Part shown: in pieces, positions 1 through 42,609 of the stretch
How the letters are laid out: every line of letters begins with the position of its first letter
How positions within the stretch are numbered: the first letter of the stretch is position 1
NCBI GenBank assembly: GCA_030639665.1
Contig: DAOWCC010000001.1
Coordinates: forward strand, 1-42,609
Direction of reading: 5' to 3'
Source: Elusimicrobiota bacterium
GTDB lineage: Bacteria; Elusimicrobiota; Elusimicrobia; Elusimicrobiales; UBA9959
DNA length: 42,609 bases
Program-made: the position numbers and the translations under genes
The notes under the pieces: generated by a model
What the model saw: the letters and a program-made list of their open reading frames with translations, nothing else
The model's database searches: none
Told to the model about the DNA's origin: nothing

Positions 1-1
1 A

Positions 2-601
2 TATTCCAAAAAATTGTTGGTTAGTGGCAAATTGAAAATACCTGATAATGCAACACTTTTGCGCATGGCAGGTTATTCAGGCAATTCATCAATAAGAATT
101 ATTAAATCCACGCTTTTTTTACAAAATCATTTAGGGTATCCTACTCTTGATGTTTACTATTTTATTTTTACCACACAAGGTAAGCGAATTAAAAAGGTGA
201 TGACTATGCTTTTTAATCACGGAACAAATGAAAGGCAAGCAACAAATCTATTGGCATATGCTCCAATGCTGCTATATTCAAAAGGACGAGATTCTGAAAG
301 CGAGCGGAATGCTGATGGGACAACTTCTGTATGGACGGGGCCAAAAGAATTTGCGCATTATGTTCCACGAGAGTTTGAGTCTGCGGATGTAAAGGAAGAA
401 TATGTTGTGTACCCACGCAAAGCGAGTTATTATATTTTCCACTACGGGGAAGAGTACAAAGCGAGTGAAAGTATGTTTAATGGGCGACAGAGTTATAGGG
501 ATGTTTGCGCTCTGATATTAAAAAATGCACCTGGAGCGCGATTCCGAGTTGGAGAAGGTGGAAAATTCCATTTAACAAATTTTAAGTCGATTTATCCTTA
601 A
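2..601 (+). CDS. hypothetical protein (5'-partial, or internally initiated; frame is open from the window edge)
   Basis: Frame open from nt 2 to TAA at 599-601. No motif recognised. Eight of about 11 Arg codons are CGN (cga/cgg/cgc), whereas the downstream ribosomal genes use AGA almost exclusively, so the composition looks atypical or foreign. Confidence 0.5.
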   Translation, partial: YSKKLLVSGKLKIPDNATLLRMAGYSGNSSIRIIKSTLFLQNHLGYPTLDVYYFIFTTQGKRIKKVMTMLFNHGTNERQATNLLAYAPMLLYSKGRDSESERNADGTTSVWTGPKEFAHYVPREFESADVKEEYVVYPRKASYYIFHYGEEYKASESMFNGRQSYRDVCALILKNAPGARFRVGEGGKFHLTNFKSIYP

Positions 602-770
602 GATTATTCCTTATGAAATAGGGTAATTTGGTTGTTTTACAAGGGAATTTCACTATGTTGGGTTGGGTGTTTTGACTGTATAGTAAGAAATTTCTTTATA
701 AACCAGGGTAATTCTGCTGTATCTTAGTTAGGGATGGGTGGGATTTTTTTAAAATTAAAGTAGTAATAAA

Positions 771-899
771 GGCATGGGAGGTGTGTTTGCTAAGCAAGGC
801 CGTTCGGAAGCCGACTTGCGCATACGGGAGGCTGAGATACGGAGAGGCGCAGTACTAAGCGACCTCGGTCTTGCGTGTAAATATACCTGCCATGGCTAA
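771..899 (+). other. GC-rich 126-nt element: candidate structured sRNA, or a 41-aa ORF (774..899, MGGVFAKQGRSEADLRIREAEIRRGAVLSDLGLACKYTCHG)
   Basis: Local GC is well above the surroundings. A closing helix pairs 771-782 (ggcatgggaggt) with 885-896 (acctgccatggc), 10 of 12 positions. An inner helix pairs 795-803 with 866-874 (9 bp, one G-U). Hairpin 817-821/847-851. Alternatively it is an ATG-to-TAA ORF with 4 of 5 Arg codons CGN, like the upstream ORF. Confidence 0.25.
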
Positions 900-1233
900 A
901 AATGGCTAAAAAACGCTTGTTTTTATATAGGTGGTTTGCTACAATTATAACTGTGTAACCAAACCCTATGTTCTTTTAGAATTTATTAGTACCTTAATAC
1001 CGTCGTTTTAGGTTCCAATTATTTTGGTAGTACGGTATAACTTCCGGCACTTGTTTTGTGACGGCAGCGCCCTATAGAAAGGTCGGCCTTAAATTCCATC
1101 TTTCTGCGGGCAAACAACCTAAGAAAAAGAAAACAATAGTCGTAATAAGTAAGATACTGGCGCGAATTGCGTCGGTTGTATTGTGTACATTTTATATTTG
1201 GATATTTTATATAAAGCAGTTCAGGAGCAGGAT

Positions 1234-2064
1234 ATGACAGAAGAAAACAAAGATAAGAAAGAAGAAGTTTCAGCCGACGCTAAATCCGTCGAGAACACAA
1301 CGGATAAAACTGGCGCCGTAGGCGCCACAGGCGTTGAAGTCGCGGAAAAAGAACAGCCCAAAGCTGAAGAGATAGGCAATCTTCCTTCTAATTTCAAAAT
1401 TGCCATCGGCAAGAAAATAGGAATGACACAGCTTTTTGATGAAGAAGGGAATATGAATTCCGCCACGATTATAAGAACCTCTTCTTGCAAGGTTGTTTAT
1501 ACCAGAGAGAAAAAAATAGACGGCTATACAGCCGTGTGTTTGGGTTTTAAAGACCTTCCTGAAAGAAAGCTTAATAAAGCTATGGCAGGCGCCTTTAAGA
1601 AATACAATACTTCAGCGGTGAGACATTTGAAAGAATTCAGAGTTCCCACTACTGAGGGAGTTAAATCAGGCCAACCGGTTCTTTTAACCGACAACTTTAA
1701 AGAAGGTGAATTTATTAATGTTCAGGGCGTATCCAAAGGAAAGGGATTTGCCGGAGCAATGAAAAGACATAATTTTGCCGGTCAACCAGCTAGTCACGGA
1801 GCTTCAAACAGAGAAAGAGCCCCCGGTTCAATTTCTTCAAGAAGATCTCTCGGTAGAGTTATGCCCGGACAAAAAATGGCCGGACATATGGGTTGTGAGA
1901 CTGTAACTATAGAGAAGGTTAAAGTTTTAAAAATAGATCTAGCTGAAGGTTTAATCTATTTGAACTGTAGCGTGCCCGGAGCCATGGGCAGCATTGTTTA
2001 TTTGGTGGAAACCACCAAAGCGCAACCAAAACCTAAAGTAAAAGCAAAAGGCAAAAAGAAATAA
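1234..2064 (+). CDS. rplC: 50S ribosomal protein L3 with an acidic/Lys-rich N-terminal extension of about 55 aa
   Basis: Core KIAIGKKIGMTQLFDEEG...FAGQPASHGAS matches L3. ATG at 1234 is preceded by caggagcagg (SD). The track ORF begins earlier at 1183 without an SD. Confidence 0.93.
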   Translation: MTEENKDKKEEVSADAKSVENTTDKTGAVGATGVEVAEKEQPKAEEIGNLPSNFKIAIGKKIGMTQLFDEEGNMNSATIIRTSSCKVVYTREKKIDGYTAVCLGFKDLPERKLNKAMAGAFKKYNTSAVRHLKEFRVPTTEGVKSGQPVLLTDNFKEGEFINVQGVSKGKGFAGAMKRHNFAGQPASHGASNRERAPGSISSRRSLGRVMPGQKMAGHMGCETVTIEKVKVLKIDLAEGLIYLNCSVPGAMGSIVYLVETTKAQPKPKVKAKGKKK

Positions 2065-2070
2065 AAAAAA

Positions 2071-2175
2071 GCAGGTTAAGATTAAGGCTGAGGTTGAGAA
2101 CGGCAAAATTAGGCGAATAAATTTAAATGGATGGGTTTTAGTTTTTTCTTGGTCTTGACCTAAATCTCAAACTGC
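2071..2175 (+). repeat. Hexamer-periodic long hairpin element, copy 1 (full)
   Basis: 5' arm 2071-2100 is gcag-gttaag-attaag-gctgag-gttgag-aa. 3' arm 2146-2175 is ttcttggtcttgacctaaatctcaaactgc. 26 of 30 positions pair, 6 of them G-U. Confidence 0.8.
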
Positions 2176-2192
2176 AGTAAACAAGGATATTT

Positions 2193-2843
2193 ATGGAAAC
2201 AAAACTTTTAAACATTAGCGGACAAGAAGTGGGAAAATGTGAAATTCCTCAGGAAATATTTTCAAGAAAGGTGGATGAACATTTTCTTCATGAATTGGTT
2301 AAGTATTATCTTGCCAATAAAAGACTGGGCACGGCTCAAGCTAAAAAAAGAAGCGACATCTCCGGCGGCGGTAAAAAACCATGGAAGCAAAAAGGCACCG
2401 GCAGAGCCAGACACGGAAGCAATCGCTCTCCTTTGTGGAGAGGCGGCGGTGTTGTTTTCGGTCCGCATAATCATTCTTTTAAACTGGATATGCCAAAGAC
2501 CAAGAGAAGAGCCGCTTTATTGGAATCTCTTTCAGCTAAATACTCTGACGGTGTAATATCGGTTATTGAGAACATTGATATTAAAGAAGCTAAAACCAAA
2601 GAAGTCAGAGAAATTTTTAAAGCATTAAAGATTGAAGTTAGAAAGGTTTTATTCGTTTTGGATAAATCCGATGAAAAATTCGCTCTTGCTTCAAGAAACA
2701 TGAAAGAAGTTTCATGGATTCTTGCAAGAAATATCAATGCTTATGAAATTTTAAGAGCTCGCGCGATTATTTTTACTTCCGCGGGTATGAAAGATTTAGC
2801 GGATTTTTTAAATCCTAAGGCTGAGAAGGCTTCAGCTAAATAA
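2193..2843 (+). CDS. rplD: 50S ribosomal protein L4
   Basis: GGGKKPWKQKGTGRARHGS...WRGGGVVFGP motif; position after rplC. Confidence 0.96.
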   Translation: METKLLNISGQEVGKCEIPQEIFSRKVDEHFLHELVKYYLANKRLGTAQAKKRSDISGGGKKPWKQKGTGRARHGSNRSPLWRGGGVVFGPHNHSFKLDMPKTKRRAALLESLSAKYSDGVISVIENIDIKEAKTKEVREIFKALKIEVRKVLFVLDKSDEKFALASRNMKEVSWILARNINAYEILRARAIIFTSAGMKDLADFLNPKAEKASAK

Positions 2844-2870
2844 TTTGTTGGAAGTTAATGGAGGCTTGTG

Positions 2871-3167
2871 ATGAGTAAATCAATTTTAAGAATTCTTATA
2901 GCGCCTATCTTAAGCGAGAAAAGCGTAACCTTGAAAGATAAGGAAAATAGATATTGTTTTAAGGTGGATATAAAGTCCAATAAGATTGAGATAAAGCATG
3001 CCGTGGAAACTGTTTTTAAAGTTAAAGTTGAAAAAGTCCGCACGCTTATTATGCACGGAAAAATGCATAGAGTTGGAAAATACCAAGGCATGCGTTCAGA
3101 TTGGAAAAAAGCCTTTGTAACCGTTAAAGAAGGTCAGAAGATAGATTTAACTTCATTGCCCAAATAA
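2871..3167 (+). CDS. rplW: 50S ribosomal protein L23
   Basis: ILIAPILSEKS...KKAFVTVKEG matches L23. GGAGG at 2860-2864 lies 6 nt before ATG 2871; GTG 2868 is an alternative start. Confidence 0.94.
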   Translation: MSKSILRILIAPILSEKSVTLKDKENRYCFKVDIKSNKIEIKHAVETVFKVKVEKVRTLIMHGKMHRVGKYQGMRSDWKKAFVTVKEGQKIDLTSLPK

Positions 3168-3261
3168 AAGAGTTTGGGAGTTAAGAATTTTAGAGTTGAG
3201 AGAAAAAGTAGTTGAGAAAACGGACCGTAAATTTTAAGTTGTTTTGATAAGGAGTTTTTTT

Positions 3262-4095
3262 ATGCCAGTGAAATCGTTTAAAGCGTATACACCATCAAGA
3301 AGAACAATAACCGTCAGTGATTTTTCGGATATTACGAGAACCACCCCTGAAAAAAGCCTTATGGTAGGGCTTAAAAAAAAGGGCGGAAGAAATAATACCG
3401 GCAGAATCATGGTTAGGCATCATGGCGGCGGACATAAAAGAAGCTATAGAATAATAGATTTCAAAAGAAACAAAATAGGCGTTCCCGCGAAAGTGTTTTC
3501 TATAGAATATGATCCCAATAGGAGCGCCAGAATCGCTCTCCTTCACTATGTGGACGGAGAAAAAAGATATATCATTGCTCCCAATGGTTTGAAAGTCGGA
3601 GAGATGCTTAATAGCGGCCCCGAAGCGGATATTAAAGTCGGAAACGCTTTACCGCTTTCCTCCATTCCTGAGGGTACTTTCATACACGCTATAGAAATGC
3701 AGCCCGGAAGAGGCGCTCAGTTCGCGCGTTCAGCCGGTACGCAGTCTCAGCTTATGGCTAAAGAAGGCAAATACGCCACAATCAAGATGCCTTCTGGCGA
3801 AGTGCGAAAGGTTTTGAAAAAATGTTCCGCCACTATCGGTCAAGTGGGAAATACAGAGCATAATACAATAACCATAGGAAATGCCGGAAGAAACAGACAT
3901 AGAGGCATAAGACCTACCGTTAGAGGCACAGCTATGAACGCCTGCGACCATCCTTTGGGCGGCGGCAGAGGCCGTTCAAAAGGTAATAATGTTCCAAGAT
4001 CACCTTGGAATCAGCCTTCAAAAGGTTTTAAAACAAGAAATCCGAGCAAGATTTGGGGTTGGATGATTGTTCAGGATAGAAGAAAGAAGAAATAA
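3262..4095 (+). CDS. rplB: 50S ribosomal protein L2
   Basis: [14 protein letters not shown]..., [31 protein letters not shown] lies upstream of ATG 3262. Confidence 0.96.
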
Positions 4096-4145
4096 ATACA
4101 TAGGTAATAAGGCAATTAGGTAACAAGGAATAAGGAGAAAAATTT

Positions 4146-4430
4146 ATGAGTAGATCATCGAAAAAAGGTCCTTTTGTAGATACGAAACTTTTGGCTAAGG
4201 TTCAGAAGCAGAATCCAGAGGACAAAAAAATTATTAAAACATGGGCCAGAGCCTGCACGATTGTTCCCGAATTTATCGGACATACATTTGCCGTGCATAA
4301 TGGCCGTAAGTTTTTGCCGGTTTATGTCACAGATAGAATGGTTGGTCATAAGCTTGGAGAATTTTCAATTACCAGATTGTTTAAGGGCCATGGCGCGTCA
4401 AATACCAAGGGCGGAACTGATTTGAAATAA
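4146..4430 (+). CDS. rpsS: 30S ribosomal protein S19
   Basis: [12 protein letters not shown]...[21 protein letters not shown]. Confidence 0.97.
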
Positions 4431-4437
4431 GGAGGAT

Positions 4438-4459
4438 AGTAAGCGGATTTTCGCTTACT
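4438..4459 (+). promoter_or_regulatory. Perfect 8-bp hairpin between a GGAGG box and the rplV start codon
   Basis: agtaagcg (4438-4445), loop gatttt, cgcttact (4452-4459). The only SD-like box (ggagg 4431-4435) lies 34 nt from ATG 4470 unless this hairpin folds. Confidence 0.4.
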
Positions 4460-4469
4460 GAATTTAATT

Positions 4470-4826
4470 ATGGAAGCTAAATGTTATTTAAAATATCAAA
4501 GATACGGAACAAGAAAAGTAGGTGAAGTTCTAAAGAAAGTCGCGGGAAAATCACTGTTTGAGGCGGAGCAGATATTGAAGTTTATGTCTAAACGGCCGAC
4601 CGATATAGTGCATAAAGCCGTAATGTCAGCCGGCGCTAATTTGTCGGTTAAACTCGGCAAAAAAGTCGATTTAAAGTCTACATGGATAAAAACCGCGTAT
4701 TCTTGCATGGGCTCTATGAAAGCTTTAAGAAGATTTAACGCGGGACCAATGGGCAGAGCAATGCCTTTTAAAAGAAGCATGTGTCATATAACGGTTATTG
4801 TATCCGATTCTAAAGAGGTCAAATAA
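4470..4826 (+). CDS. rplV: 50S ribosomal protein L22
   Basis: Operon position and L22-like sequence (RKVGEVLKKVAGKSLFEAEQILKF...). Confidence 0.94.
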   Translation: MEAKCYLKYQRYGTRKVGEVLKKVAGKSLFEAEQILKFMSKRPTDIVHKAVMSAGANLSVKLGKKVDLKSTWIKTAYSCMGSMKALRRFNAGPMGRAMPFKRSMCHITVIVSDSKEVK

Positions 4827-4827
4827 T

Positions 4828-5559
4828 ATGGGTCAAAAAATTCATCCTAAATCAGTTCGTCTGGGTTATATTCAAGATTGGCAGTCCAGATGGTTTTCTC
4901 CCAAGCATATGCCGGAATTAATTCGTGAAGATTTTGAAATAAGGAATATGATTAAAGAAAGATTTCATCAAGCTTCCGTTAGCCGGGTTGATATTGAAAG
5001 AGCCGGTTCATTCCTTAAGCTTACCATTCATACCGCAAGGCCGGGAATTGTCATAGGCCGCAGAGGTATTGATATTGAAAATCTTAAAAAAGATATTGAA
5101 AAATTAACTTCCAGAAAAGTTTTCGTGAATGTCGCGGAAATAAAAAAGCCCGAGCTTGACGCCATGCTCGTGGGCCAATCCATCGCTTTTCAGATAGAGA
5201 AAAGAATCGCTTATAAAAGAGCGATGAAAAGAGCTATGGAAAGAACAATGCAAAGCGGAGCTTTGGGAATAAAGGTTATGGTTTCAGGCCGTCTCGGCGG
5301 TAATGAAATAGCGCGTAAAGAATGGATGAGAAAGGGCAGAGTGCCTCTTCAGACTTTTTCCGCGGATATCGACTATGGTTTTGTGGAAGCCAATACGGTT
5401 ATGGGTAAAATAGGCGTAAAGACCTGGATATTCAGAAAACTTGTTTTCGCCAAAACCAGAAAAGACTTGATTAATCAGTTGAAAGAAGTTGAAGCTCAGG
5501 CGCCCGTTGTTGAAACTCCCGCCGTTGAAGTAAAGAAAACGGAAGAAACGAAAAAATAA
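4828..5559 (+). CDS. rpsC: 30S ribosomal protein S3
   Basis: MGQKIHPKSVRLGYIQDWQSRWF, KH domain, GRLGGNEIAR. Confidence 0.96.
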   Translation: MGQKIHPKSVRLGYIQDWQSRWFSPKHMPELIREDFEIRNMIKERFHQASVSRVDIERAGSFLKLTIHTARPGIVIGRRGIDIENLKKDIEKLTSRKVFVNVAEIKKPELDAMLVGQSIAFQIEKRIAYKRAMKRAMERTMQSGALGIKVMVSGRLGGNEIARKEWMRKGRVPLQTFSADIDYGFVEANTVMGKIGVKTWIFRKLVFAKTRKDLINQLKEVEAQAPVVETPAVEVKKTEETKK

Positions 5560-5588
5560 TAAATTTTTGTAAATAAAGGAGCAGTATT

Positions 5589-6002
5589 ATGTTAATGCCT
5601 AAGAGAGTAAAGTATAGAAAGCCTCAAACAAAGCCGAGGATAAAAGGAACGGCTAAGGGTGGAACCGATATTTTGTTTGGTCAATATGGCTTAAAGGCTC
5701 TTCAGCCAAGATGGATAACTTCAAGACAAATAGAATCTTGTCGTATCACCATAATGAGAAGAGTCAGAAAAAAAGGAAAGATGTGGATAAGAATATTTCC
5801 TGACAAATGCATTACAAAACATCCCGCCGAAACAAGGATGGGAAAGGGAAAGGGAGCGCCGGATCATTGGGTCGCTGTCGTTAAGCCCGGAAGAATAATG
5901 TTTGAGCTTGAGGGTTTAACTTTTGAAGAAGCTAAAGATACTATGATTAAAGCCACGGCGAAGCTTCCCATAAAAACTAAGATGGTTGTGAGAGAAGATT
6001 AA
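5589..6002 (+). CDS. rplP: 50S ribosomal protein L16
   Basis: [11 protein letters not shown]...[24 protein letters not shown]. Confidence 0.97.
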
Positions 6003-6004
6003 TT

Positions 6005-6241
6005 ATGAAGAGAAAAGATAAAGAAAACTTAAAAAATATGTCAGTTGATGAGCTTGAGGCTCATCTTAGAGATTTGGAGAAAAAACTTTTTCAAATAAAA
6101 TTTAAAAGAGTTGCCGCTCCTCTCGAAAATCCTTTGGTAATAAGAAGCATCAGAAAAGAAATGTCTATGGTGCGAACATGGCTGAAGGAAAAAGAACTAG
6201 ATAAAGATAAAGCTAAAGCAGAGGTAACTGTTAATGACTGA
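6005..6241 (+). CDS. rpmC: 50S ribosomal protein L29
   Basis: Operon position; LEAHLRDLEKKLFQIKFK helix typical of L29. Confidence 0.9.
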   Translation: MKRKDKENLKNMSVDELEAHLRDLEKKLFQIKFKRVAAPLENPLVIRSIRKEMSMVRTWLKEKELDKDKAKAEVTVND

Positions 6242-6515
6242 GAATAAAGAAGAAACGACAGTGGAAAGAAATAAAAGAAAAACGGTTCAAGGAATCGTGG
6301 TGTCGGATAAAATGAATAAGACCCGCGTTGTCAGTGTTGAAAGAGTTATTAAGCATCCTTTCTATAAAAAAACACAAAGAAGACACTCAAAATTTTACGC
6401 TCACGACGAAGCCAATGAATCTTTTACCGGCGATTTGGTTGAAATTATGAGCACCAAACCGCAATCAAAACTTAAAAAATGGAGAATTACGCGAATTATT
6501 ACCAAAGCAAAATAA
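6234..6515 (+). CDS. rpsQ: 30S ribosomal protein S17
   Basis: GIVVSDKMNKTRVVSVERVIKHPFYKK...; 8-nt overlap with rpmC. Confidence 0.95.
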   Translation: MTENKEETTVERNKRKTVQGIVVSDKMNKTRVVSVERVIKHPFYKKTQRRHSKFYAHDEANESFTGDLVEIMSTKPQSKLKKWRITRIITKAK

Positions 6516-6542
6516 GCGTATTCGATTTTTCGGAGAATTATT

Positions 6543-6911
6543 ATGATAATGATGCAAACAATGTGCAGTGTAGCGGATAATTCAGGGGCTAGAAAAGTGC
6601 GGTGTTTTAAGGTCCTTGGCGGAAGTATTAGGCGTTATGCCTCTTTAGGGGATATTTGTGTCTGTGCCGTTCAAGATGTTTTGCCCAATACCGCTATTAA
6701 GAAAGGCGAGGTTGTTAAAGCTGTCGTGGTAAGAATAAAAAAAGAAAAAAGACGCAAAGATGGCACCTATATCAGGTTTGATGATAATGCCGTATGTATT
6801 TTGGATGCCAATGGCGAGCCGAGAGGAACGCGCGTTTTCGGCCCTGTAGCCAGAGAGCTTAGAGCCAAGAATTTTCTTAAAATAGTTTCATTGGCGCCGG
6901 AAGTAATTTAA
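6543..6911 (+). CDS. rplN: 50S ribosomal protein L14
   Basis: [18 protein letters not shown]...; GGAG lies 7 nt upstream. Confidence 0.96.
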
Positions 6912-6932
6912 GCGCCGCGAGGATAAAATATT

Positions 6933-7244
6933 ATGTTTAAATTGAAAAAGAAAGATACGGTTATAATTACGGCGGGAGCCGATAAGGGCAAGAAAGGCGA
7001 AGTTAAGCAGGTTTTTCCGACCAAAAATAAAGTTGTTGTTATTGGCGTGAACATGCTTACAAAGCATAAAAAGCCTTCAAAAGATAAACCGGGCGGGATA
7101 CACAAAGTTGAAGGACCTATAGATGTGTCCAATGTCCGCATTATATGTCCCAAATGCGAAAAAGGAGTAAAGGTAAAATTCTCCAAAATGCAAACCGGCG
7201 ACAAAGTCCGCGTATGTAAAAAATGCGGCGAGTTAATGATTTAG
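6933..7244 (+). CDS. rplX: 50S ribosomal protein L24 (zinc-ribbon C+ form: CPKC...CKKC)
   Basis: KOW motif KKKDTVIITAGADKGKKGEV; operon position. Confidence 0.94.
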   Translation: MFKLKKKDTVIITAGADKGKKGEVKQVFPTKNKVVVIGVNMLTKHKKPSKDKPGGIHKVEGPIDVSNVRIICPKCEKGVKVKFSKMQTGDKVRVCKKCGELMI

Positions 7245-7267
7245 TTGTTTTAATAAAGGTGGTTTAG

Positions 7268-7876
7268 ATGACAAAAGAAAAAGAAAAAAAAGAAAGCGGC
7301 GGGAAAAAATATACCGCCAGATTAAAAGAAGAGTTTAATAAGAAAATTCTTCCGGCTTTGATGAAAGAACTTGGATATTCTTCTCCCATGGCGATTCCGC
7401 ATTTGGATAAAATCGTGATTAATATGGGTATAAATGAAGCTAAAGAAAATATTCAAGCTTTGGATAAAGCTAAAGACGATTTGGCCGCGATAGTCGGTCA
7501 GCTTCCTCAAACGAGGCGGGCCAAAGTGTCAATTTCAAATTTTAAGCTTAGAGAGGGCATGCCCATAGGCTTGAAAGTTACGCTAAGAGATAATAGAATG
7601 TATGATTTTTTTGATAAATTCGTTTCAATCTCTGTTCCCAGAATAAGAGATTTTCAAGGGATTAGTTCAAAAGGTTTTGATGGAAATGGAAATCTTAATA
7701 TGGGACTTAGAGAACATCATATTTTTCCCGAGATTGATATTGAAAAATCTCCCAAAGCTCAGGGAATGAACATAACTTTTGTCACTACGGCAAAAGATAA
7801 TAAGACGGCTCAGGCATTGCTTAAATATCTCGGCATGCCTTTTGAGAAGCCCAAAAAAATTAAAAAAGCGGATTAA
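7268..7876 (+). CDS. rplE: 50S ribosomal protein L5
   Basis: RLKEEFNKKILPALMKELGY...INMGI...SISNFKLREGMPIG. Confidence 0.96.
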   Translation: MTKEKEKKESGGKKYTARLKEEFNKKILPALMKELGYSSPMAIPHLDKIVINMGINEAKENIQALDKAKDDLAAIVGQLPQTRRAKVSISNFKLREGMPIGLKVTLRDNRMYDFFDKFVSISVPRIRDFQGISSKGFDGNGNLNMGLREHHIFPEIDIEKSPKAQGMNITFVTTAKDNKTAQALLKYLGMPFEKPKKIKKAD

Positions 7877-7908
7877 TCTATCCGCAACTTAAGAAGGAGT
7901 AGATAATT

Positions 7909-8094
7909 ATGGCTACATACGCTTGGATGGCTAAAATGCGCAAGCCGCAAAAATTTTCAACGCGGCATAGAAACCGCTGTCAAATATGCGGAAGACCGAG
8001 AGGATATTATAGGGATTTTGGTCTTTGCAGAATTTGTATGAGAAAGATGGCTCACGACGGTCTTATTCCCGGCTTGAAAAAATCAAGTTGGTAA
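7909..8094 (+). CDS. rpsN: 30S ribosomal protein S14, type Z (61 aa, Zn-binding)
   Basis: [22 protein letters not shown]...; 61 aa. Confidence 0.96.
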
Positions 8095-8284
8095 ATAGAG
8101 AGTAGGGAGTTTTCCGCCATTACTACTTAGGCGGACCCGCCAATGCTTTAGTGGCGGGAGAGTTGAACAAAAAAACCAGCTTGGCAGTAGGCAGTAAGAA
8201 ATAAAAAGATTTAGATTCAGTGAAGTTTATTAAAATATTTGAGGCCAGGTTCCAATGCGATAACAGGCTTCTAAGAGGTGAAAT

Positions 8285-8692
8285 ATGGATATGGTAAGCA
8301 ATATGTTGACATCGATAAGAAACGCTAACACGGTAACCAAGGAAAAGGTTGATATTCCTTTTTCCAATTTTAAGGCCGGTATAGCGAAAATTCTTGTAGA
8401 GGAAGGTTTTGTTTCAAATTATAAGCTTTTGTCCGTTGAAGTTAATAAGAAAACGGCCAAAAGAAAAATTATAAGAATAACTTTAAAATACACAAAAAAT
8501 AAAACGCCCGTTATAAAAGGTTTAAAAAGGGTTTCAAAACCCAGTTTAAGGGTTTATAAATCGCATGATAATATTCCCAGGATCAGGGCGGCTTTTGGCG
8601 TAACAATTTTGTCTACTTCCAAAGGATTATTGACTGATCGTAATGCCAGAAAAGAGAAAGTTGGAGGAGAAGTTCTTTGCCATGTGTGGTAA
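8285..8692 (+). CDS. rpsH: 30S ribosomal protein S8
   Basis: NMLTSIRNANTV...GGEVLCHVW. Confidence 0.96.
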   Translation: MDMVSNMLTSIRNANTVTKEKVDIPFSNFKAGIAKILVEEGFVSNYKLLSVEVNKKTAKRKIIRITLKYTKNKTPVIKGLKRVSKPSLRVYKSHDNIPRIRAAFGVTILSTSKGLLTDRNARKEKVGGEVLCHVW

Positions 8693-8764
8693 TTAGGGCT
8701 ATAGGAGACAGGCAGTAAGTCTCAGGTTGCAACAAAAAAGTTTTAAAACTAAGAGGATAAGATT

Positions 8765-9327
8765 ATGAGCAGAGTTGGAAAAAAACCGATTACAGTATCA
8801 GACAAAGTTAAAACAAGGCTGGAAAAGAGAGTTGTTTTCGCGGAAGGCCCCAAAGGAAAGGCGTCTTATGAAGTTCCTTTTGGCATAAATGTGGATATTA
8901 AAGGTTCCGTTATACAGCTTTCTGTTGACAAGGCGTCGTCAGATAAGAGATTGTCCGCGTTGTTTGGAACCGCGAGAGCCAGAATAAGCAATATGGTTGA
9001 AGGTGTTGAAAAGGAATTTTCCAAAGTGCTTGAAATAAAAGGTGTCGGTTATAAGGGCGCTATTCAAGGACGGAAACTCGTGCTTAATGTTGGCTTCTCT
9101 CATCCGGTGGAGTTTGATATGCCCGAAGGTATGAGCATGAAGCTTGAAAATAAAGACACCGTTCTTACCATTACTCATTTTGACAAAGAAATTGTGGGAA
9201 ATATGGCCGCCAAGATAAAAAAATAAGACCTACAGAGCCTTATAAAGGCACAGGCATAAGATATCAAGGCGAATATGTAATAAGAAAAGCGGGTAAAACT
9301 GCCGCCGGCGCGGGTGCGAAAAAATAG
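8765..9327 (+). CDS. rplF: 50S ribosomal protein L6, interrupted by a frameshift in an A7 run (0-frame stop at 9224-9226; conserved C-terminus continues in the -1 frame to TAG 9325-9327)
   Basis: MSRVGKKPI... is in frame 0. [34 protein letters not shown], the canonical L6 C-terminus, reads from 9223 in the -1 frame. The junction is at AUA AAA AAA UAA. Confidence 0.9.
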
Positions 9328-9397
9328 AAATAGCGCAACAGCGCTGCCGCGCGACAGCGAGGCAGCCGGATAAAGAGATATATTTACGGAGAGTATT

Positions 9398-9763
9398 ATG
9401 ATAACCAAACAAAGAAAATATAAGTTTAGAAAAGACAGAACAAGGAAAAGGCTTTTTCAAAATGGATTACATTTGCTTCGCTTGCAAGTGCATAGAAGTG
9501 CAAAGAATATCTATGCTCAAATTGTGGACGATACAAAAGGTGTTACCCTTGTAGCTGCCTCAAGTTTAGATAAAGAGTTAAAGGAAAAGAAGCTTAAATC
9601 CGGTAAAAATATCGAAACTTCCCGCATTATCGGTGACTTGATCGCAAAGCGCGCTATTAAAGCCGGAATAAAAAAAGTTTGTTTTGACAGAGGCGGAAGG
9701 ATATATCACGGAAAAATAAAAGCTCTTGCCGATAGCGCCCGAGAAGGCGGACTTCAGTTCTAG
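9398..9763 (+). CDS. rplR: 50S ribosomal protein L18
   Basis: [18 protein letters not shown]...[26 protein letters not shown]. Confidence 0.96.
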
Positions 9764-9845
9764 GAATTTAAATCCCGCCGCACTCCGCTAAAAGCGGGAG
9801 AAGCGCGGAAAACCACATAGTGATTTTTTAAGGAGAATTATAAAT

Positions 9846-10397
9846 ATGGCTAATGATGCTAAAGAAACCAAGATGGAAACTGCCAATAAAGGCAATAGAA
9901 AATCCGACGGAGGAGTAACCTTTAATAAGGATATTCTTACGGAAGAAAAAAGCATAGTTGTTACCATAAACAGGGTGACAAAAGTTGTTAAAGGTGGAAA
10001 AAGAATGTCTTTTAACGCTCTTGTCGTAAATGGAAACGGAAATGGCTCCGTAGGCGTGGGAGTTGGAAAATCCAATGAAGTTCAGGGAGCTATTATGAAG
10101 GCGACTCAGGTTGCTAAAAAAAATATGATTGATTTTCCTTTGATTGAAAGCAGTATTCCTCATGAGATAATAGGAAAATTTGGAGCGGGAAAAGTTTGGA
10201 TGAAACCGGCGGTTTCAGGAACGGGTCTTATTGCCGGCGGCGGAGTTAGAGCGGTTCTTGAAGTTGGCGGAGTTAAAAATATTCTTACCAAAAACCTTGG
10301 AACCAGAAATTATTTTAATAGCGTTTATGCGACGATGGAAGCTTTGAAAAATTTAAAAACCAGAGAAGAAGTTTTAAAATTAAGAGGCGTGGAATAA
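9846..10397 (+). CDS. rpsE: 30S ribosomal protein S5
   Basis: [36 protein letters not shown]... Confidence 0.96.
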
Positions 10398-10403
10398 ATT
10401 ACG

Positions 10404-10460
10404 GCAGATTAATATTGAGGTTAAGAAAAACTCTGAACCTTAATCTTAGCCTTGACCTGC
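10404..10460 (+). repeat. Hexamer-periodic hairpin element, copy 2 (short, degenerate), in the slot where rpmD normally lies
   Basis: gcag-attaat-attgag-gttaag-aa ... aaccttaatcttagccttgacctgc. Inner 9-bp stem attgaggtt/aaccttaat plus terminal gcag/ctgc. Confidence 0.65.
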
Positions 10461-10481
10461 AGTTAAATAGGAGATATTATC

Positions 10482-11000
10482 ATGGTAAGTTTAAACAATT
10501 TAAAGCCTAGAAAAGGTTCAACACATAGAAAGAAAAGACTTGGTTGCGGTCGGGGTTCAGGTCACGGAGAAACAAGCACGCGCGGACAAAAAGGGCAGAA
10601 TTCAACTTCCGGCGGTTCTAAAAGAAACGGTTTTGAAGGCGGACAGACGCCTCTTTTAAGAAGAATTCCCAAAAGCGGTTTTAATAACACCCGGTTTAGA
10701 ACGAAATATACATGGGTTAATGTCAGCGTTTTTGAAAAGTTTTTTGAAGGCGAGAAAGATATCAATATTGAGGTTTTAAAATCCAGAGGCTTGATAAAAA
10801 GAAAAGGCCTTTTAAAAATTCTGGGCACAGGTGATTTGAAAGCGGCTTTTAATGTTACGGCTCATTCATTTTCCGCGTCGGCAAAAGAAAAAATAGAAAA
10901 GGCCGGCGGAAAAACCGTTGTAATCGAACTTCCCGCAAAGCCCCAAAAAGCTCTGAGTAAAAGACAAGAACTAAGAGCCAAGAAGTTCGCTTCTAAATAG
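10482..11000 (+). CDS. rplO: 50S ribosomal protein L15
   Basis: LNNLKPRKGSTHRKKRLGCGRGSGHGETSTRGQKGQ... Confidence 0.95.
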   Translation: MVSLNNLKPRKGSTHRKKRLGCGRGSGHGETSTRGQKGQNSTSGGSKRNGFEGGQTPLLRRIPKSGFNNTRFRTKYTWVNVSVFEKFFEGEKDINIEVLKSRGLIKRKGLLKILGTGDLKAAFNVTAHSFSASAKEKIEKAGGKTVVIELPAKPQKALSKRQELRAKKFASK

Positions 11001-11060
11001 TTTTTGCGCTTTTTGCGGTGAGATTTATTTTGCGCTCTTTGCGCGTTAATAGGAGAATAC

Positions 11061-12389
11061 ATGCAGCAGATAGCTAATGTTTTCAAAATTAAAGATTTAA
11101 AACGCAGAATAATTTTTGTTTTAGTGGCTCTTGCCGTTTATCGTTTGGGCGCCTTGATTCCGATACCCGGTATAAATACGGCGGCCATACAATCTTTGTT
11201 TCAAAACAATTCCACCGGTGTGCTTGGAGTTTTGGATATGTTTTCAGGGGGAGCTTTAAGCAGATTCTCAATTTTCTCAATGGGCGTTATGCCGTATATT
11301 AACGCTTCCATTATCATGAGTCTTGTCCAGGGAGCGCATGTTTTCCCTTATCTAGACAGATTAAAACAAGAGGGAGAGCAAGGCCATAGAAAGGTTACGC
11401 AGATAACAAGAGTGTTTACTTTGTTTTTGGCTTCTTTCCAATCTTTCGGCTTAACAATGGCATTGGGTAAAATGCCAACGCCAAGCGGTATTCCCATCAT
11501 AGCGGACCCTTCCTTTAGTTTTTATTTTGTCACTGTTTTAACTCTTACCACGGGAACTATTTTAATCATGTGGCTTGGAGAACAGATGACTGAAAGAGGG
11601 ATAGGCAATGGTATTTCTCTTATAATTTTTGCGGGAATAGTAAACGCTTTGCCCAGTGCGATCAGTAATATGATTAAGTTGGTGCAGGTGGATGAAATGA
11701 GTATTTTAATGGCGCTTATAATTTTAGCCGCGGTTATCGCGCTTGTAGCTTTTGTTGTCTGGGTTGAAACAGCTCAGAGAAAGATACCCATACAATACGC
11801 GCAGAGAATGGTCGGAAGAAAAGTTTATGGCGGAGTCAGCACATTTCTTCCTTTAAAAGTCGATCAAAGCGGCGTAATAGCCGTTATATTCGCGATGTCT
11901 CTTTTAAGCGTGCCCTATACGATAATGCAGTTTAATCCTCAGGCCGCGTGGGCAAATACAATGATGAATTTGATGAGTCCGACCAGTATTTTTTATCAAA
12001 TGCTTTACGGAGGACTAATCATATTCTTTTGCTATTTCTATAATTCCGTCAGTATAAATCCGAAAGATTTGGCGGATAATATGAAAAAATGGGGCGGTTT
12101 TGTTCCGGGTATCAGACCGGGAGATCAAACAGCCAATTATATTGAAAGAGTCATGAATAGAATAACGCTGGGCGGAGCTCTTTTTGTTTGTTCCATTTGT
12201 CTTATACCTGATTATCTCAGGGTTAAATTTAATATTCCGTTTTATTTGGGCGGAACCTCTCTCCTGATTGTCGTCGGTGTCGCTTTGGATACCGTATCTC
12301 AGATGGAAGCTCATATGGTAATGAGAAATTATGAGGGTTTTTCCAAGCGCAGTAAGATTAAGGGCCGCTGGTTTAATGTTGGTTCCTAA
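11061..12389 (+). CDS. secY: preprotein translocase subunit SecY
   Basis: 10-TM profile; IPIPGIN, FSMGVMPYINASII, MTERGIGNGISLIIFAGI. Confidence 0.96.
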   Translation: MQQIANVFKIKDLKRRIIFVLVALAVYRLGALIPIPGINTAAIQSLFQNNSTGVLGVLDMFSGGALSRFSIFSMGVMPYINASIIMSLVQGAHVFPYLDRLKQEGEQGHRKVTQITRVFTLFLASFQSFGLTMALGKMPTPSGIPIIADPSFSFYFVTVLTLTTGTILIMWLGEQMTERGIGNGISLIIFAGIVNALPSAISNMIKLVQVDEMSILMALIILAAVIALVAFVVWVETAQRKIPIQYAQRMVGRKVYGGVSTFLPLKVDQSGVIAVIFAMSLLSVPYTIMQFNPQAAWANTMMNLMSPTSIFYQMLYGGLIIFFCYFYNSVSINPKDLADNMKKWGGFVPGIRPGDQTANYIERVMNRITLGGALFVCSICLIPDYLRVKFNIPFYLGGTSLLIVVGVALDTVSQMEAHMVMRNYEGFSKRSKIKGRWFNVGS

Positions 12390-12432
12390 TTATTAAATAC
12401 AGTATATTTAAAATTATTTTAAGGATTTACAC

Positions 12433-13140
12433 ATGAATATTATTTTATTGGGATATCCCGGTTCGGGAAAAGGCACTCAAGCGGAAGCATTATCCGCGGA
12501 ACTTTCGATGGAGCATATTTCAACGGGAGACTTATTCAGGGAAGAAATAACCAAAGGCACTCCTTTGGGTTTGAGGGTTTCCGAATATTTAGCCGGCGGA
12601 AAACTTGTTGACGATAAAACCGTTCTGGAGGTTATAAGTTCCAAACTTGAGAAACCTGAAATACAGGAGAAATCTAAGGAAGGCGAAAAATCTGAAAAAG
12701 AGGAGAAGTTTGTAAATGGTTTTTTATTTGACGGATTTCCGAGAACAGTGGAACAGGCCGAGGCTTTAGATTCTTTATTGTCGTCTAAAAAAATGGAACT
12801 GGACGCCGTTATCTTTCTTAATGTCGATGAAGCGGATGTTGTTGAAAGAATCAGTTCCCGGAGAGTCTGCCCCAAATGTTCAAAGGTTTATAATGTTATT
12901 TCAAGTCCTCCTCAAAAAGAAAATATCTGTGACGCATGCGGCGGGGAACTTTTGTTCAGAGAAGATGATAAACCCGCTGTTATTGAAAAGCGAATGATGG
13001 TTTATAAAGATTTAACGGAGCCTCTTATTTCCTATTATCACGCTAATGGCGTATTTTATGAGATTCAAGCTCGCGGTGACGCCACGGCCATAACCGAAAA
13101 TATAATTTCCCTCATAAAAGCTGAGATTAGTAAAAGCTGA
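12433..13140 (+). CDS. adk: adenylate kinase (Zn lid CPKC...CDAC; Glu/Lys-rich insertion)
   Basis: GYPGSGKGTQA P-loop, FLFDGFPRT, lid cysteines. Confidence 0.95.
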   Translation: MNIILLGYPGSGKGTQAEALSAELSMEHISTGDLFREEITKGTPLGLRVSEYLAGGKLVDDKTVLEVISSKLEKPEIQEKSKEGEKSEKEEKFVNGFLFDGFPRTVEQAEALDSLLSSKKMELDAVIFLNVDEADVVERISSRRVCPKCSKVYNVISSPPQKENICDACGGELLFREDDKPAVIEKRMMVYKDLTEPLISYYHANGVFYEIQARGDATAITENIISLIKAEISKS

Positions 13141-13142
13141 TT

Positions 13143-13889
13143 ATGGTGGAAATAAAAAATTCTCAAGAAGTGGATAAGCTTAGAGCCGCGGCTAAAGTAG
13201 TCGCTAAAACTCTTGCTCTTTTAAAAAAAGAAATTCGTGTCGGCATATCGACCGAACAATTAGACAAAATAGCTCGGAAAAAAATAGAAGATGAAGGCGC
13301 GAAGCCCGGATTCCTCGGATATCGCGGCTATCCGGCCACTGTTTGCGTTTCAATCAATGAAGAAGTGGTTCACGGTATTCCTTCCAAAAGAATCATAAAA
13401 AACGGAGATATCGTAAGTTTTGATGTGGGCGCTATTGTAGACGGTTTTTACGGCGATGCCGCGATAACCGTGCCGGTTGGAAAAGTGAAGCCGGAGTATC
13501 TTAGATTAATAGATGTTACCAGAAGTTCTTTGAATAAAGCACTAGCCGTTATTAAAGACGGAGTTCGTTTGGGCGATGTCTCTTACGCGGTTCAAGAATT
13601 TGTTGAAAAAGAGGGAATGAGCGTGGTTAAGGAGTTTACCGGCCATGGAATAGGCCGCAAGCTTCATGAAGATCCGTCAATACCCAATTTCGGGATAGTC
13701 GGAAAAGGCCTTATTCTTCGTTCAGGGATGACTCTTGCCATAGAGCCCATGGTTTGCCTGGGAAAGGGCGATATTACCGTTTTAAAAGATGGCTGGACGG
13801 CCGTTAGTTCCGACGGAAGTTATTCAGCCCATTTTGAGCATGATATTTGTGTTACCGATTTGGGTTGTGAAATTTTAAGCAAGGCGTAA
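13143..13889 (+). CDS. map: type I methionine aminopeptidase
   Basis: VCVSINEEVVHGIP, FDVGAIVDGFYGD, FTGHGIGRKLHE, HFEH. Confidence 0.95.
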   Translation: MVEIKNSQEVDKLRAAAKVVAKTLALLKKEIRVGISTEQLDKIARKKIEDEGAKPGFLGYRGYPATVCVSINEEVVHGIPSKRIIKNGDIVSFDVGAIVDGFYGDAAITVPVGKVKPEYLRLIDVTRSSLNKALAVIKDGVRLGDVSYAVQEFVEKEGMSVVKEFTGHGIGRKLHEDPSIPNFGIVGKGLILRSGMTLAIEPMVCLGKGDITVLKDGWTAVSSDGSYSAHFEHDICVTDLGCEILSKA

Positions 13890-13892
13890 ACG

Positions 13893-13922
13893 GCAGGTCG
13901 AGATTAAGATTAAGGTTCAGAG
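13893..13922 (+). repeat. Hexamer-periodic element, copy 3 (5' arm only, followed by T9)
   Basis: gcag-gtcgag-attaag-attaag-gttcag-ag, then ttttttttt. Only a weak, partial 3' partner at 13933-13952. Confidence 0.6.
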
Positions 13923-13996
13923 TTTTTTTTTACCGCAGTCTAAATCTGTCGCAGAACACTATCTAATATAGTCATTATTTGGTACAATAGGAAGAT

Positions 13997-14218
13997 ATGT
14001 CTAATAACAGTGAAAAAATAGAGGTTGAAGGGGTAGTCTTGGAGACTTTCCCCAATGCCAGTTTCAGAGTTGAAATTGCTCCCGGTAAAGTTATTTTGGC
14101 GCATATATCGGGTAAAATGAGAATTCATCATATAAAGATTTTGCAGGGAGATAAGGTTAGAGTTGAATTGTCTCCTTATGATTTGTCGAGGGGTAGAATA
14201 ACCTATCGCTCCAAATAA
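13997..14218 (+). CDS. infA: translation initiation factor IF-1
   Basis: [19 protein letters not shown]...[33 protein letters not shown]. Confidence 0.97.
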
Positions 14219-14262
14219 GAGATTAAAATTTTGTAATAGATGTTTATATAGGAGTTTATGAA

Positions 14263-14376
14263 ATGAAAGTCAGAGCCAGCGTTAAAAAGATTTGCAACAA
14301 GTGTAAAATTGTAAAAAGAAAAGGCGTGGTAAGAGTTATTTGCTCTGAACCTCGTCACAAACAGAGACAGGGATAA
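14263..14376 (+). CDS. rpmJ: 50S ribosomal protein L36 (37 aa; below the ORF-track cutoff)
   Basis: Own translation: [41 protein letters not shown] upstream. Confidence 0.95.
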
Positions 14377-14454
14377 TTGGATTTTTGCTTTTAACGGAGC
14401 GATAGCCGGTTGCTGTTTTTACTAATTTAAAAGAAAAAAGTTTAGGAGAGTTAT

Positions 14455-14832
14455 ATGGCAAGGATAGTGGGACTGGATTTACCAAGAAATAAGAGAATAG
14501 ATATCGCGTTAACTTATGTTTTTGGCATAGGAAATACTTTAGCTAAAAAGATTTTAAAAGAGTTGGGAAATCAAGTAGACCCCTCGACCAGAGTCAGGGA
14601 TCTTACTGAAGAGCAAACCGGTCTTATCAATTCGCTGATTATCAAAGAGTACAGAGTTGAAGGCGAATTAAGAAGAGAAATTTCCCAGAACTTAAAAAGA
14701 TATATTGAGATAGGAAGTTATAGGGGCATAAGACATAGAAGAAGCCTTCCTTCTCGCGGACAGAGAACAAAAACCAATGGCAGAACCCGTCGTGGAAGAA
14801 GAAAAACCATAGGATCGGGCGGCGGTAAATAA
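14455..14832 (+). CDS. rpsM: 30S ribosomal protein S13
   Basis: [26 protein letters not shown]... Confidence 0.97.
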
Positions 14833-14910
14833 AGATTTACCGGTTAGGCGACAAAAAGCGGTATTAAAATTTGAGCGCCGCAATTTACAGGAGGTTGTTT
14901 TAAAATTAAT

Positions 14911-15324
14911 ATGAGCGACGATAAAAATACAAAAGGCGGAAGTTCCAGACGCCAAGCCAAGAAAAAAAACTATGGAACAATTGCATTTGGAAAAGTTTAT
15001 ATCAATTCTTCTTTTAATAACACTTTGGTAACCATAACAAATGAAAGAGGCAATGTTTTGTGCTGGTCAACATCCGGTGCTAACGGATTTAAAGGATCAA
15101 AAAAAGGCACACCGTTCGCGGCGCAAATTACCGCGTCAAAAGTAGCGGCGAAGGCTCTTGATTATGGAGTTAAACAGGCGCATATTCTTGTAAACGGCCC
15201 CGGCCCCGGTAGAGAAACGGCAATTAGAGCGATTTCTCAGGCCGGTATTCGTGTCATGAGCATAAAAGATGTAACGCCTATTCCACATAATGGATGCAGG
15301 CCGCCAAAACCCAGAAGAGTTTAA
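14911..15324 (+). CDS. rpsK: 30S ribosomal protein S11
   Basis: [37 protein letters not shown]. Confidence 0.97.
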
Positions 15325-15327
15325 GAT

Positions 15328-15348
15328 ACAGAGAACAGAGAACAGAGA
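15328..15348 (+). repeat. Tandem heptamer (acagaga) x3 directly after the rpsK stop
   Basis: acagaga at 15328, 15335 and 15342. A pyrimidine-rich partial complement (agtttctgtcccctg) lies about 25 nt downstream. Confidence 0.7.
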
Positions 15349-15416
15349 ATAAAAAATTCCTTAAATAATCAGTTTCTGTCCCCTGAACCCTAATTTATGT
15401 AGGAGGTTTAGTACCA

Positions 15417-16046
15417 ATGTCAAGATATACAGGACCCAGCTGCAAAAAATGCAGAAGACTTAATGAAAAAATGTTTCTCAAGGGAAGCAAATGCTATAAC
15501 AATTGCGTTGTGGATCGTCAAAAAGCGAGCAGAGATAATAAATTTTCCGGCCGTCGCAAAAAAACATCGGATTATGCCAAGCATCTCAGAGAAAAGCAGA
15601 TAGCCAGATTTTCCGCTCAAATATGCGAAGCGCAATTTAAACGGTTTTATTCCATGGCTACTAAAGTGAAGGGACAAACCGGGGAATCTTTTCTTAAATT
15701 TTTGGAAATAAGATTGGACAATATAGTCAGAAGAATGGGTTTTGCCGTTTCATTGAAAGCCGCCCGTCAGATGGTCAATCACGGTGATGTGAAGGTTAAT
15801 GGCAAAGAAGTTTCCATACCGTCTTATATTCTCAAACCCGGCGATACTATTAGTGTCGACTCTAAGATAGCCGAGAGATTTATTATTAAACAGGGACTTG
15901 AACACGCCGATAAAGGCGCTCTTCGCCCCAGTTTTTTAAGTTTTAATCCTGAGACTCTTACGGGAAAAGTTGAACGCTGGCCTGATAGAAGCGAAGTTTC
16001 CATCAAAGTTGACGAGCAGCTTATAGTTGAATATTATTCCAAATAA
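15417..16046 (+). CDS. rpsD: 30S ribosomal protein S4
   Basis: MSRYTGPSCKKCRRLNEKMFLKG...; S4 RNA-binding domain. Confidence 0.96.
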   Translation: MSRYTGPSCKKCRRLNEKMFLKGSKCYNNCVVDRQKASRDNKFSGRRKKTSDYAKHLREKQIARFSAQICEAQFKRFYSMATKVKGQTGESFLKFLEIRLDNIVRRMGFAVSLKAARQMVNHGDVKVNGKEVSIPSYILKPGDTISVDSKIAERFIIKQGLEHADKGALRPSFLSFNPETLTGKVERWPDRSEVSIKVDEQLIVEYYSK

Positions 16047-16203
16047 GGCGTGTGACAAAAGCGGCGATTTGGCTGCAAAAGCAATCAAAAACGCGAGCTT
16101 TTAATCAGCAAAAATATATGTAGGGTTTTTCCGCTTGCCAAACCAGTGTCAGTTAGATTTTTGACGGGCAGGTGGCGACCCCAGAATTAGGAGGCAGTAC
16201 ATT

Positions 16204-17187
16204 ATGACTCAAGATTTTTCAAAACAGCTCCACATACCGGAGAACATTACCGTGGAAGAGAAAACCGCCACCAATAGTTATGCTAAATTTATAGCGGAAC
16301 CTTATGAAAGCGGTTATGGACATACCGTTGGCAATTCAATAAGAAGAGTTATGCTTTCAAGTCTGGACGGCGCGGCTATTGTTGCCGTAAGAATTAAAGG
16401 CGCCACTCATGAGTATTCGACGATTAAAGGCGTTCAAGAGGATGTAATCAATATACTTTTGAATTTGAAAAAGCTTAGACTTAAAATGACCGGTGAAGGC
16501 CCCGAAACACTTTATGTTTCTCTTAAAGGAAAAAAAGAAGTCAAGGCTTCCGATATACGGGAAAATGCCAATATCAAAATTGTCAATAAAGACCTTGTGA
16601 TAGCGCATCTTGAATCCGGAACGGAATTTGAGGCTGAGTTTGAAATTGCCAGAGGAGCGGGCTATCTTACCAGTGAAGAAATTAAGGCCAAAATAAATCT
16701 TCCCGCGGATTTTATTCCCATGGATTCGCTCTTTTCTCCGATACAAAAAGTTCATTATTCGGTAGAGAATGCCAGAGTCGGTCAAAGAACCGATTATGAC
16801 AGACTTGTAATTGAAGTATGGACGGACGGAACCATAACCCCCATTAAGGCGGTTAATCAGACGGCTGCTTTGCTGAAGAATTCTTTATTGCCTTTTCTTG
16901 GCGGAAAAAACAAGTCCGAGGAGACTTCCAAGGTTGAGACAAGCGAAAAAGAAACTCAGAAAACAAGCGCCGATTCGGATATGGATGAGCAAGGAGTTGA
17001 AATGATTGAGCTTTCCTCCCGCGCTTCAAATTGCTTAAAGGTGGCCGGCATAAGAACAATCGGAGAACTCATTCACAGAACGGATGAGGATTTGCTCGCG
17101 GTTAAGAATTTTGGAAAGAAATCTCTTGATGAAATAAAAGAAAAAATCGCGGAGATGGGCTTAAGCCTTGGAATGAAGTCCGAATAA
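16204..17187 (+). CDS. rpoA: DNA-directed RNA polymerase subunit alpha
   Basis: N-terminal domain (GHTVGNSIRRVMLSS) and C-terminal domain (ELSSRASNCLKVAGIRTIGEL), joined by an acidic linker. Confidence 0.96.
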   Translation: MTQDFSKQLHIPENITVEEKTATNSYAKFIAEPYESGYGHTVGNSIRRVMLSSLDGAAIVAVRIKGATHEYSTIKGVQEDVINILLNLKKLRLKMTGEGPETLYVSLKGKKEVKASDIRENANIKIVNKDLVIAHLESGTEFEAEFEIARGAGYLTSEEIKAKINLPADFIPMDSLFSPIQKVHYSVENARVGQRTDYDRLVIEVWTDGTITPIKAVNQTAALLKNSLLPFLGGKNKSEETSKVETSEKETQKTSADSDMDEQGVEMIELSSRASNCLKVAGIRTIGELIHRTDEDLLAVKNFGKKSLDEIKEKIAEMGLSLGMKSE

Positions 17188-17212
17188 AATCAGCTAAAAG
17201 AAAGGGATTAAT

Positions 17213-17557
17213 ATGATTAAAAATTTAGGACGCAAAAAACTATCTAAAACAGGTTCTCACAGAAAGGCGATGTATATGAATATGACTAATAGCCTTATAA
17301 TGAGCGAGAAAATAAAAACCACATTGCCTAAAGCCAAAGAATTAAGAGGTTTTGTGGAAAGGATTATTACGGATGCCAAGAAAGGCAGAAAGATGGAAGT
17401 TAGAAAGATTATAAAAGACAGACCTGCTTATGAGAAATTGTTTGATATTCTTGCTCCCCGCTATAAAGACAGACAAGGCGGATATACCAGGGTCATAAGA
17501 ATAGGTTTTAGAAAAGGTGATGACGCTGAAATAGCGATGATAAAATTGGTGGATTAA
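17213..17557 (+). CDS. rplQ: 50S ribosomal protein L17
   Basis: SHRKAMYMNMTNSLI..EKIKTTLPKAKELR...GGYTRVIRIGFRKGD. Confidence 0.96.
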   Translation: MIKNLGRKKLSKTGSHRKAMYMNMTNSLIMSEKIKTTLPKAKELRGFVERIITDAKKGRKMEVRKIIKDRPAYEKLFDILAPRYKDRQGGYTRVIRIGFRKGDDAEIAMIKLVD

Positions 17558-18598
17558 ATGTTTGATTACTTTTTTAGTTTTTTTTCCAATGATATAGGCA
17601 TAGATTTGGGAACAGCCAATACTCTCGTATATGTCAAAGGCAGAGGCATAGTTTTAAGAGAGCCTTCCGTAGTGGCAATCGATAAAGAAAAAAGAAAAGT
17701 GCTTGCCGTCGGCAGCGAGGCTAAGATGATGCTTGGCCGAACTCCCGCCAATATAACGGCGGTAAGGCCGTTAAAGAACGGCGTCATAGCTGATTTTGAA
17801 GTTACTCAGGAAATGATTAAGTATTTTATTAGAAAAGTTCATAATAGAAAAAATCTTCTTCATCCCAGAATAGTGATAGGAATTCCCGCCCGTATAACGG
17901 AAGTTGAAAAAAGAGCGGTTCAAGAATCCGCTGAACAAGCCGGCGCCAGAGAAGTGTATTTAATTGAAGAGCCTATGGCGGCCGCCATTGGTTCGGATTT
18001 GCCCGTTTCGGAACCTCATGCCAGCATGGTTTGCGATATAGGCGGCGGTACGACGGAAATAGCCGTTATTTCGCTTGGCGGAATGGTAGTGGCTAAATCT
18101 TTGGATATTGCCGGCGATGAAATGGATGAGTGTATAGTACAATATTTCAGAAAGAAACATAATTTGGTAATCGGCGATACCACCGCTGAAGAAGTAAAAA
18201 TGAAAATCGGTTCAGTCTTTCCTCTTAAAGAAGAGAAAACCATAGAAGTTAAAGGAAGAGACCAGGGTAAGGGTCTGCCTAAAACCATTCTTGTTACATC
18301 CGAGGAAATTCGCCAAGCTTTAATGGAACCGGTGCATTTAATAGTGGAAGCTTTAAAACAAACTTTGGAAGAAACTCCGCCGGAATTGGCGGCTGATTTG
18401 ATAGATAGGGGATTAGTGCTTGCAGGGGGAGGATCTTTAATAAAAGGATTTCCCGAACTGCTTAGGCAAGAGACGGAGCTTCCCGTTCATAGAGCGGCTG
18501 ATCCTTTAAGTTGCGTGGCTTTAGGCTGCGGAAAATTTTTAGAGGAACTTGATAATATACAGCAAAAAACCGATTTTCTTGGTTCTTATCGTAAATGA
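17558..18598 (+). CDS. mreB: rod shape-determining protein MreB
   Basis: [24 protein letters not shown]. The ATG immediately follows the rplQ TAA. Confidence 0.96.
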
Positions 18599-18746
18599 TA
18601 AGACTTATTAATTATATGAGTAAAAGAGCTTCATTAAAATATCACCTTTGTTTGCTTAACTTCAGCGCTTTGGGCGCTATGCTCTTTGTCTTTTCTTAAA
18701 TCGGTCTTTTTTTTGTCATAGTTCTTCTCGGTGTTTGAGGGAATTG

Positions 18747-19619
18747 ATGAACAGTTTCAGGACTGAAGATAGTCAAAATATAACAAAAATAGTTCTAGGG
18801 ATATATTTATCCATAGCCTGTTTCCTTCTTATTTTTCCATCATCTTCATTTGTTTATTCAGCCAGAGCATTATTCAGTTATGTTTTGTATCCCTCGCTTG
18901 ATTACGGGGCTAAATCCGAATTTTATTTGCGCAATATTCCAAAAAATATTTCAAACCTTCTTGAAACCGATCAGGAAAATCGCCGTCTTTCAGTTTTGGT
19001 TAATAATAATATTATCGCTTTAAATCACGCCAATACACTTATAAAAGAAAATGAGAGGTTGGTTAAGCTTCTTGATTTAAGTTTTTCTTTTTCCTGGGAT
19101 GGAACTTGGGCCAGAATTATCAATAAGAGTCCAAATAATTGTTATAGTTCTTTTTTTATTGATAAAGGGGAGAATCATGGCATTAAGGTTAATTCCACCG
19201 TTATAGCCGCTCATGGGGCTAAAGTCGGTTTAGTGGGAAGGGTTTTTGAGGTGTATAATAAGTTTTCCAAAGTGGTTTTAATTACCGATAATAGATTTTC
19301 TTCTGTGGGTGTTTTTGGAAGAGATGAAACTGAAAGTTTGATATCCGGCGCCGGAAAGGAATTATTGAAAATGAGACATATTCCCATTAAAGCTGATATC
19401 GCCAAAAATACAGAGGTTTTTACTTCAAGAACCAGCATTCTTTTTCCTCAAGGTATTTCAATTGGCAGGGTGTCTAAAATATACTCTAAAAAAATGGTTA
19501 TGAATTTTATTGTGGCTGATCTTTTCCCAACCATCAGTATTGGTAATATTAAAGAGGTCTATATTATTAATCGAGAATTACCGAGAGAATTGCGAGATAT
19601 TAAGGATTTAAGGAAATAA
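18747..19619 (+). CDS. mreC: rod shape-determining protein MreC
   Basis: One N-terminal TM, a coiled segment, GLVGRVFEVYNKFSKVVLITDNRFSSVGV. GAGGG lies 5 nt before ATG 18747; the track starts at TTG 18735. Confidence 0.85.
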   Translation: MNSFRTEDSQNITKIVLGIYLSIACFLLIFPSSSFVYSARALFSYVLYPSLDYGAKSEFYLRNIPKNISNLLETDQENRRLSVLVNNNIIALNHANTLIKENERLVKLLDLSFSFSWDGTWARIINKSPNNCYSSFFIDKGENHGIKVNSTVIAAHGAKVGLVGRVFEVYNKFSKVVLITDNRFSSVGVFGRDETESLISGAGKELLKMRHIPIKADIAKNTEVFTSRTSILFPQGISIGRVSKIYSKKMVMNFIVADLFPTISIGNIKEVYIINRELPRELRDIKDLRK

Positions 19620-19625
19620 AAAATA

Positions 19626-20105
19626 ATGAAATTTTTTGGGAATATATTTGTGTTTATATTTGTAAGCGTGGTTTATTGGTTATTTAATAATAATTTTCCA
19701 CTTTTTTCCATAGCTCCGAATCTTCTTTTTACATCGGCTATTAGTCTGGCCATACTTTTAAATCCGGTGGTAGCTCTCAGCTTTTGTTTTTTTTGGGGTC
19801 TTTATATGGACATTATGGGCATCAATGCTTTTGGCGCTTATGCCTTGATTTATACGCTTACATGTTACGCGGTTCATATCAGTAAGAAGCATTTTGATTT
19901 CGATATGCCGATTCCTCAAATTATTCTTGTTTTTGTATTGTCTGTTTTGGCATTTTTATTTTATCAGCTTTTATCTTTGATATTTACGGATATTAATCCA
20001 TTGCGATTAAAAAGTTTATTGATAGAGCCAATTGTTAATTCTCTATTGATACCTTTTGTGTTTGCTATTTTTTATTATCTGAGAAGGAAATTGAAAATTC
20101 TATGA
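19626..20105 (+). CDS. mreD: rod shape-determining protein MreD
   Basis: 159-aa polytopic membrane protein between mreC and mrdA. Confidence 0.8.
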   Translation: MKFFGNIFVFIFVSVVYWLFNNNFPLFSIAPNLLFTSAISLAILLNPVVALSFCFFWGLYMDIMGINAFGAYALIYTLTCYAVHISKKHFDFDMPIPQIILVFVLSVLAFLFYQLLSLIFTDINPLRLKSLLIEPIVNSLLIPFVFAIFYYLRRKLKIL

Positions 20106-22096
20106 TTGGAAAGCAGCTGCCTCATAATCGGCTGAATTTTTTAAAAATTTCGGTTTATTTTCTAAGTTTACTTTTCGTATTGAAAGTCGTGAATCTTCAG
20201 ATATTAAGACACGACCATTATAAAGGTATTGCTGAGAGAAATAAAACTCAAATTATTTCTCAAACGGCTCCCAGAGGAAGAATCTTTACGAAAGACAAAG
20301 TTCTTGTAAGCGGCAGCCGGCCTTCTTTTTCCCTTGTTTATTTTCCTTTCGGTGATGCATCGGCTAAATATGCCGAAAGTCTTGCCGCCAGCCTTTCCAA
20401 ATATCTGGAAATGCCTCTTGATGATATTAAAAAAAAGCTTTTCCTTGCCGTAAAAAGAGGAACTCCCGTAAGAATCGCGGAAAATTTATCCGATCATAGT
20501 ATGTTTTTGATTAATGAACTTAAAACGGTTTATCAGGGCATTAATATTATTACCGAAGCGCAGAGATTTTATCCCATGAACGGGTTTTTAAGTCATCTTT
20601 TAGGATATATAGGTAAAATCAGTCCCGGCGAATGGAAGTATTTGCGTAATGACAGCAATTACAGCATGGATTCATATATAGGTAAAACGGGTATTGAAAA
20701 AAGATTTGAAAAAGATTTAAAAGGAGAAGATGGAGGTGTTTATTTGGAAGTTGATTCCAAAGGCCGGCTTATGCAAATCTTGGAAGGTAAAAAGAGTGTT
20801 GGAGGTTCAAATGTTTATTTGACCATAGATTCCAAGGCTCAAACCGCCGCGGAAGAAGGTTTGAGAGCTACGGGAAGCGGAAGCGGCGCTGTTGTGGCTA
20901 TTGATCCCCGCAATGGCGCCATTTTGGCTTTTGCTTCATTGCCGGATTATGATTTGAACGCTTTTGTTAAAAGCGCGGGTTCCAATAAAAATCTTAAAAA
21001 TATTAAAGAATTTAATTACGCGACGCAAGGCACTTTTCCTCCCGCTTCAATATTTAAAATCATAGTCGCGGCCGCGGGACTTGAAGCGGAAAAAATTGAT
21101 GTGAAGGAAGAAGTTTTTTGTCCGGGATATTTTGACGCCGGGGCTAGAGTTTTTAAATGCTGGAAAAAAAAAGGCCATGGCCTTATGGATTTTTATGAAG
21201 GCATGATTCATTCATGCGATGTTTATTACTATACGCTTGGCATAAAGACAGGCCCTTTAAGCATTGAGAAAATGGCTAAAAAATTTAGGCTCGGAGTTCC
21301 CACAGGCATTAAGATGCCCAATGAGAAAGCCGGGAATGTATTTGGGCCTTCAAGAAGAGCGAAGAAAAAAAGCTATTGGTTTATAGGAGATACTCTTAAT
21401 TTAAGCATTGGACAGGGAGAAATGTTGGTGACGCCCGTTCAAATGGCGCAGGTAATCGCGGTCGTAGCCAATAAGGGAAAGTTCTGGCAGCCTTATTATA
21501 TTGATAAAGTGGTGAATTTAAAGGGCTATGAAACATTCGCTTCAAAGCCTAAACTTGTAAGCTCGATAAATTTGAAAAAATCCACATGGGAGCATTTAAG
21601 GGAATCCGTAAGAAGAGTTGTTTTAGAAGGCACCGGTTATTCTGCCAGAATAAAAGGCGCAAATGTTTATGGCAAAACGGGAACAGCCCAGAATCCTCAC
21701 GGCGAAGATCATGCTTGGTTTGTGGCTTTCGCTCAAATAGATGATAAGCCTTCGGAAATCGCGGTTTGTGTTTTGGTTGAACATGGCGAGCATGGCTCTT
21801 CGGCGGCGGCGCCCATTGCCAAGCGCGTTATTGAAGCCGTTCTTAGAGATAAGTTGCCGAAGCCGCCAACGGTAGGCGACAGGCAGAAGGCAACAGGCGA
21901 TAGGCGAGAAGCAGGAGACAGGTTACAGGTAAAAGAGGACAGCAAACGGCTTAACGACACACAAAAAATAGAAAGCCGGCGGGTTGCGGGAGACAGGTCA
22001 CAGGAAGCAGGCATACAGGTAAAAGAGGACAGCAAGCAGCTTGATACAGCGCAAGGGGAAACAGATATTCCCAGTATTATGGAACAGGTAAATTAA
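20102..22096 (+). CDS. mrdA: penicillin-binding protein 2 (elongasome transpeptidase) with a repeat-derived C-terminal tail of about 75 aa
   Basis: SxxK (ASIFK), SxD (HSCD), KTGTA. The tail from about nt 21860 is low-complexity. Confidence 0.93.
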   Translation: MIGKQLPHNRLNFLKISVYFLSLLFVLKVVNLQILRHDHYKGIAERNKTQIISQTAPRGRIFTKDKVLVSGSRPSFSLVYFPFGDASAKYAESLAASLSKYLEMPLDDIKKKLFLAVKRGTPVRIAENLSDHSMFLINELKTVYQGINIITEAQRFYPMNGFLSHLLGYIGKISPGEWKYLRNDSNYSMDSYIGKTGIEKRFEKDLKGEDGGVYLEVDSKGRLMQILEGKKSVGGSNVYLTIDSKAQTAAEEGLRATGSGSGAVVAIDPRNGAILAFASLPDYDLNAFVKSAGSNKNLKNIKEFNYATQGTFPPASIFKIIVAAAGLEAEKIDVKEEVFCPGYFDAGARVFKCWKKKGHGLMDFYEGMIHSCDVYYYTLGIKTGPLSIEKMAKKFRLGVPTGIKMPNEKAGNVFGPSRRAKKKSYWFIGDTLNLSIGQGEMLVTPVQMAQVIAVVANKGKFWQPYYIDKVVNLKGYETFASKPKLVSSINLKKSTWEHLRESVRRVVLEGTGYSARIKGANVYGKTGTAQNPHGEDHAWFVAFAQIDDKPSEIAVCVLVEHGEHGSSAAAPIAKRVIEAVLRDKLPKPPTVGDRQKATGDRREAGDRLQVKEDSKRLNDTQKIESRRVAGDRSQEAGIQVKEDSKQLDTAQGETDIPSIMEQVN

Positions 22097-22099
22097 AAA

Positions 22100-23437
22100 A
22101 TGTTTTTACAGAAATCAAAAATAAAGAAAAGTCGAATAGATTGGTTTTTTTTGGGAGCTATTGCCATATTATTGATAATAGGGACAATATCCATTTTTTC
22201 TTCAGTGGCGGCTCTCGGCAATCAGGCCAGGATAGTAAGAACGCATCTTTTGGCTCTTCCAATCGCGTTTACGGCTTTTCTTTTTGTATGGAATTTTAAT
22301 TATCAGGTTTTTCAAGATCAATGGAAAATTGTTTATGCCGCCATAATTATAGCTTTAACGGGAGTATTGTTTTTTGGCATTGCCGATAAAGGAGCTCAAT
22401 CATGGTTTAGGCTTCCGTTTTTTTCCGTTCAGCCTTCGGAATTCGCGAGAATAGGGTTGATACTTGTTATGGCGAATTATCTTGATAAAAGTATCGGTAA
22501 AATAAAAGAATTTTCGACGGTTTTAATCGCTTTGGGGATATCGGCTCCTGTTTTTTTCTTGCTTATTAAACAGCCTGATTTTTCAGCTATTTTGACAATG
22601 CTGCCCATAGTTTTAATAATGCTTTTTTGCGCGGGCGCGAGATTATTTCATATTTTTATAATCATGGGTTTTGCTTTTACAACCGCTTTATTGCCGATTC
22701 TGTGGACTATGATAGATTTAAATCCCAATCTTATGCAAAATTCTTTCATAAATTTCTTTTACAGTCTTTCTCGGTTTAACTGGTATTTAGCCGCGGTTTT
22801 GGCGGGATTAATTGTTTTCGCGTATATATTTTGGTTTGTATTTTCAAAATTTTACCGGAATATATCAAAACTTTATTTTGTCGGCATAGCGCTGGTTATA
22901 GCATTGGGTTTATTTTCGGGAATCATCGTAAAAAAGCAAATGAAATATTATCAGCAGAAGAGACTTGAAGTATTTCTTTCTCCCAATACCGATCCCAAGG
23001 GGGCCGGCTATAATTTAATTCAGGCGCAGGTGGCGATAGGTTCGGGCGGACTTATGGGAAAGGGAGTTTTTTCCGGCACGCAGGCAAAACTGGGTTTTGT
23101 TCCCGAGAGGCATACTGATTTTATTTTGGCGGTAATAGGCGAGGAAATGGGATTTGTCGGCATAATATTGGTTATGGGTTTATATATTTTTCTAATGAGA
23201 AGAATTGTAAGTACCGCTTATATAGCGCGAGACAGGTTTGGCTATTTGGTGAATTGCGGGATATTCGGTATGTTTATGGTTTATTTTAGCGTTAATTTCG
23301 GTATGCTTTTGGGTTTAAATCCCGTCGCGGGCGTGCCATTGCCGTTATTATCTTATGGCGGTTCAAATTTGGTTTCAACCATGATTGCGATAGGAATAAC
23401 GCAATCCATTTATTCCAGAAGGTACGCGTTGACATAA
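22100..23437 (+). CDS. rodA: rod shape-determining protein RodA (SEDS family)
   Basis: FtsW/RodA/SpoVE profile: QPSEFARIG, PERHTDFI, PLPLLSYGGS. Confidence 0.93.
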   Translation: MFLQKSKIKKSRIDWFFLGAIAILLIIGTISIFSSVAALGNQARIVRTHLLALPIAFTAFLFVWNFNYQVFQDQWKIVYAAIIIALTGVLFFGIADKGAQSWFRLPFFSVQPSEFARIGLILVMANYLDKSIGKIKEFSTVLIALGISAPVFFLLIKQPDFSAILTMLPIVLIMLFCAGARLFHIFIIMGFAFTTALLPILWTMIDLNPNLMQNSFINFFYSLSRFNWYLAAVLAGLIVFAYIFWFVFSKFYRNISKLYFVGIALVIALGLFSGIIVKKQMKYYQQKRLEVFLSPNTDPKGAGYNLIQAQVAIGSGGLMGKGVFSGTQAKLGFVPERHTDFILAVIGEEMGFVGIILVMGLYIFLMRRIVSTAYIARDRFGYLVNCGIFGMFMVYFSVNFGMLLGLNPVAGVPLPLLSYGGSNLVSTMIAIGITQSIYSRRYALT

Positions 23438-23450
23438 AATGGAGGACTGG

Positions 23451-23486
23451 AAGATTAGAGGATTAGAAGATTAGCAACAGCAAAAG
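23451..23486 (+). repeat. Tandem octamer A(A/G)GATTAG x3 followed by CAACAGCAAAAG
   Basis: aagattag (23451), aggattag (23459), aagattag (23467), then caacagcaaaag. A related array lies at 25859-25909. Confidence 0.7.
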
Positions 23487-23647
23487 ACAAAGAAAAGGAG
23501 CAAGGTAAGAGGCCAGAAACGATAAGAAAAACGGAAAGTAGAAAACAGATTTTTAAGTTATGAGCTTAGTGGTCTCTGTGCCTCCGTGTGAGAAAAAAAT
23601 AATTCCACACAAAGACGCCAAGACACGAAGAAAGGCAAGCAGCGAGA

Positions 23648-24358
23648 ATGATGAAAATTATGAATGAAATTAAAGATATGGATAAAGTTCTTTCTCCGAA
23701 ATACAGATTGCGGATTAAATTTTCCAGAACCGGAGAAGCCGGAAATATGACTCATTTACAGCAAATGAAAAAGGTTCGTGAGGGATTTTCTTTATCGGAG
23801 ATTCCCGTTTTTAAGACGAATAATAAAAGATCCGTTCCTAAAATTTCATTTGGTCCCGCCATTAGCATGGGCTATGAAAGTTTATGTGAATTCGCGGATG
23901 TTTATTTAACGGGTTTGACACAAGAGAAAGAGATAAAAGCCATATTTGATAAAATGAAAGCTCAGGGAATTAATTTTGTTTCGGCTAAAAGAATTCCTTT
24001 ATTGTTTCCTTCGCTTGAATCAAGCGTAAACGCGGTGGAGTATGAAGTGCGGGGAGAATTTCCCGATAATTTTTCTCAAGATAAAATTAATCAAGCTCTT
24101 TTAAAGAGCGAGTTGATTTTTGAGAAGATTAAAGAAGGCAAGAGTCCGAAAAAAATAAATTTCAGACCGCTTATAATTAAAATGGAGTATAGTAAAAAAG
24201 AAGGCGCAGTGGTTTTGGTTTTAAAAATTGAACCGGGCTTTAATATTAAGCCTGAAAACGCCCTGAGTGTTATTGCCGGAAATTCGGTAAAAATAACGGG
24301 TATCTTAAAAAAACAGCTCTACTGGATTAATTCCGGCGGAGAATTCGAGGTTTTCTAA
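23648..24358 (+). CDS. DUF2344-type radical-SAM-linked protein (TIGR03936-like)
   Basis: YRLRIKFSRTGEAGNMTHLQQMKKVREGF...PKISFGPAISMGYESLCEFADVYL fits the family pattern as I recall it. Start codon uncertain (several ATGs at 23648-23690). Confidence 0.65.
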   Translation: MMKIMNEIKDMDKVLSPKYRLRIKFSRTGEAGNMTHLQQMKKVREGFSLSEIPVFKTNNKRSVPKISFGPAISMGYESLCEFADVYLTGLTQEKEIKAIFDKMKAQGINFVSAKRIPLLFPSLESSVNAVEYEVRGEFPDNFSQDKINQALLKSELIFEKIKEGKSPKKINFRPLIIKMEYSKKEGAVVLVLKIEPGFNIKPENALSVIAGNSVKITGILKKQLYWINSGGEFEVF

Positions 24359-24359
24359 T

Positions 24360-25853
24360 ATGAATAAAAGATCTGTAGATTCGTCTAATAAAAAAACAGC
24401 TTCACAGGTAAAAACTAAATTCAAAAAAGAAATTTTTGCCAATACATCCTTTGAAGAAACAAGAATTGCCATTATGGAGAATGATAATTTGGCTGAGCTT
24501 TTTTGGGAGCGGCGCGGAACGGCCAATATCGTGGGCAATATTTATAAAGGCACGGTGGAAAATGTCCTTCCCGGGATATCAAGCGCGTTTATAAATATAG
24601 GGCTTGATAAAAACGCCTATATATATATATCGGATGTTTTGGGTAATCATAGAGACGGCATAGAAAGACTGTTAAAAAGAAATCAGCAGGTTATGGTGCA
24701 AGTTGCCAAGGATGCCATTAGCACCAAAGGAATGAAAGTTACTATGGATATTTCCTTGCCGGGCCGTTTTTTAGTGTTAACGCCTTTTCAAGAATTTGTG
24801 GGCGTTTCCAAGAATATAGATAATCATGAAGAACGCAAGAGACTGAGCGAGATTATTAAGAAAATCGCCAAATCAAATAACTTGGACAAAAAAGGATGTA
24901 TTGTAAGAACGGAGGCGGAGGGCGCCAGCACGAAAGAGCTTGAAAGAGAGATTAAGTATCTTATTCGCACTTGGGAATCCATAGAAAAACGCTTTGAGTC
25001 TTCAAGGTCTCCCAGTGTTTTGCATAAGGATATGGGCTTAACTCTTCAAATGGCGAGAGATATCTTATCCGATGAAGTTTCCATCTATATGCTCGACAAT
25101 AAAGAAGAATATAATAATGTTGTGGATTTTGTTAAGAAAATTTCGCCGGAATTAAAAGATAAAATTAAATTATATACTAATAAAACACCTATTTTTAAGG
25201 CTTTCGATATTGAAAAATTCATCGCGGAATTAAGAAAAATAAAAGTCGGCTTGCCCAATGGCGGCAGTATAATAATACAAGAGGCGGAATCTTTATGCGC
25301 TATAGATGTTAATACAGGGCGCTTTACCGGATCCCGCTCTCAAGAAGAAACGGTAACGCTGACCAATGTGGAAGCCGCGCGGGAAGTGGCCCGGCAATTG
25401 CGGCTTAGAAATATCGGAGGAATAATAGTCATAGATTTTATTGATATGAAGAGAGCCTCAAACAGGCATCGTATAGTAAACACTCTTGAGAAATCGGTTA
25501 GAAGAGACAGGGCTAAAATAAGAATTTTGCCGATAACCCGCCTCGGTCTTGTTGAGATGACAAGGGAGAGAAAAAGGGAGAGTACTGTAAGTCTTCTTAC
25601 CGAAGAATGTCCCGAATGCCATGGTTCGGGCAGAGTTCTTTCTTCTGAAAGCATAAGAATAAAAATACAGCGGGAAATTCAGAATATGACCTCGGGCCGT
25701 CCCGGCGGAAATTTAAGAATTATTGTACACCCGATGATACTTGAAATATTGAAGAAGAAGCAGAATATAATTGAAAAAAATGTGCATAGAAGCGTAAAAT
25801 TATTTTCAGATCCTATGCTTACATGGGAAGATTATAGATTGATACTGGAATAA
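24360..25853 (+). CDS. rng: Rne/Rng-family ribonuclease (RNase G-like)
   Basis: S1 domain NIYKGTVENVLPGISSAFINIG; AIDVNTGRFTG; VIDFIDM; Zn-link CPECHGSG. Confidence 0.9.
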   Translation: MNKRSVDSSNKKTASQVKTKFKKEIFANTSFEETRIAIMENDNLAELFWERRGTANIVGNIYKGTVENVLPGISSAFINIGLDKNAYIYISDVLGNHRDGIERLLKRNQQVMVQVAKDAISTKGMKVTMDISLPGRFLVLTPFQEFVGVSKNIDNHEERKRLSEIIKKIAKSNNLDKKGCIVRTEAEGASTKELEREIKYLIRTWESIEKRFESSRSPSVLHKDMGLTLQMARDILSDEVSIYMLDNKEEYNNVVDFVKKISPELKDKIKLYTNKTPIFKAFDIEKFIAELRKIKVGLPNGGSIIIQEAESLCAIDVNTGRFTGSRSQEETVTLTNVEAAREVARQLRLRNIGGIIVIDFIDMKRASNRHRIVNTLEKSVRRDRAKIRILPITRLGLVEMTRERKRESTVSLLTEECPECHGSGRVLSSESIRIKIQREIQNMTSGRPGGNLRIIVHPMILEILKKKQNIIEKNVHRSVKLFSDPMLTWEDYRLILE

Positions 25854-25858
25854 GAAGA

Positions 25859-25909
25859 AGTGTTAGAGGATTAGAGGAATGGAGGAATAGATGATTAGCA
25901 ACGGCAAAG
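25859..25909 (+). repeat. Degenerate tandem octamer array (AGGATTAG-like, x4-5) followed by CAACGGCAAAG
   Basis: tgttag, aggattag (25867), aggaatgg (25875), aggaatag (25883), atgattag (25891), then caacggcaaag. Confidence 0.65.
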
Positions 25910-25966
25910 AAAAACAGAGCTTCCTTATTCTTCTTGCTTCACACCTATTGTTTTTGGAGGATTTTG

Positions 25967-27688
25967 ATGAGTAAATATTTTAAAAAACTAAATTTGGTTT
26001 TATTGTCATTATTGCTTTTTTCTTCCATGGCTTATGCCAAGATGACTAAAATTGTTTTTATGAAAAACGGCTCCTATGTCGGAAAAATCAATACATATAT
26101 TCTTAACGACAATATATATATGGATGCCTCCAGAACCGCTAAGCTTTTGGGTGGTAAAATTTACTGGTATCCCGTTTCCGGCAAATTGTTTTTTCAGGTG
26201 AAAGGAAATAAGATTGTTTTTTATCGCGATAAGGACGAGATAATTCTAAATAAAAAAAGAGTATCAGTGCCACGGCCTTATATAGTGAGAGGAGGAAAAG
26301 CTTTTATTTCAAAAGATTTTTTGACATCAAAGCATTTTTCCACGGCCTTTAATTTCAGGCTCGCTTATAATAAAAAGACGGGCATTATTGAGGAGGCGCA
26401 TAGCGTTAATATCAATTCCATGAACCATTTTTCATATAAAGACAGAACGAGAATGGTTATTTATATGTCGGAGAAGTTAAAGTTTCAGGAAAGCCTGAAA
26501 GAAAGAAATCTTTTAAGTATCAATATTTTGGGCGGTGTTCTGTATGATACTGAAAAAATAAGCATAAATAACGGAATAATCAAAAATATTGAAATGTTCC
26601 AAGAGAATAAATATGCCAGATTTGGAGTTTCTCTCGGACAGAATTTTAAAGAATATAAAAGTTTTACTTTAAAAAATCCGGACAGGTTGATTTTTGATAT
26701 ATATGGCGTAAACGCGGCCGGAAATAAGAATGACATTGCTCCTCCTATTATTGAGCCGAGCGCGGACGCGAATGACAGTGATATTCCCGTTATAGCTCCG
26801 CCTTCAAATAGTGTGAAAGAGGGCGCGGGCGCGGCTCCTGAGATTACCGTTAATGGCGGCGCAAGTTCAATGGTTCCGAGTTCTTTGGGCGCTCCGTCCG
26901 TTTTGTCAAATGCAGGGCAAAACTCCAATCAAGAGAAAGAAAGCTCAAAAAAATTGTCTTCTCGAGAAAAGCCGAATATTCCCGACAAAATGGTTTTGAG
27001 TAAATCGGGAATAAAAAGAATAGTCATAGATCCAGGACATGGCGGAAGAGACGGCGGCGGGCGCCAAATATTCGGACTAAAAGAAAAAACTCTCAATTTA
27101 AAAGTGGCGAAACTTCTTTTGTGGAAACTGGAAAAGGTGAAAGGGTTTAAGGTTTTACTGACCAGAGATTCGGATGTTTTTGTTCCTTTGCGCAAGAGAT
27201 CTAAAATCGCCAATGATTATGGCGCCGATTTATTTATATCCATTCATGCCAACGCTTCAAGACATAAAAGAAATCAAGGATTTGAAATATATTTTATGTC
27301 GGAGAACGCGTCGGATCCGTGGGCGGCGGAAGTGGCGGATTATGAAAACTCCGTGATCAGATTTGAAGAAAAAACGGAAGAGCCCGATCCCGCGGCTTTG
27401 CTTTTGCATTCATTGGCAAGAAATGAATATATGAATGAAGGAAGCAAATTGGCGGGTTATGTTGCCAAAGAATTTGATAAGAGAACTCCCTTCGTAAATC
27501 GCGGCGTAAAACAGGCGGCCTTTTATGTTCTAAGGGGAACTTACGCGCCGGGCATTCTTGTGGAAATGGGGTTTATGACCAATCGCAAAGACCAGACCAA
27601 TTTATGCAAGCTTAGCGTGAGAAAAAAAATTGCCGACTCCATATATAGAGGCGTGCTTAATTACGCCAAGTCAAAAAATTGGAAATAA
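25967..27688 (+). CDS. N-acetylmuramoyl-L-alanine amidase (Amidase_3) with signal peptide, N-terminal beta-rich domains and a Pro/Ser/Ala linker
   Basis: Signal MSKYFKKLNLVLLSLLLFSSMAYA. IVIDPGHGGRDGG, FISIHANA, ILVEMGFMTN. GGAGG lies 6 nt before ATG 25967. Confidence 0.9.
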   Translation: MSKYFKKLNLVLLSLLLFSSMAYAKMTKIVFMKNGSYVGKINTYILNDNIYMDASRTAKLLGGKIYWYPVSGKLFFQVKGNKIVFYRDKDEIILNKKRVSVPRPYIVRGGKAFISKDFLTSKHFSTAFNFRLAYNKKTGIIEEAHSVNINSMNHFSYKDRTRMVIYMSEKLKFQESLKERNLLSINILGGVLYDTEKISINNGIIKNIEMFQENKYARFGVSLGQNFKEYKSFTLKNPDRLIFDIYGVNAAGNKNDIAPPIIEPSADANDSDIPVIAPPSNSVKEGAGAAPEITVNGGASSMVPSSLGAPSVLSNAGQNSNQEKESSKKLSSREKPNIPDKMVLSKSGIKRIVIDPGHGGRDGGGRQIFGLKEKTLNLKVAKLLLWKLEKVKGFKVLLTRDSDVFVPLRKRSKIANDYGADLFISIHANASRHKRNQGFEIYFMSENASDPWAAEVADYENSVIRFEEKTEEPDPAALLLHSLARNEYMNEGSKLAGYVAKEFDKRTPFVNRGVKQAAFYVLRGTYAPGILVEMGFMTNRKDQTNLCKLSVRKKIADSIYRGVLNYAKSKNWK

Positions 27689-27742
27689 CAACAAATAGGG
27701 AGAGGGTTTAGGGTAGAGTTGAAGAAAACTCTAAACTATTTT

Positions 27743-28543
27743 ATGATGAATAAAAAACAACCTATCGGCATATTTGATTCCGGCTTTGGGGGACTTACCG
27801 TTTTTAAGGCTGTTAGAAAATTAATGCCGGGCGAAAATATTATTTATTTTGGGGATACGGCCAGGGTTCCTTATGGAACCAAATCCGCCGATTCCGTGAT
27901 AGGTTTTTCCAAACAAATTTCCGAATATTTGATGTCAAAAAAAATTAAAATGCTTGTTGTGGCGTGCAATACTTCAAGCGCTCTCGCTCTTGATAAGCTC
28001 AGAAGAAGCGTGAAAGCGCCGGTAATAGGGGTTATTCATCCAAGCGTAAATGCCGTTTGCGCGGACGAGAAAAATAAAAAAATTCTCATTCTTGCCACAA
28101 GTTCCACCGTTAAAAGCCGCGCGTATTCAAAACAGCTAAATAAAAAAAATAAAAACCTTTTAGTATATGAAAAAGCATGTCCTCTTTTTGTGCCGATTAT
28201 TGAAGAGGGTTGTTCGGGCAAGAATTTTGCCAAGCAAATAGTCAAGGAATATTTATTGCCTTTAAAGAAAAAGAAATTTGACGCTATGATATTGGGGTGT
28301 ACGCATTATCCAATACTGAAAAAGGTTATTAAAGAGGTAATGGGAAAAAGGGTAACCGTGATTAACTCTTCCGCGCAGGCCGCGTTGAAGGTTTATGAGA
28401 AATTATTTGATTTGAATTTGCTTAATAAATCAAAGAGAGGAAAGGATAGTTTCATAGTAAGCGATGATCCGAAAAAATTTACGGCGCTTGCCGGACAATT
28501 GCTTGATATTGAAATAAAGAAACTTGAAATCAAGAGATTTTAA
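27743..28543 (+). CDS. murI: glutamate racemase
   Basis: IGIFDSGFGGLTV, VVACNTSS, LGCTHYP. Confidence 0.94.
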   Translation: MMNKKQPIGIFDSGFGGLTVFKAVRKLMPGENIIYFGDTARVPYGTKSADSVIGFSKQISEYLMSKKIKMLVVACNTSSALALDKLRRSVKAPVIGVIHPSVNAVCADEKNKKILILATSSTVKSRAYSKQLNKKNKNLLVYEKACPLFVPIIEEGCSGKNFAKQIVKEYLLPLKKKKFDAMILGCTHYPILKKVIKEVMGKRVTVINSSAQAALKVYEKLFDLNLLNKSKRGKDSFIVSDDPKKFTALAGQLLDIEIKKLEIKRF

Positions 28544-28563
28544 GAATATATTGGAATTGGATA

Positions 28564-28592
28564 CCCCCGGTAATATTTGCCGAGGTTTTTTA
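28564..28592 (+). terminator. Weak candidate intrinsic terminator after murI
   Basis: ccccgg (28565-28570) / ccgagg (28580-28585), 5 of 6 bp, followed by T6. Confidence 0.3.
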
Positions 28593-28619
28593 ATTTGATA
28601 GAATATGTTTTCAATTACC

Positions 28620-28677
28620 CTTACCACCTGCTTATGAGCCGAAAGGCGAATCTCGGGATTCGCAAGCAGATGGTAGG
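28620..28677 (+). promoter_or_regulatory. Nested stem-loop immediately upstream of hicA
   Basis: Outer stem cttaccacctgctt (28620-28633) / aagcagatggtagg (28664-28677), 13 of 14 positions. Inner perfect hairpin gcgaatc-tcgg-gattcgc (28646-28663). It ends 15 nt before ATG 28693. Confidence 0.4.
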
Positions 28678-28692
28678 GTTAGTGAGGTTTAT

Positions 28693-28881
28693 ATGAAAAG
28701 AAAAGCATTGGTTAAACATCTTATGCAGCAAGGCTGCAAACTTTTAAGAGAAGGCGGCAAATACTCCATTTTTGTTAACGCCACCGCGGAAAAAGAAGTT
28801 CCCGTGACCAGACATACGGAAATTGCCGATTTTACCGCAAGGAAAATATGCAAAGACTTAGGCGTAGATCCCGCCAGATAA
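28693..28881 (+). CDS. hicA: HicA-like (YcfA) small protein, orphan; the predicted catalytic His position is occupied by Tyr
   Basis: 62 aa. ALVKHLMQQGCKLLREGGKYSIFVN...VPVTRHTEIADFTARKICKDLGV aligns to the HicA pattern ELIKxLxxxGxxxxRxxGSHxxY...VPxHxxxxLxxGTLxxIxKQxGL. No HicB-like ORF on either side. Confidence 0.6.
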   Translation: MKRKALVKHLMQQGCKLLREGGKYSIFVNATAEKEVPVTRHTEIADFTARKICKDLGVDPAR

Positions 28882-29147
28882 CCATATCACCCGCGCAGGC
28901 GGTGAAAGCGACTCCGGAAATTATTGTGGAGCGTATATCGCCGCGAACGGGCGGAGGGATAAATCCGCCAAGCGCCTTTCGTCCCAATAATAATTTAAGG
29001 GAGCTTTATCGGCAGGTTTCAACCTCTGAATCTTCGGTGGATTTATTAAGCAATAAAGGAAAGAGTCCAAGCGATAGCGGCGAAAAAACAGCAGCTTCGT
29101 TATCTCAAGAGGGGGGCAGGGTGACTTTGTTTCAATTTCGTAAGAGA

Positions 29148-29525
29148 ATGAAATTTTTTTTGGTTTTAGTGTCTTTCATGTTTCTTTCTTCTTGCGCGAG
29201 TAAAATGAGTCTCATTCAAACGGGTCCGTGGAGCGGTGGGCGCGATGTGAAGGATATTAAGCATTTCGCAAGCAGAAATCAAATCAAAGAGTCTTGGATT
29301 GCCATAGCTGTCATTCGCGGCGATAAAGTTAATCCGTCCGATAGAAAAAAAATAAACAAAGAGATTGAAAGAGCGAAACAAATGTCCGCCGATATAGGCG
29401 CCGACGGCGTGGTATTGGTGGAAAAAAGGGTTACCAAGAACACTGCCCGTTTTTCTAAAGATATCGGGAAGGTTTTTATAACCGGTATCGCGATACAATA
29501 TGTTACCGAAGAACAAACAAAATAA
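29148..29525 (+). CDS. small lipoprotein, unknown function
   Basis: MKFFLVLVSFMFLSSC lipobox. An in-frame GTG at 29121 behind agaggggggcagg is an alternative start. The 100 codons upstream in the track ORF look non-coding. Confidence 0.6.
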   Translation: MKFFLVLVSFMFLSSCASKMSLIQTGPWSGGRDVKDIKHFASRNQIKESWIAIAVIRGDKVNPSDRKKINKEIERAKQMSADIGADGVVLVEKRVTKNTARFSKDIGKVFITGIAIQYVTEEQTK

Positions 29526-30225
29526 AACCGATAATTTTTTTGTTAAAGTCGCTTATGAGACCGATGAAATTCGGAAGTGGACGGGAAGAATTATTGTCGT
29601 GGACTTATTCAGGTTCTCAAACACCGTTTGCGCTCTTATACTAAGCGGAAGAAAAAGCATAAAAATATATTCAGAGCCCAAACTGGCCATTGCCGCCAAA
29701 AAAATCAAAAAAAACACGGATTTGTTTTCAGAAATAGATTTTCCTTTCATTGAGAGATATGACAATTCTCCCCATCTTGCCATGAATTCTTTAGATGCGT
29801 CTAAAGATGCCGTTATAGTAACCCGTTCAGGTTCGAAAACGGTTATGGCCTCTGAAGGAGCCAAAGAAATAATTATAGGCTGTTTTGCCAATATGCCGCA
29901 AATTTGCGAATACGCTTCACAAAATAAAATTGATACTCTAATAGCGCCCGCTTGCCTTTTTTATAATAGAAATCATGTGGAAGATTTTATATGCGCTCGT
30001 TCCATGGATGACGCGCTTAATGGAAAAGATACTTTTGATGAGGCTTGTGAAGAAATACATAAAACATCCAGAATTATAGACCTTATCGCTTTAAGGCCTG
30101 AAACCGGAAGAAAAGATATTGAAATGATATTAAAAAAAGGAACAATGAAGGTTTTACCCAAGGCTGTTATAAAGGGAGTTTTTGCCGAAGTTTTTGATAT
30201 TTCGAATGGGCTTAAGGGAGAGTGA
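29500..30225 (+). CDS. divergent 2-phosphosulfolactate phosphatase (ComB) family protein
   Basis: IIVVDLFRFSNTV, YDNSP, VTRSGSKTV, GCFANMPQI and VEDFICA line up with the ComB-family blocks VIDVLRASTTI / GNSP / TTNGT / N..A / EDxxCAG as I recall them. Confidence 0.45.
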   Translation: MLPKNKQNKTDNFFVKVAYETDEIRKWTGRIIVVDLFRFSNTVCALILSGRKSIKIYSEPKLAIAAKKIKKNTDLFSEIDFPFIERYDNSPHLAMNSLDASKDAVIVTRSGSKTVMASEGAKEIIIGCFANMPQICEYASQNKIDTLIAPACLFYNRNHVEDFICARSMDDALNGKDTFDEACEEIHKTSRIIDLIALRPETGRKDIEMILKKGTMKVLPKAVIKGVFAEVFDISNGLKGE

Positions 30226-30226
30226 A

Positions 30227-30910
30227 ATGAATCATAAGAAAAAAGCGGTGATTATGTTTTCGGGCGGTCTTGATTCCACCGCGGCTTTGTGTTGGGCCTT
30301 GGATAAAGGTTATGAATGTTTTGCCGTAACCATTTCATATGGACAGAAGCATATTAAAGAGAAAAAAAGCGCTCAACGCATAGCCAAATTATTGGGTGTT
30401 AAATTATTTGATTTAAAACTGGATTTGCCTTGGCTTAAAAGCAGCTCTTTGGTTGATAAAAATAAAAAAATTCCCAGTTTTAAAGTTTCTGAAATAAATG
30501 GTAAAAAAATTCCGTCCACTTATGTGCCGGGCAGGAATCTGATGTTTACTTCCATAGGTGTTTCTTTGGCTGATTCCATTAAAGCCGAAGCGGTTGTTTT
30601 AGGTCCCAATATAGTGGATTATTCCGGCTATCCCGATTGCCGCCCCGTGTTTTATAATGCTTTGGAAAAGGCCGTTAATTACGGCACGGAAGCGGGAAGT
30701 TCGGGCGGTAAAATAAAATTGCTTATGCCATTGATAAAAATGAGCAAGGCGGACATTATAAAGCTTTCAATCAAATTAAAAGCGCCGCTCAAATATACCT
30801 GGTCCTGCTATTCGGGTTTAAAAAAGCCTTGCGGTGATTGTGATTCCTGCAAGCTTCGAGCGAAAGGTTTTGCCGAGGCCGGCATTAAGGATCCCGCGTT
30901 AATAAAATGA
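30227..30910 (+). CDS. queC: 7-cyano-7-deazaguanine synthase
   Basis: AVIMFSGGLDST; C-terminal Zn cluster CYSGLKKPCGDCDSCKLR. Confidence 0.93.
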   Translation: MNHKKKAVIMFSGGLDSTAALCWALDKGYECFAVTISYGQKHIKEKKSAQRIAKLLGVKLFDLKLDLPWLKSSSLVDKNKKIPSFKVSEINGKKIPSTYVPGRNLMFTSIGVSLADSIKAEAVVLGPNIVDYSGYPDCRPVFYNALEKAVNYGTEAGSSGGKIKLLMPLIKMSKADIIKLSIKLKAPLKYTWSCYSGLKKPCGDCDSCKLRAKGFAEAGIKDPALIK

Positions 30911-31600
30911 TTAAGGCCAAGATAAGTGAAATATTTTGTTCAATTCAGGGCGAGGGCTTATATCTCGGTCAAAAACAGATTTTCGTAAGATTTGCGGGTT
31001 GTAATCTTGATTGCGACTATTGCGATGAATCCAAAGCGAAAGATGGTGAAAAATTTTCTCTGCAATCACCGGAAGAAGTTGTTGAAAAAATAAAATTATT
31101 CAAAAAAAAAAGAAAATCCCGAGGCTGTCTCTTTAACCGGCGGGGAGCCTTTATTGCAAATGGCTTTCATAGAAAAACTTTTGCCTTTGATTAAAAAAAC
31201 AGGACTTCAAATTCATTTGGAAACAAATGCCGTTTTATTTAAGGAGTTTGAAAAGATAGCTGAAATGGCAGATGTGATTGCCGCTGATATAAAGCTTCCG
31301 AGCGCTACCGGAAAATCCCTTTGGACTGAGCATGAAGAATTTCTGCGCTTAGCGCCTGAAAAAATTTTTGTTAAAATTGTCGTTACTTCAAAAACAAAGC
31401 TTGATGAAATTCAAAAAGCTTTTGAGATGATAAATAAAATTTCTCCTAAAATGCCGGTTTTTATTCAGCCCGTTACGGAAAGTGGAGTTGTAAAAAAACC
31501 CGGAAAAGAGTTTTTTGACAGAATTGAGAAAATTTCTTTAAATATGAAAATGAAGTATAAAATTTTGCCGCAACAGCATCCCATCTGGGGAATAAGATAA
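30907..31600 (+). CDS. queE: 7-carboxy-7-deazaguanine synthase (radical SAM), interrupted by a frameshift in an A10 run (31102-31111)
   Basis: EIFCSIQGEGLYLGQKQIFVRFAGCNLDCDYCD in frame 0. AVSLTGGEPLLQ...HLETNA continues in frame +1. With A9 the two join as ...KLFKKKENPEAVSLTGGEP. Confidence 0.88.
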
Positions 31601-31692
31601 ACAGCAGGTTAAGATTAAGGTTGAGATTAAGATAGTTAGCTAAACTTAATAGAGGTTTCTTGTTTTTCTTGGTCTTAATCTTGATCTGCTGT
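31601..31692 (+). repeat. Hexamer-periodic long hairpin element, copy 4 (best preserved)
   Basis: acagcag-gttaag-attaag-gttgag-attaag (31601-31632) pairs with ttcttggtcttaatcttgatctgctgt (31666-31692): 26 consecutive pairs, 6 of them G-U. It starts at the first nt after the queE stop. Confidence 0.85.
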
Positions 31693-31706
31693 TCTTTGGA
31701 GGAAAT

Positions 31707-32012
31707 ATGAGTGAAGAAACTTTTTTGATTGATTGTCCTTTATGTGAAGCCAGGATTGAAGTGGAAAGAAAAACAGGCAAGGTCGTAAAGCATTGGGCGA
31801 AACCTAAATTGAAAAAAGGGGAAGACCCTTTTAAAAAGGCTCTTGAAGGAATTAAGGCGAATGAAAATAAGCTGGATGATTATTTTTCAGGGGCGCAGAA
31901 TTCTATGGAAGATAAAAAGAAAGAGCTTCTGGATAAATTTGAAAAAGAGAAAAAGAGAATTAAAGATTCGGGAGATACTTCAAAGCCCATTAATCCTATG
32001 GATTTAGATTAG
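31707..32012 (+). CDS. small hypothetical protein with one CxxC knuckle and a Lys/Glu-rich tail
   Basis: GGAGG upstream; DCPLCEARIEVERKTGKVV; no family recognised. Confidence 0.55.
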   Translation: MSEETFLIDCPLCEARIEVERKTGKVVKHWAKPKLKKGEDPFKKALEGIKANENKLDDYFSGAQNSMEDKKKELLDKFEKEKKRIKDSGDTSKPINPMDLD

Positions 32013-32195
32013 TAAGCGTTTATTGAGTTAATAGAGTGGACTACGCTATCATGTCGTGAGTTGGCAGGACACCCATAAGCGCTCAAGTTAATGGCGTTTG
32101 TAGCGTAGTTAAGGAGTATAAGGGAGTCTGTTTCTGATATTTACACAATAAACTCTAAAAACGCTGAACGCAATGAACGCTTTATATTTTAACTA

Positions 32196-32226
32196 AGGAC
32201 CTATTTCCGTATGGGTCCTTTTTTCT
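32196..32226 (+). terminator. Intrinsic terminator-like hairpin plus T-run upstream of PLD paralog 1
   Basis: aggaccta (32196-32203) / tgggtcct (32212-32219), 8 bp including one G-U, followed by a T-run. Confidence 0.6.
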
Positions 32227-32283
32227 TATTTTTATGCCTTTATGACTCTTATAACAATGGGACTTTATGTATAAAATGTAGAT

Positions 32284-33945
32284 ATGATAAATAACAAAAA
32301 TTCACTTATCAAAACTTTTTTCTTATTTCTCATCATATTTCAGTTAGTCGCGGTTCAATCCGCTATTGCCCTTGGCGAAAATGAAATAACCGCCAATTAT
32401 AAAGAAAAAATAATAAACACATCCCACGCGCTCGGCATTGGCGTTTATGAAGATTTTCCGGTTGAATTTGCCGGAGAAGATAATGTTTTAAAAAATATGG
32501 ATATTGTTTATTCTAAAACCACCGCTTTTGGAAAGGCGCAAGATATTACAATTCCCGCGCCCAAGAGAATCGTTCCCGAAAGAACTTTTACGGATGAAGT
32601 TGAAGGTTATTGGGGTTATGCCACCACTCTCTATTATATTTTTAAAACCAAAATCGCGGATTCAGGTATTCTTCCGTGGAAAGACGGAGCGCCTTCTTTT
32701 GAGGAATCATCCCGAAAAGCTATCGCCAGGGTAAAAAATTCCGATTTTCCGTCCAGAAAGGCAGGGCAGACTTCTTTGCTTAAAAATGAAGGTTTCTTAA
32801 AAGAAATGGAATCTCTTTCAGGCGCCAAATTTACCGATGGCAATACCTCCGAATTTCTTATAGACGGAAAAGCTTCTTTTGGCATGAAGGATAAGCTTAT
32901 AAAAGAAGCCAAGAAAAGCATATATATAGCAAGCTATTCTTTTCATGATGATATTACGGGTTATGAAACATCGGATATGCTTATAGCCCAGAAAAAAAAG
33001 GGTATTGATATTAAAATAATAGTGGATCATAAGGTGGTTAATATCTCGGGGAGAATTGTCAAACGCATGCAGAAAGCCGGCATAGAAGTTATCCGTTATA
33101 TAGATTCAAAAAGAACCGGAGATTATTGGCATGTTAAATTATTGATGGTGGATGATAAATACGCCATAGTCGGCGGCATGAATTACGCGGATTATTATTC
33201 TCATAAAAATCCCGATACCCCCCAATGGCGCGATACCGATGTTCTTTATACCGGGCCCGCCGTGATGGAATCTAGAAAAATATTCGCCGGAATTTGGAAT
33301 GGCCTGATTAAAGAAAAAAAGCTCTCTTTCGACAGCATGGATGAAAATATTAATTCCAATGAGGCCAGTGGCGGCTCGGCCCGCATAGCGGTAATGTATT
33401 GGAATCCGCCTTTAGGTTCTCCCACGATACTTTTAAGCATTATTAAAGCGATTTACGGAGCCACCGAACGCATTAATATCGAAAATCCTTATTATGTCGC
33501 GGTGCCGGCCATAACTCAAGCCGTATTGGATGCCAAGGCGCGCGGCGTGGAAGTTAATATTTTAACCAATTCTAAGAAAAGCATAGATCGCGACGGCAAG
33601 CCTATGGCTGATGTTATAATCAAGGGCCTGATTCCTTTAGTTTCTTCCGGCATAAATGTGTATTTAAAAAAAGGCGATACTCTTCATAGTAAATTTATGA
33701 CCATAGACGGAGTTTATTGTAATATCGGTTCGTATAATTTTCATCCCAGAAGTGAAAGATACGATACGGAAATGAATATCAGCATAATAGACCCGGCATC
33801 TGTTAAACAGCTTAATGAGGTGTTTGAGGAAGATTTGGCTGAGGCCATTAAAATAAACACTGTGGAAGATTTGGAATATGAGCCCGGCTGGCTGGCTAAA
33901 ATGATGGAAAAATATTTTTACGCTGAACTTTCACGGAAGAAATAA
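32284..33945 (+). CDS. secreted or membrane-anchored phospholipase D superfamily protein, two HKD motifs (paralog 1)
   Basis: N-terminal hydrophobic signal FFLFLIIFQLVAVQSAIA; HVKLLMVD...GGMN and HSKFMTID...GSYN. Confidence 0.85.
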   Translation: MINNKNSLIKTFFLFLIIFQLVAVQSAIALGENEITANYKEKIINTSHALGIGVYEDFPVEFAGEDNVLKNMDIVYSKTTAFGKAQDITIPAPKRIVPERTFTDEVEGYWGYATTLYYIFKTKIADSGILPWKDGAPSFEESSRKAIARVKNSDFPSRKAGQTSLLKNEGFLKEMESLSGAKFTDGNTSEFLIDGKASFGMKDKLIKEAKKSIYIASYSFHDDITGYETSDMLIAQKKKGIDIKIIVDHKVVNISGRIVKRMQKAGIEVIRYIDSKRTGDYWHVKLLMVDDKYAIVGGMNYADYYSHKNPDTPQWRDTDVLYTGPAVMESRKIFAGIWNGLIKEKKLSFDSMDENINSNEASGGSARIAVMYWNPPLGSPTILLSIIKAIYGATERINIENPYYVAVPAITQAVLDAKARGVEVNILTNSKKSIDRDGKPMADVIIKGLIPLVSSGINVYLKKGDTLHSKFMTIDGVYCNIGSYNFHPRSERYDTEMNISIIDPASVKQLNEVFEEDLAEAIKINTVEDLEYEPGWLAKMMEKYFYAELSRKK

Positions 33946-33985
33946 GTTTGGATAGTAGATATAAATATTTAAAGGAGTCTTTAAT

Positions 33986-35023
33986 ATGAAAAAATATCTG
34001 ATAATTTCAATTTTAATTTTGTTGGCGCAAGGAAGTTACGCGCAAAACGCTGAATTTTTAAAATTATCGTCCAATATTAAATCCATAGATATCGGCTCAT
34101 TGCAGGATAAAGCGGAAATGCCGTTATTGGCGTCCCTCGCGTCAATCAAAGAAGAAAATTCAGTGCCCGTCAATGATTTGGAATTTTCCAAAGAATATGT
34201 TTTACAACAGATTATGGCTGAAACTTGGGATCTAGTGGAAAATATCGATTCAATTATACTGTTTCCCAAAAAAATAATGGGTGACGCGCGTTTATACATT
34301 TTAACGCGATTTTTTGAAGAGACCTATAATTATTCTTTAGTAAATAAAAGTGCCGGCGCGTCAGTTGACAGGCTCGCGCTTATTAACGCCATATGGGCTT
34401 TAGGTGAATTGGGTAATTCCGCGTCCGTAAAAACCATAATTAAGGCTTTTCCTTCAGCCGATCAGACAATGCGTTTAAATATGATGGCGGCCCTCGGTAA
34501 AATAAAATCGCCGCAAGCATCCAAAGAACTGAATAAAATAATGATTGACGGCGGAAATGAAGAAATGAGTTTCATTGAAGCGGGAGATATTGTGTTTCGC
34601 AAAGGTTATTTCGGTTTGCTTAATCCGATAGTTAAAGCGCAATCGGTTGGACATGTCGCTGTTTATGTGGGCATGGAAAACGGCGAGCCAATGGTTATAG
34701 AGGCATGGACATCCATGAGAAAAGCTTCATTGCGCAAGTATATAGGTAATTGGCCTTTTTATGGGAATTACACTACATATCCCAAACCGACTATGGAGCA
34801 AAGAAATAAAATAGTCGATTATGCGACCGCCCAACTGGGAAAACCTTTTTCTATCCTGCATTTAAGTCAAAAAGGCAGTGAAAAATTTGATTGCGTGGGT
34901 TTGGCGGAGGCCGCTTATGAAGCGGCGGGTTTAAATCCCACTCCCGATGAACTCGAAATTGGCTGGGGCTGGCCGCTTACTCCCACCGAGCAATATGAGA
35001 ATGTTTTTCCAAATTTTAAATAA
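33986..35023 (+). CDS. secreted HEAT-repeat protein with a C-terminal permuted papain-like (NlpC/P60 clan, C92 YiiX/YaeF-like) domain
   Basis: Signal MKKYLIISILILLAQGSYA. HEAT-like AIWALGELGNSASVKTIIKAF...MMAALGKIKSPQASKEL. GDIVFRKG...GHVAVYVG...VIEAW...FDCVGLAEAAYEAAGL places His before Cys, the permuted order. Confidence 0.65.
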   Translation: MKKYLIISILILLAQGSYAQNAEFLKLSSNIKSIDIGSLQDKAEMPLLASLASIKEENSVPVNDLEFSKEYVLQQIMAETWDLVENIDSIILFPKKIMGDARLYILTRFFEETYNYSLVNKSAGASVDRLALINAIWALGELGNSASVKTIIKAFPSADQTMRLNMMAALGKIKSPQASKELNKIMIDGGNEEMSFIEAGDIVFRKGYFGLLNPIVKAQSVGHVAVYVGMENGEPMVIEAWTSMRKASLRKYIGNWPFYGNYTTYPKPTMEQRNKIVDYATAQLGKPFSILHLSQKGSEKFDCVGLAEAAYEAAGLNPTPDELEIGWGWPLTPTEQYENVFPNFK

Positions 35024-35169
35024 TTAAAATTTGTTTTCCGATTGTTCGTCAATTTATAATGGCGACAAGTCTCTGGCCTATAACCTAATTTAGGCCTTAT
35101 AGTCCTAAAAAAGTTATGTTGTTAAAGGTTGTTTTTTACTTGTAACCTGTGACCTAATTTAGGTCTTAT

Positions 35170-35200
35170 GGACCTAAATTTATATAGGTCCTTTTTTTTT
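35170..35200 (+). terminator. Intrinsic terminator-like hairpin plus T9 upstream of PLD paralog 2
   Basis: ggaccta-aatttata-taggtcc followed by ttttttttt. Homologous to 32196-32226. Two related hairpins lie upstream (35075-35105 and about 35146-35170). Confidence 0.6.
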
Positions 35201-35256
35201 GTTTTCATGCCTTTTTATCCCTTACGATAATTGTGTTTTATCCGTACACTATGGAT

Positions 35257-36921
35257 ATGATAAATAACAAAAATTCAATTATTAAAACTCTTTTCTTATT
35301 CCTTATTATATTTCAGTTAGTCGCGTTTCAATCCGCTATTGCTCTCGGCGAAAATGAAATAACCGCCGATTATAAAGAAAAAATAATAAACACATCCCAA
35401 GCGCTGGGTATCGGCGTTTATGAAGATTTTCCCGTTGAATTTGCCGGCGAGAATGATGCCACAAAAGATGCAAAGCTCGTTTATGCGAATCCTTCAGATA
35501 ATAGAGTAATAAGAGAAATTGTTCCCACCCTTGTCGATATGAATAAGAGCGGAGACACTTTTGAAGTTGGGTTTTGGGATCAAGCCGCGGTTATGTGGCA
35601 TAATGCCGGTTTTATCGCCACTTTTATCGGTTCTCAAATCGTTGATAGCGGATTCCTGCCCTGGGTTGACGCGGCTCCCACATTTGAAGATATTTCCGAT
35701 AGGGCCATTAAAACCGTTAAAAACAGCAAATACAAACATGGCAAAAAAGGCGTATCCTTATTTGAGAATGAAGGTTTTATAAAGGAATTGGAAGATATTT
35801 CGGGAGCGAAATTCGCGGGCGGTAATTCCACCGATTATTTAATAGACGGTCCGGAATCTTTTGCCATGAAAAATAAATTAATGAGTGGCGCCAAGAAAAG
35901 CATTTATGTCGCCAGCTGGGCTTTATATGATGATATTACCGGCAAAGAAGCTGTGGATTTGCTTATATCCAAACACAAAGAGGGACTTGATATAAAGGTT
36001 ATAGTGGATAAGAAAGTTGTAGGCATACATGGCGCTGTGGTAATAGGAATGTTGGAAGATGCCGGTATAGAAGTTCTCAGATATCAGGAGAAAGGAAGAA
36101 GCGCGGATGTCTGGCATATCAAGATGATAATAATAGATGATGAATATGCCATAGTGGGCGGCATGAACTTCGGTAATGTTTATTCTCATAGGGGAGGCGG
36201 ACCCAAATGGCGCGATACTGAAATTTTATATAGCGGCCCCGCTCTAGCCGATTCGATAAAAATTTTTGAAGATACTTGGAACGCGAAAATTAAAGAGGAT
36301 AAACTTTCTCTGACTTTCATGAAACCTTTCGCGGGTTCCATTGCGCCAAAGGGGGATGTGAGAATAGCTCCCGTAGTTCAGAATCCTCCCACAGATTCCA
36401 AAGTATTGTTAAGTATGCTTAAAGGAATTTACGGCGCGGGCAAAACGGTTAATATAGAGAACGCTTATTTTGTCGCTGTTCCCGCCATTACCGTGGCTGT
36501 TCTTGACGCTCTTGATAGAGGTGTTGAAGTTAATATATTGACAAATTCCGATAAGACCTTAAACGAGCAATGCAGGTCAATGTCGGTTCCTTTGCTAAAA
36601 AGCTTAGCTGTTCTTTTAAAATCAGGCGCCAATATCTATCTTAAGCAAGGCGATACCGTGCATAGCAAGTTTATGACCGTTGACGGAATATTCGCGAATA
36701 TAGGTTCTTATAATCTTCACCCCAGAGGCGAAAGATATGACACTGAACTTAATGTTAATGTCATAGGCTCTTCGGGCGTGCGAGAATTGGATGAGGCTTT
36801 TCAAAATGATATATCCAAAGCAAAAAAGATTTTAACGGTTGAAGAGCTTGGAATAAAGGATACATGGCTTTCAAGAATAATAGAAAATTATTTCCTGGCT
36901 CAGCTTAAACAGGGAAAATAA
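35257..36921 (+). CDS. secreted or membrane-anchored phospholipase D superfamily protein, two HKD motifs (paralog 2)
   Basis: Start chosen by homology to paralog 1 (MINNKNS...). HIKMIIID...GGMN and HSKFMTVD...GSYN. Confidence 0.85.
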   Translation: MINNKNSIIKTLFLFLIIFQLVAFQSAIALGENEITADYKEKIINTSQALGIGVYEDFPVEFAGENDATKDAKLVYANPSDNRVIREIVPTLVDMNKSGDTFEVGFWDQAAVMWHNAGFIATFIGSQIVDSGFLPWVDAAPTFEDISDRAIKTVKNSKYKHGKKGVSLFENEGFIKELEDISGAKFAGGNSTDYLIDGPESFAMKNKLMSGAKKSIYVASWALYDDITGKEAVDLLISKHKEGLDIKVIVDKKVVGIHGAVVIGMLEDAGIEVLRYQEKGRSADVWHIKMIIIDDEYAIVGGMNFGNVYSHRGGGPKWRDTEILYSGPALADSIKIFEDTWNAKIKEDKLSLTFMKPFAGSIAPKGDVRIAPVVQNPPTDSKVLLSMLKGIYGAGKTVNIENAYFVAVPAITVAVLDALDRGVEVNILTNSDKTLNEQCRSMSVPLLKSLAVLLKSGANIYLKQGDTVHSKFMTVDGIFANIGSYNLHPRGERYDTELNVNVIGSSGVRELDEAFQNDISKAKKILTVEELGIKDTWLSRIIENYFLAQLKQGK

Positions 36922-36965
36922 AAAGTGCTAAAACGCTAAAGAAACAGAGTTTTAACTAAAGATTG

Positions 36966-37008
36966 CCCCCACACATAGAGCATAAAGTATGTGTGGGGGT
37001 ATTTTTTT
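36966..37008 (+). terminator. Strong intrinsic terminator after PLD paralog 2
   Basis: cccccacacata (36966-36977) / tatgtgtggggg (36988-36999), a perfect 12-bp stem with a 10-nt loop, then tattttttt. Confidence 0.85.
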
Positions 37009-37013
37009 GTTTC

Positions 37014-37048
37014 TCTAAACTCTAAATTCTAAATTCTAAACTCTGAAC
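37014..37048 (+). repeat. Tandem heptamer TCT(A/G)AA(C/T) x5
   Basis: tctaaac, tctaaat, tctaaat, tctaaac, tctgaac. Confidence 0.75.
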
Positions 37049-37087
37049 TTTTTGTTTCTGTGGCAATATTCCCTTAAAAAACATAAA

Positions 37088-37648
37088 ATGTATCTTATGC
37101 ATACCGATATAAAAGAAGTGCTTATAACCGAAGAACAGATTGCGGTTCGCGTTAAAGAGCTTGCTAAAAGAATAAACAAAGATTATAAAGGGCGATGCCC
37201 CGTTTTTGTTGGCGTGTTGAAAGGATGCGTATTTTTTCTTTCAGACCTTTTAAAACATATAACAATAGATTGCCATGTTGACTTTATGGGTCTTTCGTCT
37301 TATTCGGGAACCAAGTCAACGGGAATTGTGAGAACGATTTTGGATTTAAAAGAGAGCATAGAAGACAGGGATGTTATAATCGTGGAAGATATAGTGGATT
37401 CCGGCCTTTCAATGGAATATCTTCTGCATAATTTTAAAAGCAGACGGCCAAAGACGGTAAAAATATGCACTATGCTTGATAAGCCCTCCGCCAGAAAAGT
37501 TCATATTCCGGTTAAATACGCGGGATTTAAAATCCCTGAAAAATTTGTAGTCGGTTATGGCTTGGACTTTAATGAGCTTTACCGCAATTTGCCTTATATC
37601 GGAGTAATTAAAAAATCAGTTGTTGAAAAGGATAAGAAATGCCGCTAA
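37088..37648 (+). CDS. hpt: hypoxanthine phosphoribosyltransferase
   Basis: VFVGVLKGCVFFLSDL, IIVEDIVDSGLSMEYL, KYAGFKIPEKFVVGYGLD. Start at ATG 37088 or 37097. Confidence 0.92.
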   Translation: MYLMHTDIKEVLITEEQIAVRVKELAKRINKDYKGRCPVFVGVLKGCVFFLSDLLKHITIDCHVDFMGLSSYSGTKSTGIVRTILDLKESIEDRDVIIVEDIVDSGLSMEYLLHNFKSRRPKTVKICTMLDKPSARKVHIPVKYAGFKIPEKFVVGYGLDFNELYRNLPYIGVIKKSVVEKDKKCR

Positions 37649-39486
37649 AAAAAATCTCCAACAAAATACCCTTAAATAAAAATAATAGACAAATTCTATT
37701 TTGGGCCATTACCTTTCTTCTTTTTATCGCGCTTTACCATAACTTTAAAAATTTGGAAACCGTGAAACAAATTCCTTATTCGGAATTTAAACAAAAATTG
37801 AAGTCCAAAAAAATATTGAAAGTAACTATCGCGCCTAATTTGATAAAAGGAGAAATGCAAGATAGCGGCGTGGATATTAAGTTTAGAACTTTACCCCTTC
37901 CCGACGCTAAGCTTATTGAAGATTTGGAAGCGAGCGGTATTAAATCTTTCGCGGGCGAGCCGGATAGAAGCTGGGTTCTCAGTTTGATTTTAAATGTGGG
38001 TTGGATTTTCCTTTTCATTTTTTTATGGTGGTTCTTATTTTTAAGGCAAGGCCAAATGGGCGGCAAAAGCAGTCCTATGAGCTTTGGGCGTTCGCGCGCT
38101 AAAGAGCAGGATGTAAAAAAACAGAAAGTCTCGTTTAAAAATGTTGCCGGTTGTGACGAAACTCTGGAAGAGTTGAAAGATATAGTGGATTATCTTAAAA
38201 ATCCCAAAAAATATAAACACTTGGGCGGTATTCTGCCCAAGGGAGTGCTTTTATTCGGCCCTCCAGGCACGGGTAAAACTTTGCTTGCCAGAGCTGTCGC
38301 GGGGGAAGCGCAAGTTCCTTTTTACACCGCTTCAGGTTCCGAGTTCGTTGAGATGTTTGTCGGCGTTGGAGCTTCGCGTGTTAGAGATTTGTTTGAAAAA
38401 GCCAAGAAAACCGCTCCCGCCATAATTTTTGTCGATGAATTGGACGCGGTCGGCAGACGGAGATTTGCCGGCATAGGCGGCGGCCATGATGAAAGAGAAC
38501 AAACTTTAAATCAGCTTTTGGTTGAGCTTGACGGTTTTGAAGGCAATGAGAATGTAATTTTAATTGCCGCGACCAATAGGCCGGATGTGCTTGATCCCGC
38601 CTTGCTTAGGCCCGGACGGTTCGACAGGCGCATAAATGTTCCCAGCCCCGATAGTAAAGGCAGGGAAGAGATTTTGCAGGTACACGCTAAAAAAATAAAA
38701 CTTGCTCCCGATATTGATCTTTCAATTATAGCCAGAAGAACTCCCGGTTTTGTCGGCGCTGATTTGGCCAATATTATAAATGAATCGGCGATATTCGCGG
38801 CAAGAAAAGACAAAAAATTTGTTGAGATGGAAGATATTGAAGAATCCATAGAAAGAGTCATAGCCGGGCCGCAGAGAAAATCAAGAATAATATCCGATAA
38901 AGAAAGAAGAGTCATTGCTTTTCACGAAGCCGGCCATGCCTTAGTCGCCAAGATTTTGCCTCATACGGACCCCGTGCATAAAATATCCATAGCGCCCAGA
39001 GGGCCGGCCTTGGGCTATACTCTGCAATTGCCTATTGAAGATAAGTACTTAACCACCAAGACCGAGATTGTAAATAAACTTTCAATTCTTTTGGGCGGCA
39101 GAGCCGCTGAAGAAATAGAGTTTAATGAAATTACAACCGGAGCGCAGGATGATTTATCCAAGGTTACCAATTACGCTCGAAAAATGGTTCTTGAATTTGG
39201 CATGAGTGAAAAAATAGGTTTAATAACTTTAAGAAAAGATGAGGACGAAGTGTTTTTGGGCCGCGATATTGCCAAACAGCCCGGTTATTCCAATGAAATG
39301 GCTAAGAATGTCGATGATGAAATTAAGAGAATAGTTAATGAATGTCATATAAAAACAAAGGAAATACTGGTTGATAAAAGACATTTGCTAACCGCTTTGG
39401 CTGAAAGGCTTTTGGAAAAAGAAGTTCTGGAATCTGAAGAAATTGACAAGATAGTTAATGGCGAAGCCGCTCCTCAAACCGCTTAA
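37639..39486 (+). CDS. ftsH: ATP-dependent zinc metalloprotease FtsH
   Basis: Two TM segments, [20 protein letters not shown] region, HEAGHA. Confidence 0.97.
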
Positions 39487-39488
39487 AG

Positions 39489-39873
39489 GCAGATTAAGAT
39501 TAAGGTTGAGGTTAAGAACAGCGAGATAAACTGCCAAAACAAATCTCCCCCCCAGCCCCTCTTTGTCAAAGAGGGGAGAAAGAATAAAACTTCCCCCTTT
39601 ACAAAAGGGCTTGTCCTTCCGAAGTCTTGGCGAAGGAGGAGGTTAGGGGGATTTTGACAGAATAAACGGCTCAAAACATTTGACAGGATTAACAGGATAA
39701 AACAGAAGCAAATCGCAGAGGACGCAGAAAAAGAATATTGAGAATAAAAAAACTTTGCGGACTCTCTGTGTGAAATCTCAGTGCCCTCTGCGTTAAAAAG
39801 AGTTCCCCGCCAAAGGCGGGTTAATTTATCTGCAGTATTTGTATTCTTGGGCTTGACCTTAATTTTAACCTGC
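39489..39873 (+). repeat. Composite element: hexamer-hairpin arms (copy 5) separated by a 325-nt GC-rich, hairpin-dense insert
   Basis: 5' arm 39489-39518 is gcag-attaag-attaag-gttgag-gttaag-aa. 3' arm 39844-39873 is ttcttgggcttgaccttaattttaacctgc. 28 of 30 positions pair (5 G-U). Confidence 0.75.
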
Positions 39874-39895
39874 AGTTCTATTTAAGGATTTATTA

Positions 39896-40672
39896 ATGTA
39901 TCTTCATTACGCGAAAAATATCATAGATATATTTGTTGTTTACGCCATAGTGTACCATTTGATACTCCTTATCAAGGGCACCAGAGCCATGCAGGTAATA
40001 TGGGGAGTTTTTATTCTCGCCATCATTACAGCCATAGCCAAACTTTTAAATTTATCCGCCACCATGTGGATGATGCAGCAATTTTGGCTTGCCGGTATTT
40101 TTCTTTTAATCGTGGTGTTTCAGCCTGAAATTCGTTCCGCTCTCGCTAATATAGGAACCAATCCTTGGGGAAGGATTTTGATGCCGCAAGAATATAAATT
40201 TATAAAAGAAATGATAAGCGCTTTGCGGGCCGCTTCTCACGACAGGACCGGAATGATTATTGTTCTTGAGCAGGATATGGGGCTTAAAGATATTATGGAC
40301 ACCGGCATTATGGTGAACGGAGAAGTAAGCAAAGAGCTTTTGCTCACAGTATTTTTTAATAAGACTCAGCTTCATGACGGGGCGGTAATAATAAGCAATA
40401 ATCGTCTGGTTGCCGCCGGCTGTATATTGCCTTTGACCGAACAAAGAGAGCTTTCAATGATGCTTGGCATGAGGCATAGAGCCGCTCTTGGTCTGAGCGA
40501 AATTTGTGATTCGATTATAATTGTGGTAAGCGAGGAAACGGGGCAAATCGCTTTGGCAAGAAACGGCAAGCTTCAGCAAGCGGTGGATATTGATAAACTT
40601 GAAAATATGCTTTATACTCTTTACCGCTCAAAATCGGAAAAAACTTTACTTAGAAGGCAGTCAAGACAATGA
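39896..40672 (+). CDS. cdaA: diadenylate cyclase CdaA (three N-terminal TM segments plus DAC domain)
   Basis: LHDGAVIISNNRLVAAGCILPLT, RHRAALGLSE, VVSEETGQIALARNG. Confidence 0.93.
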   Translation: MYLHYAKNIIDIFVVYAIVYHLILLIKGTRAMQVIWGVFILAIITAIAKLLNLSATMWMMQQFWLAGIFLLIVVFQPEIRSALANIGTNPWGRILMPQEYKFIKEMISALRAASHDRTGMIIVLEQDMGLKDIMDTGIMVNGEVSKELLLTVFFNKTQLHDGAVIISNNRLVAAGCILPLTEQRELSMMLGMRHRAALGLSEICDSIIIVVSEETGQIALARNGKLQQAVDIDKLENMLYTLYRSKSEKTLLRRQSRQ

Positions 40673-40767
40673 ATCTTCCCGAATTTATAGTCAAAAATTG
40701 GCAGATTAAAATCCTCTCGCTTATAATAGCCATCCTTATTTGGTATTTTAAACTCAGCAATATATAG
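40669..40767 (+). pseudogene. 32-codon remnant of cdaR/ybbR (N-terminal TM helix only)
   Basis: ATGA overlap with the cdaA stop. MNLPEFIVKNWQIKILSLIIAILIWYFKLSNI* resembles the N-terminal anchor of YbbR-domain CdaR. No YbbR domains follow in any frame. Confidence 0.45.
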
Positions 40768-40827
40768 GTCGCGTTGTTTGTCGTTCTTTTAATAAGTTTC
40801 CATATTTGATAAGTTATCGTAGTAGCG

Positions 40828-40857
40828 GCAGGTTGAGGTCAAGATTAAGGTTGAGAA
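40828..40857 (+). repeat. Hexamer-periodic element, copy 6 (5' arm only)
   Basis: gcag-gttgag-gtcaag-attaag-gttgag-aa. No 3' arm before the next gene. Confidence 0.6.
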
Positions 40858-40898
40858 AAAAATTTTTATTCTAAAAATAAAAGGAAACGAGGTAAAAA

Positions 40899-42609
40899 AT
40901 GAAAATAAAAAATATTGTTTTAGCCGGAATATTTTTACTGTTTGGAGCGTTCAGCTCAAGTTCAGCCGCTTTTAATCCTGAGGGCTGGGACAGCAATAAT
41001 AATTTTCCTCTTATAGGTTCGCCTAAAGCCAAAAAGGGCGGCGAGTTTAAATATTTCTGGACAAATTTTCCTCCCACATTAAGAACTGAGGGACCAAATT
41101 CACAGTTTGTGCCTAATAGTGAAATTCAGAGTTTGATGTATGAATCCTTGGTAGGTCTTCATCCCGAAACGATGGAATATGTTCCCGGACTTGCAGATTA
41201 TTGGAAAGTGTCCTCTGACAAAAGAAGATTTTCATTTCATATAAATCCGAAAGCCAAATGGTCTGACGGCAGTCAGGTTACTGCCGAGGATGTTGTGGCT
41301 ACTTGGGAATTCAGAACTCGTAAAGATATAAAAGACCCTTTTTCCGTTATGCTTTGGGGTAAGAGTTTTGAAAAACCGGTCGCTGAAAGCAAATATGTGG
41401 TTTCGGTAAAAACGAAAGAGCTTAACTGGCGTTTATTCTTGTATTTCGGAAACATGGCAATATATCCCGCTAAAGAAATAAAAGGGCTTACCGGAGATAA
41501 ATATCTTAAAGACTATAATTGGAAAATGTGGATGGGTTCGGGGCCTTATGAATTAAAGCCCGAGACTATTGTAAAAGAAAATTCCCTGTTTGTTACAAGA
41601 CGCAAAGATTATTGGGCTGAAAAAGAAAGAGCGAATATAGGTCTTAATAATTTTGACAAGATATCATGGAAAGTTATTTTAGATGAAGAATTGGCTTTTG
41701 AGAAATTTAAAAAAGGCGAAATTGACTATTATGTTGTGGGAAAAGCGCAAAGATGGATTGAGGAATGTGATTTTGACAAAATAAAAAAAGGCTGGATTCA
41801 AAAAAGAAAAATTTTTACGCAAGAGCCGAAAGGTCATGGCGGTTTTGTTTTTAATATGAGAAAACCGCCTTTTGATAATAAAAATGTCAGAAAAGCTTTT
41901 GCTTTTCTTGTCAACCGTGAAAGGCTTATAGATAAGCTTTTTTTTAATGAATATGATTATATAGACAGCTATTATCCCGGTGGAGATTGGGGTAATTCCG
42001 ATAATCCGAAAATTCGTTATAATCCGCGCCGAGCCGCAAGGCTTCTTAAAAGAGCCGGTTGGACAAATAGAAACAAAGACGGCTGGCGTGTCAATAAAGA
42101 CGGAGAAATTTTTGAATTGACTCTTGAATATGGTCAGCAAGGGTCTACCAGAATTCATAAGGTTATCAAAGAGGAGATAGAAAAAGCGGGAATTAAATTT
42201 AATCTTAAATTGATTGATTCCAGAACTTTAATGAAAAAAGTCAGTGAACGCAAGTTTACTATTCATTTTCAAAGTTGGAGAGCTACATTGTTTCCAAATC
42301 CGAAGAGTTCGTGGAATTCAGAGCTTGCCGGAGCGCACACAAATAATCTTCCGGGTTTTAAGAATAAAGGAGTGGATGAATTGTGTAAAAAATATAATGT
42401 TACATTTGACAGGGCGGAGCAGAAAAAGATTATAGGGGAAATAGACGGCATAATTTTTAGAGTTCATCCGTATGCTCTTGGATGGTATGGTAATAATAGT
42501 CGTGTTCTTTATGAGAATAAATTCGGACATCCTAAAGAGTATTTTTCAAAAATTGGCGATTACAATGATATAAAAACTTTTTGGTGGTATGATAGGGCAA
42601 AAGAAAAAG
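40899..42609 (+). CDS. ABC transporter substrate-binding protein, family 5 (peptide/oligopeptide type), 3'-partial at the window edge
   Basis: Not in the ORF track because no stop is reached. My translation from ATG 40899 stays open to nt 42609. Signal MKIKNIVLAGIFLLFGAFSSSSA; WSDGSQVTAEDVVATWEF; GPYELKPE; RKAFAFLVNRE. SD aaggaaacgagg upstream. Confidence 0.85.
   Translation, partial: MKIKNIVLAGIFLLFGAFSSSSAAFNPEGWDSNNNFPLIGSPKAKKGGEFKYFWTNFPPTLRTEGPNSQFVPNSEIQSLMYESLVGLHPETMEYVPGLADYWKVSSDKRRFSFHINPKAKWSDGSQVTAEDVVATWEFRTRKDIKDPFSVMLWGKSFEKPVAESKYVVSVKTKELNWRLFLYFGNMAIYPAKEIKGLTGDKYLKDYNWKMWMGSGPYELKPETIVKENSLFVTRRKDYWAEKERANIGLNNFDKISWKVILDEELAFEKFKKGEIDYYVVGKAQRWIEECDFDKIKKGWIQKRKIFTQEPKGHGGFVFNMRKPPFDNKNVRKAFAFLVNRERLIDKLFFNEYDYIDSYYPGGDWGNSDNPKIRYNPRRAARLLKRAGWTNRNKDGWRVNKDGEIFELTLEYGQQGSTRIHKVIKEEIEKAGIKFNLKLIDSRTLMKKVSERKFTIHFQSWRATLFPNPKSSWNSELAGAHTNNLPGFKNKGVDELCKKYNVTFDRAEQKKIIGEIDGIIFRVHPYALGWYGNNSRVLYENKFGHPKEYFSKIGDYNDIKTFWWYDRAKEK

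Follow-up and report, generated by a model that had tools for sequence, protein, structure and literature searches.

In a 42,609-nt stretch of Elusimicrobiota DNA (contig DAOWCC010000001.1, positions 1 to 42,609; hereafter the window), the spacer behind queE holds a long hairpin with arms made of tandem hexamers, and other spacers of the same stretch hold related structures. The locus thus raises the question of whether such a hairpin is a regulatory RNA belonging to the genes beside it or one copy of a repeat that is dispersed over the genome.

Design and placement of the element in the window

Reading the window site by site, we found arms of GCAG followed by three or four RTYRAG hexamers at all six reported sites (Table 1). 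Three consecutive RTYRAG hexamers with at most one mismatch matched 14 times in the window, compared with 0.08 matches expected from dinucleotide shuffles, and none of 100 shuffles reached 14. The six-site family with a strict 6-nt periodicity, as given in the preliminary description, is therefore real. The second arm, (CTYRRY)n-CTGC, was clear in four copies (copies 1, 2, 4, and 5), decayed in one, and missing in one, which is a solo arm. Stems comprised 22–33 bp of A+T- and G-U-rich hexamer arrays.

Table 1 Copies of the hexamer-periodic element in the window.
Copy	Position	Strand	Location	Arms and loop
1	2071..2175	+	between rplC (L3) and rplD (L4)	5' arm 2071-2100; 3' arm 2146-2175; loop 45 nt
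2	10404..10460	+	between rpsE (S5) and rplO (L15)	3 hexamers per arm; 12-nt loop
3	13893..13951	+	between map (MetAP) and infA (IF-1)	5' arm 13893-13922, then T9; decayed 3' arm 13929-13951
4	31601..31692	+	between queE and 101-aa ORF	
5	39489..39873	+	between ftsH and cdaA	5' arm 39489-39518; 3' arm 39844-39873; loop 39519-39843
6	40828..40857	+	leader of SBP_bac_5 transporter gene	solo 5' arm

All six copies were oriented alike, in the direction of the genes. The whole arms form terminal inverted repeats with the ends ACNGCAG...CTGCNGT; these termini were common to the window copies, which differed in loop and in hexamer number. Two non-periodic segments were also common to the copies, GAGAACRGCRARAT on the 3' side of the 5' arm and TTTTCTTGGKCTTRA on the 5' side of the 3' arm (families D3 and D8). 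Together with the identical termini, they favour descent from a master copy over a separate local origin at each site.

The 5' arm of copy 1 reads GCAG, GTTAAG ATTAAG GCTGAG GTTGAG, and AA, and its 3' arm has CTGC at the end. Copy 4 has ACAGCAG and GTTAAG ATTAAG GTTGAG ATTAAG in the 5' arm, and CTTGGT CTTAAT CTTGAT and CTGCTGT in the 3' arm. Nested in the loop of copy 5 are further repeats and hairpins, about 325 nt in all, including a CCCGCCAAAGGCGGG hairpin at 39806-39820. Copy 6 consists of GCAG, GTTGAG GTCAAG ATTAAG GTTGAG, and AA without a 3' arm. Copy 3 had likewise been described as a 5' arm only, and this was wrong: its decayed 3' arm is 83% complementary to the rpsE copy (pair I1), and a covariance model matched the copy at 13893-13949 (19.6 bits, E = 0.004).

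Copies 1–5 begin 2–6 nt past a TAA stop codon, and the copies with a 3' arm end 17–22 nt ahead of the next start codon, so that the element fills the spacer between the stop codon and the ribosome-binding site. Pfam searches on the flanking genes confirmed the pairs L3/L4, S5/L15, MetAP/IF-1, and FtsH/CdaA. QueE was identified separately. An ENA metagenome contig (L001) carries an identical queE-ftsH segment including an identical queE copy. Co-directional genes flank five of the six window copies, and from the operon context we infer their transcription, either within an operon or at a gene's 3' end. The position right after a stop codon, stated earlier for the whole family, applied to these five and not to copy 6, which is indeed a 5' arm only and lies 155 nt past the cdaA stop, downstream of a promoter-like site (40698-40727). 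Among the matches listed from outside the window, a long ORF ended at most 12 nt upstream in 9 of 40 hairpins and 10 of 60 solo arrays, and an obligatory position right after a stop was rejected on these counts. The left flank was TAA followed by A in all five stop-adjacent copies, a small sample, compared with 17 TAAA among 50 window stops, which may reflect either a preferred target or a context supplied by the element itself.

The sense strand carries AGG or GAG every 6 nt, and the element might accordingly be read as a platform for ribosomes or an RNA-binding protein, in which the UAAGGU/UGAGGU arm acts as a Shine-Dalgarno-like sequence or as a (G/A)AG triplet array, masked by an anti-Shine-Dalgarno-like arm, and aids re-initiation after termination or binds a TRAP-like protein. 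This is a resemblance in sequence only, although other window spacers do contain several periodic repeats, among them AGG/GAGGA arrays at 4102-4137, 23449-23474, and 25863-25898. The reading is highly improbable given that solo arrays of Geomonas bemidjiensis mostly present the pyrimidine version on the sense strand (11 vs 3 in our reading of the published table) and that copies also occur in Bacteroidota, which use Shine-Dalgarno pairing little. In-frame back-up stops (TAA or TGA in the 5' arm) fitted four of five window copies but elsewhere only as many as expected by chance (5 of 13), and were rejected as a feature of the element.

Folding, strand asymmetry, and covariation

With arms only, the sense strand folded better than the antisense strand in all five paired window copies. 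RNAfold predicted 26 unbroken pairs from the base of copy 4, then a 2-nt internal loop and 7 further pairs; the 26 consecutive pairs reported previously were thus recovered, and a pair-by-pair count confirmed 6 G-U among them. The full fold of this copy reached -36.0 kcal/mol on the sense strand (z = -6.6) and -20.3 kcal/mol on the antisense strand, and its arms alone -33.5 vs -17.7 kcal/mol. The arms gave -32.8 vs -24.6 kcal/mol in copy 5, -15.0 vs -10.7 kcal/mol in copy 3, and -20.0 vs -19.6 kcal/mol in copy 1. Copy 2 folded at -15.9 kcal/mol on the sense strand and about -13.1 to -13.2 kcal/mol on the antisense strand, with covariance-model scores of 46.4 and 32.0 bits, respectively. The full 109-nt sequence of copy 1 folded no better than shuffles (z = -0.9), and its arms alone formed 25 pairs, 6 of them G-U.

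An ungapped comparison of four window copies counted 21 G-U pairs on the sense strand against 7 A-C mismatches (p = 0.0125). Many of the G-U positions fall in a TTCTTGGKCTTRA segment common to the paralogous copies (family D8), so that these pairs are not independent events and were probably inherited from one master copy. In other phyla, among those matches listed for which the gene direction could be inferred from a long ORF ending shortly upstream, the sense strand folded better in 8 copies, the antisense strand in 4, and both equally in 1. The preference for the mRNA-sense strand holds in the window and is not consistent in other phyla. Base composition does not amount to a simple G+T skew by which mutational bias would account for the G-U pairs, because the biases run mixed: T exceeds A but C exceeds G at four-fold sites, and G exceeds C but A exceeds T in intergenic sequence.

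The preliminary description had also pointed to compensatory changes as informative, and none were found beyond composition. In 20 arm pairs in register, 91.8% of positions were canonically paired, compared with 91.9% when partners were shuffled, and the covariation score was 0.212 compared with 0.209, which leaves nothing beyond column composition. The lack of an excess indicates that pairing follows from arms built of one unit and its complement rather than from compensatory change. The covariance model, for which an artificial GAAA loop was placed between the arms of 20 pairs, recovered short-loop copies only and missed long loops, and is unfit for a census.

A role as an intrinsic (Rho-independent) terminator was rejected. 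The 3' arms are followed by AGTAAAC, AGTTAAAT, TGTTCTTTGG, and AGTTCTAT and by no U-tract, which makes this role unlikely, and a terminator scan of 31000-41000 called no copy.

These results bear on the reading offered earlier, in which each copy is a dedicated cis-acting RNA, selected at its own locus for tuning expression in the operon, with RNase III entry, 3'-end protection, or intercistronic attenuation as candidate functions. The exact fit between stop codon and ribosome-binding site agrees with it, as do the much better sense-strand folds of the queE and ftsH copies, the G-U excess, and the orientation of all six copies with the genes. A helix of 26–33 bp is long enough for RNase III, and Correia elements provide a precedent. 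The same data contain evidence of the opposite kind, namely the lack of covariation beyond composition, an rplC copy no stabler than shuffles, the existence of solo arms, the antisense preference of 4 of the 13 copies listed from other phyla, and G-U positions that come from a common master copy.

Turnover among relatives and distribution across phyla

We compared the junctions rplC-rplD, rpsE-rplO, and map-infA in 80 metagenomic SecY relatives with 10-kb flanks. The rplC-rplD spacer measured -1 to 34 nt and held no element in all relatives but one, in which an unrelated 113 nt was present. At rpsE-rplO, a same-site copy was found in one relative only (L120, SecY 94% identical) and was strongly diverged: its ends were kept (GGCAG...CTGCAGTT), both arms had strongly diverged, the loop was longer, and the fold was weak (-15.8 kcal/mol over 101 nt). 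At map-infA, a diverged copy occurred in L121 (SecY 92%), and L120 had a 52-nt spacer with none. The element was absent at the compared junctions in relatives with SecY identity of 75% or less, and 944 kb of more distant relatives contained no RTYRAG arrays except in coding sequence.

Alignment of three close relatives, 82–86% identical in DNA, revealed more inserts that were private to one each. L120 alone had 370 nt in adk-map, the window alone 157 nt in rpsD-rpoA, and L121 alone an 83-nt hairpin with heptamer-periodic arms in rpoA-rplQ. A different heptamer-armed hairpin was located in rpsE-rplO of L130. The Elusimicrobia MAG NC_groundwater_1498 (L063; SecY 82% identical) is syntenic with the window, keeping the order adk, map, rpsM, rpsK, rpsD, rpoA, rplQ, which places the window in Elusimicrobia. 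This MAG carries two hexamer hairpins, and the corresponding window junctions hold none.

Presence, absence, and divergence at 92–94% SecY identity are not the behaviour of a locus-specific regulatory RNA. Copies were gained, lost, and decayed quickly among close relatives, and the family is a fast-turnover repeat, not a conserved structured RNA. Conservation and covariation give no support to a dedicated regulatory role, and with the orthologous L120 copy heavily diverged and weakly folded, we consider a cis-acting RNA at each locus unlikely.

The empty-site comparison with L120 was ambiguous, with GTCG on both sides, and no consistent direct repeat that would mark a target-site duplication flanked the six window copies. 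The 42.6-kb window contained no transposase-like gene, and no autonomous insertion sequence with the same ends was found in the window or beside the copies in 8-kb loci.

An exact-pattern scan of one genome per GTDB species returned at least 118 stretches. Among the matches listed, about 40 were full hairpins of the same layout, which belonged to Nitrospirota, Geobacter/Geomonas and other Desulfobacterota, Bacteroidota, Aminicenantes, and Elusimicrobia; five Geomonas loci (L045, L057, L087, L106, and L112) had full GCAG hairpins. About 26 of the matches listed fell within coding sequence, chiefly of enterobacteria or of high-GC genomes. The remaining ones were hexamer arrays, either solo or one-sided and very long, from taxa such as Kiritimatiellae, WOR-3, and Desantisbacteria. 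The fetched loci had the purine arm first and GCAG outside in 30 cases and the everted order in 2. Loops were barely conserved between copies, within and beyond the window.

In one Nitrospirota lineage, the hairpin is part of a MITE-like unit, about 150 nt long, that is bounded by separate terminal inverted repeats (ATACCAATTTGCCTTCATTC...GAATGCGAATTGGTAT) and occurs in differing flanks; the 3' arm of the hairpin has 2, 3, or 4 hexamers depending on the copy. An Aminicenantes MAG carries four copies in frame within NRPS adenylation domains, between the LKAGGAYLPID and YTSGTTGRPKG motifs, where they encode KVKVEVKVK...STSTLTLT. Enterobacterial and actinobacterial matches were rejected as examples of the element. 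They are coding sequence, for instance on the opposite strand at a gene start, and one coding match gives the reverse-complement reading LNLDLDLL, which we take to be a putative LysR-type N-terminus.

At gathering thresholds, Rfam gave no match in the window and only tRNAs in 18 other element-bearing loci; permissive thresholds added only sub-threshold look-alikes of microRNA precursors, that is, generic long hairpins. Literature searches with sequence strings retrieved only unrelated primers and markers. Viral contigs gave 12 matches, all apparently coding and none with a hairpin, so carriage by phages was not found, and a plasmid search gave no match.

The variable hexamer number of otherwise identical Nitrospirota copies and the very long one-sided arrays (L018, L090, L042, and L056) would be consistent with a local, non-mobile origin, in which microsatellites expand behind stop codons, template switching produces the inverted copy, and quasi-palindrome correction maintains the complementarity of the arms. 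So would the hairpins with 7-nt periodic arms that L130 and L121 have at the same junctions and the several other periodic repeats in window spacers. Such an origin is nevertheless very unlikely, since the copies share non-periodic inner segments and identical termini, the unit and its GCAG ends recur in at least five phyla, and whole units are inserted in otherwise short spacers.

Relation to known repeats and interpretation

The genome of G. bemidjiensis contains "hexanucleotide repeats, consensus [TCTYWA]n TCT", listed as Gbem_R6001-R6034 (Aklujkar et al. 2010, PMC2996986, Table S6, Figure S6). They were catalogued as direct repeats and no function was assigned to them; the arrays have 3–6 units, and most are located within operons, with positions of the form "3' of gene X / 5' of gene Y", examples being dnaN-recF, murG-murC, accB-accC, and pgk-tpiA (PMC2996986). 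In our comparison, all six adjacent (-,+) pairs placed the purine arm first, about half of the arrays were solo, and the solo arrays occurred in either orientation. TCTYWA is the reverse complement of the window units ATTAAG/ATTGAG, and the window (R)TTRAG(A) units are in register with TWRAGA. The window family resembles the Geobacter repeats further in having at least three tandem units, an intergenic position between co-directional genes, and purine-first inverted pairs. The published account (PMC2996986) is without the hairpin, the GCAG/CTGC ends, the RNA-level asymmetry, and a distribution beyond Geobacter, and the host phylum differs. Judged by sequence, the Elusimicrobia family is the kind of repeat already catalogued in Geobacter. 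In the literature searched, the occurrence of one unit with these ends in several phyla appears to be undescribed.

Similar paired tandem repeats in G. metallireducens were read as possible sites of a global regulator (PMC2700814). By analogy, the arms could be DNA-level arrays to which a global regulator, nucleoid protein, or recombinase/transposase binds, with one site per hexamer or hexamer pair, and the iterated short units, the conserved GCAG/CTGC ends, and the G. bemidjiensis solo arrays in both orientations would suit this. The uniform orientation in the window could stem from strand-specific ssDNA transposition coupled to replication, a process known for the IS200/IS605 family. A 6-bp period, however, leaves the sites off one face of the DNA helix, the copies lie inside operons and 3' of genes and not in promoter regions, the G-U asymmetry is meaningless in duplex DNA, and no candidate binding protein or transposase was seen in the window or beside copies. 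We regard such an array as distinctly unlikely.

Like the REP/BIME elements of enterobacteria and pseudomonads, the window copies are short extragenic palindromes present in many copies, located within operons or at gene 3' ends, and their hairpins stand on a conserved tetranucleotide. REP/BIME elements differ in having GTAG at the foot and G+C-rich stems of 20–40 nt without tandem sub-repeats, compared with GCAG/CTGC and A+T-rich hexamer arrays in the window, and their partner, the RAYT transposase, was not seen in the 42.6-kb window. REP hairpins stabilise upstream mRNA. Work by Liang, Rudd and Deutscher in 2015 is said to have found that REPs within ~15 nt of a stop codon can stall terminating ribosomes; the stop-adjacent window copies, at 2–6 nt, are inside that distance.

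The Correia elements (CREE/NEMIS) of Neisseria and the ERIC, BOX, and RUP elements are similar in that their terminal inverted repeats give long co-transcribed hairpins and their presence varies between strains. RNase III cleaves the hairpins of Correia elements, and these hairpins alter mRNA stability. Correia elements have a conserved body of 100–155 bp, a TA target duplication, and an IHF site, whereas none of these was seen in the window copies and there is no sequence similarity. As in MITEs, terminal inverted repeats and presence/absence polymorphism at orthologous sites were found, but typical MITEs have conserved loops, and those of the window family are barely conserved. The STRR (short tandemly repeated repetitive) sequences of heterocystous cyanobacteria resemble the family in their tandem units of 6–7 nt that fill operon spacers and in having several unit families per genome; they are heptamers of other sequence, mostly in direct arrays, and restricted to cyanobacteria. 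Rickettsia palindromic elements (RPE) are in-frame palindromes in coding genes and recall the Aminicenantes NRPS copies, but they have no sequence relationship and the window copies are all intergenic. Integron attC sites (RYYYAAC...GTTRRRY) were rejected, as the polarity is reversed (GTTRAG arm 5', CTYAAC 3') and the context is ribosomal-protein and housekeeping operons. The contrast initially drawn with REP- and MITE-type repeats was overstated, given a Nitrospirota hairpin inside a MITE-like unit and a multicopy G. bemidjiensis repeat of the same unit.

The best explanation, to which we give a probability slightly above one half (about 0.55), is that the copies belong to a REP/MITE-like family of dispersed palindromic repeats whose arms are hexanucleotide microsatellites, GCAG-(RTYRAG)n / loop / (CTYRRY)n-CTGC. 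Copies of a master element would be pasted into new sites and then alter by slippage of whole hexamers, which periodic arms tolerate because pairing is possible in shifted registers. Within operons, an insert would persist only if it lay between a stop codon and the ribosome-binding site downstream and if its transcript folded compactly; a folded insert would keep the effective stop-to-start spacer at about 19–28 nt and hide a long unstructured RNA from Rho and RNases. Survival of compactly folding inserts would explain the G-U bias on the sense strand of the window. As a side effect, the 26–33 bp A-U/G-U helix would be a plausible RNase III substrate and a barrier to 3'-exonucleases, and, like REP and Correia elements, it may let the cistrons before and after it differ in stability. 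Placed 2–6 nt past a stop codon, it could also slow terminating ribosomes in the manner of REPs.

Several observations sit uneasily with this explanation. No transposase, target-site duplication, or autonomous partner turned up in the material covered, loops are less conserved than in typical MITEs, and the sense-strand preference is inconsistent outside the window. Solo arms, in the window as in Geobacter, need no hairpin and count against the compact-hairpin reading. A purely selfish element does not readily account for nearly identical units and GCAG ends in different phyla, for which extensive horizontal transfer or a functional constraint in common would be needed. A more speculative, rather doubtful proposal is that GCAG-(GTTRAG)n...(CTYAAC)n-CTGC is a single "operon-safe" module that spreads horizontally and is shared by at least five phyla, with slippage-tolerant arms and with ends and unit recognised by a conserved machine, such as an ssDNA transposase, RNase III, or the terminating ribosome. 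If true, this module would be a previously unrecognised pan-bacterial class of intercistronic element rather than a set of lineage-specific repeats.

For genome annotation, a dispersed repeat family means that such spacers should be treated as repeats and not as candidate small RNAs or riboswitches. Its rapid gain and loss could provide strain markers for metagenomes of Elusimicrobia, Nitrospirota, and Geobacter, and repeats of this kind can break assemblies. The S10, spc, and alpha ribosomal-protein clusters, highly constrained as they are, tolerate inserts of 60–400 nt, presumably provided that these fold. The family is thereby a natural test set for how structured RNA between a stop codon and a ribosome-binding site affects translational coupling and polarity. 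If the identity of unit and ends across phyla reflects shared recognition, it would point to a mobilising enzyme or an RNA-processing rule, and G. bemidjiensis is an isolate carrying related hexanucleotide repeats in which such recognition could be examined.

Hexamer-periodic hairpins in other phyla

The hexamer hairpin, with a GCAG-(RTYRAG)n arm and a (CTYRRY)n-CTGC arm, was also found in other phyla. At the Aminicenantes CS4-C025 loci L030, L051, L059 and L091 it lies in frame within NRPS adenylation domains, with the LKAGGAYLPID motif before it and the YTSGTTGRPKG motif after it, and its translation reads ...AAPAAKVKVEVKVKEKPIELIY...SSSTSTLTLTCEV... At the Nitrospirota MAG loci L011, L036, L046 and L118 it is internal to a MITE-like unit that is ~150 nt long and bounded by the terminal inverted repeats ATACCAATTTGCCTTCATTC...GAATGCGAATTGGTAT, and the number of hexamers in the 3' arm varies from 2 to 4 by copy.

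Spacer inserts and hairpins among relatives

The 157-nt insert in the rpsD-rpoA spacer of the window is missing in both close relatives, L120 and L121, where this spacer is just TAA(G)TTTAGGAGG. The periodic-arm hairpin architecture was seen again in relatives, built from different units: heptamer-periodic arms form hairpins in the rpoA-rplQ spacer of L121, (AGGCAAG)n...(CTTCYGR)n, and in the rpsE-rplO spacer of L130, (YAGGGTA)n...(TACCCTR)n. The corresponding junctions of the window are short or otherwise filled.

G+C-rich hairpins of the CCCGCC-N3-GGCGGG type probably constitute a separate REP-like family. One is nested inside the loop of the hexamer-hairpin copy between ftsH and cdaA, and several are located in a 370-nt adk-map insert present in relative L120 only.

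Gene content and the queE frame

No rpmD (L30) was found between rpsE and rplO in the window (9846-11000), rplO directly following rpsE; L30 is encoded in this gap in relatives with about 50% SecY identity. The window also carries two tandem paralogous phospholipase-D-like genes (PLDc_2), whose duplicated segments share 71-83% identity (families D1, D2, D4 and D5); the duplication took in the upstream region as well, including a GGACCTA...TAGGTCC terminator-like hairpin. A 1-nt difference within an A10 run breaks queE into a pair of overlapping ORFs, and an intact QueE of 230 aa is encoded by a single ORF in the ENA contig L001. The split is due to a sequencing error in the homopolymer or else to a genuine frameshift.

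Periodic arrays in window spacers

The two copies of a second periodic repeat family, with units of ~8 nt, are 81% identical over 43 nt (family D16), and further short periodic arrays occupy operon spacers.

Features of the window and their positions
Feature	Position	Unit or context
Second periodic family	23449-23474	GARGATTA / GAGGAAT, then GCAACRGCAAA; immediately 3' of stop of gene ending 23437
Second periodic family	25863-25898	as above; immediately 3' of stop of gene ending 25853
Octamer array	4102-4137	AGGNAAYW; upstream of rpsS
Heptamer array	15328-15348	(ACAGAGA)3; 3' of rpsK
Heptamer array	37015-37049	(CTAAAYT)5; immediately upstream of gene at 37052
G+C-rich hairpin	8130-8158	
G+C-rich hairpin	9774-9800	
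G+C-rich hairpin	39806-39820	ftsH hexamer-hairpin loop
Spacer insert	16047-16203	rpsD-rpoA
queE	30907-31600	ORFs 30907-31194 and 31154-31600
A10 run	31101-31110	queE
PLDc_2 gene	32194-33790	
PLDc_2 gene	35167-36766	

Spacers filled with periodic, low-complexity sequence appear to be a general trait of the genome.

Follow-up and report, generated by a model that had tools for sequence, protein, structure and literature searches.

Do two genes for exported HKD enzymes and the gene for a permuted NlpC/P60 protein between them form one conserved unit, and on what would their products act? This question is raised by a locus of an Elusimicrobiota bacterium (UBA9959; GCA_030639665.1, contig DAOWCC010000001.1), of which positions 1 to 42,609 were analysed; this whole stretch of 42,609 nucleotides is called the window here. 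A preliminary description of the DNA had seen in it an insulated three-gene module. In our analysis the conserved unit is an operon of PLD1 and C92, present in and restricted to the Elusimicrobiota, and not the three-gene module.

Layout of the locus and export of its products

The three genes are intact and all lie on the + strand (Table 1). As had been described, the outer two encode paralogs of about 553 aa with two complete HKD motifs each (confirmed by Pfam and alignment), and the middle one joins HEAT repeats to a permuted NlpC/P60 domain. The overall identity of PLD1 and PLD2 is 53%. The ATG aligning with that of PLD1 was taken as the start of PLD2; alternative starts are GTG at 35233 and ATG at 35251. 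A hairpin upstream of each PLD gene and the strong closing terminator were likewise found again. T1 closes the queC-queE-101aa unit and also opens a block that is common to the upstream region of PLD2, and T3 ends the PLD2 transcription unit. The spacer between PLD1 and C92 contains an SD-like motif, and a scan of it for terminators found none, indicating that these two genes are probably cotranscribed. Mobile-element genes around the three genes and a base-composition shift across them were not detected; their GC content is that of the flanks.

Table 1. Coordinates of genes, regulatory elements and catalytic motifs in the window
Feature	Position	Strand	Remarks
T1, terminator-like hairpin and T-run	32195-32230	+	stem 10 bp, 4 GC pairs; hairpin proper 32195-32220
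Homogenised 5' block, copy 1	32195-32478	+	T1 hairpin, putative promoter, 5'UTR, signal peptide, first ~64 codons of PLD1
PLD1	32284-33945	+	553 aa; exported two-lobed HKD enzyme, cardiolipin-synthase-like branch, C92-linked PLD clade
PLD1, HKD motif HVKLLMVD	33130-33153	+	residue 283
PLD1, HKD motif HSKFMTID	33685-33708	+	residue 468
PLD1-C92 spacer	33946-33985	+	40 nt, SD-like AAAGGAG
HEAT-C92	33986-35023	+	345 aa; exported, HEAT repeats and circularly permuted NlpC/P60 (YiiX/C92-like)
HEAT region	about 34379-34552	+	
C92 catalytic domain	about 34577-35020	+	
C92 His223 (GHVAVYVG)	34652-34654	+	precedes Cys303
C92 Cys303 (FDCVG)	34892-34894	+	
C92 C-terminal motif GLNPTPD..GWGWPLTPxEQY	34928-34996	+	conserved
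T2, terminator-like hairpin and T9 run	35170-35200	+	after C92; homologous to T1; hairpin proper 35170-35191
Homogenised 5' block, copy 2	35170-35451	+	T2 hairpin, putative promoter, 5'UTR, signal peptide, first ~64 codons of PLD2
PLD2	35257-36921	+	554 aa; exported two-lobed HKD paralog, other PLD clade than PLD1
PLD2, HKD motif HIKMIIID	36115-36138	+	residue 287
PLD2, HKD motif HSKFMTVD	36661-36684	+	residue 469
T3, strong intrinsic terminator	36966-37008	+	11-bp GC-rich stem CCCCCACACAT...ATGTGTGGGGG, then T-run

All three proteins begin with Sec-type signal peptides whose n-regions are rich in K and whose ends resemble AxA (SAIA before LG in the PLDs, SYA before QN in C92). Whether they are cleaved or stay on as an N-terminal anchor was decided by eye and with a hydrophobicity script. 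The export signals, which had been claimed for the three products, turned out to be a family-wide property: 79 of 83 C92 homologs and 104 of 117 PLD homologs carry one, those without it being truncated gene calls. A lipobox was not found in PLD1, PLD2 or C92, and their signals are taken to be of the non-lipoprotein kind.

Conservation of the PLD1-C92 operon

The PLD1-C92 pair recurs in at least ten contigs, co-directional and with the PLD gene directly upstream (the window, L080, L081, L082, L001/L009, L003/L004, L008, L021, L091 and L092). The gap between the two genes, 40 nt in the window, ranges from -4 to +29 nt in the homologous pairs, and the flanks of the pair are unrelated from locus to locus. 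Every C92-adjacent PLD of other Elusimicrobiota belongs to one clade, which includes PLD1. Since the adjacency recurs with different flanks and joins one PLD clade to one C92 clade, PLD1-C92 is a co-inherited operon and not a chance neighbourhood. The pairwise identities of paired PLD and C92 proteins correlate (r = 0.71), to which the shared species phylogeny contributes too. The linkage is frequent but not obligatory: C92 genes of the short clade also occur without an adjacent PLD (L005, L007, L010, L011, L027 and the P0020 contig), and in the long C92 clade the link to PLDs is loose, these lying on the opposite strand, 1-8 kb off, inside a block that is syntenic anyway. Both families are restricted to the phylum, with sharp boundaries and a vertical distribution. 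Many genomes have at least two C92 paralogs, as seen from assemblies that recur among the homologs (e.g. JAUSCK, JAVHLJ, CAIQNV).

PLD2 belongs to a separate clade. Its orthologs fill the slot in queE-101aa-[PLD]-hpt-ftsH, alone or beside another PLD and without C92 (L083, L084/85; the P0020 contig has a single PLD in the slot), and the layout PLD-C92-PLD was found only in relatives at 85-95% identity. Thus the co-conservation expected for the whole module holds for PLD1 and C92, whereas the orthologs of PLD2 stand without C92. The notion of an insulated accessory unit has to be divided in the same way: PLD1-C92 looks like a relocatable cassette, and PLD2 is a resident syntenic gene.

The 5' ends of the two PLD genes tell of a further event. 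Over about 290 nt they have been homogenised by gene conversion, as judged from a synonymous-site identity in this block that far exceeds that of the remaining gene. The two blocks are 90-93% identical in nucleotides; third-position identity between PLD1 and PLD2 is 0.80-0.83 in codons 1-60 and 0.17-0.57 in the remaining gene, and identical amino acids are encoded by identical codons in 47 of 58 cases in the block, compared with 112 of 232 elsewhere. In consequence PLD1 and PLD2 are probably under common regulation and have their N-terminal segment in common. A possible course of events is that in this lineage the PLD1-C92 cassette arrived directly ahead of the resident PLD2 and that gene conversion then evened out the 5' ends. 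PLD2 itself lies outside the cassette: throughout the phylum an exported PLD occupies the position from queE-101aa to hpt-ftsH, and PLD2 is its ortholog here.

Catalytic domains of the PLD and C92 proteins

Each PLD was matched twice by PLDc_2 (1.2e-40 and 1.7e-34, Pfam), and the HKD motif residues of both are invariant in a family alignment of 43 sequences. The variable N-terminal domain of about 190 aa described before was resolved into four parts: residues 1-30 are the signal peptide, 34-50 form a first conserved helix, a variable and disordered linker spans about 50-94, and 102-127 form a second conserved helix, which is aromatic. The catalytic core is confidently modelled from near residue 140. 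Among the NCBIfam models those of cardiolipin synthases are closest, yet the scores stay far under the curated thresholds (139 against 290 bits; 97 against 281). Identity to ClsA, ClsB and ClsC is merely 20-24%, at roughly equal distance from all three. Because of the low scores and the low identity the PLDs could be hydrolytic enzymes instead of synthases. The modelled fold of PLD1 matches PssA, the namesake enzymes PLD1/2 and Streptomyces PLD (about 1e-20, Foldseek), and no Nuc-type enzyme was among its top matches. The predicted fold is thus that of the lipid-acting HKD enzymes and not of a nuclease.

The middle protein was matched by Peptidase_C92 (1.7e-11, 44.9 bits against a cut-off of 27) and by HEAT_2 (28.9 against 27.7; both Pfam). 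The claim of an intact dyad with His before Cys holds: His223 and Cys303 are invariant across 35 diverse homologs, and so are H292, K296 and D302 near the Cys. The best structural match of the C92 domain is YiiX (2if6, probability 1.0), to which the protein is about 17% identical, followed by PLAAT3/HRASLS3; the likeness to PLAAT-type structures (7zom, 7c3z, 4dot) is weak but recurrent, with Foldseek E-values of 0.3-0.4. In YiiX a hydrophobic S1 pocket binds fatty acid (PMC3142127), and permuted NlpC/P60 enzymes are phospholipases or acyltransferases (PMC12994826, PMC7387801). With the fold matches of both proteins, the lipid-directed role that had been put forward for the locus is the best-supported reading.

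A possible role in the cell envelope and related systems

In our view it is an even call that PLD1 and C92 are an extracytoplasmic pair remodelling head groups and acyl chains of the cell's own envelope phospholipids. From signals, folds and synteny we infer the localisation, the substrates, the direction of the reaction and a coupling, be it physical or functional. Both proteins would leave via Sec, with cleavable non-lipoprotein signals, to the periplasm or outer-membrane compartment of a diderm cell. There PLD1 could act as an HKD transphosphatidylase that swaps or condenses phospholipid head groups, e.g. PG/PE to cardiolipin or a related product. C92 would be a thiol acyl-hydrolase or acyl-transferase (Cys303/His223), which takes up the acyl chain of a fatty-acyl ester or amide as an acyl-enzyme before freeing or transferring it, and its HEAT repeats may serve as a protein-docking arm. 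Jointly they would remodel the envelope glycerophospholipids outside the cytoplasm.

The same enzymes could also be secreted for degradation or offence, attacking membranes of host, prey or competitors or scavenging phosphate, head groups or fatty acids from environmental phospholipids. The signal peptides of all three proteins and the existence of several PLD paralogs whose disordered linkers vary would fit this, as would the fact that PLD plus PLA-type pairs are typical among secreted lipases and toxins; Tox-Act1 and TseH are permuted NlpC/P60 toxins with phospholipase activity (PMC12994826), and ClsO homologs were once taken for secreted lipases (PMC12846801). We nevertheless consider it unlikely. 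The toxin/effector set that had been offered as the alternative found no positive support: the locus has no immunity-like small gene, no T6SS, T5SS, Rhs or polymorphic-toxin context or other secretion-system genes, and neither a mobile-element signature nor a composition shift, and the PADLOC matches are weak and concern only generic HKD. Both families are vertically distributed inside one phylum, and the PLD2 slot is syntenic phylum-wide beside hpt-ftsH-cdaA, which suggests a housekeeping role.

Alternatively, HEAT-C92 could be the phylum's lipoprotein N-acyltransferase or remodeller, like LnsA or Lnb/DUF4105, with a phospholipid as acyl donor and a PLD that merely supplies or clears the (lyso-)phospholipid pool. 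Two independent permuted NlpC/P60 lineages N-acylate lipoproteins outside the cytoplasm (PMC7387801; for Lnb as cited in PMC12994826), YiiX was proposed by Xu et al. to be a fatty-acyl-peptide amidase (PMC3142127), and the C92 protein carries an export signal and is confined to the phylum. Yet the presence of at least two C92 paralogs in many genomes and the tight, clade-specific PLD operon would be unexpected for an Lnt analogue, and an LnsB-like CPBP partner was not found adjoining C92, so that this assignment seems quite improbable. Canonical Lnt had no match in the 1.06 Mb of sampled loci, which speaks neither for nor against its presence in these genomes. No more probable is a neighbourhood devoid of functional coupling, in which the PLDs are the phylum's exported cardiolipin-synthase-type enzymes, C92 has an unrelated function, and the genes are neighbours by chance or because envelope functions are regulated together. 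PLD2-clade and other PLDs do exist without C92, as do several C92 genes without a PLD, and general synteny with housekeeping genes can account for the proximity in the long clade. Against an uncoupled neighbourhood stand the overlapping or abutting frames of one PLD clade and one C92 clade in at least ten contigs with different flanks.

The proposed remodelling of own lipids by PLD1 and C92 has parallels among known systems. The C92 protein shares with YiiX/YaeF (Peptidase_C92, 2if6) the circularly permuted NlpC/P60 fold in which His precedes Cys; unlike YiiX it has a HEAT-repeat domain fused on the N-terminal side as well as a signal peptide, and its family has an invariant GLNPTPD..GWGWPLTPxEQY motif of its own, plus H292, K296 and D302. 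LnsA (S. aureus) and Lnb/DUF4105 (Bacteroides), lipoprotein N-acyltransferases of permuted NlpC/P60 fold, are exported as well and transfer fatty-acyl groups outside the cytoplasm (PMC7387801, PMC12994826). At the sequence level the C92 protein is a member of neither, and whereas LnsA pairs with LnsB (CPBP family), C92 pairs with a PLD. PLAAT/HRASLS/LRAT proteins, Tox-Act1 and TseH are permuted NlpC/P60 thiol phospholipases A1/2 or acyltransferases acting on PG, PE and PC (PMC12994826); in contrast to these, the C92 protein lacks a C-terminal membrane anchor, and nothing in its gene neighbourhood points to a toxin, an immunity function or a T6SS. In lysosomal BMP synthesis the HKD transphosphatidylases PLD3/PLD4 and CLN5, a papain-like/NlpC-P60-related cysteine transacylase, act in one non-cytoplasmic compartment on the same PG-derived lipids (PMC12055030, PMC11568333, PMC9012467). 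This system is eukaryotic, and its likeness to PLD1-C92, compared at the level of superfamilies, as well as any tie of Elusimicrobiota to BMP, is analogy only.

PLD1 and PLD2 share the dual-HKD catalytic core with E. coli ClsA, ClsB and ClsC. Where ClsA has two transmembrane helices, the PLDs have their signal peptide, followed by a conserved helix and the disordered linker. Immediately next to E. coli clsC lies its partner gene ymdB, which Tan et al. reportedly found in 2012 to raise ClsC activity; this partner is a macrodomain, that of PLD1 a cysteine acyl enzyme. Similar in setting is ClsO, a cardiolipin synthase exposed on the surface of the outer membrane in Acinetobacter baumannii and other Proteobacteria (PMC12846801). 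It differs from the Elusimicrobiota enzymes in phylum, and no partner acyl enzyme is described for it. ClsO is ClsC-like, whereas PLD1 and PLD2 stand at much the same distance from ClsA, ClsB and ClsC; its defining mark is a lipoprotein signal with a lipobox Cys, in contrast to their SPase-I-type signals without Cys. Like PLD1 and PLD2, however, ClsO is a two-HKD, Cls-like protein with an export signal, and it works on envelope glycerophospholipids outside the cytoplasm (PMC12846801). Such extracytoplasmic remodelling of envelope lipids, in which PLD1 and C92 may take part, is a process that has been recognised in bacteria only recently.

PLD and HEAT-C92 proteins with export signals

The window has a GC content of ~39% and carries nearly all of its genes on the plus strand. 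Three intact open reading frames lie where the preliminary description had placed them, two coding for PLD proteins and one for a protein joining HEAT repeats to a C92 domain (HEAT-C92, or C92 for short). Alternative starts of PLD2 are possible at GTG 35233 and ATG 35251.

Open reading frames of the PLD1, HEAT-C92 and PLD2 genes
Feature	Position	Strand	Length	Remark
PLD1	32284-33945	+	553 aa	
HEAT-C92	33986-35023	+	345 aa	
PLD2	35257-36921	+	554 aa	counted from the ATG aligned with that of PLD1

The domain content proposed there was confirmed with Pfam: PLDc_2 matched each PLD protein twice (1e-40 and 1e-34), and in the middle protein Peptidase_C92 (1.7e-11) and HEAT_2 both exceeded the gathering score. 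All three proteins indeed begin with an N-terminal signal whose K-rich n-region and hydrophobic core are followed by an AxA-like end. This type of N-terminus was also present in 79 of 83 C92 homologs and 104 of 117 PLD homologs, the exceptions being truncated gene calls. For the PLDs the signal peptide predicts export, and the outer membrane or cell surface, where ClsO is located, would be one possible destination. The hairpins with T-runs 5' of both PLD genes and the strong terminator at 36966-37008 are also real. Right after this terminator, 5' of hpt, a 7-nt tandem repeat (CTCTAAA, 5.3 copies) occupies 37013-37049.

Each PLD protein contains the two expected exact HxKxxxxD motifs (PLD1 at 283 and 468, PLD2 at 287 and 469), which are invariant in an alignment of 43 family members. 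The two-domain, lipid-acting type of the PLD/HKD superfamily has two HxKxxxxD(x6)G(S/G)xN motifs per chain and a single active site; motifs, the double PLDc_2 match and a two-lobed model all assign the proteins to it. The PLD1 model (pLDDT 82) begins with the signal helix and a short conserved helix (34-50). A disordered linker (50-94) leads to a long aromatic helix (102-127), and the core (140-545), modelled with confidence, has two lobes. Foldseek related it to PssA, human PLD1/2 and Streptomyces PLD at about 1e-20. Its best 50 matches were all lipid enzymes, with no Nuc-type enzyme among them, and profile-to-PDB searches agreed with this result. Enzymes of the Nuc/NucT type have a single HKD domain (~155-180 aa) and form homodimers, whereas here two HKD domains are found in one chain; NucT models reached at most 41 bits (cut-offs 211-297). 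With lipid enzymes as neighbours in fold and profile, the models make a nuclease role unlikely. A role in defence (DISARM DrmC, Mokosh) was rejected. The DrmC model scored 50 bits against a cut-off of 133, PADLOC matches stayed at or below 45 bits and covered half-domains only, and the neighbouring genes are queC/queE, hpt and ftsH; DrmC would also require DrmA, DrmB and a methylase alongside.

The closest NCBIfam models are cardiolipin synthases, enzymes that make cardiolipin from PG+PG or PG+PE; the scores stay far under the cut-offs: 139 and 118 bits for ClsA (TIGR04265; cut-off 290), 97 and 83 bits for ClsB (NF008427; cut-off 281). Together with an identity of 20-24% to E. coli ClsA, ClsB and ClsC, none of which was a clear favourite, this argues from sequence that the PLDs are a distinct exported family within the Cls-like branch. 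The N-terminal pair of transmembrane helices by which ClsA is anchored in the inner membrane is not present; PLD1 has one signal-type helix (5-28), and the alignment to the ClsA model begins at model position 72. The lipobox Cys that characterizes ClsO was not found in the signal region of PLD1 or PLD2. In another Elusimicrobiota sub-clade, 29 PLD homologs (P0136-P0204) begin with MTNKKLALxxLVSC, in which LVSC resembles a lipobox. Judging by this sequence they may be lipoproteins, and so closer analogues of ClsO than the PLDs of the window.

The circularly permuted order of the C92 catalytic residues holds on proper alignment. His223 (GHVAVYVG) precedes Cys303 (FDCVG), and since both are invariant in 35 diverse homologs the permuted dyad survives. 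H292, K296 and D302, which precede Cys303, and a C-terminal motif (GLNPTPD..GWGWPLTPxEQY) are likewise invariant in the family; no invariant Tyr corresponding to the YiiX-type signature was identified near Cys303 in the alignment. Scores were 44.9 bits for Peptidase_C92 (YaeF-YiiX; threshold 27) and 28.9 for HEAT_2 (threshold 27.7), and the HEAT half matched alphaRep/HEAT proteins at 1e-27 in profile searches. In the model (pLDDT 80, pTM 0.79) HEAT-like helices (69-194) pack on an alpha/beta catalytic domain (202-345). Its best Foldseek match was E. coli YiiX (2if6; E = 3e-4, probability 1.0, TM-score normalised to target 0.60), followed by PLAAT3/HRASLS3. The similarity to LRAT/PLAAT is weak (E = 0.3-0.4); the protein has no LRAT Pfam match and no C-terminal membrane anchor, but ends in the soluble conserved motif. 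The C92 domain is a bona fide member of Peptidase_C92, and its fusion to HEAT repeats is new. In the C92 profile search, scores fell from 235 bits to a 60-bit match covering HEAT only, and no relatives outside Elusimicrobiota were retrieved. As the profile recovers only its own family, HEAT+C92 is sharply bounded and restricted to the phylum. All homologs of both families come from Elusimicrobiota MAGs. The HEAT+C92 family splits into a short clade (284-345 aa), including the protein of the window, and a long clade (400-450 aa).

The PLD1-C92 pair and the resident position of PLD2

PLD genes near C92 were scored in 73 genome loci and, in addition, in metagenomic contigs. A co-directional PLD gene lies directly 5' of a short-clade C92 gene in the window and in the related loci L080, L081, L082, L001/L009, L003/L004, L008, L021, L091 and L092. 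The gaps range from -4 to +40 nt, with a 4-nt stop/start overlap in three loci, and the genes on the flanks of one locus are unrelated to those of another (SBP_bac_5 and FIST-cyclase; HisKA and response regulators; Trans_reg_C; HAMP-cyclase; DUF481). In a neighbour-joining tree of the catalytic region, PLD1 and all of the C92-adjacent PLDs form one clade. Pairwise identities of paired PLD and C92 proteins correlate (r = 0.71), to which species phylogeny contributes. In the window, the 40-nt spacer between PLD1 and C92 contains AAAGGAG, and no terminator was found in it. This recurrent, clade-specific adjacency and the terminator-free spacer with its SD-like sequence argue, at the level of sequence, that PLD1 and C92 form an operon and that the conserved unit comprises two genes, not three. 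Of the three-gene module suggested previously, the PLD1-C92 pair thus stands, being co-conserved in different flanks, whereas PLD2 belongs to another clade and has its own slot. Not every short-clade C92 gene is linked in this way; several (L005, L007, L010, L011, L027) have no adjacent PLD.

Proximity of PLD to long-clade C92 genes was down-weighted as evidence of an operon because the PLD is encoded on the other strand and housekeeping genes (fumarase, frd/sdh, RtcB, ThiC/ThiE) lie in between. Directly upstream of long-clade HEAT-C92 (loci L012-L075, e.g. L058:104-1219 and L029:13961-15034), a transmembrane-anchored calcineurin-like metallophosphoesterase (PF00149) is encoded in 29 loci. Another family (f11; ~357 aa, exported or membrane, without Pfam match) adjoins PLD in at least 10 loci, and its gene lies directly upstream of C92 in L005. 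Both could be additional partners in this lipid system.

PLD2 falls into a clade separate from that of PLD1 (with P0100, P0103, P0139, P0189, P0197, P0105 and P0117) and is the resident gene of a slot between queE and hpt-ftsH. Other PLDs of its clade occupy this slot too, the gene order being PLD-hpt-ftsH-cdaA in L083 and queC-queE-101aa-PLD-PLD-...-hpt-ftsH in L084/85. On the contig carrying the homolog P0020 it is queE-101aa-PLD-hpt-ftsH-cdaA, with the C92 gene 5 kb off; there the slot PLD (P0118) belongs to a third clade. The PLD1-C92-PLD2 layout was found in close relatives only: in L080, which is ~93% identical; probably in L081, where the contig ends after C92; and in L086, where the 3' end of C92 precedes a PLD2 of 85% identity. 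The simplest history is that a PLD1-C92 cassette was inserted 5' of a resident PLD. A recent tandem duplication of PLD1 was rejected as the origin of PLD2, as the clades are separate and, except in the 5' block, synonymous sites have reached saturation. That the entire locus is a mobile island or was acquired horizontally was rejected too: ORFs for an integrase or a transposase were not present in the window, and no tRNA or composition shift was found at the locus. The contexts of PLD1-C92 nonetheless differ between genomes.

In the relatives, the contigs are discontinuous at a common point of C92 (window ~34899-34953, the most conserved motif). L080 has an N-gap (3507-3606), a scaffold gap and not a real break of the gene; L081 has a C-terminal frameshift (3643-3771); and L086 (1-413) matches the window only from the final 97 nt of C92 onward. 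These discontinuities likely reflect assembly trouble at a motif common to C92 paralogs.

Shared 5' block of the PLD genes and neighbouring sequences

Overall, PLD1 and PLD2 are 53% identical, but at the DNA level they reach 90-93% identity in the stretch that runs from the hairpin to codon ~64. Third-position identity is 0.80-0.83 in this block vs 0.17-0.57 elsewhere, and identical amino acids use identical codons in 47 of 58 cases, compared with 112 of 232 in the rest. This pattern is that of a gene-conversion tract, which takes in the terminator, the promoter and 5'UTR, the signal peptide and the conserved helix near the N-terminus, and by which the regulation of both genes has probably been kept identical. 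As a feature of the family, the N-terminal motif DYKEKIxNT.KALG..VYEDFP recurs in several PLD clades, so that conversion holds a functional segment identical in both paralogs. The locus is a clean case of segmental conversion acting on two old paralogs, whose regulatory and N-terminal parts have stayed identical through it.

A riboswitch or another RNA element upstream of PLD1 was rejected: Rfam gave no match to the 270-nt leader or anywhere else in the window, and the leader 5' of the hairpin is unlike that of L081, similarity returning only at the T-run. In the C92-PLD2 spacer (35075-35175), a ~25-nt element, ACCTAATTTAGGyCTTATrGwCC, is directly repeated once, and its second copy overlaps the terminator-like hairpin.

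Upstream of the locus, queE (7-carboxy-7-deazaguanine synthase, radical SAM; 30907-31600) is broken into two ORFs, 30907-31194 and 31154-31600. When L084, whose QueE is intact, was compared by tblastn, the match left frame 1 and continued in frame 2 at a point between about 31086 and 31106; the cause is either a frameshift, possibly in a pseudogene, or an error of sequencing. A 101-aa CxxC protein without Pfam match (31707-32012) is encoded between queE and the PLD slot and keeps this place in the window, L080 (98% identity), L081 (88%), L084/85 (62%) and the P0020 contig; it could be associated with either queE or the PLD locus. The region 5' of queC (28848-30225) codes for a 225-aa protein with an internal lipoprotein-like signal and no Pfam match, and for a 2-phosphosulfolactate-phosphatase-like protein (PF04029). 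The order PF04029-queC-queE recurs in L084/85.

Possible functions and known systems

YiiX was co-crystallised with a fatty acid and has a hydrophobic S1 pocket, and permuted NlpC/P60 enzymes have been proposed to be lipid-specific (PMC3142127). Cardiolipin synthesis of the PLD type is possible at the outer membrane, as ClsO shows (PMC12846801). This literature, the operon structure and dual export make remodelling of the cell's own envelope phospholipids outside the cytoplasm the most likely function, with about even chances of being correct. Anatomy, fold class, export signals and synteny are observed, and substrates, direction of catalysis and coupling are inferred: the head groups of phospholipids would be the target of PLD1 and the acyl chains that of C92, and PLD2 would be a resident paralog under shared regulation.

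Alternatively, the proteins could be secreted degradative or offensive enzymes, the latter close to the exported toxin/effector set considered in the preliminary description; PG and PE are cleaved by Tox-Act1 and TseH (PMC12994826). This seems unlikely, as the genes lack an immunity, secretion-system or mobile context and the PLD2 slot is syntenic. Adjacent immunity genes and secretion-system or toxin-trafficking genes were absent from the window and related loci, and a polymorphic toxin or T6SS lipase effector pair was rejected for this reason. C92 could also be a lipoprotein N-acyltransferase, for which the exported permuted NlpC/P60 enzymes LnsA and Lnb set a precedent (PMC7387801, PMC12994826). 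However, there are several C92 paralogs per genome and the gene is in an operon with PLD, which makes this quite improbable. No LnsB-like neighbour of C92 was seen at the loci examined; Lnt had no match in 1.06 Mb of sampled loci, a sample uninformative on Lnt status. That PLD and C92 are not functionally coupled at all is decidedly doubtful, since in at least 10 differing contexts the two genes adjoin with abutting frames and in a clade-specific manner.

Envelope remodelling could go as far as a physical complex of PLD1 and HEAT-C92 in the periplasm or at the outer membrane, in which coupled transphosphatidylation and transacylation would yield a non-canonical envelope lipid, but we regard this as rather improbable. 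The HEAT arm would dock the N-terminal helix carrying the DYKEKI motif, identical in both PLDs through gene conversion, and BMP-like or acyl-PG species, N-acyl-PE or acyl-remodelled cardiolipin would be candidate products. Such a complex would represent a bacterial pathway convergent with lysosomal PLD3/4 and CLN5, and would bring lipid synthesis beyond the inner membrane, the ClsO idea, to a second phylum and a second chemistry.

Before the ClsO paper appeared in 2026, the inner membrane was, to our knowledge, regarded as the only site of bacterial glycerophospholipid synthesis. Here families of exported enzymes resembling cardiolipin synthases are encoded by a whole phylum that branches deeply and is mostly uncultivated, and one exported PLD clade is genetically tied to an exported cysteine enzyme of the fatty-acyl type. 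The cassette, which comes from an uncultivated lineage, bears on whether lipids are also made beyond the inner membrane, a question opened only lately. If the pair remodels envelope lipids outside the cytoplasm, the ClsO principle would gain in phylogenetic breadth and in chemistry, the latter then extending to both head groups and acyl chains. Lipoprotein acylation and toxins aside, a YiiX-like enzyme of bacteria would also receive its first functional context, in a compact, directly testable two-gene cassette. We found no paper on an operon of PLD and permuted NlpC/P60 genes or on these Elusimicrobiota families.

Among known systems, LnsA needs LnsB as its partner, whereas the neighbour of C92 is a PLD. 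A Cls gene with a directly abutting partner exists in E. coli, where clsC adjoins ymdB. The pairing is also like that of lysosomal PLD3/4 and CLN5 in BMP synthesis, as an analogy only (PMC12055030, PMC9012467). From ClsA and ClsB the PLDs are set apart by sub-threshold scores and the missing transmembrane pair. They differ from ClsO in having no lipobox, yet may work alike.

Follow-up and report, generated by a model that had tools for sequence, protein, structure and literature searches.

Between ftsH and cdaA in a metagenome-assembled genome (MAG) of the phylum Elusimicrobiota lie two complementary arms that enclose a long segment packed with smaller hairpins. Is this segment an RNA gene, a mobile unit or repeat DNA of another kind? 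The initial annotation of the window (the whole stretch of DNA that was analysed, 42,609 nt in length) had put forward two readings: that shorter copies of the hairpin elsewhere are deletion derivatives of a larger mobile or RNA-encoding unit, or that a long-range helix closes off an independent small-RNA domain. Here we compared the region with its own assembly (G000; 2.26 Mb in 276 contigs) by BLASTN, and with the genomes of relatives. G000 is a fragmented MAG that is 92.6% complete, and the order of repeats is described as assembled.

Structure of the ftsH–cdaA spacer

The two arms lie 325 nt apart and pair at 28 of 30 positions, as first described (23 Watson–Crick and 5 G–U pairs on the + strand); on the − strand only 24 of the 30 positions pair. 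The left arm starts 2 nt past the TAA stop codon of ftsH, and a second match to it occurs in the window at three mismatches or fewer, against 0 expected in shuffled sequences. All five of the local hairpins listed in the initial annotation are present. They comprise a perfect 10-bp stem at 39556–39576, a hairpin at 39595–39609, a hairpin at 39614–39637 that is the mini-hairpin repeat described below, a long-range pairing of 39714–39728 with 39778–39792 (80% complementary) and a terminator-like hairpin at 39806–39820 that is followed by TTAATTTAT. The loop sequence directly inside the left arm can pair with 39822–39833. The insert had also been called much more GC-rich than the genome, which is overstated: its GC content is 43.7%, and the window and genome have 38.9% and 38.7%, respectively. 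The 63-amino-acid open reading frame on the − strand falls within repeat DNA and matches no Pfam family; as suspected, it is spurious. Downstream, the ribosome-binding site of cdaA (AAGGA at 39884–39888) is intact, as it is in relatives. Table 1 gives the features of the locus.

Table 1 Features of the ftsH–cdaA locus and hexamer-armed hairpins of the window
Feature	Position in window	Strand	Description
ftsH	37639..39486	+	TAA stop at 39484–39486; Pfam Peptidase_M41 (4.7e-71), AAA, AAA_lid_3, FtsH_ext
Left arm, purine-rich, of RRTTRA-hexamer hairpin repeat	39489..39518	+	Near-identical orthologous arm in L149
Hairpin loop, 5′ remainder	39519..39534	+	CAGCGAGATAAACTGC; common to the start of the L149 loop; 0 copies elsewhere in genome
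‘Leader’, last 11 nt	39535..39545	+	CAAAACAAATC; precedes module A in other copies
Module A	39546..39661	+	Outer helix UCCCCC/GGGGGA round two hairpins, CCCCUCUUU/AAAGAGGGG and CCCCCUUU/AAAGGG
Nested mini-hairpin repeat	39610..39640	+	GTCCTTCCGAAGTCTTGGCGAAGGAGGA; within 3′ strand of second hairpin of module A
Module C	39653..39713	+	Two 26-nt direct repeats with TTTGACAG / ACAGGAT motifs
Module D	39714..39800	+	Long imperfect hairpin CGCAGAGGACGCAGA ... TCAGTGCCCTCTGCG
Common tail of mosaic family	39801..39829	+	GAGTT, GC hairpin CCCGCC-AAA-GGCGGG, then TTAATTTAT; terminator-like in scan
Hairpin loop, 3′ remainder	39830..39843	+	CTGCAGTATTTGTA; 0 copies elsewhere in genome; compare AATTTAATGTATGGTTTTAATTTG in L149 loop; possibly a degenerate head-like remnant
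Right arm, pyrimidine-rich, of hexamer hairpin	39844..39873	+	Orthologous arm in L149
cdaA	39896..40672	+	Pfam DAC (1.7e-40), CdaA_N
Hexamer hairpin loci in window (n = 6)	2070, 10403, 13891, 31602, 39487, 40826		13891 and 40826, left arm only

The arms belong to a dispersed hairpin family

The arms are part of a dispersed family of hairpin repeats built from RRTTRA hexamers. The family pattern consists of arms of RRTTRA units, starting GCAG and ending CTGC, and the window arms match it with 0 mismatches. A pattern scan found approximately 25 arm matches in G000, and the reversed pattern, used as a control, found 0 across 10 genomes. The purine arm usually comes first, a few nucleotides past a stop codon and on the sense strand, an arrangement that is also seen at the ftsH–cdaA locus; it follows a gene on the same strand in 12 of 17 family members. 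The other hexamer hairpins that we inspected in G000 have loops of 13 to around 120 nt without GC-rich modules, and the ftsH–cdaA hairpin is the only one among those inspected that holds modules of the mosaic described below.

Some members depart from the two-armed form. The arms at 13891–13921 and 40826–40856 of the window are solo left arms with no recognizable right arm, and two left arms occur in tandem, 56 nt apart, at C226:10668–10751.

A modular mosaic fills the loop

Searched against the rest of the genome, the insert is multi-copy throughout 39535–39829, where each 6-nt bin has approximately 9–22 other matches; the 16 nt and 14 nt that adjoin the arms have almost no other copies. This content of around 295 nt aligns collinearly, with 85% identity, to a complete unit at C228:1467–1763. 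The complete unit runs from TAATTTA-NN-head through module A (a C5/G5 three-way junction), module C (ACAGGAT repeats) and module D (a long CGCAGAG/CTCTGCG hairpin) to a tail that consists of a GC hairpin and YTAATTTA. The window copy lacks the head (GTATAGGAATTTCAAAG) and has private differences from the C228 unit: the mini-hairpin, an insertion of 6 nt and a deletion of 17 nt. Part of the A–C–D–tail order is also found at C184.

Individual modules are present in about 5 to 46 copies, many of them at contig ends. Module A occupies 46 non-overlapping loci in the genome (nhmmer), and its window copy scores 67.9 bits with R1, a covariance model of the module. The same method found 18 loci of module C (5 full copies at 92–99% identity and 13 partial copies) and approximately 25 copies of module D. 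Modules occur at more than 40 loci that lack hexamer arms.

The tail closes several different module families: 34 stringent members carry 15 different stems in the same frame, an observation from a search that required perfect pairing, and not a test of covariation. The head block TAATTTA-NN-GTATAGGAATTTCAAAG was found at around 33 loci (for example, C152:9375, C204:5672 and C228:1470), where it tops many different repeat units. TAATTTA stands at −9 to −3 ahead of these approximately 33 heads, with T at −9 in 39 of 45 cases and nothing conserved further upstream. In tandem arrays, a head comes immediately after the tail hairpin of the unit before it, and a single TAATTTA is common to the tail and the next head.

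The mini-hairpin within module A, GTCCYTCCGAAGCCTTGGCGAAGGAGGA(C), constitutes a small repeat family of its own (28–30 nt). It is missing from 14 of 17 full copies of module A; the genome has 14 copies of it in various settings, and further copies at 87–97% identity are found in other genera. In G022 (L087, G022:C42), it is repeated in tandem every 66 nt; this array is not CRISPR-like because the ‘spacers’ resemble one another too.

Distribution in related genomes

The closest relatives of the window FtsH are encoded by Elusimicrobia MAGs. In three genomes of the same genus (G001–G003; CdaA 91–93% identical), the ftsH–cdaA spacer is only 14–38 nt in length and contains neither the hairpin nor the insert; it is made up of the stop codon, a few bases, a ribosome-binding site and the ATG. 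A metagenome contig, L148, has a spacer of the same length range, again with neither repeat. A second metagenome contig, L149 (CdaA 88% identical), has the same hairpin in the same place, with near-identical arms and a loop of 77 nt. Presence/absence variation of the kind that the initial annotation had raised is seen in this spacer.

The L149 loop has no module A, C or D. It does contain a leader-like piece (p = 0.017) and a piece that resembles a tail–head junction (p = 0.003), both assessed against shuffled sequences; because these mosaic pieces are retained, gain or loss must have occurred inside the ftsH–cdaA loop. In a cdaA tree, the window is placed beside G002, which lacks the hairpin (support 94/96), and L149 falls outside that pair. 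The hairpin that is common to the window and L149 thus implies several losses, two gains at one spot or recombination.

Copy numbers of the two families vary sharply between genomes. Hexamer arms number 25 in G000, 1 in G001, 4 in G002, 27 in G003, 11 in G004, 0 in G005 and 55 in G007, and the corresponding counts of module A, obtained with the covariance model, are 56, 0, 22, 5, 0, 48 and 44. Module A was found in 5 of the 13 genera of the family, with 56, 0, 22 and 5 copies within the genus of the window and 48, 44 and 44 copies in two other genera. As the two sets of counts are uneven in different genomes (11 arms and no module A in G004; no arms and 48 copies of module A in G005), the hexamer and mosaic families are independent, and the window structure is therefore a nest and not one unit.

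Variation between sister genomes extends to other sites. Queries made by joining the coding flanks of 15 other mosaic-bearing spacers were searched against the three congeners. At C179, C204, C175, C178, C231, C48, C206 and C144, a mosaic of 186–549 nt in G000 corresponds to approximately 17–60 nt in at least one congener; at other sites, the congener has a different or shorter set of modules.

Genomes from two other genera have hairpin repeats of different kinds in the ftsH–cdaA spacer, which thus seems to attract palindromic repeats repeatedly. In G022 (L111, G022:C3:1400-2670), the spacer has a hairpin with arms built from a GTAGGC-like hexamer (CTAGTAGGCCTGTATGCTTGTAGGCGGGTAGGC ... GCCTACAAGCCTACTAGCC), and in G016 (L109, G016:C320:29400-30720), a spacer of around 300 nt has AT-rich ATCAAAGATTAAAAATCAAA arms.

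Folding and placement relative to genes

On the + strand, the 396-nt region has a minimum free energy of −123.8 kcal/mol (z = −3.9) and the arms close the domain. The opposite strand is just as stable (−121.7 kcal/mol, z = −4.1), and the insert by itself reaches only z = −2.2. The arm helix without the insert favours the sense strand (−37.0 versus −26.3 kcal/mol for antisense) because it is rich in G–U pairs. Among the hexamer hairpins, the strand that is sense to the preceding gene, with the purine arm first, is the more stable in 8 of 10 members, by a mean of 4.6 kcal/mol.

Strand asymmetry of the GC-rich modules was considered as a sign of RNA function, and none was found: the folding energies of these modules show no strand bias, with a mean difference of 0.08 kcal/mol for module D and values of −123.8 and −121.7 kcal/mol for the two strands of the region. 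The stems of module A consist of near-invariant C5/G5 runs, both within and between genera; they are conserved in sequence and not by way of compensatory change. As the stems are nearly invariant, covariation in module A says nothing for or against structure. Given the lack of a folding strand bias and the conservation of the stems in sequence, we find no evidence of RNA function for the GC-rich modules.

Spacers that contain module A separate co-directional genes in 22 cases, convergent genes in 9 and divergent genes in 2; the corresponding numbers for module D are 8, 10 and 2. Within co-directional spacers, sense copies outnumber antisense copies by 18:4 for module A (two-sided binomial, approximately 0.004) and by 7:1 for module D. 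An extragenic palindromic mosaic that lies after genes and is rare between divergent ones fits the placement of REP/BIME-type repeats, and either RNA-level selection or strand-specific insertion is compatible with this pattern.

Nature of the locus

We conclude, with a probability of about 0.8, that this lineage acquired non-coding dispersed repeats, nested at three levels, in a normally tiny ftsH–cdaA spacer. The locus would thus be a BIME/BOX-like composite of two undescribed families. Because the insert is a scattered modular repeat and sister genomes lack both the hairpin and the insert, we interpret the locus as nested repeat DNA and not as a dedicated small-RNA gene. The repeats are multi-copy, modular, patchily distributed among relatives and present or absent at orthologous sites, and at this locus they are nested. 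The first level of the nest would be an (RRTTRA)n-armed hairpin repeat 2 nt past the ftsH stop codon; the second, in the loop of the hexamer hairpin, would be a headless copy (around 295 nt) of an ‘A–C–D–tail’ element; and the third would be a 28-nt mini-hairpin repeat within module A. Such repeats probably spread as non-autonomous DNA that is moved in trans by some enzyme.

On the ftsH–cdaA transcript, the composite is probably passive, provided that the spacer is co-transcribed and folds as RNA. The sense-favoured, G–U-rich arm helix would shut the insert into a closed domain, and in this way the operon could tolerate it. At most, the composite might act as a 3′ stabilizer or partial terminator for ftsH; the tail hairpin together with UUAAUUUAU may cause some termination. 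The likeliest effect on the host would be neutral to mildly regulatory.

The suspicion that a mobile unit is involved was right, and the proposed long-range helix is real and closes the insert in the 396-nt fold; it is an independent small RNA within it that the evidence does not support. A broader form of that proposal would make the insert one of many multi-copy structured small-RNA genes, with the head as promoter and the tail as terminator, and with the arm helix presenting or insulating an RNA domain, for example, for protein sponging or for cis regulation of ftsH or cdaA. We consider this distinctly unlikely. The window copy is one of a multi-copy repeat and lacks the head; we found no sigma-70-like promoter site in 39300–40000 and no Rfam match at gathering thresholds in the whole window (Rfam 15), where the best permissive match, to SNORA51, is at chance level (20.2 bits versus a gathering threshold of 50; E = 0.22). 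Very stable helices, C5/G5 stems that are conserved across five genera and a z score of −3.9 for the whole region would suit an RNA family; however, the stems are kept in sequence and not by compensatory change, both strands fold equally well and the insert alone has only z = −2.2. The sharply bounded conserved 5′ block and hairpin 3′ end of the units, and their preference for the sense orientation, also speak for RNA genes, whereas the absence of the element from the orthologous spacer in three congeners and, in cases such as G001, from the entire genome of a congener speaks against them.

Deletion from a larger unit, the other initial proposal, may have operated at the ftsH–cdaA locus and is not supported as a general rule. 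For an ancestral long form, with the short hexamer hairpins as derivatives that had lost their cargo, speak the L149 loop, in which leader-like (p = 0.017) and junction-like (p = 0.003) pieces persist without A, C or D, and a weak leader-like match in the loop at window 2067 (p = 0.04). The other tested loops have no significant similarity to leader or junction, save for that loop and a weakly leader-like one at C274 (p = 0.03), and general homology of the loops to the mosaic was rejected as clearly significant for L149 only. The same scenario is at odds with the more than 40 module loci that lack arms, with the single module-holding hairpin among those inspected and with the independence of the families (11 arms to 0 copies of module A in G004; 0 to 48 in G005), and we judge it very improbable. 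Finally, the loop content might be an error of short-read assembly, in which a path through repeat copies was routed across the hairpin of a fragmented MAG; repeats do break this assembly, with many copies at the ends of its 276 contigs. An artefact of this kind is nonetheless extremely unlikely: the contig continues through unique sequence on both sides, both arms are correctly ordered and oriented, the A–C–D–tail order recurs independently at C228 and partly at C184, and the window copy has private differences (the mini-hairpin, the 6-nt insertion and the 17-nt deletion).

Relation to known repeat systems

We found no paper on such repeats in Elusimicrobia. BIMEs are bacterial interspersed mosaic elements that are composed of REP palindromes and are known from enterobacteria and pseudomonads, and REP/BIME sequences are carried on mRNAs as stable 3′ hairpins. 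Like BIMEs, the mosaic is extragenic and composed of short palindromic modules in variable order, lies for the most part downstream of genes, in spacers that are co-directional or convergent and seldom divergent, and varies strongly in copy number between close relatives. Unlike BIMEs, it has units of fixed polarity (head at the 5′ end, hairpin tail at the 3′ end), has no sequence similarity to them and no conserved GTAG-type REP head, and is not found beside the Y1 (RAYT-like) genes of G000, which have other palindromes on their flanks.

Pneumococcal BOX elements (boxA-boxB(n)-boxC) are similarly modular, non-coding, strongly folded and multi-copy, with variable module content and an intergenic position within operons. 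They belong to a different phylum and differ in sequence; the mosaic described here has more types of module (A, C, D, the mini-hairpin and others that feed the same tail) and is nested inside a second repeat family. Non-autonomous, palindrome-associated elements derived from IS200/IS605 resemble the mosaic in their lack of terminal inverted repeats, their orientation bias and a 3′-end hairpin that is followed by a short conserved end; TAATTTA lies at the left junction of the mosaic, and Y1 transposase genes are present in G000. The mosaic differs from them in that it has no recognized 5′ subterminal hairpin, 15 variants of the tail stem and no copy that was found linked to a transposase. REP palindromes are DNA targets for insertion sequences (PMC1525189), which also places one element inside the palindrome of another extragenic repeat; in that case the guest is an insertion sequence, whereas here it is a non-coding mosaic. 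As nesting was seen once in G000, it does not establish a target preference for hairpin loops.

These findings document, in an uncultivated phylum, two or three families of repeats that had not been described. They also call for caution in annotation, as an extended intergenic region that is GC-rich, folds well and has a 30-bp helix at its base resembles a new RNA gene; here it consists of nested repeats. Repeats of this type fragment assemblies and expand the spacers of essential operons from around 15 nt to around 400 nt. Because they differ sharply between sister genomes, they could be used as strain markers.

Candidate routes of mobilization

The mosaic element has no terminal inverted repeats: its head GTATAGGAATTTCAAAG is not the reverse complement of the tail hairpin with CTAATTTA. 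The entire hexamer hairpin forms a single long inverted repeat. A hairpin is present 8 nt from the 3′ end of the mosaic, and no 5′ subterminal hairpin was recognized. Given the lack of terminal inverted repeats, the TAATTTA-like word at both junctions, the 3′ hairpin and the orientation bias, a single-strand (IS200/IS605- or REP/RAYT-like) or site-specific route fits better than a cut-and-paste MITE. Comparisons were made between species, the spacers of which have diverged, and recovered neither an unambiguous target-site duplication nor an empty site attributable to a single event: the empty site that corresponds to C179 is the left flank joined to the right flank with no duplication, and at C178 and C144 an A/T word of 5–6 nt could be duplicated. 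A Dif/Xer-like reading of the tail–head junction was rejected, as no inverted symmetry was apparent by eye.

G000 has three PF01797 (Y1 transposase) genes, on C134, C230 and C92, and none of the modules A, C and D or the tail adjoins any of them. A RAYT link for the mosaic was rejected, as the Y1 genes on C134 and C230 are flanked by unrelated inverted repeats of their own (AAAAGGGGACGGTTCTA; GGGGTCAGACCCC). These two genes (C134:5764–6432 and C230:5174–5866) are RAYT-like, have open frames of 225 and 249 amino acids, respectively, and are bracketed by AAAAGGGGACGGTTCTA / TAGAACCGTCCCCTTTT and AAATGGGGTCAGACCCCATTT / TGACCCCATTT. Together with their inverted repeats, they are a separate REP/RAYT-type system in G000.

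A more specific reading is that the head-to-tail units (TAATTTA-NN-GTATAGGAATTTCAAAG ... GC hairpin-CTAATTTA) are cassettes of an undescribed site-specific or single-strand insertion system that moves structured non-coding cargo around Elusimicrobiota genomes. We regard this as unlikely; if it were true, each tail would recreate the TAATTTA attachment word. This would account for the tandem arrays and also for the landing of a unit by junction-like sequence already present in the ftsH–cdaA loop (as in L149). The fixed head and tail with TAATTTA at both junctions provide a concrete handle for finding the mover.

An integron cassette or attC array was also considered and rejected. The best TIGR02249 match in G000 scores 80 bits against a cut-off of 265, which points to ordinary Xer-like recombinases; because the genome is 92.6% complete, this absence of an integron integrase is not absolute. 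Among the relatives, only a genome of another genus, G007 (L169, G007:C99:3711-4634), encodes a full-scoring integron integrase (TIGR02249, 410 bits versus the cut-off of 265); hexamer hairpins are most numerous in that genome (55), and copies of module A are many. In G000, a gene for an Xer-like tyrosine recombinase (C144:13838–14659) directly adjoins a mosaic-bearing spacer of 497 nt (C144:13289–13787), the counterparts of which are approximately 57 nt in G002 and 367 nt in G001.
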